From assembly GCA_010093995.1 (NCBI GenBank), contig ML992501.1, positions 392,227 through 456,226 of the forward strand: DNA of 64,000 bases, read 5' to 3'. Under the pieces are notes generated by a model. The model saw only the letters and a list, made by a program, of their open reading frames with translations, searched no databases and was not told the DNA's origin. Each line of letters begins with the position of its first letter. Positions within the stretch are counted from its first letter, which is position 1. Source of the DNA: Elsinoe ampelina. Lineage: Eukaryota. Below are positions 1-64,000 of this stretch, piece after piece. A program made the position numbers and the translations under genes.

Positions 1-9751: not shown

Positions 9752-10867
9752 ATGGGCAAGTCGTCCAAGGACAAACGCGACGCTTACTACCGTCTTGCCA
9801 AAGAGCAAGGATGGCGGGCGCGGTCGGCTTTCAAATTGCTTCAATTGGATGAGGAGTACAACTTGTTCGAGGATGTCACCCGCGTCGTGGACCTCTGCGC
9901 CGCGCCTGGTTCGTGGTCACAAGTCCTGTCTAGGATTTTGATCAAGGGAGAGAGTCTTGGCCGCGCAGCGTGGGAGGACAAGCGTGTCAAGCAGCAGATG
10001 CAGCTTCTCGCCCATCTCAAGAAGGATCAAACTCCATTGCAATCGACAGAGCATACTGAGAGGAAACGACAGCCACGCGAGAATGTGCGGATTGTCTCTA
10101 TCGACCTCCAGCCGATGAGTCCGCTGGAAGGCATCACTACTCTGCAAGCGGACATCACACATCCTTCGACCATTCCGCTTCTCCTCAAAGCGCTTGACGA
10201 AGAGTACGATCCGACTAATCCAAAGGCGAGCCATCCTGTCGATCTGGTAATCTCGGATGGAGCACCAGATGTGACTGGATTGCATGATCTGGATACCTAC
10301 GTCCAGTCTCAGCTCCTGTGGGCAGCACTCAATCTAGCACTGTGTGTGCTCAAGCCAGGCGGGAAGTTTGTGGCAAAGATCTTCCGTGGTAAAGACGTGG
10401 ATCTACTGTACGCTCAGATGAAGATCGTCTTTCGGTCCGTCAGTGTCGCCAAGCCACGAAGTAGCAGAGCAAGCAGTGTCGAAGCCTTTATTGTCTGCAT
10501 CGACTTCCAGCCGCCACCAGGTTTCAAGGCAAGCCTGGAGAACCCACTCGGGGCAGGACGGAAGCTTCAGCGTCCAGCAGGCACGATTCCTGAAAGGACC
10601 CAACCTTCCCGGAAAGTGCGTGAGGACGGCATCACGGAGCTTGAACTAGGTAGCGACGAGGAGAATGATCCTGACCAGACGAGATGGATTGCGCCCTTTT
10701 TGGCGTGTGGTGATCTGAGTGCATTCGACGCCGATGCAACTTATCAACTACCCAAAGATCATGTCGCACTCGATCCAGTGCAACCTCCAACAGCACCACC
10801 ATATAAGCGAGCCCTGGAGATGAGAAAGCAAGCAGGTGGCGGCTACGGGAGGACGAGTAAGCCATGA
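9752..10867 (+). CDS. TRM7: tRNA (C32/G34) 2'-O-ribose methyltransferase Trm7 (FtsJ family)
   Basis: Canonical start MGKSSKDKRDAYYRLAKEQGWRARSAFKL; motifs VDLCAAPGSWSQV, DGAPDVTGLHD, KPRSSRASSVEAF and PVQPPTAPPY. Confidence 0.95.
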   Translation: MGKSSKDKRDAYYRLAKEQGWRARSAFKLLQLDEEYNLFEDVTRVVDLCAAPGSWSQVLSRILIKGESLGRAAWEDKRVKQQMQLLAHLKKDQTPLQSTEHTERKRQPRENVRIVSIDLQPMSPLEGITTLQADITHPSTIPLLLKALDEEYDPTNPKASHPVDLVISDGAPDVTGLHDLDTYVQSQLLWAALNLALCVLKPGGKFVAKIFRGKDVDLLYAQMKIVFRSVSVAKPRSSRASSVEAFIVCIDFQPPPGFKASLENPLGAGRKLQRPAGTIPERTQPSRKVREDGITELELGSDEENDPDQTRWIAPFLACGDLSAFDADATYQLPKDHVALDPVQPPTAPPYKRALEMRKQAGGGYGRTSKP

Positions 10868-11196
10868 CATACGAATCTCACGAATGGAATCCTACACAGA
10901 ATTTGAATCTGGCGAGGCGATCGAATAAATCTGCAAGTACGTTGTATATTACATCATCTCATTGAGAGTAGCACTGCCAGTGCAATGTGAGTGCTTGGAT
11001 ACATATCCATCTTGTTTGCAATCATCCTAAGAACCCCCTATCCCCCTTGCTTTCGAGTGTCCAGTCCATCCGTGGTGAAACTGACAGTGTCAGATGAATA
11101 CCAGACAGTCCTCTTCCAGCAAGCTGCGAGAGCTGACCGGCCTTCCTCCAAAAGATCCTACCAGGCCGCGGCACCGTCAATACCGAGTTGGCTACA

Positions 11197-12321
11197 TCAA
11201 TCACTGACTTCCAAGTCCGCGAGCTGACCAGGACTGAGCTTGAACTTCACAAGCAAACTCTTCCTCCCTGATCCTGCCAGCTCAGCGCCCAACACCGAAT
11301 CCCTCCTCTGATCCCCCTCCATCCCTTCCTCGACCCCACTCAGCATCTCCACATCCTCCCCTCCCGCCTCAGCCGCATCTTCCATCTTCACATCCACATT
11401 CCCCTCCTCCCCCTGCTCCTCCCTCTTCACCCTCTCCCTCACCACCCTCTCCCTCCTCCTCTCCACCGCCTCCCTCACAGCCTCCCCCGCATCAACCCCC
11501 TTCCACTCCTTCCTCACCCACCTCCTGCCCCCCCTCGCACTCTCCACAACCCTCACCACCTCCTCCTCCCCCTCCACCTCCCTCAACAACTCCACCACCC
11601 GTCCAGGCAACCCCTTCCGTCCCTCCACCTCCACCCCACCATAGTGCCCACTATACCCCGGATCCGCGCTCCCATCCAGCAACAGCCCCTTACCCTCCCA
11701 CTCCTGCGTGACAGGAAACGGCTTCGGGCGCGGGAAGACCTCGTACCGCACCATTTTCATCCGGGGGTGTTTGGGGTGGTTGTCCCGCTCTGCGACGTGG
11801 AAGTAGAACCTGCCGTGTGTGGCGGTGAAGCCGTGAGCGCCGCGGATGATGGGGTGGAGGATCTGGGCGGAGGGGTGGTGTGCGCTTGAGGGACCGGGGG
11901 GGGAGGGGGAGGTCGGGTGCGTGAGGGGGGCGGATGAGGTGGTGTTGGGTTGGGTGGTGGGGGCTGGCATTTTTGTTGGAGAGGGGGGGAGGCCGAGGCG
12001 GATGCGGGTCTCGAGGAGGGCGGATTCGGCGCGGGAGGGGTTGAGGGTGTGAGGGCTCACGGGGTGGGTCCTGTTGGGTTGATTGAATGGTTGCGTGGGC
12101 TTCATCCGGATGACGGTCGGAGTATTGTCTTTGAGGCTTGGCTTAGTCGGAGATGGCGTGTGAGGTTGCTGAGGTAGGTCGTGGTTGGAGGCATGAGATA
12201 TGAATTGAGATGAAGGATTTCTGTCTCTGGTCTGCGCGCGTGTCACTCTTCTGTCCGGCTCCTGGTAGTTATGGTCCTGTGTATCGAGAGCAGCATCGGT
12301 TGTAAGAACGGGGGAAGACAT
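11197..12321 (-). CDS. Orphan hypothetical protein (~374 aa): Pro/Ser/Thr-rich N-half, Glu/Gly/Arg-rich C-half
   Basis: Long ORF with a plausible ATG at 12321 (MSSPVLTT). No domain recognised. Composition follows the local skew domain. Confidence 0.55.
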   Translation of the reverse strand: MSSPVLTTDAALDTQDHNYQEPDRRVTRAQTRDRNPSSQFISHASNHDLPQQPHTPSPTKPSLKDNTPTVIRMKPTQPFNQPNRTHPVSPHTLNPSRAESALLETRIRLGLPPSPTKMPAPTTQPNTTSSAPLTHPTSPSPPGPSSAHHPSAQILHPIIRGAHGFTATHGRFYFHVAERDNHPKHPRMKMVRYEVFPRPKPFPVTQEWEGKGLLLDGSADPGYSGHYGGVEVEGRKGLPGRVVELLREVEGEEEVVRVVESARGGRRWVRKEWKGVDAGEAVREAVERRRERVVRERVKREEQGEEGNVDVKMEDAAEAGGEDVEMLSGVEEGMEGDQRRDSVLGAELAGSGRKSLLVKFKLSPGQLADLEVSD

Positions 12322-12709
12322 TATGCTAGGGTTGTCGGTATATGAGAACCATGTAAAAAGGTGGTGAACTGAATTTATACTGTGTTTGCGAAGCCGCAAC
12401 TGCAGATGCCGTGCTTCTAAGCGACTGTGACTTGGTACGGGTGCTGGCATGTGAAAGGCGGCTAACACGTTAGAGGCTTGGATCCGCGGATATGTGTCCA
12501 CCAATTGAGTAGCATCACTACTTTCACCACGTTCGTCGAATCACATTAACACTGGAGAGCATGATGTTTCTGGGGAGACATTTGATATTGATCGTGAAAC
12601 CTACAGAAAAGAAAGAATCGTCTGAGAATAGAAAAAGAGCCCCAAGGGACTTTTGATCCTACCAGCTTCGTGACATCAACCAGAACTCATGACTTGGACA
12701 ACTCACCTA

Positions 12710-12946
12710 TCACTTCTTTGACTTCTTCATGGCGACCAAGATGTTGGCAGCGTCCACATCCTCCTTGGCCGGCACAGGCTGGGTAGCGAGCTGCACCATA
12801 GCCTGCGCGGCTTCATCCCTGCGCCAGACTGCGAGACATTCCTCCTTGGTAGCGTGGTTGGTGGCCATGGAGGGATACTTGCATCGGATCTGGAAGACGT
12901 GCATGGCGTCGATCTGTGCCTGGGTGAGGGTGGGCTTTGGTGGCAT
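12710..12946 (-). CDS. Small 78-aa hypothetical protein with two AAxx(M/L) helical motifs and a basic C-terminus
   Basis: ATG in good context (ATCATGCCA), C/G-ending codons, repeated DEAAQAMVQLA / DVDAANILVAMK, ends in KKSKK. Confidence 0.5.
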   Translation of the reverse strand: MPPKPTLTQAQIDAMHVFQIRCKYPSMATNHATKEECLAVWRRDEAAQAMVQLATQPVPAKEDVDAANILVAMKKSKK

Positions 12947-13494
12947 GATGTAGATAGGAAAGCTGTAGTGATTTGGGTATGAAGAAATGGACAATGAGAA
13001 GACTTGTAGAAGCGAGTACGGATGATCTAGAAGAGAAGGGCAGCAGGGAATCGTGGTACCATAAGTACTACAACACCTTCGTTGTCCAGAACAAGTGAAT
13101 GAAGCATGGACAAAGAGGCATACAATGGCCATGCTGATGTCGTTGACTACCACTACAAAGCCGCAAAGCAAACAAAGCAGATGAAAGATACGGGACCAGA
13201 CATAGGATGGCGACGATGGTCGAGCTCAGCTTACTCAAGCACGTGACCAGTCTGGTAGTTCTGCAAATGTGCCTTACGGACGTCAGCAGGGGCATAGCGG
13301 GCTTGCCGCTGGGCAGGTGCTGGGTTGTAAAGTGGTGAAGATGTATGAGTATCGCTATATCGACCAGAGATATGACGAGATGACGAGATGCATTTTTGGG
13401 ACAATTGTGGATCCCAGAGATGAAGCAGAGGTTGGATTGCTGGCGGACGTTTGAGGACACCCAATTGAGCCTAGCGTCGAGTCCCCTGGACCAA

Positions 13495-13520
13495 CCGACC
13501 ATCCGACCATCCGACCATCC
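13495..13520 (+). repeat. Short tandem repeat (CCGACCAT)x3
   Basis: ccgaccatccgaccatccgaccatcc is directly visible upstream of the TBC gene. Confidence 0.8.
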
Positions 13521-13833
13521 GCCCGCGCTCTGACCTCTTGATCGGCGACAGCATTGTTCCCGTCCCTCCTCCTCCTGCAGAGCGTTGTTGATAGACACTG
13601 CGGTCTTCAACGGCGACCGTTACTATCCCTCCTCCTCCTTGGATCCCTCTCCTTCGCAACGCAGCTCACTCTTTTGCTGCTGCGCGTATCCATTCTTTCC
13701 ACAAATGCTGCAATTAATCCTGGAAACACGATAGTCGACCACGTGAGAGTTCTGGTAGTTGTAATCCAAAGAAGGGAAGGTTCACTCTGCGCATACAAGG
13801 ACTGCTGGCGGCCCTTCCACCTGGACCTCGAAT

Positions 13834-16800
13834 ATGGCAGCTGTACAGCTTGTGGATGTCTCGCTAGACGACCACACCGATCACACACCACCATCTCCCG
13901 TGCATAATGCGAGGACGAATACCAATTCCCTCATCAGCGTTGCTCTGTCCGACATCGACGAGCCAAAGACTCCTTTAGGAGCCTCAGTAGCCCAGCCGAC
14001 CAAACCTGAGACGCTTATAGACCTATCAGACGATGTCATCTCATTAATGCCCTCCGAGGATGATCTCGAATCTATTCACACCGAAAGCGAGTCACAAAGC
14101 GAAGCTAGAGACTTTGTTGTTCCTCAACTACCAGAGCCCAGGCCGAGGGACAAGAGACAGTCAAGATCAAGCCATGTCCGACAAAAGTCCTCGCTGCAAG
14201 AGCCAGACATGGCCGCGCTGCTTGCGCGACTCGAAATGGAGAACCAGGCCATTGCAAAGGATCCAAAGTCTGGTATTGCCACTGTTGGAGCCCATACAGG
14301 ACCTGGTGCCTCGTTTGAGTACAGAGTCAGGGATACTGTATGCTCTTCTCTCTCGCTAGTCACCATACCTGAAGAGGCATTGGGAATGAGCTTGGGCGAT
14401 TTTTGGGCAATGGTCACAAAGGATTACCAACAAGCGCTTCGAGTCCTGCCAACAATGACACCCCTGATGATTCACAAAGGAGTGCCCGACTTTCTCCGCT
14501 CCGCCGTCTGGCCTGGTGTAGCTGGAGCATGGGATGCCTCGCTCCAAGTCGAGTACGACAGTCTTTGCGAGCGCTTGCTGCATGAGAAGCCCACGAATGA
14601 ACACATCATCAACAAGGATCTCGCACGATGCTTCCCTCAGCACGAGCTCTTCCGAGACGCAGAAGGAGAAGGACAAAAGATGCTTGGAACGGTCTTGAAG
14701 TGCTATTCCTTGTACGACTCTGAGATCGGATACTGTCAAGGCATGGCGTTCGTGGCTGGTGCTCTTCTCATGAACATGCCAGCCAAGGACGCCTTCTGCG
14801 TCTTCGCAAAGTAGGCGCGAATATCGCTCGTAGGATGCACATTCACTAATCTGCCCTAGGCTCATGGAGAACCACAACATGCGAACTCTGTATTCGCTTT
14901 CCCTGACTGGTCTGCATTCTCGTACCTACCAGCTTAAAAAGTTCATGGGTCAGATCGCGCCGGACCTCCTGGCACATCTTAGCAAACTCGGCGTGGAGCT
15001 GGCCTATCTGTCTCAGTGGTTCATGACCATGTTTGCCACGAGCTGTCCTCTCAACATCCTCTTCCGAATATACGATGTTGTGTTTGCCGAAGGTGCCGAC
15101 GAGACCATGCTACGAGTCGCCCTAGCGTTGATTCTCAGCAATGAACATAAGATCATGTGCATGAAAGAGCTGGAAGAGGTACTACATCTGCTACTTGGAC
15201 GCCGCTTGTGGGAGCCATATCAGGCGGAGCCGGATTTCTTGATGGACGAAATTGCAAGACTGAGCAATGTTGTGACGAGAGAGGAGCTTGACAAACTCGA
15301 GAAACAATTCTTTGAGCAAGCTGCTGGCGAGTCACGGGACACGACAGTCCGTGCTCTTGGATTCACGTCTGGTTTCTCAGGTTTCAAGTTCTTTGAGCAC
15401 TTCCGCTCACCGAGTACTGCTACTGCGAAACTACCAGCCCGATCACCCTCAAGCAACACACTTTTGGAGATGCCAGGCCATGTACCACGCAGATCGGTCT
15501 CGAAGCGATCCGTTAACACCATCGACTCTTCTGTCGGCAGTGGAAGTGGTGCTGACAGTCTGATGAGCGCAGAGTCACAAGCTAGCACCGCCGCCACCGA
15601 GTTTGACAGCAACACTGAACGTGCCAGCACAACGACATTCAAGTCAACCCGAACAAACAGAACCGAAGATCGGGGTTTGCATGAACAGGTCGAGGGCCTG
15701 CTACTTGCTTTGTCCGAAGTGCAAAGGGAGGCTGCCGAGACCGCTGCCCAGTTGCAGATGGAACAACGCCGTAAAGAGTCAATGGCTGAGATCGTCATGA
15801 GACTGAAGGATCTGGTAATGCAGAAGGAGCAAGTGCAGGAGACTGTCAAGAGGGATCGCCGGAAGACCATGCCCTCGCGGATCGACATCGAGCATGCTCA
15901 GGGTGTACTTAAAGACCTGCGTAGGAAGTCGGTTGTGATCAGCTCGGCGGCGAGGTCCGTCTCGCTCAATAATCTGGGTGCAACAACGCCAGACGTGGAG
16001 CTGCAAGATTCGCTTGGTCGTCTCTGCACGCTGCTTGAGACTGAGAGTAATCCTCCTACTGGTACACCCAAGTCGGAGATGGGCTCGTTCTTCGACCAAG
16101 CTGCTGGTTCCGATCAAGAAAGGACTGTCAGGACCAAACGACGAGATTCAGTACGCTTCAGCCTGTTCAGAGAGTCATCCCAGCGCAGCAATCGCTCGCC
16201 AATGGCAGGACCCTCTCGATTGGCTCAACAGCAAGGTATTCCTACCACTAATGCATCGAGCTCTGCCAACACCCCCGGTTCTTCACCATCTCACGAGTCT
16301 ATGGACTACTGGCCGGAAGCTTCCATGTTCGACTCACCTGCGGTGTCGGGCAACTCGCCACAAGTACAGCCACGGCAATCGTCATTACAAGCCCGCGAAG
16401 TCCTCCGCATGTCCAACTCTCATTCCACTCAAGATGAAGCACTCCTCGTTGAGCTTGTCAATGCAAAGACACGTGAGGCTACTGCAATTCACGAACGAGA
16501 TGAGCTCAAACAGCAGATGGACAAGATGCGCAAGAACCAGGAGAAGCGTGAAACCGAGTGGAGCCAGAAGCTGCATGAGATGGAGCGCCTCATGATCTCA
16601 CAGCAGAAGGCACTACGGGCACAGGAGGAGGCTCATGACGCTGAGCTGTCACGCTACAGGCCGAGCGTGTCTAAGCCCAAGCCTTCCATCTCGCTCAGTC
16701 CATTTCCAGAACAAAAGGTGGACCGCAACGCAAGTGTCAGTCTGTGGCCCAGCGCTGCTCCCGCGGAGCCCACCACGCCCACCAAGCTACAGCCGCAAGC

Positions 16801-16867
16801 TGCTGAGGGTGGGACTGGTTGGGGATGGTTCAGACAGAGAAAGGTGTCGACGGGGAGTGTATCATGA
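13834..16867 (+). CDS. TBC-domain Rab GTPase-activating protein (Gyp5/EVI5-like) with C-terminal coiled coils; exons 13834..14810 and 14860..16867
   Basis: TBC motifs INKDLARCFP (R-finger), IGYCQGMAF (Q-finger) and YLSQWFMTMF. Intron 14811..14859 (GTAGGC...CTAAT...TAG) restores FAK-LMEN. Confidence 0.9.
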
Positions 16868-17334
16868 TAAATTACATTGGGAGAACGAATGTCAATAGGA
16901 GTAATAGTCTATTTTGTGGATAATATTTGCATCTGCGAACACAGCGCGGCGCATTGGGGGGGCGTAGGTAATTAGGGACGAGCAGGAGCTCGATAACGAC
17001 CATACAACGCCGTATAGGCTGTGAATACATTTCTCGCACCACCAGATACTGTACATGTCGAGCTGTGCTGTAGAATTGATGATGATCATGATCAGAGCTA
17101 ACCAAACACCAAAGAGAGGTTCAAAAACATCAGCCATTTTGCCGCTAGAGACGGATTCGGAAGGTGCTCCATCACCACCAGGACCAACCTCTCCACCAAC
17201 ACGGCACATCAACCGTAGGATTCTACTTGGATTATCATAAGGTGAGCTTCATCTGCTGTGTTTCGAACTTCCAGGACCTGTATAGGCAAGTAGAATTCTC
17301 CCATTCTTCTTCCCCTCCCACACACGCCTTGATC

Positions 17335-18780
17335 ATGACCCGCAAAGCACCCGCCCAGTTCTGGAATGGCCAGTCGACCATCATCCCCGCCACGAACCCA
17401 ATCACCAGCAATGACGGGTCCATTGACCTCCCAGAACACCTTCTCCGTCCCCAAGACGACCCCTCCCCCACCCCAGACCGCTTCATCGTCACAGCCGACA
17501 CCCTCATCCCCGGCCGCGGCACCCCCATCCACTCCGCCGCCATCGTCGTCTCAGGCAGCACCATCACCCACGTCGGCCCAGCCAGCACCATCCTCTCCCT
17601 CCTCTCCACCGAGCTCTGCCGCCCCCTCAGCTCCTTCCACGACACCGGCCTCCCCACCACTCACGTCCGCATCCTCCTCCCCGGCATGTGGGACTGCCAC
17701 GTGCACCTCATGGGCATCCACAAAGTGACCTCGTCCGACATTGTGTCCTCGCACCTCTCCCCCATTCTCACGGGGGCCCGCTCCGCCCGCGACGTCATGC
17801 TCCTCCTCAACGCGGGCTTCACTTCCGTCCGCGAGATGGGGGGTTACGGCATCCAGCTTGACGCTGCCATCGAGGAGGGGTCGCTGGTGGGACCGAAGAT
17901 TTACTCTGCCAATTGCATCATCAGCCAGACGGGGGGACATGCGGACGCGCATGATATGCCGCTCGATTGGTTCCATGATGCGACGGAGCATGGGTTGCCG
18001 TGCTACACGGCGGATGGGGTGGCGGAGTGTGTCAAGGCGGTGAGGATGCAGTTGCGGGCGGGGGCGAAGGTGATTAAGATTTGTGGGAGTGGAGGGGTCG
18101 GGAGTGAGAGGGATAATCCTGTTGATCAGCAGTTCAGGGATGATGAGATTGCGGCGATTGTGGAGGAGGCGGAGAGGGCGCAGAGGGTGGTGGGTGCGCA
18201 CTGTCATGGGAAGAAGGGGATTATGGCGAGTTTGAGAGGGGGTGTGAGGACGATTGAGCATGGGAGTTATATCGATCAGGAGGCGGCGGATTTGATGTTG
18301 GAGAAGGACGCGATGTTGGTGGCGACGAGGTTGATCATTGAGGATGGGTTGAGGTTGGGGAGGGATATGTTTAGTCCTGTAGGGTACGAGAAGTTGAAGG
18401 TCACGGCAAAGGCCCATTGGCAGGCGTATCAGTTGGCGATCAATGCAGGGGTGAAATGTGCGCTGGGGACGGATACTGGAGTGAGTATTCCTGGCGGAAT
18501 TTCACAGGGCAGGAATGCGTTGGAGCTGGTGTATGCTGTCAAGGCGGGCATGTCGAATCTGCAGGCTCTGGAAATGGCTACTGCAAATGGACCTGATACA
18601 CTAGGACCGCAGGCACCGAAGAGTGGGCAAATCAAGGCTGGGTACGATGCCGACTTCATCGGTGTAGATGGCGATGTATTGTCGGATATCAGCATACTTG
18701 CTGATGTTGACAAGATCAAGTATGTTTGGCGCGGTGGAAAGGAATACAAGGCACCAGGCAAACCTGTGAGCATCATATAG
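17335..18780 (+). CDS. Metal-dependent amidohydrolase, Xaa-Pro dipeptidase/ochratoxinase-like subgroup
   Basis: PGMWDCHVH (HxH), GFTSVREMG, SQTGGHAD, VIKICGSGGV (carbamylated Lys), AHCHG, IEHG, LGTD and GYDADFI. Confidence 0.9.
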   Translation: MTRKAPAQFWNGQSTIIPATNPITSNDGSIDLPEHLLRPQDDPSPTPDRFIVTADTLIPGRGTPIHSAAIVVSGSTITHVGPASTILSLLSTELCRPLSSFHDTGLPTTHVRILLPGMWDCHVHLMGIHKVTSSDIVSSHLSPILTGARSARDVMLLLNAGFTSVREMGGYGIQLDAAIEEGSLVGPKIYSANCIISQTGGHADAHDMPLDWFHDATEHGLPCYTADGVAECVKAVRMQLRAGAKVIKICGSGGVGSERDNPVDQQFRDDEIAAIVEEAERAQRVVGAHCHGKKGIMASLRGGVRTIEHGSYIDQEAADLMLEKDAMLVATRLIIEDGLRLGRDMFSPVGYEKLKVTAKAHWQAYQLAINAGVKCALGTDTGVSIPGGISQGRNALELVYAVKAGMSNLQALEMATANGPDTLGPQAPKSGQIKAGYDADFIGVDGDVLSDISILADVDKIKYVWRGGKEYKAPGKPVSII

Positions 18781-19145
18781 GATGGCAGGATGGGAGATCG
18801 TGTGGGAACATGGTGTGCCAGATCGAATGTATATAGAGAGCAAGAAGCTGCTGCAGAGCTAAGGTCCACCGCCTGACAACCATGCTATCTCTGATATTGT
18901 AGTTGTGCCCAAATTCATGCACTCACTCCCTGCAGGTCCCATGTCGTACTAATCCCACAGGGCAAAATAAATGCATTTAACTTACTGGCAGCACAGAAAT
19001 GAAGCTGGCCAAACATATCGGCCATGCATAATTGCATTTAGCCAGAGCCGCACTAGCAGATCTACCCGCAACTCAATCTGGCCCAGAAGTTTTTCGAGGA
19101 TGGAGCTGTCATCTTCACTTTGACATCCTCTCGCCATCCCGCATC

Positions 19146-20120
19146 ATGGCCTCTTTCCTCCCTCGAGCGGCCAAGCGGGTCCGTCTCACTTCACCCTCCG
19201 CCTCCTGCCCACGATGCTCCCCCCTCCGACCCCTCACCACTACACCAACCCTCCACTCGCCTCCCCCACCTCCTCCCTCTACCTCGTCCTCTCCGGCCAC
19301 CGACGAACAAACCACCCACTTCGGCTACCAATCCGTCCCCACCTCCCTCAAAGCCTCGCGAGTAGCCACCGTCTTCTCCTCCGTCGCCACCTCCTACGAC
19401 ACCATGAACGACCTCATGTCCCTCGGCATCCACCGGCTCTGGAAAGACACGTTCGTGCGCAGCCTCAACCCAGGCTCCCCCTCCCCGTCCCCACCGTGGT
19501 CCATCCTCGACATCGCCGGCGGAACAGGCGACATCGCGCTGCGCATGCTCGAGCACGCGACCCTGATCAACAACGACTCGTCCACCCACGTGACGGTCTC
19601 GGACATCAACCCGGCCATGCTCGCAGAGGGGGAAAAGCGTCTCCGGCAGACGGAGTACTTCAAAGCCGGCAGAGTCGCTTTCCTCGAAGCCAATGCCGAG
19701 AACCTCCACACTGTTCCCGACGCGTCGATAGACCTGTACACCGTCGCTTTTGGCATCAGGAACTTCACTGACAAGGCGGCCGCGTTGCGCGAGGCCTACC
19801 GCGTGCTCAAACCCGGGGGAACATTCGCGTGTCTCGAGTTCAGTAAAGTCACGAACCCCCTCATGGACGCAGTGTATAAGAGGTGGAGCTTCGGGGCGAT
19901 ACCCTTGATCGGGCAGGTGGTCGCGGGGGATAGGGATAGTTATCAGTACCTCGTTGAAAGCATAGACAAGTTTCCGAGCCAAGAGGAGTTTGCGGGGATG
20001 ATTAGGGAGGCGGGGTTCGTGGTGCCTGGTGAGGGGTTGGGCAAGGGGGAGGAGAGGGCGTGGGTGGATTTGACAGGGGGGATTGCGGCGGTGCACAAGG
20101 GGGTGAAACCTCTCCGGTAG
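19146..20120 (+). CDS. COQ5: Ubiquinone biosynthesis C-methyltransferase Coq5, mitochondrial
   Basis: THFGY, VFSSVATSYDTMNDLMSLGIHRLWK, ILDIAGGTGDIA and SYQYLVESI; Arg-rich presequence from ATG 19146. Confidence 0.95.
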   Translation: MASFLPRAAKRVRLTSPSASCPRCSPLRPLTTTPTLHSPPPPPPSTSSSPATDEQTTHFGYQSVPTSLKASRVATVFSSVATSYDTMNDLMSLGIHRLWKDTFVRSLNPGSPSPSPPWSILDIAGGTGDIALRMLEHATLINNDSSTHVTVSDINPAMLAEGEKRLRQTEYFKAGRVAFLEANAENLHTVPDASIDLYTVAFGIRNFTDKAAALREAYRVLKPGGTFACLEFSKVTNPLMDAVYKRWSFGAIPLIGQVVAGDRDSYQYLVESIDKFPSQEEFAGMIREAGFVVPGEGLGKGEERAWVDLTGGIAAVHKGVKPLR

Positions 20121-20782
20121 TGCAAGGGGGTGAGAGGAGGGGGAGCAGGGGAGTGAGATGTTACTATTGTATACATATCGCGAGACGCTATTTGCTATCA
20201 ATTGGACAAACAGACAAGGTATAAAATGGCAATAGTGAGGGCGAGATGGGGTGTGGTGCGGTGTTGATATAATGTCGCGTGAAGAGGTGTGTAATGGTGT
20301 GATGATGATGCAGAGCTCGCCTTGGGAATTCTGTCTGCTGCCTTTCTTGTGTACTCCAATAATCAAGACAAGCAACTCCTGTCTCCAACAGTGAAAGATT
20401 GTGCAAATCAAAAGCGTGTCAGACGCCGGGTTGTGATCCGAGGAAAGGCGCTCGCTGTCAAATCCAGGGGAAAAGATGTGACGAGGGTATGAAGAATTGG
20501 AGCGATAGCAAGCCTACGTGGGCAGCAGGCTCGTGTCGATCCTTCCGAAGGTGGTCTAGATAGTCATGTCGCCGTTTCTGTGCGGTGCGAGGACGGTACA
20601 TTCGCATTTGTTGATGATGTGGATCTGTCCAAGTCACCGGGGGTGGTATGTCGAGATACAGGGAGAGAGCCCTGCTTCAGTAGGTGGTGTCGTATCGAGT
20701 CGTAGAGAGAACGCCGGGGTGCGATCGGGGATAGACGATTGATAATGCTGTTCTGTGACCAGCGATTACCATTGGAAGGACT

Positions 20783-22799
20783 CTATCCTCCGACCACAAC
20801 ACGAGCACCTTCCTTGCCAATTACACCCCGTTCGCGAGCCTTTGGCGACTTGTCCCGACCCTTCTTGCTTCGCAGGAACCCCAGCATGCCACTCTTGCCC
20901 CTTTGCTGCTCGTCCTGAACCATCGACTGACTCTGATTGGCCATGTCGCTCCAGCTGCCAGTCTCGTTGAGGGTGACTTGTACGCCACTGCCACTCATCG
21001 AGATGTTCCTCGTGCTGCCCCTTGGTTTCCGGCTTGTCGAATTATCCCGCTGCAAGGTACTGCCAGCAGTCTCCTCGTACCGCACCGACCGAGACTTGCT
21101 TGGAGGAGGCGGACCGGAAGCCACAGGCACCTGCTTGCCATCTGCAGTGGTGAAGTATTCTTGTTGCTGACCCTGCATTGATGATGGAATTGGTGGAGAG
21201 CCTTTCGGTGATTGTGTCGGCGAGCGTGCACGCGGCGTTTGAGACCTTGAGACGGGTGCTGGTTGGACCTTGCTTGCGTCGGTCTGGCTGCGATTATCAG
21301 TGGAAGAGTCACCACGCTTGCTATCAACAGCATCTGCCGTGGCATCAGGAATCACATCGCCCGTGAGTGGGTTTCTGGAGTGACGAGTTAGTATCGGTGT
21401 GTAGAAATATGCCATATATGATTACCTGTAATCCGACACCGACATGTAGTTGAACGGCTCGAACATTGTTTCAATCATACGATGCAGTTCGTCCGCTCGG
21501 ATTTCTTGGTCCGTGGCATCTGGTCGAAGCTCTGCTCTTGGCTTTTGCTTCCTTGTGCGGGCTTCCAGCGGAGCTTCTTCGAGTAACAGCTCCTCCAGAT
21601 CGTAGGTAGCATCGAAGTTGGTCTTTTCACTCGACGGCATGAAGATGGGGTCGATCATCTTCTTCTCTAGCAGCTCGAAGTCAAGTTCACGGAAGAACGG
21701 ATTGTCAATGAAGCTCTCCCAACTGCTGGCGCCTATCCGCATGGGGCGGTCCTTTTCGAGTAACGAGGAGATGGCGTGCAAGCAGACCATAGAGACTGGC
21801 GGGTTTGTGACTGGGTAGTTAGGCTCGCCCTTCATGATGTTTTGCGCTAGCTGTTCGTGGTGGTTCCCTTCGAAGGGTCGCTGTGAAACGTCAACAATGT
21901 TTCTGCCAAGGTAACGAGGCAGCTTACCTTGCTGTATATGCATTCGTAGAAGAGGACTCCGAGCGACCACCAATCCACCTCTGGACCATAGCCTTTTCCT
22001 CGATACACTTCAGGTGCGAGGTACGCTAACGTGCCCGACTTTGATGTGAGAGGTTTGCCTGGCGTGAGATCTGTGGCGACGTTCTGTGTCCTGTTAGTGA
22101 TATCCATTCAGCCAGGTACAAGTCGGTCCATACAAAGTCTGCCAAGTGAACGTGGCCTTCATTGTCGAGTAGCACATTGTCAGGCTTGACATCTCTGTGC
22201 ACAACATTCTGCTGGTGGATGTACCGAAGAGCGCATCCAAGTTCCGCTATCCAAAACCGAATTGCTTCTTCTGTGAAGGTCTTGCGAGTGATGTGGAATC
22301 TGAGATCACCTCCCGTCATCAGATCGACTACAATGTACCTGAGATTGTCAGATCATGGTCGGTCCGGTGTCGACGCGGACATCGTACAAATACTCAACAT
22401 CTTGGAAACTGTATCGCAAGTTGCAAAGAAAAGGATGATTCAGGTGTTCCAGCATACGTCTTTCCCTCAGCATATTCCGTACGCTCTCACTCCGGACGAC
22501 CTCATCCTTTCTTATGTACTAGTGATACCAAGTCAGTATCAGCCGTGTGATTGTCGGTGTTGCCATGTCGTACCTTGAGAGCAAAAGTCAAACCGGTATC
22601 TTTCCGCTCGACAATTCGGACTTTGCCAAAAGCGCCTTTGCCGACAACTCTGAGTAATCGAAAGTGATCGAGATTCACTATTGTCCGCCTTGTCAGCCAA
22701 TCTGTATGAGAGGACAAACTCTGTGCGTGTTGGTTGGCCGGTCTTGAGGCACGTACCTTCGTCTGTGAAAACGACGGGCTTCCCTGAGCTATTACCCAT
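20783..22799 (-). CDS. AGC-group Ser/Thr kinase, YANK/STK32-like; 7 exons: 22799-22757, 22677-22574, 22518-22388, 22338-22134, 22083-21928, 21880-21426, 21374-20783
   Basis: Myristoylation-like [28 protein letters not shown] in place of DFG (YANK hallmark), [27 protein letters not shown]. All six introns are GT-AG with branch points and keep the frame. Confidence 0.9.
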
Positions 22800-24266
22800 C
22801 TTGTCCGATTACCTAGCTCTTGCTCAGATATTACTCAAGGATCCGTTGCATCGTCAGAAGGGATGCGTAAGAATATGAACGGGGATGCGATGACCTGGAC
22901 GGCCTCGCTGTTGCTTCTGGTTTCAGGCGTTTGTTTGCTGGATTCGTTTCACTGAGCGGTTGGTGCTGGAGTCGAATTGAAGAATGGCAGACGTCTCCGT
23001 TGTGTCTTTCGCTGATGTCTGTCTCCTGATGCCGAGTTCGATAAAGGGTCGGTGAGTGCAATGTTGGCTGGCAGAGAGCCAGTGGTCGCGGGGTTATCTT
23101 TGGAAGAGCGGCAGCTTTCGAACTAGGGGGTTCTCGAGACCCTTGGTCGCCTCTTTCGGGTTGAGGAAAGATCAGGCTGTCGATCCAAAGCTCTCTCGTC
23201 TATCCAAATTGTTTCGTTTGAAATGCCAGATGCTGGCCAGAGTGCGATTGAGGGCGAAGTTCTGATCCCAATGTTCGACCGAGCAGAATGGCTGTCCGCA
23301 CAAGAAGCCAAGGGACGAAGACCGATTGGGGGGCGCACAGGGCAGCAGGTGGGAAGAGGCCGCTCGAATAATCAAAGCTTATTGGATCCGGTAGGACGGC
23401 GATATAGCCAAGTCTCTCCACTCAACGACGAACAAACGATGTGCAGAAGTGCAGTCGAAGTGGCAGACGAATCGTGGGTACTGACAGGAACGGAGCATGC
23501 AGGTTGTGTGAGCAGTGACGATAGTCTCTACCAGTGTAGGATATGGCCTGGCTCTGCTTCTGGATCTGTCTGCCCGTTACACAGGCTCCAACGTCCCGCA
23601 CGGCCAGAGTAACTTGGAGCGACTCGAGCGATGATATTGGGACGGCTTTTCTGCCTGCTGACTGTTCTGATGGATTACATGGACGTGTTCGACTTGAGTA
23701 GCGCCATCGTAGGATAGTAGGTACTTGATGCCCACTTCAGGACATGCAGCTTACAAGGTGACCTGGCAAGCTCCAATCCTCACTGCTGTCGCTGTTTCCA
23801 CCGCACGGGAGGGTGTTACTACATTCGGCACAGTTTCGGTATTGACCGTTTATTACTTTGTACGAAGAGCTCCCACGTGAAAGCTTATGCTTTCTACGAC
23901 AACCAACTCGGTGGCACCCGTCTACAGGAACGAGCGTATCCGTCGTTGGTAGCGCAACCATATTGGAAGCAGGAGGACTGGAGGCCTGATCAAGACGTGT
24001 GCCATTGCTGGTATCGCGGGCCCAGCCCTACCGTATGTTCCTGGGGTAAATACACGGCCATTCCTGTCATCACTTGTGGATCATGTGTCTGATTGTTTCA
24101 TGTACCTGACTCTTCAGAGTGGGATGATTGTGACTAGTGACTGCATTCTGCACCAGACCCATGCTCACCCAAACGCCTATCCGTCCCATATGGATATCTT
24201 CTTGTCGAGTGGAAACAGCCTCGCAAGCCGGTCGAGATACAAAGAGAGTCGTGAGGTATCCAGTCA

Positions 24267-24933
24267 TTACAGTCCATCCATTGTCCCTGCAGGCTCATCA
24301 TCCTCGCCGTCATCGTCGAAGCTCCCAACACTGCTCATCTCGTCTTCGTCTTCCGAATGTACTCCAGCATCATCGGCGGCCTCTCGGGAAGCGTATTTGC
24401 TGACGTATTCTGCGCGGTCTTCAGCATTCAGATCACGGCTGGAAAGTTGTAGACCTTACCTTTGACCTTGGCGTCGTAGCTCTTCGGTTCTCTCATGAGG
24501 AGGGCAGCAGCCTCGCCATTCAGCGGATCCGTCGGGTTTGGGTACCGCAGAAGTTGTGGGAGAAACACCTCGAAAATGTTGACCATGTCGTACATTGGGG
24601 ACCACGTCTGATTGATGACATCCAAACACACGCTACCCGATCTGACAGGGCGTTAGCATCTTCCATGGAGCATGTTCCGGGGCGGTATACCTACAGCTCG
24701 TCAATGTTGGGGTGGAAGATGCGGTTGACAAAGCCAATCGACGGTGACTTGTAAGGGTATTGATCTGGTAATTCGACATGTATCTTCCACAGTCCTCCTT
24801 GGAAAGGTGTTTCCTCGGGACCCTTGAACCTAACATAGAACTCCTGCATGTTGTCGTTGACCAGTGTGACCTCGTAATCGCTCATCAGCATCTTCATGAC
24901 ATCCGTCTCAATCCTCCGCTTTGGACTGCTCAT
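24267..24933 (-). CDS. UBC8: Ubiquitin-conjugating enzyme E2 Ubc8/UBE2H; exons 24933-24695, 24641-24460, 24409-24267
   Basis: [37 protein letters not shown] (active-site Cys) and an acidic tail; introns 24642..24694 and 24410..24459. Confidence 0.95.
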
Positions 24934-27409
24934 CTTGGCTCCTCCTCCAGATTTGTGTATGTGACCAAGACGTGTACTTTGAACAGGTTTTGAAGCACCT
25001 GACAAGTGCTCGAGCCGTGCAGCAAAGGGTTTTTGGCAGGGTTATGTGCCAGTAACGTTGTACGAGAGGGGCAGATAGGCGGAGATGGACAGGTGGGGTA
25101 GCGGTGTCTGTGCTACAGGTATTTGTTGGCGGTGGGTTGGTATTGGATCGTCGAAGGTCAGTTTGCAGGGAGGATAAGCCGAGCGATGGGTAGGTAGTGC
25201 AGCGAGAGAATATGGAGATGACTGACGAGGAGAAATGCAGTTGTCTTTGTGTTGTCACCGAAGGGTGAGGTCGATGCTCGGGCACATGCGGGCAATTCCT
25301 CTCGGATGTTCAAGCGTCAGAGCGGGTTATTGGCACGTCACGCGCTCGCCAGATTGGCTCATGCTCAAATTGGTACCTGATAGTGACAAAGCGATTGCAC
25401 AAAGCCAGCGCGAGTGCAAGGCAGGCATCTTGCCCATGTCTGTGTCTGTATTGCACAAGCATACGCCATCGGTCGTTCCTGGTCTTTGGGCTTCCCCCGA
25501 AGCTGCAGGATGCAATGCCACGTTAGTTGAGAGTTTGTAGCTCATCCCAATGACATTAGACAGCCTCATCTCTGCTAATCTAGCACGCTTGAGCACACTG
25601 ATCAGACAGAGGGAGCGCCACAAACGTAGCCGACTTCAACAGTATGCAAACATTGAGATCATCCTGCAATGCACACATCGTAGCTTCACGCGGCCCTACG
25701 CAACTGGACAATTCATAGTCAATGAGGCTACTCCACGATCCCGCGGCCTTGTTCTCAAGGAACTGAATTCCGGCCATCGAGGATAATTGTACCTGAACAG
25801 CCACATGAGCCTCTTTGTACAAGCCCCATCGTGCTTCCTTTGCCGAAAGTCTTTTTTTCATATTCTTTGGATGAGTCTGGAACCTTTCTCCCCAGATTCT
25901 TCTCCTAGTCATGCACACATGGAAATTGAGGATCTTGTTGTTTCGGAGGAAACGGATCTAGGCCCTGCCACAGACTGGTCGACATTCTTACGTTCTCAGA
26001 CTTTCGAGCTGTGTGATGATATGATCCCTATTGACTCGATTGCTCACAGCAGAGCTCGAGCTCCTTGTCCTCAGGAGACGAGTCCGGTAGAAACTAAGCG
26101 ACACATGCGGCCTGGGACTGCCGAGCATGGAATGTACAAGGAATTGCATGTCGATCGAATAAAAACCTTGAAGAATCCTTCCAATGTGTGTTATTTTGTG
26201 ACCGTCTGATTGCAAACCAGATGCAATCTGCGTCGACATTCCAAAACCATGACCAAAAGTCGTGGACTCGAGTCTGGATCGTTTTGCTAGTGATATTTGG
26301 GTGTCAGTGGTAAAGTGCTCCGGAGAAGGCTGCCCCCAGATGCCGCCGTTGAACCAGGATCGCACCTTCCTTCGCAACACTGTCAACCAAAGCCTTCAGA
26401 TCGTGTCGCAAAACGGATCCAGCTTCCATTGCCCGGTACAGCAACTGTCTAGCACGAGGTTTAAGCTGTTCTTAGAACCACAGGCCATGTCGTGCGATCG
26501 AGCATCACGACTGTTGGAAAAACAGATCACGAAACTGTCAATGCTAGTCGTAGCCTAGTCTCCCGATCGACGCCCATGTCCCTGTCTTCCCTGTCTCTTT
26601 GACCAGTCTTTCGTCCAAGTGCGTCTTCTAACCGACTGCCGTCGCAAGGTCGAATCTCCAGTCCAACGGCACTGCCTTTTGGCTTCCGCATTGACGACTC
26701 TGCAGGCGTTCTCCCAAACTGCAAAATAATTATGCTGTCGTTGTCGTGAGCGGGTCATAGATTCTGTTTCCTCTCGGTCTTCTCGGAGAGATCCACCTCA
26801 CGACCACGTCCCGTCTTTTCCACAGTCGCGGCTACCGCCAAGATCCTACCGCAACACCGTCGATCACGACCAGATTAGCACACCTCGTGCAGAAGTCCTG
26901 CTTTTCGCCCGTCTGTCCCTACACACACCGCGATACCGCCCTCAACCTCACCTGCGAATACCGACTGGCCATCGTCGACGACATTCGACTTCGTTCTCTC
27001 GCGCAAACCTTGTTCTGCGAAGTAGCTGCAGCTCCAGTCGACGACCTTTGGACAGAACCACTCACCTATATCCAACCAGGTCGCATAGAAATACAACACC
27101 CTACGCGTGTCGCTACCCTCAATTCTCATCACCAATCACATTTGGCTTCACCGATGAGAGACCGATAGACAATCTGGAGAGGTGGATAGACCGGGCAAAG
27201 TCGCACGTACCCAAACTCCCACGCAAGTCTTCTAAGTGGCGAGTCGTGCTATTAGGCACTGGTACTGGTTGGAACGTCGCAAGAGTCTGCTATACCACAA
27301 GAGGACCAGCCATATGGCGTAGAAATATCCACAAGGATAGGCCACGCTCCCAGGCTTGCGGCAGTACACGACACTAGCAGCCGACTTCGTCAAGCAGCTT
27401 GCTCTGTCC

Positions 27410-30400
27410 ATGCCTGACAGCAGCATGGCAACCCAGCAGAACCCGGAAGGGACAAATAGCCAAGCACCCGACACAGATGCCACTCGGACACCTTCTCTGA
27501 CCCCTATGGGCCCTCCACGCTCGACATCTCGATCACCTCGGCCACATCTCCGTGACATCGACGCCGCTGGTGCTTCTCACACGGATTTCGATTCCGCCAT
27601 TTCGCCTGGTCTTACGGGCACACGGTCGGGTCCTTTGAGTCCCGAAATTGCTGACAGGGTGTTCCCCATACGCTCAGTAGTCACGCGTGATCCAAATCCC
27701 ACTCCCGCTTCTCGCTCTTCGGATTATGGCGATGGCTATTTTCAAGGTGGTACCACTCCTCGGAGATTCTCTGCAAATGGTCGATCTGGCTACAATTCGA
27801 TACAAAATACCCCAGCGAGACAACGCCAGCCATCTGCAGGCACGTCGTCCGCCGGAGGCTCCGATGAGCCCATCGAGAGGGGAGACCGAAGATCACAATC
27901 TCTGACTAGGGAGGAAGTGGAAAATACACACAAGCCTCGAGCTGACCCCGGTGTCTTCAATGAAATCGCTGGAGGTACGGGCGGGAGCGAGAGAGGGACT
28001 GCACCCTCCGAAGGACGACCTGGATCTATACGCGCGCAGTCCATTAGAAGCGCTGCAGGCCCAAACGATGACATCGGTTCTGGTCTTTTGACTGCTCGAT
28101 TCAAGCACGTCGTCTCGGAAGGCGGTCATATGGTCATCACCGGACGAGATGGGGAAACTTTACAGAGATGTGAGGACGAGCCGATTCACATCCCTGGTGC
28201 AATCCAGGGGTTCGGCTTGCTGATAGCTTTGGAGGAGGAAGCTGAAGGTAAGCTTGTGGTCAGAGTCGTTAGCGAAAACTCCAAGCGTCTCATTGGATAC
28301 ACACCACGGCAACTGTTTGCCTTGGAATCTTTCACCGATATTCTTTCCGAGGAGCAGACGGACAACCTGCTAGACCATATCGATTTCGTGCGTGATGACG
28401 ACGGGGATGTCGCAGTCAACGGTCCAGAGGTCTTCACTATGTCGATACGGGGTCCCAGTCGACGCTCACAAAAGCTTTGGTGCGCCATGCATATCAACGA
28501 CCGCAATTCAAACCTCATTATATGTGAGTTTGAGCTTGAGGATGACCCGACCTATCCTCTTGTACCACCGAACGAAGCGACCCCTGAGCCGCCGGAAGAC
28601 ACTTTGAACAGCGACCCCACGCCTCAAGAGCTCGCCGAAAGCACACAGAATATTAGCAAACCTCTTCGCGTGCTCCGGAGCGCACGCAAGCGCAAAGGCG
28701 AAGCAGCAGCCATGGAGGTATTCAACATCATGTCTCAAGTACAAGAGCAACTTGCGGCAGCGCCAAACCTCGAAAAGTTCCTCAAGGTTCTCGTGGGTGT
28801 GGTGAAAGAGCTGACCGGATTCCATCGAGTTATGATCTATCAATTTGATCAATCCTGGAACGGCCGAGTTGTCACAGAATTGGTTGACCCAAGGGCTACC
28901 AAAGATCTTTACAAGGGGCTCAACTTCCCCGCTTCCGACATCCCGAAGCAAGCACGTGACCTGTACAAAATCAACAAAGTACGTATGTTGTATGACCGTG
29001 ATCAGGAGACCGCAAGACTAGTATGCCGGACCGCGCAGGACCTAGAGACGCCCTTGGATCTGACTTACTCTTACCTGCGCGCCATGTCACCGATTCATCT
29101 CAAATACCTCGGGAACATGGCCGTTCGCTCCTCCATGTCGATTTCCATAAACGCCTTTGAGGAGCTCTGGGGTTTGATCGCCTGTCATTCATATGGCGCG
29201 AAGGGCATGCGCGTATCTTTCCCGATTCGGAAAATGGCCAGACTCGTCGGAGATTCGGCCAGCCGGAACATTGAGAGATTAAGTTATGCATCTCGTCTCC
29301 AGGCCCGCAAATTGATCAACACTGTCCCAACACAAAACAACCCTTCTGGTTACATCATTGCCTCGTCTGAGGATCTTCTGAAGCTCTTTGATGCCGACAG
29401 TGGTATGCTTTCCATCCGCGACGAAACGAAAATTCTGGGACGGATAGACCACTCCCAAGAAGCTCTGGCTTTGTTGGAATACTTGCGCATGAGGAAGATC
29501 ACCAACGTGCAAACGTCCCAAGATATACGCGAGGACTTTCCCGACCTCAGATACCCTCCCGGCATCAAGCATATCGCCGGTCTCCTGCTGGTACCCCTTT
29601 CCACTGGCGGCCAAGACTTTATCGTCTTCTTCCGCAAGGGTGTAATGAAGGAAGTCAAGTGGGCAGGCAACCCCTACGAGAAGTTCATCAAAGCTGGAAC
29701 AGAAGGATACCTGGAGCCTCGGAAGAGTTTCAAGACATGGAGCGAGACTGTCGTTGGCAAGTGCCGTGAGTGGTCCGAGGAGGAGATCGAGACAGCAGCT
29801 GTTCTATGCCTCGTGTACGGTAAGTTTATTGAAGTTTGGCGCCAAAAAGAGGCTGCGCTGCAGAGCAGTCAGCTCACGCGTCTTCTCCTTGCCAACTCGG
29901 CTCACGAAGTTCGAACGCCACTCAACGCCATCATCAACTACCTCGAAATAGCTCTTGAGGGTTCGCTCGACTCGGAGACCAGGGAGAACCTGGCTAAGTC
30001 ACACTCGGCATCCAAATCACTGATATATGTCATCAACGATTTGCTTGATTTGACCAAGACCGAAGAGGGTGGCGACTTGGTGAGGGATGAGGTGTTCGAT
30101 TTACACACGACCATTGCCGAGGCTACCGATAACTACAAAGGCGATGCTCGACGCAAACAGATCTCATACGACATCCACGAACATCCAGGCCTGCCGAAGG
30201 AAGTCATCGGCGACCAGCGGAAGGTCAGACAGGCAATTTCCAACATTACTGCGAACGCTATACAGAACACCAACACTGGAGGCGTTACTGTTGAAGTCTA
30301 TGTCGCCGGTCGTCAAGAGAGACACATCGACATTGAATGCAGCGTTACAGACACTGGCGTCGGCATCAACAGCAAACGTCTTGATGCACTCTTCAGGGAG

Positions 30401-32017
30401 CTTGAGCAAGTCCACTCGGAAGGCGATCCACTTGCTGATACTCCTCCACTAGAGGATCAAAAACAGCTTGAAGGTGCCAAAGATGGTGACAAGCGAGTTC
30501 TTGGACTTGGTCTCGCCGTCGTCGCGAGAATTATCAGGAACATGAATGGACAGATGCGGCTGAAGTCTGAAGAGAGCAAAGGCTCAAGATTCGTCCTTCA
30601 ATTCCCCTTCCAGCTTCCCGAATCGGAATCTACTCAACAGAAGATCGACGCTGCCCCTTCCGATACCGGGTCCGAGACACCTCATGCCGAAATGAACTCA
30701 AATCCAGTGGACTCGGCAGGGGAGGTCACGGTCATTCAGCGAGATATGCAGAGGCGTCATTCAACTGAGATGAAGGACACTATCGTTCGTAAGTCCAGCA
30801 GTGACAGCATGCACAGCAAGCAGAGTTTAGGAAGCATGAAGTCCGGGCGTAGTGGGAACAGCCAATCGTCGCAGCGCAGTGAAGCGGATCGCCTCATCGA
30901 TGCCTTCTCCGAACCCCACTTGGTTGGCGCACCCAACAGCCATGGTCGGTCCGGCAGTCGGCCAGGCAGTGGCGGCGGACGGCCTCAGCTCACTCAGCGG
31001 CATAGTACATCGTCAAACCTGCAGTCGAGAGACGCAAGGACACGTTCCAAAAGCATCGATGCTCCCATTCCAGAGCATCATCGTCAAATACACATCGGCC
31101 CGCCCGGTATGGCCAACGTACCTGACCAACGAACACCCATCAGATCTGTCCGAGTACCGGACCACTACGAGGGATCATCGCCGATATCAGTTGGCGGAAT
31201 GTCGTCGGCCGGTAGTCTCTTTGAGCATGCGAGATCACCGCTAGACCAGTCTATCCCCGACTCGAAGCACATGCGAGTCCTGATTGCTGAGGACGACCCG
31301 GTCAATAGCAGAATCATTAAAAAGCGGCTCGAGAAGCTTGGTCACATGCCATATCTGACCGTCAATGGGGAGGAATGCTCGAGTGCTTACGGCGAGAAAA
31401 CGGGATATTTCGATGTTGTCCTGATGGACATGCAGGTGAGTTAGAGTGAACCTCCAATCGTTTGTTATACTGACTTTCTGTGGATGCCAATCGTCGACGG
31501 TCTCACCTCGACTAAGATGATCCGGTCTTTCGAGAAATCACATCCTACGCATATCTTGTCGACAAGAGCGTCACTGAACGGTCGCGTTCCAATCATTGCT
31601 GTCTCTGCCTCCCTGGAAGAGCGAGACCGCAAGTCTTACATCGATGCTGGCTTCGACGGCTGGATCCTGAAGCCAATTTCCTTCGATCGACTTTCCGAAA
31701 TCATGACCGGCATTGTGGATAACAGTATCCGCGCCAAAAACATCTACAGACCGGGCAACTGGGAGAAAGGTGGCTGGTTCGAGAACGCTCAAAAGGATAT
31801 ATTTGCTGCCGACACGAAACCTACAAATACTGTGCCAGGAAGCGCGATGAGCGAAGGCGTCAAGATTGCTGCCGCTGTGGACGATCCGGCCGTCAAGGAA
31901 GAGGACTCCAGCAAGCAATCGCAGGAGCAGGAGCGTCTACTCGCCGTTCAGAAGGAGCAGAACGAAAGCGACGACACGAGCTCGACCAGCCAAGAGACCC
32001 CCAAGGCTGAAAGCTGA
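27410..32017 (+). CDS. fphA: Fungal phytochrome, red-light hybrid histidine kinase (PAS-GAF-PHY-HisKA-HATPase-REC); exons 27410..31435 and ~31484..32017, acceptor anomalous
   Basis: Bilin-binding RCEDEPIHIPGAIQ, GAF PASDIP, PHY EPRKSF, H-box SAHEVRTPLN, GLGLA, receiver AEDD...VLMDMQ|MPIVDG...ILKP. Confidence 0.93.
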
Positions 32018-33223
32018 GCATCTTCCTCGTGATCTCCGTCTATCCCAGTGTCAACAGGCGCCCGATCATCCATTCCGTCATCACAGAAGGGCAACCGGCC
32101 ATGTTTACCAACTCGACATGCCCACCCATTTCCATTCACGACTTTCAATGCTACGATGCACGAATATGCATGCGGAGATACACGTCTTCACAACATAGTG
32201 GCGTTTGCTCGTTTCCAGCGGGGTCATTTTCTCTTTACTGTTTTATCCCTAGACACGATGGAGCTTCCTGGATAGCCACCAGATCCGTGGACCAGCAACA
32301 ATCGCTCACAGGTCTTTCCTACACACCATCACCTACCCTACAAGAACGGGCAATCAACAACAAGACAGAGTCTCCAGCACGACACAGAAAGGAGCTATGA
32401 CAAGCAACAATCAGCAAAAGTCGAGCCAGTCGACGGGGGAATGGTGACGAAGCTGGCCACGGGATCACGCTGTCGTTACCTATTAAATATCGGGGGCAAG
32501 ATACCGCTTGTAAACCTAGTGTGTGTTTTCTTTTAAGATGAACAAGGTGGAGGATTTCTCTCTACCATGACACAGCGGGAAGCGTGACCGTGCACCAGAT
32601 GCATGAGCGAGCGCACTGAATGGTTATGACCTTGTAGTACACGAATACAAGAACGATGTTCGAGTGGTAGTTTGAGATATTAATACTGCTTTAAGATTCC
32701 TCTCTTCCCCCACACAATGGTCAAGCCACCTCCACATGTCCCCGCGGGGAACAGGGTGCGTGCACACGACAAAGGGGACTAAACCCTTGTCTAGCCGCCT
32801 CTGCCGCTCGTTTCCAGTGGAGGAAGCTCCGTCAGGTCAGGCCAATAGCCTTGTCTTTGCACCAATTGGCAATGGTCGAGACACTACGCGACCTTATAGT
32901 TTGTGCATGCCCTCCACCATGGAAATGCTTCAGCCGCGTCTCAGCGGCGGAAGATCCTCCGGCCACTTTAGCCAGGGTCCACATCCACCCACCCTTCTCC
33001 AACTCGCTGCTTGCAGCTGTCACGAGCTCTCCATTCCTACGCTTTCTTCCCTCACAAGTCGTGGAGACGCGTCTCGTTCTCTCACTCGTCACGATCTTTC
33101 GACGCTCTTTACTTGCGCTTCTGACGGCGTGACCTCTTACCGCTCATGATAGCAACACAGTCTACAGCAGGGTAGCTGATTTGAGCGATCCGCGGTCGTG
33201 TAGCCTGCACTGCACGCGGCAAG

Positions 33224-36200
33224 ATGCAGGGAACACGTCCACTGCTGCTGACATGGAGTCTCTGCAGCAGGACTGGTGCTGCGGCTGCACAACGTGGGCA
33301 GAACCTGCATGCATGGACTCAAGGTAATACTGCTGTGTCATACCTCCTCTGCTTCCCGTCTGACCTGTTCAGCAACGAGAACCTACACCACTGACCAGCG
33401 GAAACACACGGGTGTGTGGAAAGCTTCACCCAGAGCTCGGATACCACAGTCATTCCCGAGATGTGGCTCCACTTTGTCCAAGGCAGCCGAGAGTGCAGAG
33501 ACAGAAGAGCTTCCTCCCGTGGCAATTCCATATGGAGAGATTACAGTGGGAGCACCCGCCGAACAGGATCCGACCGAGAACCGCTTCAGTATGACTCCAG
33601 CCAATGCTGCTCTTCTCCTACGCAAAGGCTTCCGACGTGTTCTTGTTGCGCAGGGTGCTGGCGAGCGAGCTGGCTTCACGGATGAAGCATACGAAGCCGC
33701 AGGTGCCACAATCACAGCGAACGAGGATGTGCTTTCCAAGTCGGACATTGTGCTCAAGGTCAGACCTCCTACCACAGGCACAGAAGGTGCTGTGGACGAG
33801 GTGGCGGCTCTGCGACCTACCTCGACGCTGATCTCTTTCCTCTGGCCTATGCAGAATCAGCGGCTGGTAGCATCCCTTAGAGACAGGGGCGTTACTGCAC
33901 TAGCTATGGACATGATCCCACGTATCTCTCGCGCTCAGTCGTTCGATGCTCTCAGCTCCATGGCCAACATTGCTGGATATAAGGCTGTACTACTAGCCAG
34001 TAATTCCTTTGGTAGTTTCATGACAGGACAGGTCACAGCAGCTGGTAAGATCCCACCTTGCAAAGTTCTCGTGATCGGAGCAGGCGTGGCTGGTCTCTCC
34101 GCCATCTCTACCGCAAAGCGAATGGGCGCTATCGTCCGGGCCTTCGACACGCGAGCAGCTGCATTGGAACAGATCAAGTCGCTTGGCGCCGAACCGCTCG
34201 AGGTCCAGATCCAGGAGGACGGAGCTGGCGGCGGTGGCTATGCAAAAGAGATGAGCCCGGAGTTCATCGAGGCCGAAATGAAGCTGTTCATGCAGCAGTG
34301 CAAGGACGTGGACATCGTGATCACCACTGCGCTCATCCCCGGTAAGCCTGCTCCGAAGCTCATCTCTGCAGAGATGGTCAGAGCCATGAAGCCTGGTAGT
34401 GTGCTTGTCGATCTGGCGGCAGAGACTGGCGGCAATATCGAGGGTACCAAAAAGGGCGAGGTCGTGCAAGTCGGTGGTGCTACTATCATTGGGTATACCG
34501 ATCTACCTTCACGACTTCCCACGCAGTCCTCGACGTTGTACTCGAACAACATCACCAAGTTCTTGCTTTCTATGGCACCAACGGACAAGGCATTTGGCAT
34601 TGATCTCAAGGACGAGGTTGTCCGTGGCGCCATCTGTGCTCACGAAGGCAAGCTCATTCCTCCACCTGTGAGAATGGCACCTCCTGCTGCACCAGCACCT
34701 GCACCTGGTCAAACTTCACCTAAGATCAAGGACGAGACGAAGAAAGCGGCAGTCGCTTTGACGCCGTGGCAGAAAGCTACTCGTGATGTGTCCCTGACCA
34801 CTGGTGGGATGGGCACAGCCGTTCTACTTGGCAGAGCCACAGACGCAGCGTTCATGGGCAACCTCTTCACTTTCTCACTAGCAGGTCTGGTGGGATATCG
34901 AGCAGTCTGGGGTGTGGCGCCAGCTCTTCACTCGCCTCTCATGTCAGTCACCAACGCCATCTCCGGAATGGTAGGCGTAGGCGGTCTCTTCATCATGGGC
35001 GGCGGCATGATTCCCCAAACCATCCCCGAATACCTAGGCGCCGCCTCCGTCCTGCTCGCCTTCATCAACATCGGCGGCGGCTTCGTCATCACCAAGCGTA
35101 TGCTCGACATGTTCAAACGCCCCACCGACCCACCAGAATACAGCTGGCTCTACGCCGTCCCCGCCGCCGTCTTCGGGTCCGGCTTCCTCTACGCCGCCTC
35201 TACCGGCCTCGCCGGCCTGGTCCAAGGCGGCTACCTCGTCTCCTCCCTCCTCTGCATCGCCTCCATCTCCGGACTCGCCAGCCAAGTCACCGCCCGCCGC
35301 GGAAATATCTTCGGCATGCTCGGCGTCGCCGCCGGCGTCCTCGCCTCTCTCGCAGCCGTGGGCTTCAGCACCGACACCCTCATCCAATTCGCCATGGTCG
35401 CCGGCGCCGGCACAGGCGCAGGCATGCTCATCGGGCGGCAAATCACCGCGACATCCCTGCCCCAAACCGTCGCGGCACTGCACTCCGTCGTCGGCCTCGC
35501 CGCCGTCCTCACCAGCATCGGCTCCGTAATGGCCAACGTCACCGACCACGCAACCGCCCTGCACATGGTCACCGGCTACCTGGGCGTGCTCATCGGCGGG
35601 GTCACCTTCACGGGCTCCATCGTCGCATACATGAAACTCGCCGGCCGCATGAGCTCGCGCCCCACCATCCTCCCCGGCCGTCACGTCGTCAACTCGGGCC
35701 TCGTAGCAGCCAACGCAGCCACCATGGGCGCTTTCCTCACCATGGCGCCCGGCGCGCCCGCCATCGCCGCTACGTGTCTGGCGGCCAACACGGCCTTGAG
35801 TTTCGCAAAGGGGTACACCACCACTGCCGCGATCGGGGGGGCCGACATGCCTGTCGTCATCACGGTGTTGAACGCGTACTCGGGCTTCGCGCTGGTGGCG
35901 GAGGGGTTCATGCTGGACAACCCGTTGTTGACGACGGTGGGGAGTCTGATTGGGGTATCCGGGAGTATCCTGAGTTATATCATGTGCGTGGCGATGAATA
36001 GGAGTTTGACGAATGTGTTGTTCGGGGGGATCGCGCCGGTCGCGCAGGGGGAGCAGAAGAAGGTGGAAGGGGAGATTATGAGGACGGATGTGGAGAGTAC
36101 GGCGGAGATGTTGATGAATAGTGAGAGTGTGATTATTGTGAGTATGCTGGGTGGGAGGAGAGGAGGAGCATGCTGACTTGGATAGGTTGTTGGGTATGGA

Positions 36201-36863
36201 ATGGCTGTTGCGAAGGCGCAGTATGTCATTTCGGAGATTACGTCGATCCTTATGAGTAGGGGTATCAAGGTGAGGTTTGCGATTCATCCTGTCGCGGGGC
36301 GGATGCCGGGGCAGTGTAACGTGTTGCTTGCTGAGGCGGGGGTGCCGTATGATGGTAAGCTGGCTTCTCTGGGCGAGGTTGCGAGGTAGACTGACTAGCG
36401 CAGTCGTGTTCGAAATGGATGAGATCAATGACGACTTTGCGGATACGGACCTGACGCTCGTCATTGGAGCTAGTGAGTATCTTTTGTATACATCTGAGAT
36501 GAGTATGCTGATGATGGGCAGATGACACGGTCAACCCGATCGCCAAAGAGCCCAATTCGCCTATCGCCGGCATGCCGATTCTGGAAGTTTGGAAGTCGAA
36601 GCAAGTCATTGTAATGAAGCGAGGAATGGCTTCCGGCTATGGTAAGAATCATCGTATCGATACTGTTGATTCCCACTAACAAGGTGTAGCTGATGTACCA
36701 AACCCGCTGTTCTACAACCCACGAACGAGGATGCTTTTCGGCGATGCTAAGGACACTGTTGACAGTGAGTCTTTCGAGGAGGATCTGTTGTTGATCAAGC
36801 TAATGCGAAGCAGAAATCAAGACGGCACTTGAGAAGAATACCATGTCTGCATTGGATATCTAA
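33224..36863 (+). CDS. NNT: Mitochondrial proton-translocating NAD(P) transhydrogenase, single chain dI-dII-dIII; exons 33224-33323, 33373-36137, 36186-36354, 36404-36472, 36522-36641, 36690-36764, 36814-36863
   Basis: [72 protein letters not shown] and [11 protein letters not shown]. Six GT-AG introns restore the frame. The first exon (presequence) is inferred. Confidence 0.93.
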
Positions 36864-37103
36864 AGGATGGGACGGAAAGAAGGAGCATGTAGATAGGGAG
36901 TTTCTTGATACCAGACAGATGGCTTGAAGATGTACATAGCTGTTCTTGCGCCCCCTATGCATATATACTCTGCCACAGCGTCCCCGATCAAGTCGGCTAA
37001 AGAGGAGAGACGAGAGGCGTCACGTGGCCCTATTTGCTTGTTGACTTGTGTGTGGGGAGGAAAAAGGATTAATTACTGCCTGAACCACCAAAATAAGGTA
37101 GAT

Positions 37104-37537
37104 TGTAACTACATAAATACTTAACCTAGTATACTAAAAGATAGCTAAATCAAAAGAACTTCTTAATAGTAGCAGATTAAGACAATAATTATCTAATTTG
37201 ATTATAGATTAGTAAAATAGTAAGATAGTGTTTAGTTTAACCTTAGGATAAACTAAATTAAAGTCTTCTTAGCGCTCTAGCTTATACCTCGGTTAATATA
37301 TCCCTTTACTAAGTAGCTATAACTCTATAATAGCTAGTTAGTAGACTACTAACTTAAGGAATAGCTATTATAAGAAGGCCTTATACCTTCTAGGTAGTAA
37401 TAATTTAGTAAATCTATTAGCTAGTGTATCTACTAATAGTGTCTATATAACTAAGATAGGACTAGATAGATCTCTAGCTTAATTAATCTCTTGTTTTAGC
37501 TAATAATAATAAATATTAATATAGTAAAGATATATAT
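37104..37537 (-). mobile_element. 3' end of a RIPed Ty1/copia element (end of RNase H, purine tract, probable 3' LTR at ~37104-37298; LTR limits uncertain)
   Basis: The minus strand reads YINIYYY*LKQEI (=HIDIHHHWLKQE) and LANRFTKLL (=ADGFTK). The first motif is in frame with 50831+ across the gypsy insertion site. Confidence 0.7.
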
Positions 37538-37542
37538 TTAGC

Positions 37543-38005
37543 TGTTATAAACCGTCTAAACACAGCCTACGCTAGTAGTCTAAGCTAAGCTAAGAACGAG
37601 GTAGTTCTGCTTCTATAGTAGTATAGTACTAAGGTAAGAGTCGGAGAAGGTATATCTTATAGATAATAAAGTACAATTAGATAGTATTATAAAGGCTAGC
37701 CTTAGTAATACTAGTGTTCGCTATCTAGACGAGGTTAACTATAGTACTTATATAAGGTAAGGACTACTTCTATATACATGTGTTCTTTACTACGTACTCT
37801 ATGTGCTCTATATACTCTATAGCGAGAGTTAGAGGCAATATAGAGTACACGTCCGCTAGTAACCTATGTACTCTATAGTCCCTAGGGTAGAGCCGCTAGA
37901 GAAGATAGAGAACTAGGTAAATGTCGGGCTAGGTTATATAATAACCTTAGTAGTTTAATTAGTCCTAACATCTCTACGCTTTAGCTATCCTACTAGTTTA
38001 TAACA
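37543..38005 (-). repeat. 3' LTR of the outer gypsy element
   Basis: TGTTATAAACC...TATAACA; direct repeat of 50363..50825. Confidence 0.95.
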
Positions 38006-38079
38006 TTACTCTCCTCCCTTAATTAAGTTGTCCTAATAAGTAAGTATCCTTTCTTGTCCTTACGCGCTATATACTAAAC

Positions 38080-38630
38080 ATGCCTCCTAGTCGTTAAAGA
38101 CATAGTAAATCTAGCACATCTATACGAAAGAACCTTTCGAAGTTTATTAAATTGTTTAGAACTAACATGCTATAAGCTTACTCTCGTTATAAGTTAAAAG
38201 AGCTAGACTACAAAGTCTATATTCGGTTAGGTATTTATAGCTAGTGTGTTACGAGTAACTACTCGAGTTATAATATTTAGATAACAAAATCGGAATAGTA
38301 GCGTCTCTAGTCTAAGTATATTCGTTTATAAAAGGAATTAGTTACGGCTAAGGCTACTAGAAAGGAAGCTAAAGAAGCTTATAAAAAGGCAAAAGAGGCT
38401 TATTAAAGAGCTATAGGTAATAAGCTTTACCTACGTAAAGAGATATAAAAGTTAAAAGACAAGGTAGAGGAAGTAATCTCTCTAGAAGAGACCTATATTT
38501 AAGTCTTAGAGTAGAAGGAAATACTATTGTTAGTAGATCCTATTCTACTATAGAACTAGTAATTATTTATGCCTAACTCCGATTAGAGTTCCTTACTTAG
38601 TAACGATTAAGGTACTTCTATTAGTTAAGT
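38080..38630 (+). pseudogene. RIP-inactivated antisense ORF inside the outer gypsy element: Zn2Cys6-like cluster plus coiled coil (3' limit approximate)
   Basis: One frame from ATG 38080 has only TAA/TAG stops. Tyr/Cys codons at 38179-38271 are spaced x2-x6-x8-x2-x7 and are followed by a Lys/Glu/Ala-rich heptad helix. Confidence 0.7.
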
Positions 38631-39856
38631 AATCTTCCTTAGGCATTCTTGTTTTTATTTAGTGTTTAGAGTGCTAGGTCTATCTAGTTAGTTTACTTAG
38701 GATAGGTTCTTAATCTAGTAATCTAGAATTACTTACGAGGTAAGGTACTTCTCTAGTTTCTATATTACTTTACTATACTAATGTCCCTTCTAGTAAATAA
38801 GATAGTAGCATTTTTCTTTTATAAGTTTATAACGTAAAACCCTTTCGATCTTATACTATAGCTCCTATATTTCTTTATCTAGTTCGATAGGTCCGGGTAT
38901 AGTATTCTATAGTGCTTTCTCTAGTAGTAATATATAAAAGACTAGATAGATCCTTATATGTCTTAGTAGTTCTAGTTTGTATATATTCTTATTTTTCTTT
39001 TCTAGGATCTTAAAGGGTCCTAGTTTAGTATAGTTAAGTTTCTTACTTAGTTGTTTCGTTTTAATGTTTTTACTAAGGAGATAAACTTTCTCTCTCTCCT
39101 ATAGAATTAGTCCTACAATTCTCTTCTAGTTAGTAAACTCTACTATTCTTTATAATATAAATGCTATATTATAGTATAGCTAGTCGTGTAGTTTCTTAAT
39201 ATTAGCTACTAGTATATTAGTATCCTTAGATATTAGCTTAATTCCGAGTGTATTATAGTATAGATCTAGGTATATTTTAAAGTTTATATAGAATAGTGAA
39301 ATTCTATTCGCTAACTTTCTATTATTAATAGTAAGCTCTATAAGTAGTAATAGTGTTACCTATAAGTCTTACTTATAGTTTAGGTAGCATCGTAGGTACT
39401 ACTCTAGTACTTAATTTGCCTATTTAGTTTATCTATCCGTTTATAGATAAAAGGAAGTTAATAGCTTATGTTTAACTCCTAGTAGGTCTATAAATAATTA
39501 CTAGAATTGTAACGTAAATAGCTTATCCCTATTAGTTATTAGGTCTCGTAGTACTCTATGTTATAAAATAATTATTTAGAGAAAGACAAAGGCTATATCC
39601 TCGGTAGTTACTATTGTCTTATATAGTACAAAGTAGTAATACTTCGTAAATCTATCTACTAGAACTAGAATACTATTATACTTTACACCTGTAAGAGGTT
39701 CTTCTAATAGCGGTAAAGGTCCTATAAAGTCTATCGTAACTAATTACTATAGTTTATCTAATAGTGTTAAGAGTTATAATAGGCTATATAGCTTATGTCG
39801 TAAGTGCTTAGACTTATAGCATGTATCGCATATAGTAATATACGTCTTAATATTGT

Positions 39857-42800
39857 TAATTACGACTAGTAAGACAAGAGGTTAATTACGTCTATTCGTT
39901 AAGATATCGAGACTTAGAAGAAGAAGAAGAAAAGCTAGTATATAAAGCACACGTAATATCGAGGGCGGAGCGGCCGGAAGCCTAGGCCGCGATGCTAAGA
40001 TCACGTAACTAATCTAAACTAGATCCTAACTAAATCTAGTTCGTATCTATCTCGTATTACTACTCTCTCTCTTAAGCGCGTTTACCCTTAAACGCTATTA
40101 TATATTATTTATTAATCTATTTCGGCCTTAGCTTATCCGTGTAAGAGTCTAGATAGTTATATAGTATGTCGGCTACTCCTTTAAGGTTGTTAATTAGCTA
40201 CTAGGTAAGATTCTCTAGATAGCTCTTCTAGCTTATATAAGTAACTAGCTTCTCTCGTAGTATACGTATGTTAATTACGTTATCTACCTTATACTCTTCC
40301 TTACTGTCGATCTCTACCGGAGGCGGTTCCTTAAAGACTTAGCCTAGTAGAGGGTTATTCGGGTGCTTAGTAAGGAGGTCGGCGTAAAACACAGAGTAAA
40401 TCCTTTATAGAGTAGCTAGTAGATCGAGCTTATATACTAATAGCGACTGTTTTTCGAGGATCTTATAAGGACTAACATACTTCAGTAGTAGCTTCAGATT
40501 ACCCTATAGCCAAAGGTTTTTCATCGATAACTACACTAAATCGCTAGCTTTAAACTCTATTAGCTAGCGGTGTTTATTAGCTTACTTTACTATTCGTAAC
40601 TAAGCGACAGCAAGGTTAGCTTTAGTAATAGTAAGGGCTTCTTCTAGTTGTTTAGTAAGCGCGCGAATTTCGGCCTTATTAAGCTTAGCTCTTGTTAATA
40701 GTAAGTCGGTAGGGGGCTAGAAGCTTATTCTTAGCTTATATCCTCTAGTCACCTCGAATAGCAATAGCTTAGTACTTTCCGAGGGGTTAGCATTTATAGA
40801 GAACTCTATAACCGGTAGAACAAGGGTCTAATTACTAAACTGTGTTATATAGAATTAAATAACTCGTTTAAACTCTTAGTTTATAACTTCTAATTAGCTG
40901 TCTATTTAAGGGTAGCCGGCAGTAAATAGCTTAGCTATAATCTTTAGGATCTAGTAGAGCCTCTTCTATACGTCGCTAACGAACTAAGGGCTATAGTTAG
41001 AGGTAATACTATCTAGTAGGCTATATAGTTTCTATACGTAGAAGAATAATAGCTTAGCCGTCTCGAACGTAGAGGTTCCTCCTTCTCCCTAGAGGTAAGG
41101 GATTAAGTATTGCTCCTTAGATAAGCAATCGACAATATATAGTACTACGTTGTAGCTATCTACTAGAGGTAGGCTAGTAACGAAGTCTATAGTGATATAT
41201 TGCTAAGGTCTTACTAGAATAGGCAATAGCGATAGGAGGCTAGCTAGTAAGCTATAGCGAGCCTTTAAGCGCTTATAGTTGTAATAGTTAGCTACGAACC
41301 TCTTAATAAAGTTATTATAGCTTAGGATATAAAAGGTAGTCTTAATTATAGCGGCCGTTTTAGTAGCTCCTCTATATATATAGTTCTTCGATATATAGAC
41401 TTCTTAGATAACCTTTACGGCTATTAACTATAGTACGAATAGTTAGCCGGCGACCTATAATACCTCTTTATTAATAGTAATATTGCTCGACGGTAGCTAT
41501 TTCCTCTTTAGGAAGGCCCCTATTATATAGTAGATGCCTCTAACTGTTTTGCACTTAGCGTCTTATAAGTTAGCTTTAGCTACTTCTTCGAAAACGGGTA
41601 AAGGTTCTTCCGCGGCTAAGATAGGTACTACGTAGATGCCTAGTTCGGCAGCCGAAATAGGCGCCGATACAGGTAGCGAAATAGAAGGCAAAATCGGTAG
41701 CGAACTAGACAGCGAACTAGTCTGCGAACTAGATGCTAAACTAGATCTTAGTTCGGCTTAGATTAGTAATCTAGTTCGGATGCGACCTAGATTTAGTTCG
41801 TCGATAATGCGCTAATCTAGCACCTTATATAGTAGTAGCGTCTAGCGTAGATTAGAGTCTTCTCTCGAACGTAGTACATCTCTATTCTTCCTTATAAGCG
41901 CGTTAGCCTTGCCGTTAGCGGCGCTAGGCCTATATATAATCTTAAAGTTAAACTACGTAAGGTAGAGAGCCTAGCGTACTTAGCGGCGTAATAGCTTCTA
42001 AGTCTTTATAAAGTGTATTAAGGATTAGTAGTTAGTAAGGATATAGATAGCCTTATTAGATTAAGTGCTTATAAGCTTAGGGGCCTATTCCTCGAAGGCT
42101 TAGACGATTACTAGTAGTTCCTTATCGTAGATAGCGTAGTTATATTCGGCTTCATTTATAGATTTACTAAAAAAGGTAATAGGCTAGAGAATGTTAGACT
42201 TATTATATTACGATAGGATTCTAGTAGTAGTAGTGTTAGAGGCGTTAGTCTTAAGAACTATCTACTTCGAGCAATCGAAATACGTAAGGATAGGCGCACT
42301 TATAATAGTGTACTTTATGTAGTTAAATACAGTAGTATACTTATCGTTCTATAGTGTAGTGTTCTTCTTAAGGAGATCGTTTAGTAGCTTAGCAATAGTG
42401 CTAAATCCCTTAATAAAGTAGCGATAGTAGCTATAGAAACTAATAAAGCTTCTTACCTAAGTAGTGTTACTAGGAGCTAGCTATTTCTAGGCTCGTATAG
42501 CTTTTATCTTCTTTAGATCTATTTTAACTCTATCTTAGCTAATAATAATACTAAGATACTTTACCTCTATTAGGTAGAACTTACTCTTCTTAATGTTAGT
42601 GTTTAGGCCTAACTCGCGGAGCTTCTAGAGCACTAGCTTAATATGCTTAGCGTGCTCTTAGCAGGAGCTATTTATATAGATAAGGATATTGTCTAGGTAG
42701 ATCGACACGAAGCGCTCTAGTATATCGACGAAGTTATAATTTATAAACCTCTACTAGACTATAGAGGCATTAGTAAGGCTAAACGGTATTACTAGCTACT

Positions 42801-45800
42801 TAAAGTTACTTATATATATAGAGAACGTAGTAAGATCTTTACTATCGACGGAGTTATAGAGGTAGTAGAAGGCTTAACGAATGTTAATCTTGCTAAACTA
42901 TTTAGCCTTACTTACGTATATAAGCGTTTCTTTAATAAGGGGTAGAGGATAGATATCTCACTTAGTTACCTTATTAAGGCTATAGTAGTTAACGTAGAGA
43001 TAGAGTTCTCTACCTAGCTTATAAACAAAGAGAATAGGTAAGGAATAGCTAGTAGAACTTAGTGTAATAAAGCCTTTATTAAGATGTTCTTAGATAAATT
43101 ATTCTACTATATCGAGTTCTTCTAGCGATAGGCAGCATAAAGGCTCTATATATAGTAGCTTAGCGCTATCTTTAAGTATAATACGGTTATTAAAATCTAG
43201 CCGATGCTAAGGGAGCATATTAGATTATTCTTTAGAGAAGACGTTAGTAAACTCCTATAACTCCTCTAGGAGAACTACTATAGAATCTAGTTCTAGCTCG
43301 AAGGCTATCTAGTAGTAGTCTTTAATATTCTTTACCGAGATTATAAACACCTTATTCTCTTAGTATTTAGCTACTAATACAAAGGTAGTAGCGCTAATAA
43401 AAGCGATAGTTAGCTTTTCTTACTTAGTGTTACTTACGTAGGCAAGTACGTAGGAGAACTTATACATTAACTAAGTACTATAGAAGATTAGCTTAAACTC
43501 TCCCTAATTTAGCTTAAAGTTCGACCTAAGAGCTAGTAGTCGATATAGTCTAGTTCGCTCTATCTTAGTAGCCGAGCTAGAACCTAGTTTACGTGTTAAA
43601 CTAGGACCGAACTAATTCTAAACTAAAACGGTAGCTTTGCCGAGCTAGGTTCCTAGATCTAAGCCGGGCTTAGATCTAGATTCTAGCCTTTTAATTAGCT
43701 ACGGCGGCTTCTACTTAACAACTGTCGGCGAAAACTCTTCTTTGTATATAACTTAGCTGTGCTTATAGTCGATAGTAGCCCTATTAGCCTTAAGCTAGCT
43801 AAGGCCGAGGATAATGTCGAATTAGCCGATATCTATAATACAAAAGGTAGTAAGGTTATTTAGCTTACTAGAAACAGTAGTAGTAAGGGGAACGCTATAT
43901 ATAACTTGCTCTATTAAAACACCGTTATAGGCTTAAAGCTAAATAGGACTAGCTAGTGCTATAGGGTAGCCGAAGCTCTTTAGCTTGTCGAGAATGTTAT
44001 AATTAACTATAGCGCTAATAAGCGCGCTAGTGTCGATAAAGGCTTAAAGTATAATAGTACGTAAGCGGTTATAGGGGTCGTAAATAGTAATAGGAGTTAT
44101 AATAGCGGGGATGTAGTAGCTAATAACACTATTTAGTAACTATATACCTCTAGATCTATCTCGAATTACTCTTGTTCCGCTAGAGGATAGAACTCGTCCT
44201 CTAGCTACTTATTTCTCTAGCTAGAGAAACTAGTAGGCTCGTAGTCTATTTTAGAGTCGAACTAAGACTTAACTAGATCTAGTTCGTAAGTCGAACTAGT
44301 ATCGACCTAGTTACTTAACTCGGCTAAGCGATTCTAGAGCTGCTATATCTCCTCTATAGCGCTAATACGTGCGGAGCATATAGTAGCGTAAGTAGCCTTC
44401 TCTAAGGCGCTAGCTATATACTTAGTAGAGATATGTCTAGGCTTACTACATGTGTAATAGGTAAGTACTAGAGCCGGACGGAAAGGCTACGGAGTACCTC
44501 TAGTAATAGGGCGGAAGGTAGGTAGAGCTATAGGCGTAGAGGTAGAATAAGGTACGTAAGTAGGTACGGTAGTAGCGCGGCTTATAGCTAGCATAGAACG
44601 TAAAGCCTAAGTGCGCTTAGTGATAAGGTTATTCTATTAAATGTTATAGTTAGTAGCGTAGGCCTTAGTAATAAAGGCGGTAAGGTTATTAGTGTTATAG
44701 TTAACTAGAGCATCGCGTAGCTCGTTAGATATCTTCTAATAGATCTAGTATAGCTACTTCTCTTTAGCGATCTTAGCGCGAAGAGTGTACTTATTAAACT
44801 CGCTAATAAAGGAGTTAAACGTACTATTACACTAGAAGAGGTTAGCAAACTAAGTGCGTGTAGTAGCCCTATAGTTAGGATCCTCGAAGTACTAGGCTAG
44901 GAGGATAAGGACCTCTTCGACGCTAATAACGTTATTACCGGCTAAGTCTATAATAAGAGTATAGACTTCTCTAGAGAGGCGTAAGTATAGATAGGCAAAC
45001 TAAGTGTCTCTTATAGAGAAACAATCTATGTTAGTGCGTATCTTATTCCTTATCTAGTGCTTAAAGACCTCGAACTGCTCTAGTGTACCTATGCTAAAGA
45101 CGGTAGGGTCTAGTATCTTTTCTAACAAGGTAGAGCTACGTATAGAAAGGGCTAGTATACTACGCTCTATCTCGTTTCTTAGTCGGTCTACCTTAGCCTT
45201 AAGCTCTTAGATTTTGTCTAGGTAGCGAGTAGCTTAGGCAGTAACGCCGTCGGTATAGGACTAAGATACGTCTAGTTCGGATTAGAGGTTACCGAGCTAG
45301 GCCTAAGTAGTATCTAACTTATAGTAATAGTAGAGAGCGTCGGTATAAGCGCCTTTTACCTATGTAGTTTACTTATCGTAGAAGGACTCGATATAGTTAA
45401 ATACGTCTCTTAGTACCTATATACTATGCTCTTTCTATAGCTTCTTAAGGAGTATAGCGTTAGAGAGGGCAAAAAGATTATAGTAGGGAGAGTAGATAGA
45501 GGCGTTATTATTGTCAAGGATAGGTTAAGGTAGCTTACTTTAGTAGCGCTCTTTGTCGCTATAGTTAGATCGAGCTATACTCGGCGTAGTTAGTTATAAA
45601 TAGAATAGTATAAAAAGTTAACGCGTAACAAAGGGAATATTAAAATTTTTAGCTAGTAGCCTACTTCCTTTAAGAGTCGTCTATAACTCGACTTATTATC
45701 TTCTTCTTATATCTTCGGAGTTTATAGTATTAACCTATATAGCGGCAGTAAGGATCTATTATAGTGTACGCGGGAACTGTAGTTGTAATAGCTTCTTCTT

Positions 45801-46110
45801 CGATTCTTCGTAAGTGGTAGTTATTAGTAGTTACGTAAGTAGTAGAATAACTAGATAGTTTAATAGCTCTATTGCTTAGTCGCGGCTTCTTCGAAGTCTC
45901 GATATAGTAATTACAACTAGTAAGACAAGAGGTTAATTACGTCTATTTATTAAGATATTAAGACTTAGAAGAAGAAGAAGAAAAGCTAGTATATAAAGCA
46001 TATATAATATCGAGAGCGAAGCGGCCGGAAGCCCGGGCTGCAATGCCGAGATTACATAACTAATCTAAACTAGATCCTAACTGAATCTAGTTCGTATCTA
46101 TCTTATATTA
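39857..46110 (-). mobile_element. Inner full-length Ty3/gypsy chromovirus of a different family, RIPed; 203-bp LTRs at 39857..40059 and 45908..46110; TSD ATTGT; inserted in the outer element's integrase region
   Basis: ATTGT occurs at 39852-56 and 46111-15, and a PPT lies next to 40060. Motifs: Gag knuckle YYTCSKPRHISTKY (~44445), protease AFIDTSA (~44035), RT IYLDNIL (~42695), RNase H KTNASN (~42245), chromodomain EPPPVEIDSKEEYKVD (~40300). Confidence 0.95.
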
Positions 46111-49100
46111 ATTGTTTTAGAGTTCTTTCTATAGGTAGTTTTATATAATAAGTTTAATAGTCTTATTAATCCTACTATGCCTCGCTATTAGGTTATTATA
46201 GTATATTTAAATAACTTCTTTCTTCTATTCTTATATAAGCTCCTAGGTAAGGCTATATAACTACTTTACCTTTAGGTGCTTATAGACTAGAGCGTTGTCT
46301 TACTACTTTAGTATAGAGGCCTCTATTATTATTATATTCTTTAAGTAATCTAGTTGTTAGCTAAGAGTATCTACTCTACTATTCTCTAATTCCTTAATAT
46401 AGTAGATCTAAAAGTTGTAGCTTATAAGTGTTTCTAACTATTAAACCTATTATCTATTAAGAACCTTAGTTATTGTCTAATATAATAGGTTCTTATAGTT
46501 AGTGTAGACTTATATAGGTAAGGTTGTTTCTTCTAGATATACTCTCTATTCGCGGAATACCTCTATAATTGCAAGTAACTCCTTATTATATATATCGTAG
46601 TTAAGTTTAGGTCTAGTTATTTTTCGTAAGTAGTATATAATTAAGTAGCGTTATTCTTTCGCGTTCTTCTACGCTAGATATACTTCTATTATAAAGTCTA
46701 AGGCATCCGTTTCTAGTAGTGCTTATTAGTCTAGGTTAAAGAGTACTAGAATAGGTACTATTATAAGTCTAAGCTTTAGCTCCTTAAAGGCCTACTTATA
46801 TTTCTTATTAAAGACAAATCTAGTTTCTTTCTTTATAAGGTTAAATATTAGCGTAGCTACCTTAGAGAATCCTTTAATAAACTTATAGTAGTAGTTAAAG
46901 AACTCTAGTAGCGCTTAAACCTCCTTAACTATAGTAGGTTCTAGCTAGTTATTTACTAACTTAATCTTTTTCAAGTCGGGTCCGATGCTATTAGTAGATA
47001 TAACATAGCCTAGAAATTATATCTTGTGTTTATAAAACTTACACTTAGAGAGCTTTACTAGTAGGTCTTTTTCTTTTAGTTTCTATAGCACTTTATAAAT
47101 ATATTCTACATGTTTATTGTACATCTTTAAGAAGATAATAATATTATCTAAATATACTAAGATAAAGTTATTAAGGTATTCTTATAGAGTGTTATTAATT
47201 AACTCTTAGAAGGTTATAGGAGCGTTAGTTAACCTAAAGGGCATAACGAGGTACTTATATAGACCCTATTACGTCCTAAAAGCTGTCTTTTACTCCTCGC
47301 CCTCCTTTATTTATACTTAATAATAAACATCCTTAATGTTAATTACGGTAAACTATTTAGCTCTAAGTAGTCGGTCTTAAAGTTTATTAATCCTTAGTAG
47401 AGAATAGCGATTCTTCCTAGTAAGTGTATTAAGTTTCTAGTAATTAATATATATTTATAATATTCTATCCTTTTTAGGTATAAAAAGCACTCCGTACGTA
47501 ATAGGTAATTTTAATAGTTATATAAATCCTTTAAGTAAGTGCTTGTTAATATAGTTCTTAAGGACGTTCTTCTCTTGTTTCGATAGTAGTATAAGACCTT
47601 AATAATATATTAGGGATTTACTCTCTTTAAAGAGTATTTTGTAATTCTATAGTTTATATTAGAGTAAGGCTATAATACCTTCTCTTTCTTTAAACAAGTT
47701 CTTAAAGTCTTTATATTCTAGTAGAAGTACTTAATCGCTTACGCTAGCGATAGCCCTAACTATTAGTCGTACCTATACTATCCTTATAGTTAGTATCTAT
47801 AGAGCTAATTATACTCCCTACGTCCTATAATTGTACTTAGGGAATTTAAGTGTTTCTTTAATCTAGTCTACGTCTAGATTATGTTATTAAAGCTAGTCTA
47901 TGCTAAGTACTATATTATACTATATGTCTACTATATCGATTAATCGTTTTTCTATATGTGTTTCGATTTTAATTATAACGTTTTATAGTTCCTAAGTAAC
48001 TTTCCTATTCTTCCCTATAGAGGTTCTATTCGCTATAGTAAGTAGGTAAGGTAACTCCTTCTAGTGTTAATAAGGTTTAAGCTAATTAGCAACTATTATA
48101 GAGACGTAGCTATAGTTAGCTCCTAAATCTATTATTGCTCTTACTTTACTCTCTTATATTTTAACTTCTAGTATAAAGTAGTTTAACATGTAGATCTTTA
48201 TTATATTAAGGCTTTAGCTAGTGTTATTGTCTTGCCCTATTAGGTAATAACTAGCTAGTTTTTTGTCATTGTAGCTCCTTAGATAAGTAGCTAATCCCTT
48301 CCTATACGTATCTACTATTAGTACTATATCTATTAAGTAAGTTATATTTTGTCGCTATTTAACATAGTAAGGTAAACTTCTAGCGCCTAAGTCCCTTAGT
48401 AACTATAAAGTCTAATAATTCTCTACTAGTTACACTAAGTAGTGTTACACACCTATATTAGTATAACTATTCCTTCTAGGTATAGCTAGGCGTTAGTATT
48501 AAAGACAAAAACAGGTTATGTAGATTTGTCTTATTATATCCTATTCTAGTAGTAGGTATATATTATTATATAATTCCTTTATATCTCTATAAGATATGCT
48601 TTAAGTCGTCTACCTAGTAGTAGTACGTCGTTGTCGTTGTTGTTATTATTAGATAAGTCCTTATTTATGTTATTATATTATAGTTATTCGGTGTATTCTT
48701 CGTTATATTCCTCTTCGTTACTACTGCCCCTAGCATAGTTATAGTTAGTAAGGCTATACTAAGTATATTCTCTTACTTAGCTATAGGGGATAGTACTATC
48801 TATTTTAATTACTAAGAAGTCTATAGTGTATTTAAGACTAATAGCGTCTTCTCTAAGTACATTATATAAGTAGATAGTATAGTACTATTCGCAATCTAGA
48901 TTTGTACATTTCTAGAGTAATATATAATATACCTTTCCTTATAGTACGCTATAAGGGCTAAAGGTAAGGCTACTATATTGTTATATAGCACTTACGTCCT
49001 AATACTTTGTCTCGATAATTGTATATTAGTAATTGTTACTAACTACCTTCTAAGGTTAGTTACTATTACTACTAATTATAGAAAGCTCTTCTAGGTTAGG

Positions 49101-50362
49101 TTCCTAGTCTAGCTATTTTGTTAGTTACCTACGCTTAGATAGCTTATATAGGAACTAACTAGATCTCTACTTGTCTAATAAGTAAATATAACAAGAGTTA
49201 TTATAATATACTATCTATAATAGCGTTACGTGTTAGCTTTATTATTTACTATCGGTTATAGAGATATTAAGCGTAATATCTAGAGAGAATTCTACTACCT
49301 CTCGAGTTATTATAGACTTCTTCTATGTTTCTTTACCTATGCTAAAGGTCGTTAGGTCTTCTATAGTAGTATTAGCCTTTTTCTCTACTAGCCTAGCAAC
49401 TATTATATATAATCTATTAGCTAGCGCCCCTTATTAGTAGTCCCTAGCCCGATGCCTAGGTCTTTTACACTTAAAATATAGATTGTCTCGTCTATACTTC
49501 TCTCTCTCTTTTTTACTAAGGAACTTTCCTCTATAGCTATAGCCTTGTGTCTATAAGGGGCAGCCTTCGTATATAGTATTAAGTTCTATAGGGTCTCTAT
49601 AGTTTCGGGAGGAACACGTATATCTAGTATTTACCTTATATCCTCTATAACGTTCTATATGTTATTTATAAAGTCTGTTATCGATAGTAATTGTAGTGTC
49701 TACTAGTTCCTAAAGACTATCGAGCAGCTTAAGTATTATTTAGTCTTTAACTAAGTCGCTTAGTCCTTAATAGAATACTAAGTGTTTAGTACTATTGTCC
49801 TAGTCTAGATACATTACGAGTTGTTAGAACTAGAAATAGTACTAGGCTATAGACCTATATTATTATAGTTATTAGATCTTCGTTATAGCGACGCGTTCCT
49901 TATTAGATATATTAAAGACTTACTTAATCTTTGCCTAGAAGATGCTAAAGCTCTTAAAGATAGCCTTTGTATCTAGGCCTAGTTATCTATCTAGGTAGCT
50001 ACTTATATAAGGCTCGAACTACTCGAAGGTAGCGCCTTTAAGGTGTATCCCGGCATAGAGGACCTTTACTATATCGTTAGCGTACTTATCTCTCTCTAGA
50101 GCAAAGAAGGCTTTAAGTTAAATAAGGAAGCGCCTTAAGTAGGTATAGTCTCTATAGAAGAGTTCTACTTCTAACTTAGGCTTACTCTATCCTTCTATAC
50201 TAAAAGACCTTCTATGTTTACTCAAGGTTAAACTAGTAGTAGACATGTTGTTAATAGTAAGCTTTCCTAGCTTACTAGCGATTAAAGATGCTAATAGTAA
50301 CTTAGAGCGAGAGTTACTTATTAACCTCGTAGCGTGCTATACTATAGTAAGGGTAGTTAAAA

Positions 50363-50825
50363 TATTATAAACCGTCTAAATATAGCCTATACTAGTAGTC
50401 TAAGCTAAGCTAAGAACGAGGTAGTTCTACTTCTATAGTAGTATAGTACTAAGGTAAGAGTTGGAGAAGGTATATCTTATAGATAATAAAGTATAATTAG
50501 ATAGTATTACAAAGGCTAGCCTTAGTAATACTAGTGTTTACTATCTAGACAAGGTTAACTATAGTACTTATATAAGGTAAGGACTACTCTTATATATATA
50601 TGTTCTTTACTGTGTACTCTATATACTTTATGTACTTCGTAGCGAGAGTCGGGAGCAATATAGAGTATATATCTACTAGTAACCTACGTGCTCTATAGTC
50701 CCCGGGGCAGAGCTACTAGAGAAGATAGAGAACTAGGTAAACGTTAGGCCAAGTCACGTAATAACCTTAGCAGTTTAATTAGTCCTAACGTCTCTACGCT
50801 TTAGCTATCCTACTAGTTCGTAACA
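50363..50825 (-). repeat. 5' LTR of the outer gypsy element
   Basis: TATTATAAACC (RIPed TG start)...CGTAACA; same length as the left LTR. Confidence 0.95.
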
Positions 50826-50830
50826 TTAGC

Positions 50831-53800
50831 TTCTTAATTAGAGTAGTAATAAGACTAATAGTTTACTAATTGTTATACTAAATACTAACATATTTAAGGG
50901 GATAGATAGAGGCTATTAGCCTCCTCTACTATATAGCTTACTTAGTAGTCTCTATAAGAGTAAGTAGCTTAGCCTCTATAATTAATATTATAACTATTAG
51001 TTACTTTATAGCCTTCTAGTTAATTAATCCTTAAAATATCTTAAAGAGATAGCCTTAAAGGCTCTTCCTTATTAAGTAGCTACTAAAGCTAGCATCTAAT
51101 AAAGCTTAAAAGATTAGTAGTAGTATTAAGCTATTAAAGGTAAGAGCTAAATTCTTAGTTTTATAGAGATATTAGATTACTCTATTTACTATTCTCTAGT
51201 AAGTTAGTAATAAATTTATTAGATACTTTAACAATCTAAAAGTAGTAAAGGCTATATTAGGCCTTATAATAACTACTATAAAGTTAATAGATCCAACCTT
51301 TTACTAATATAGATAGATCTCTTATAGTAATACTTAGCCTTTATAAAGTTAAAGTATCTTAATTAGTAGTAGTATTAATACTAGCCTTGTTAGTTCTATA
51401 ATAAACTTACTATATATCTATTATATATACTAGGCTTAGCTAAGCTAGAGTCTCTTTATTAGTCTATCCCTTATAACTTAGATAGCTAGAAACTAGCTTA
51501 GATCTCTAAGTACCTTTATCTTAGATTTAGTATAGAGAGCTATAATAATAGTATTAGCTTTCTCTTTATGCTTCTTAAGGTATATAATAGTAATATTATC
51601 TACAAAGAAGAAGATTATTACATTAAGAATTAGCTAGAGGTAAGAAGCCTTAGAGGCCTAAGTAAAACTAATACTCTTTAGAGTAGTAGTAAATTTAGTA
51701 TACTAGAGAGCTAGAGCTTATTTAAGACTATATAAGGCCTTATTAAGCAAGAGAGGTATATAAAGTAGAGAGAACAACTAAACTAAATCTAGTTTAGAAT
51801 CTAGTTTAGTATCTAGTTTAGAATCTAGTTTAGAATCTAGTTTAGAATCTAGTTTAGAATCTAGTTTAGAATCTAGTTTAGAATCTAGTTTAGTAGCTAA
51901 ACTAGATACTATCTTAGACTCTAAGTTAAAGCAATCTAGATTAAGGGCTAAGCCTATCTTAGTAGCTAGATAAGAGTTACCCTATCACACTAGATTAGTT
52001 ACTACCTCTATTAGACTAATTAGAAAAGGCTATTCTAGATCTAAACCTAGCTTAGATCTAGGAATCTTTACTAAATAAATAGTTCTTTAATGCTCTAGCC
52101 TTACTACTATCTATAGTAGTATAGCTATCTCCTCTACTACTAGGAGGAGATAAAGCTAAAGGAGATAAGATAGAAGTTTAGACTAAAGAGGTAGTTAAAG
52201 CTTAGCCTAAGTAACTCCCTTAAAGAATTGCTATAAGGTTAGCTAACCTTCTTCCTAAATATATCCTTATAATAAGAAGAATAAGAAAACTAAGAAGGTA
52301 AATATATATTACTACTCTTATATAAACTAATAAGGCTTCTAGATATTACTAAGCCTTTAATACTTATCTATTAATAACACTAACTTAGCCTAAGCTAGAA
52401 TTAAGAGATAATCTTCTACTACTACTAGCTAATATTAAAGAACTTAAGGCTTATTCTTATAAGAAGCAATTTTAAGAGGCTATAAAGGTTAAATTACTTA
52501 CTTTACACTTAAAATATATATAGACTATTATACTAGTAGATACTTATAGCATTACTTACTTATAAAGATATAGAGGCTATCTAGATAGATGTTATTAATA
52601 CCTATATTAATAGTCCTATTAATAAGACTACCTACTATACTATCTCTACTAGATTTAAGCTAGTAGTAGAGGATCTTATAAAGGACTATCCTAGTATTAC
52701 TCTATTAGATATAATCCTTTAGATTTATTAACCTCCTATAGGAGCCTTAGTAGATTAAGTAATCTAATTAGTTTTAGCTAAGGTTATTCCTCTAGCTTAT
52801 AGAACTAAGTGTTTATTAAATCTAATATCTCTTATTCTAATAACCTTCTTAAAGGCTAGTATAAAGATCCTAAAGATATTAGTTAAGTTATAGCTAACTA
52901 GATAGCTAATATAAGTCCTTAGTATAAGCTTATTACTACTTATAATAAGCTTATCTAAAGTATAAGCTTTATATCTAAGTAGCCTAAGATAAGCAACTAA
53001 TAGAGAACATCTATAAACTAGCTTAAAAGAAGTCTTCTAGTCTAGCTTCTTAAGAGGTATTCTATTAATTAGATAGGCTACTAATCTATATAGTTTAGAG
53101 TATAATTCCCTTAGTAGATTAGTAAAGATAGTAATTACTCTTACTCTCCTTAATAGTATAGCTCCTATCCTTTTATTATAACTATTCTAAGCTTAAGTAT
53201 AGGGAGTAGATAGCTTATAATAGATTCCTTTACTATCTAGAAAGATAGTAAATTTAAGGCTAAAGGCCTTCTTATTATTACTCCTAAGAAATCTAATTTT
53301 AAAGCTAAAATTACTTTTAATATAAGTAATTATCTTAATATAGATTTTATTAATCTTATATCTATAAGTATAAGTAGTAACTAGTTAATAGTTAGTAGTC
53401 CTATAAGTAAAGTAGCTTATATATCTTGCCTTATTATAGCTAGTAAATCTGTTAATAATAATATTAAAAGTAGTTCTCTTAAATAGCTTAAATATAGCAA
53501 GTTTAGTGTTAGAGCTCCTTAATATAATCTACTAAGTATTTAATAGCTTACAAGTCTAATATAGAGACCTAAGATAAATTAGTTAAGCTAAACTAGGCTT
53601 AGTTAGAGTTAGTTTACTACTAACTATAGTAGTTAGAAGGTAATTAATAGACTCTAAGCTTAGATAGCCTATAACTTTATACTAAGATTAATTAGTCCTT
53701 ATAGTAACTATAGTAAATACTAATAGTAGATAATTATTATTATTCCTTAATACTATAGTAGTAATATTAGGAACTTTAGAGTTATTCTTAAGAATACATT

Positions 53801-54926
53801 AGTTATACTTTAGTATAACTAAGAAGAGTACTTTTCCTTTATAGCTAATCTCTATAGTTTAAGTATTCTAGTAGACTTTACTATTAATAAACCTCCTAAG
53901 GCTAACTAGATTAGTTATAATTAATAGTATATAGGCTACCTTTATAAGATAGATAGTTATAGACTTTCCTTTATAAAGAGCTATAATATTAATAGTTCTC
54001 TAACTCTTAATACTAAGTAAGGTATTACTATAGAATAGCTTCTTATAAGGTTCTATAATTCTAGTAACCTTATATCTATCCTTTATAGTATAATTATAGA
54101 TATAATTAGTTACTCTAGAATCTAGTATCTATAAGTTAGAGATATTACTAGTAGCTAAAATAAATACTAAGTATAATCTAATAGTAATAGCTATATTAAT
54201 TAACACTAGTAGGGTTAACCCTTTCTAATATTATACTTTCTTAGTAATAGAAGCCTTAATTCTCTCTTTAAGAGTCTTATTATTTAGCCTTTGTTTAACC
54301 TTCTTTATAGTCTACTAGTTTAGTATCTATCCTTCTAGCCTTAGATACTTATTTAAGTAATAGTACTTAATCTACTTATACCAGCCTTAGTATATATATT
54401 TAGGCTCCCTAGAGGAACTAGATTTCTTATAAAGAATATTCTTAGTAGCTATAGAGAAGGCTATAGCCCCCTTACTAGCCTTTATAGTACTATATAGCTT
54501 ATAGAGTTTATAAAACTATCTAAACTTAGTAATTAGTTTAAGTATAGTTAGCAGAGTTAGTAAATCTAGATTAATAAGGTATTTATTAGCAAATACTAGT
54601 TTAGTTTTTAAGATAGAGAGTAAGAAGTCTCTTTATAGCCTTAAGCCTTAAGCTTCTAGTAGATTATAGTTCCTAGCCTTGTCTATAACCTCTTTCTATT
54701 ACTAAAGCTAATAATCTATATTCTATAAGAAAGAGCTAGATAGCTACTTCCTCTAGAGTACTTTAACCTCGAGCTAAATAGCTATATTAGATAGAGCAAA
54801 TCTGTTCTTTAATGCCCTAAGAATAGCCTATAGATAAGAATCCTCTTCTAGTTAGATAATAGTAAGAACTTATAGTACAATTAATAACTAAATAAGGCTA
54901 GCTAAATTAGCTAAGGCCTTATACTA
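50831..54926 (-). mobile_element. Body of the RIPed Ty1/copia element (gag-PR-IN-RT-RNase H), with an internal inversion and a truncated or interrupted gag
   Basis: Minus-strand remnants in copia order: gag ILRALKNRFAL (~54810), knuckle YIY*GWYK*IKYYYL (~54380), protease *ILDSR (~54125), *YKVIGYL (~53675), SH3 ISYLVSYNLTNIFRIF...RIRDIRFN (~52870), RT VLRDLS*FLAI (~51500), RNase H YNN**TI (~50865). Confidence 0.85.
51787..51894 (+). repeat. 12-bp minisatellite (ATCTAGTTTAG[A/T])x9 in the copia IN-RT linker
   Basis: Directly visible head-to-tail copies with no spacers. The unit length is a multiple of 3, consistent with a former peptide repeat. Confidence 0.9.
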
Positions 54927-57900
54927 CGTTACGAAATCTCTAACGCTAGGGAGCTACGTTAGACTACTTCTAAGTAACTAACTTAGTTTAACTTAGTTTA
55001 ATATAATTCTCTAGTTACCTCTAGGTCCTACTTAGAAGTAATATAGTTTTTCCCTATAGAAATCTAAAAACCTCTAATACGTAGTAAACAGAGACGGCCT
55101 AATAGTAGATAGTGCACTACGTGCATTTCTTATCTTAGTTTAAGCGTTTCTTAGTTCGCGAAGTAATTAGTTTATGTCTACTCTATAAGCTTAATAATAT
55201 TAATTATAGAAATATTCTATTACGTAGCTTACCTTATAGTATATATTATATATGTCTATATATTATATAGACCTTGTAATTCGTCTACTACGTCTAGAAA
55301 ATTATACAAGGTTACTAGAATATATATATTGCTTTACATTCTACCTAATGCTACTCTTAATAATAATATATATACTATCTTCTTATAATTCTATATCCTT
55401 ATCCCTTAGTTCTATAAAAGTATCTCTATTTAGTAGATGTCTATTCTCCTTAATGTCTAAGATACTACTACTATACTTTAGACCGATTTAGTACTATAAG
55501 ACTAGTTTACGTAGTAGGCCTCTAAACTTCTTATATACGAAGGACAAAAAGTTTATCTACATTTATATACCTAAGAAATCCTTCTACTACGCCTCGACTA
55601 CTAGTAAATTGCTATTAAGTTGTCCGTCTTAGAATAGTATAGCATGTGTATAATTAAGTAGCCTAGGTAAATGTCGCTATTAAGTCTATTAATTCTCGTA
55701 TATACTAACTATAACCTAACTTAGTTTAGTAGTAGTTAAAGTCATAACAAGGTTGCTATTTATATTAGGTATCTACGCTAGCTATACTTCTATTATAGGA
55801 GTTACTATAGGACAATTTAGTACTTTACTCCTGTATATAAACTAAGTAGTACCTTAATACGCTATAATAGAGCGTTTAGCCTTAATTAGACACTCTTCTC
55901 GATCTATTAGTATTAAACTTAAGAAGCTAATAGGAAAATTAAGCTTACCTCTTAAAAGGTGCTTAGTAGGAGTATTTCGTACCGGTGCTATATAATAGCT
56001 ATTACTCCCGCTATTAGGCCTATTATTATATACCTAACTTCTCTATAAGTTAGTTTAAAGTTAGGTAGGCCGAACTAAAATAAGAAGGTATATATATACC
56101 TTTCCCTTGTATCTTCTCTATTTAATAGTCCCTTTATAGTATTAGTGTAAAGAGATATATTTAACACTACTACTATAATAGTAAGTCTATTTCTCTCGAC
56201 GTACTTAGCAAAGCTAAGTTTTAGCTAACGAAGGATAAGAACCTATCTCGGGCTAATCTACGCTAAGAAGTTATTCTAAATGCTTAGTTAAATATTATTA
56301 AGCTCTAAAGGTTCTATATATTTAAATACTAGTATTCCCTTAGGTAAGTAGGACTTAACTTTATCTACTTACTTAACTAAGAGTATATAAATTGTCGCTA
56401 GAAGAGAGAAAATAAGAAAGAGTATTAGTTTATTAAAGTAATAGCAAGTGCTAGCTATTATAGCTAAGCCTATATGTCTAATAAAAGCTACTTAGAAGGC
56501 TTTATATATTAAAGGACTCCTAAAGCGTTTACGCTACTATATATAAGTAATTAATTAATAAGTATATCTAGCACGTACTAAATTGCTATCCTTGTATTAG
56601 TACTTTCTTTTCTCTAGTAGCCTACGTGCTTAATTCGGTAGCTTACTATCCTCTAGCCCCTTAGCTAGCTATTCGTAGTAGAGTATCTCGCTTACTATTT
56701 ATATAATGTTATTATAACTATAGTAGAGCGCCTCTCGGAGCTATATATATATTAATAAGTAATTAGCTTTAGCTACGTAACTTACCTTACTAGCTATAAC
56801 TATAGAAGAGTATTTGCCTATAGTCCTCTATAGATAAAGTACTAGTAGCTAGTTATAGACTAAGCGCTAGTACTATATAATTCGTAGGAGTAGCTATTAA
56901 TTGTCTAATGTTAGTAATATTATATTATAATCTACTCTAATAGCTATACTTATATATAGATTATTATATACTGCCTCGAAAATGTCGAGATACTAGTTTA
57001 GTACGTTCTATTGCCTCTGCTTTACTATCTTAACTAGCGTAGAGACTAATGTTAGACTATTCTTATCGAGTTATAGCTCCCTTAAACTCGGATCGAGAGT
57101 AGTAATGTCTAATTTATACCTTCTCCTTTGTCTTTAATATTATATTTATAGCCTATATAGTTAGCTTAGTCTCCCTTAATACTAAAGCCTTACTCTACTT
57201 TATTCTAGTTAAAATAACCTAAATTGTTATCTTTAGAATACTTATTAGTCTTATAGTCTAAGCTATATAGGCGCTAACGTACCTAAGATATCTTAGTTTA
57301 TAATAGTTCTAATAAAGAGATATATAGGTATAAGAGAGTTAGTAAGGCAGGCTAGAATAATATATGCTATAAGGGGGATAGATAGTTATCTTATATACGT
57401 TATAGTAACTTAGCGTTAGTTTAAGTTAGATAATAGCTTAGTTAGGTGTTTAAAGTATATAACTTTCTTCTAATTAGAATTAGTTATATCCGCCTATACC
57501 CTAAAGTAATCTTAACTAGCAAGGATATTAAATTAGACTTATAGCTAGGTCTAACTTGCGGAGTGCTAATTACTAGAAGCTAAACTAAAAAAGAAAGCTA
57601 CTTAAACTTACTTAGACTAAATACTTAAACTAAATATAGCATTTGTTATTAGGTTAAGTAATAATTAAAGTAGAAATACATCGAGAGAAATTATAGATTA
57701 AACTTAGACTAAGTAATTATATACTAATTCGAAAGACTATAGGAACTAGCTATTATATATATAGACAAGTAGTATAATTTATATAGTAGCTCCCTTATTA
57801 ATTACGTTAGTAGTCCCTCCTTTACTAAGTAGTATATCTTTTAAGTGCTAAAAGCATTAATTGCTTACTATCTTACTATCTAGAGTGTCTAAATAAGATA

Positions 57901-60900
57901 CGCTAGATAGAGTAGCTTATCTTCTACTAATTATGTTACAATAGAGAGTAGATGTTAATTAGCTATTAGTAACTATATATAGTAATAGTAGAGTAGCACT
58001 ATTAGTATAGCGTTATATACCCTTATTTAATCCGAATAAGCCCCTTAACACTCTACTAGTAAGGTCTATAGAGGCGACGCTAAACGCATAAAAAGCTTTA
58101 CTAATATGCTTCCTAAGTATATTATTCTCTCGCTAGAGTTATCTAATTAAGCTTATATTCTCCTCTACTATTAATTGTAATTAGCTTACTTCCTACTAAA
58201 CAAGTGTAATGTCTTCCTCTAGGAGTTACTATCTATTAAGCTATTTAGGCTACTAGGTCCTATATTGCTTTTACTAGCTACTAACGTAATTATACTCTTC
58301 TCTATATATATATAGTAGAGAGCTTCTAATTTAAGCCTCTAGCTAGTTAGGGAGACTATTAGAAGACTATACTTTAATACCTAAATAGATAAGAGAAGCC
58401 TATATACTTAATTCTATAGTCTAGATATTAGCTACTAGAGAAACAAGGTTAGTATAATTAACATCTATACTTAGGAGCCTAGTCAAAAGATACTAATAGA
58501 CCCGATAGATTAATAGTAGAAGGATAGATAAGTAATTCTAAAGAGCAATTTAGTTAAAAGGTAAGGAAGGATAAAGCGTAGTAAACGAACTAAAACTCTA
58601 GGGTTTAGTAGTAAGTATAGCTTAGCGTAGATTACCCTATTACTTTTTAGTTCGACTTAGTCTACTACTAGACTATTCTCCTTTATACTTGCTTCGGCTA
58701 GATGCTTTCCTTAATCTCGTTACCTTATTAGAATATAAAGAGGTAAACTATGTAATATCTTAGACAAGATAATAGCCTTAAACTAGATAATATTCTCTAT
58801 TATAGCGAAATATAGTGTTCTATTGTCCTTCTAACCTATAACATTGCTTTACTTATTATATATATAGTAGTCCGTTATAATCGATATTACCCTTAGCTAA
58901 TTAAACTTAATATCTATATCCTCCTTAGATATAGTAGTTATAGCTTTATAACATATAAGTAGAAGATCTCTAATCGAGTAGATAGGATATATCTCTCTAT
59001 CCTTATAAACTACTAATAGTATATTATCTAGTCGATTAGAGAGTAAAGGCGCTTATAATTACAATTAGCAATCCGAGGATTTATTTAAGGTAAGTATATT
59101 AGTACTATTCTATACTCCTCTAGGCTTATATAATCTTAAGTGTAACTATACCTACTAATGTCTAAAATTAGTACTTATCTTATAGATAAGAGCACGGAAG
59201 GTAGCTTAACTATTACTACTCTCTAAGAGCTCTATCGTATACTAAAATATATACCGAATGTTATTACTATCTAGTACTACTAGAAGTACTTTCTTCTCTA
59301 ACTTTCTCCTGTTAGAAATTGACCTAAATATTCTTCTAACTATGTCTTTACCTATTATAATATTCTCTAAGAGACTATATAAGTCTCTATAGCCTTTATT
59401 GTTAAGGGCGAGGGCTTACTTAATAGCTTTAATTAAGTATATCGCTAGTTAATAAGAAGCAGATATAGGTATAGCTATAGAGAGGAGAAGGAAAGAAAGA
59501 GAGAGTAGAGATAGAAGAGTAGCAGTATAGGTAGCAATTTAGTGCAAGTGTTACTTATAATAGATAAGCCTTAGATCTTAGTTTACTTACGAGAGAGGCA
59601 TACTAGAATTGTGCTTAGTTATAATTAGTTAGCCTAAACTAACACTTATAGAACTATAAAGTTTAACGCGCTAAACTTTATCTCCTCTTAGTTTTATTAT
59701 ATACTTATTATATAGCAATATAACTATATTATAAATACGATTTATAATAACGCCTTAGTTTATGCCCTCTACTTATACTAACCTAAACGTAGGCGTTAGT
59801 GTCCCTAGTATAACCTTTTCTCTCCTCTCTATCTAACCTTAATAATAGCTAGCTATCTATTATAGTAGATTCCCGCGCCTAGTACACTATAATTATTCAT
59901 TATTATATATACTATAGCAACTCTAACATTTACTCCTGCCTTGCTATTGCTACTACTTCTAATAGTATCCTCTACACCGGCTGTATTATGTTTATAGGAT
60001 TAACTACTACTAGTACCTAGTAGTTACGCCGGAGTAAATCTATTATAGTATACCTCTCTATCTTGCCTACTACGCCGCTATAGGCTTAAGGGTGCATAAG
60101 GAGACTCCGATACCTCTTTCTCTCTCCCCGCTACTACTGCCCTCTATAGCTTTCTTTATACTAGCTATATATTATTAGTAGAATTAGCTACTATCTCTAC
60201 CTAGTAGCTATAACTAAGCGAATCTATCGCAGAGCATCTCCTAATCTTACGGACAGCGCTACTAGGGGTTCTAGCGTATATAAAGAGAGTAAAGAAGCTA
60301 GTATCTACTAGGAATTACCTACCTTATAGTATAAGAATATTAAGGGGAGAATTATAGAGGAATAACTAGTATAATAAAGGGGAAGAGATAGAGGCATATC
60401 GTAGGCAAAGATATATCTACTACCTCCTACTAGATAGTAGCTTACTATAGAGAGTATCGTAGGCGAAGCTATACTAGTAGTATTCTCTTTTATAATTGCT
60501 TTTATAGCGGGGTTTTATTATTAGTAGCGCTTTATTATAACTTTCTTACGTTAGCGATATACTTCTTTCTATGTAGATTATATACCTATTACTTTAATCT
60601 CCCTCCTTTAACTAGTAAATAAAATCTCCTTGTCTAATACGTATAAGTATACTATATATCTTTCTTTATTTCTTATTATTTGTCTTATCTCCTGTCTACT
60701 ATAAAGACATTAAGGTTATTACTTTACACGATAATACTCTTTGTTAAATAGTCTACTAGCTATTTAGAGCATATATAACTTTATATATAGTACTAATATA
60801 TAAGTGTTTAGTATAGTTAATTACTTTAATACTAATTTTCTATAATAATTAGCACTTATAATATTCTCTAATAGCTATGTTTTATTTGCTTACCTAATTT

Positions 60901-64000: not shown

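Follow-up and report, generated by a model that had tools for sequence, protein, structure and literature searches.

Extra ORFs lying antisense between pol and the 3′ LTR have been reported for several LTR retrotransposons, including Boty of Botrytis and Sclerotinia; their function is given as unknown and their role is acknowledged as an open question in the accessible part of PMC7264820. The closest known gene is brtn of the Botrytis Boty element; this fungal Gypsy element, too, has a chromodomain, and its additional gene lies behind pol and ahead of the 3′ LTR, in antisense orientation to gag-pol. A Boty-like element that has both a chromodomain and brtn is described in the available sections of PMC4227169, and the gene is also mentioned in those of PMC5987419 and bioRxiv 10.1101/2021.04.13.439636. 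Figure S1 of PMC8365987, a source accessible in part, draws these antisense ORFs and may bear on the family analyzed here. Plant Gypsy elements carry antisense ORFs as well (Grande gene23, RIRE2, and the Retand TRP28 ORFs), which are alike in position, orientation, conservation in most copies and their proposal as regulators, but differ in belonging to a non-chromovirus lineage with 3′ regions of 3–6 kb and in coding for TRP28/SMC domains (accessible parts of PMC7264820 and PMC11963269); among the family proteins analyzed here, no TRP28/SMC-type Pfam match was found.

Apart from the brtn citations, a literature search whose coverage left out most subscription papers listed no description of an antisense gene family of this Cys6 kind in Gypsy elements of fungi. 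The name 'GORF' of Blastomyces had 0 occurrences in the accessible part of PMC4595289, and the accessible parts of PMC2774666, PMC3248453 and bioRxiv 10.1101/2022.03.07.483234 contained nothing on an antisense Cys6 gene. A preliminary description of the locus, made from the sequence alone, had called extra antisense ORFs poorly characterised, which is fair, though the arrangement had already been published for Botrytis Boty brtn according to the available sections of PMC7264820 and PMC4227169.

The window, i.e. the whole analyzed stretch of 64,000 nt of Elsinoe ampelina DNA, shows a RIP signature from 37001 onward, with a GC content of 0.25–0.40 and a TpA/ApT ratio of 1.7–2.5. It contains a complete outer Gypsy element, here named element A, at 37543–50825 on the minus strand, flanked at both ends by a TTAGC target-site duplication (37538–37542 and 50826–50830). 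Its 3′ LTR (37543–38005) has TG...CA ends, its 5′ LTR lies at 50363–50825, and a polypurine tract, recognized in the sequence and by a motif also present in intact relatives, adjoins the 3′ LTR at 38006–38022. Matches to relatives located gag at 49254–50336, the 5′ part of pol with protease, RT and RNase H at 46120–48270, and the RIP-inactivated 3′ part of pol from integrase to chromodomain at 38769–39854, all on the minus strand as well. The domains of the latter part were read, and the chromovirus domain order was taken, from the intact relative L071, which is 49% identical to element A in pol. The chromodomain match in the window itself is weak (E 1e-4), and a chromodomain stands at the end of six of six full-length pol frames of relatives that were scanned. 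By its LTRs with target-site duplication, gag, a PR-RT-RH-IN pol and a chromodomain, element A is a Ty3/Gypsy chromovirus.

Other repeats surround or interrupt this element. Element B, nested on the minus strand within the integrase region of element A pol (approximate limits 39854–46110; LTRs of about 210 bp), belongs to a second, RIP-mutated Gypsy family with many genomic copies, and a profile search of the window found no trace of the antisense gene in it. About 500 bp of another repeat, the apparent insertion target of element A, lie at 37037–37543, where the GC content drops abruptly from 52% to 32%; this repeat has matches at several genomic places. At 51750–51940 a 12-bp unit is repeated in tandem in about 11 copies, within a stretch rarely matched elsewhere. 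A separate repeat of at least 9 kb occupies 54920–64000, with near full-length genomic copies at 91–92% identity; none of the Gypsy gag/pol sequences employed as queries matched it.

The preliminary description had placed an antisense gene at 38080–38630, between pol and the 3′ LTR of a Gypsy element. This placement holds, as the minus-strand end of pol lies at 38769 and the 3′ LTR at 37543–38005, and on retranslation the quoted peptide proved to be exactly the plus-strand frame from ATG 38080, a start codon 74 nt from the LTR edge. The end calls for correction: codon 183 reads as sense in one of 40 copies and relatives are 152–207 aa long, so that the gene probably continues past 38630 to about 38700–38721. 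Based on the frame, its copies and the profile of the relatives, we annotate a RIP-inactivated antisense accessory gene at 38080–38700 on the plus strand, with the uncertainty of its 3′ end covering about 38700–38721. The frame contains 20 stops in 207 codons, every one TAA or TAG. Its six-cysteine cluster region (38179–38271, plus strand) comprises codons 34, 37, 44, 53, 56 and 64, of which codon 56 alone still specifies Cys, as had been noticed before; the other five are Tyr where intact relatives have Cys. The stretch 38287–38541 on the same strand corresponds to a long heptad helix or coiled coil and matches helix 75–159 in the model of the relative P0002, in agreement with the helix that had been proposed to follow the cluster. 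Pfam matched 0 families on the window relic.

Within the E. ampelina genome at least 105 matches to an intact relative were found, all containing stops; 89 loci were read, and 52 of these are distinct. A comparison of 40 copies gave 3691 transitions versus 57 transversions. At 30 loci checked for their surroundings, an integrase lies beside the gene in 30/30 cases and an LTR in 29/30. Cys codons survive among the 52 distinct copies at C1 in 6, C2 in 14, C5 in 9 and C6 in 2. C3 and C4 are TAY (Tyr codons) in all 52, so that the copies of this genome alone leave these two positions unsettled; they are settled by the relatives, which have six Cys in 16/16 cases. Every copy examined is broken by RIP, and the gene is non-functional in this genome. 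One copy of the same family (L095; G000:C86), from a contig with a high number, is far less mutated, with 47% GC and 6 stops before codon 207, so the RIP load is strongly uneven between copies.

A word-based homologue search with the broken copies yielded 0 relatives from 1552 candidates. A profile of 18 broken copies was then used as query, and a full HMMER scan with it retrieved 25 proteins with a best E of 2.1e-21. The six Cys are invariant in the 16 intact relatives, align with the six window codons named above, and bear out the spacing C-x2-C-x6-C-x8-C-x2-C-x7-C that had been reconstructed by reverting RIP. Among 65 sequences, 43 distinct Cys motifs were counted, all spaced 2-6-8-2-6/7/8. 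When all protein searches were pooled, the full Cys6 motif was present in 51 of 72 proteins, a mix of Cys and Tyr in 10, and neither in 11. The ten mixed database proteins (P0009, P0010, P0017, P0018, P0024, P0026, P0039, P0041, P0066 and P0067) show the same Cys-to-Tyr pattern and are RIP-hit copies from other sources that have been annotated as proteins. Named relatives come from Aulographum, Aureobasidium, Elasticomyces and Friedmanniomyces. One relative bears the UniRef label 'Zn(2)-C6 fungal-type', and the ESM Atlas neighbours were only unnamed ascomycete clusters.

Searched back against the window, the intact relative P0002/L070 matches 38110–38508 with E 7.9e-17 and 70 bits, compared with at most 18.5 bits in 300 shuffles, while the relatives L071 and L087 gave no tblastn match on the window at E<1e-3. 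A profile of 26 intact relatives matches a single place in the window with E 6.9e-23, the next match having E 0.045. These matches bear directly on the suspicion that a Tyr-rich RIP frame had merely been over-read as Cys. Such an artefact would agree with the one Cys codon in the window, the invariable Tyr at C3 and C4, the lack of a Pfam match and the empty word search. It is refuted by natural intact relatives with all six Cys and by the significant matches of these relatives back to the window, besides the Cys codons surviving at four positions among the copies, and we give it practically no weight. A consensus keeping Tyr or His at the cluster positions, which would have spoken against a cysteine cluster, is thus not what the relatives show. 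The frame at 38080 is confirmed as a RIP-killed copy of a genuine accessory gene of fungal chromovirus-type Gypsy elements.

For the genomic context of intact genes, a metagenome scan provided 25 loci representing 19 distinct elements (L070–L094); the search pattern had matched 132 times, and for 107 of these matches a relationship to the family was not confirmed. The scan required C-x-x-x-x-x-S-G-x-C, so that conservation of this loop in the 25 loci is partly given by construction; independent of the scan pattern, the same loop is present in 20 of 25 full-motif proteins from the protein searches. The gene lies inside an LTR element, on the strand opposite to gag/pol, at 24 of the 25 loci; the remaining locus has only 47 nt downstream, too short to tell. 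At 20/25 loci pol is on the opposite strand with the two genes facing 3′ end to 3′ end, and at two further loci a pol chromodomain was found on the opposite strand. At 17 loci the ATG was found 44–113 nt inward from the edge of the 3′ LTR, and the open frames of the gene and pol overlap in 10 of 17 loci. One element (L073:4673-7086, the same in L074) is non-autonomous and 2.4 kb long; it combines LTRs of 330 bp with a gag fragment and a form of the gene whose tail is shortened, and it has no pol. An env-like third ORF was considered as well and rejected, the gene being antisense to gag-pol in the window and at 24/24 informative loci. The proposed link to Gypsy elements is thereby upheld, and for the intact relatives the gene is shown to be a third gene of an ascomycete chromovirus lineage, arranged tail-to-tail with gag-pol.

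Four of nine relative pairs had a usable dS over the first 140 codons and gave dN/dS values of 0.06–0.10, the other five being saturated; judged from these codon comparisons, the gene of the intact relatives is under purifying selection. Both linkage and selection weigh against the idea of a captured host gene fragment that travels as a passenger without a role in the element cycle, or serves the host. Its likeness to host Zn2Cys6 factors would fit such an origin, as might two annotated Aulographum hederae proteins located on long contigs. Against it stand the one fixed position within LTR elements at all 24 informative loci, dN/dS of at most 0.10, and the lack of an intact host copy among the 105 own-genome matches. 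We regard this explanation as very improbable and, by linkage and selection, largely refuted.

The history of the gene seems to differ from that of the integrase. For 13 elements, gene tree and integrase tree reject each other with AU p of about 4–5e-5 both ways, based on few taxa and unrooted trees, and identities of gene and integrase correlate weakly in a Mantel test (rho 0.28; 379 of 5000 permutations as high). The own-genome integrase is nearest to that of L071 (62%), and the own-genome gene is 46% identical to L070 and 44% to L071. We infer that this conflict may reflect the exchange of a 3′ module between chromovirus lineages.

With regard to transcription, the relative L090 is present in 22 leaf-litter RNA runs, and in four of four runs examined its contigs are missing 62 nt that have GT..AG ends on the gene strand and lie 19 nt past the stop codon. 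This RNA evidence stems from a single element and from assembled contigs, and the leaf-litter runs behind them possibly belong to one campaign. Because the splice polarity of these contigs gives the strand, an antisense RNA exists, and the antisense expression supposed in the preliminary description is supported for this intact relative. The sister assemblies L087 and L089 are without the 62 nt spliced from L090 RNA, and L085 is without a GT..AG stretch present in L083, the L083 donor being 5 nt from the predicted one; the splice itself was seen for these two elements only, i.e. L090 (with L087/L089) and L085 versus L083. Intron-like signals starting −10 to +45 nt of the stop were detected at 10 of 17 loci versus 7 of 449 background windows elsewhere in pol, a count that may partly be a by-product, since conserved codons of the chromodomain, read on the opposite strand, overlap some of the splice signals. 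Nine copies of element B were without a chromodomain match, so that element B provided no control for the intron signal. Guided by the relatives, we assign a candidate 3′-UTR intron of 54 nt to 38740–38793 on the plus strand of the window, opposite the pol chromodomain; its donor GT, branch-like site and AG are kept in 52/52 own-genome copies.

An antisense RNA in this position could also restrain the element that produces it. The RNA, the protein or both would dampen the element, either through pairing with pol at its 3′ end or through occupancy of the LTR, which would amount to a copy-number control comparable to the antisense genes of HTLV. The L090 RNA contig, which spans 732–1513 across the splice and covers the overlap with the pol 3′ end, is consistent with this, as are the overlapping frames at 10/17 loci, the retention of the gene with shortened tail in the pol-less element L073/L074, and the regulation by dsRNA discussed in the accessible part of PMC7264820. 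However, selection acts on the protein, so the RNA alone offers no explanation; at least 105 copies have accumulated in this genome, and L090 is covered nearly end to end in the RNA runs alongside the spliced form. In our judgement self-restraint is an improbable function of the gene.

Beside the polypurine tract, 23–27 nt inside the 3′ LTR edge, a hairpin is present in 17/17 intact loci (L070–L094). Its stem comprises 4–8 bp, a G-C closing pair with a pyrimidine loop of 3–4 nt occurs in 16/17 loci, and base pairs are exchanged at several stem positions across the intact loci. In 14 of 17 loci the hairpin was equalled by at most 10 of 200 shuffles. RNAalifold returned no consensus structure for it, since loops of 3 and 4 nt were misaligned, and the anchored count was used instead. 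A putative RIP-decayed remnant with a stem of only 3 bp can be assigned to 38024–38040 of the window (no strand assigned), where the core motif is kept, at unchanged offset, both by the window and by its copies. The hairpin may act in cis, in plus-strand priming, in packaging or as part of the antisense 5′ UTR.

The protein of the intact relatives combines a basic head, which holds the six Cys, with a coiled coil of heptads and a tail that is both acidic and aromatic. Two structure models (pLDDT 81 and 86) predict a helix, a compact Cys6 head, a single helix with a length of about 85 residues, and disorder in the tail, and in 14/14 proteins the head carries a charge of +7 to +11 and the last 50 aa one of −4 to −10. 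Acidic-aromatic tails are typical of fungal activation domains. Of 61 proteins, 6 lacked an anchor; in 50 of the other 55, the length of the long helix differs by multiples of 7.

The preliminary description had assigned the cluster to the Gal4 type, and this assignment stands in part. Zn(II)2Cys6 motifs follow C-x2-C-x6-C-x5..12-C-x2-C-x6..8-C, and the family motifs satisfy this spacing. Compared with the Gal4-type factors of PF00172 (Gal4, Hap1, Lac9, Pho7, Leu3, Ppr1, Put3), the family is alike in the pattern C-x2-C-x6-C-xn-C-x2-C-x6/8-C, in a cluster followed by a coiled coil, in the basic head and in the top-ranked folds. In Foldseek searches with two models, the first 18 and 19 rows were all Zn2Cys6 domains, none of them significant (best E 0.19), and the Lac9 cluster superposes at 1.8–2.1 Å over 32–33 residues with Z 2.2. 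The VIA structural match to Zn2Cys6 reached Z 2.7, short of significance, and a wide VIA search, which excludes nothing, gave a best Z of 3.3 without clear fold. A PDB sequence search with the family profile returned only coiled-coil look-alikes and Lac9 at E 3.4. The suggested check with the Zn_clus HMM (PF00172) was run on the relatives and did produce matches, all under the Pfam cut-off of 21 bits: 6 of 25 proteins at E 0.076–0.67 with 10.5–13.6 bits and, for head domains, 9 of 18 at E<=1 with a best of 0.0011. Alignment to own-genome Zn2Cys6 domains by hhalign gave a probability of 20–24% over 13 columns.

The differences concern the residues by which Gal4 proteins read DNA. Gal4 structures have a basic residue at C2+4, which reads CGG, and a Pro preceding C4. 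Lys or Arg at C2+4 is found in 8 of 43 family motifs versus 26 of 27 host Zn2Cys6 domains, and the loop Pro before C4 in 0/43 versus 27/27. Loop 3-4 of the family has 8 residues, is KVHVRSG-like and is without Pro, and Lys at C2+4 is rare. The family further differs from Gal4-type factors by an extra helix before the cluster, a coiled coil of about 85 residues modelled as antiparallel, a whole protein of about 190 aa, and scores below the cut-off. No CGG-pair motif common to five inspected LTR stretches was found. The Gal4-type assignment fits the Cys spacing and the top-ranked folds, none of which is significant; the Pfam score, the CGG-reading Lys and the loop Pro speak against it, as would the antiparallel model. 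Based on the models, the protein would work like a zinc-cluster and coiled-coil regulator, not as a standard PF00172 member. The name BRTN was on none of the 20 and 34 relative proteins examined, and the likeness to brtn is one of position and orientation. The original brtn study of 2011 (Virology 417:248) is reported to have found brtn weakly similar to GAL4 and, by RT-PCR, expressed.

Self-pairing through the coiled coil is supported by modelling. For residues 12–160 of P0002, the self-pair model scored 0.48 against 0.01 for the best control, with runs agreeing in at least 86% of contacts and pLDDT 81; the self-pair mark is reached by 21/30 solved pairs and 0/23 single chains of microbes and by 17/29 and 0/30 of eukaryotes, respectively. 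The predicted dimer is antiparallel; in it, L88, which is invariant, packs against L123 of the partner chain, a residue that is nearly so. Gal4-type coiled-coil dimers are parallel, with two clusters side by side; an antiparallel dimer, as modelled for this one relative, would separate its heads, with one at either end. Models of this kind are known to be weak on the orientation of coiled coils.

This geometry would allow a two-headed tether, in which an antiparallel coiled coil with a zinc head at each end would connect two partners or two sites on nucleic acid: one LTR with the other, element RNA with the machinery for its export or packaging, or chromatin with the integration complex. Such a protein would act after transcription like a retroviral accessory factor, possibly on the hairpin beside the polypurine tract. 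The L88–L123 packing, the helix length of about 85 residues, the loss of the Gal4 DNA-reading residues and the hairpin, which keeps its offset in 17/17 loci while its base pairs are exchanged, argue for it, and Rev/Tat-like roles have been suggested for antisense ORFs in the accessible part of PMC7264820. The antiparallel arrangement comes from a single model of one relative, in which orientation is the weak point; moreover, length steps of 7 are compatible with either orientation and the acidic tail is left unaccounted for. We consider a tether rather unlikely.

The reading that we prefer is an element-encoded nucleic-acid-binding factor, made from a spliced antisense mRNA, which would bind its own LTR or chromatin and promote transcription or resist silencing. 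A promoter in or beside the 3′ LTR would give rise to the antisense mRNA. The head would bind two zinc ions in a Gal4-like cluster and the coiled coil would pair two chains. The dimer may then bind LTR DNA or chromatin of its own element at a site different from the classic pair of CGG triplets, and the acidic tail might raise transcription of the element or hold off its silencing. In favour of this reading are the intact relatives with their Cys positions, the linkage to LTR elements, selection, splicing, the ranking of folds, the charges of head and tail, the self-pairing model and the helix-length steps of 7; it is weakened by the lack of any significant match to Zn2Cys6, by a CGG-reading Lys and loop Pro that are mostly absent, by the antiparallel model, by the lack of a common CGG pair in the LTR stretches inspected and by the disagreement with the integrase tree. 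We hold this reading tentatively and put its chances a little short of even. A broader proposal, that of a widespread and so far unnamed ascomycete retrotransposon accessory family which places a Gal4-like cluster in a novel arrangement with an antiparallel and length-variable coiled coil, serves for tethering at both ends or against silencing, is translated from an antisense mRNA that is spliced, and passes between chromovirus lineages as a 3′ module independently of the integrase, appears unlikely to hold as a whole.

The general kind of gene, antisense and located behind pol, has already been published, and the Cys6 gene of the window is dead and adds little by itself. New here are the splicing of the antisense-strand RNA, the loss of the Gal4 DNA-reading residues, the antiparallel dimer model, the conflict with the integrase tree and the conserved hairpin; a 3′-UTR intron, a dimer form and module exchange, which we observe or propose for the relatives analyzed here, are not mentioned in the accessible parts of the brtn literature. 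For annotation, it is relevant that such ORFs carry labels of host 'Zn2-C6' factors or hypothetical proteins. As a small conserved family with natural, intact and transcribed members and a predicted fold, these genes make the question of antisense ORFs testable in fungi. If the protein is a trans-activator or an anti-silencing factor, fungal chromoviruses would have a self-regulation in the style of retroviruses.
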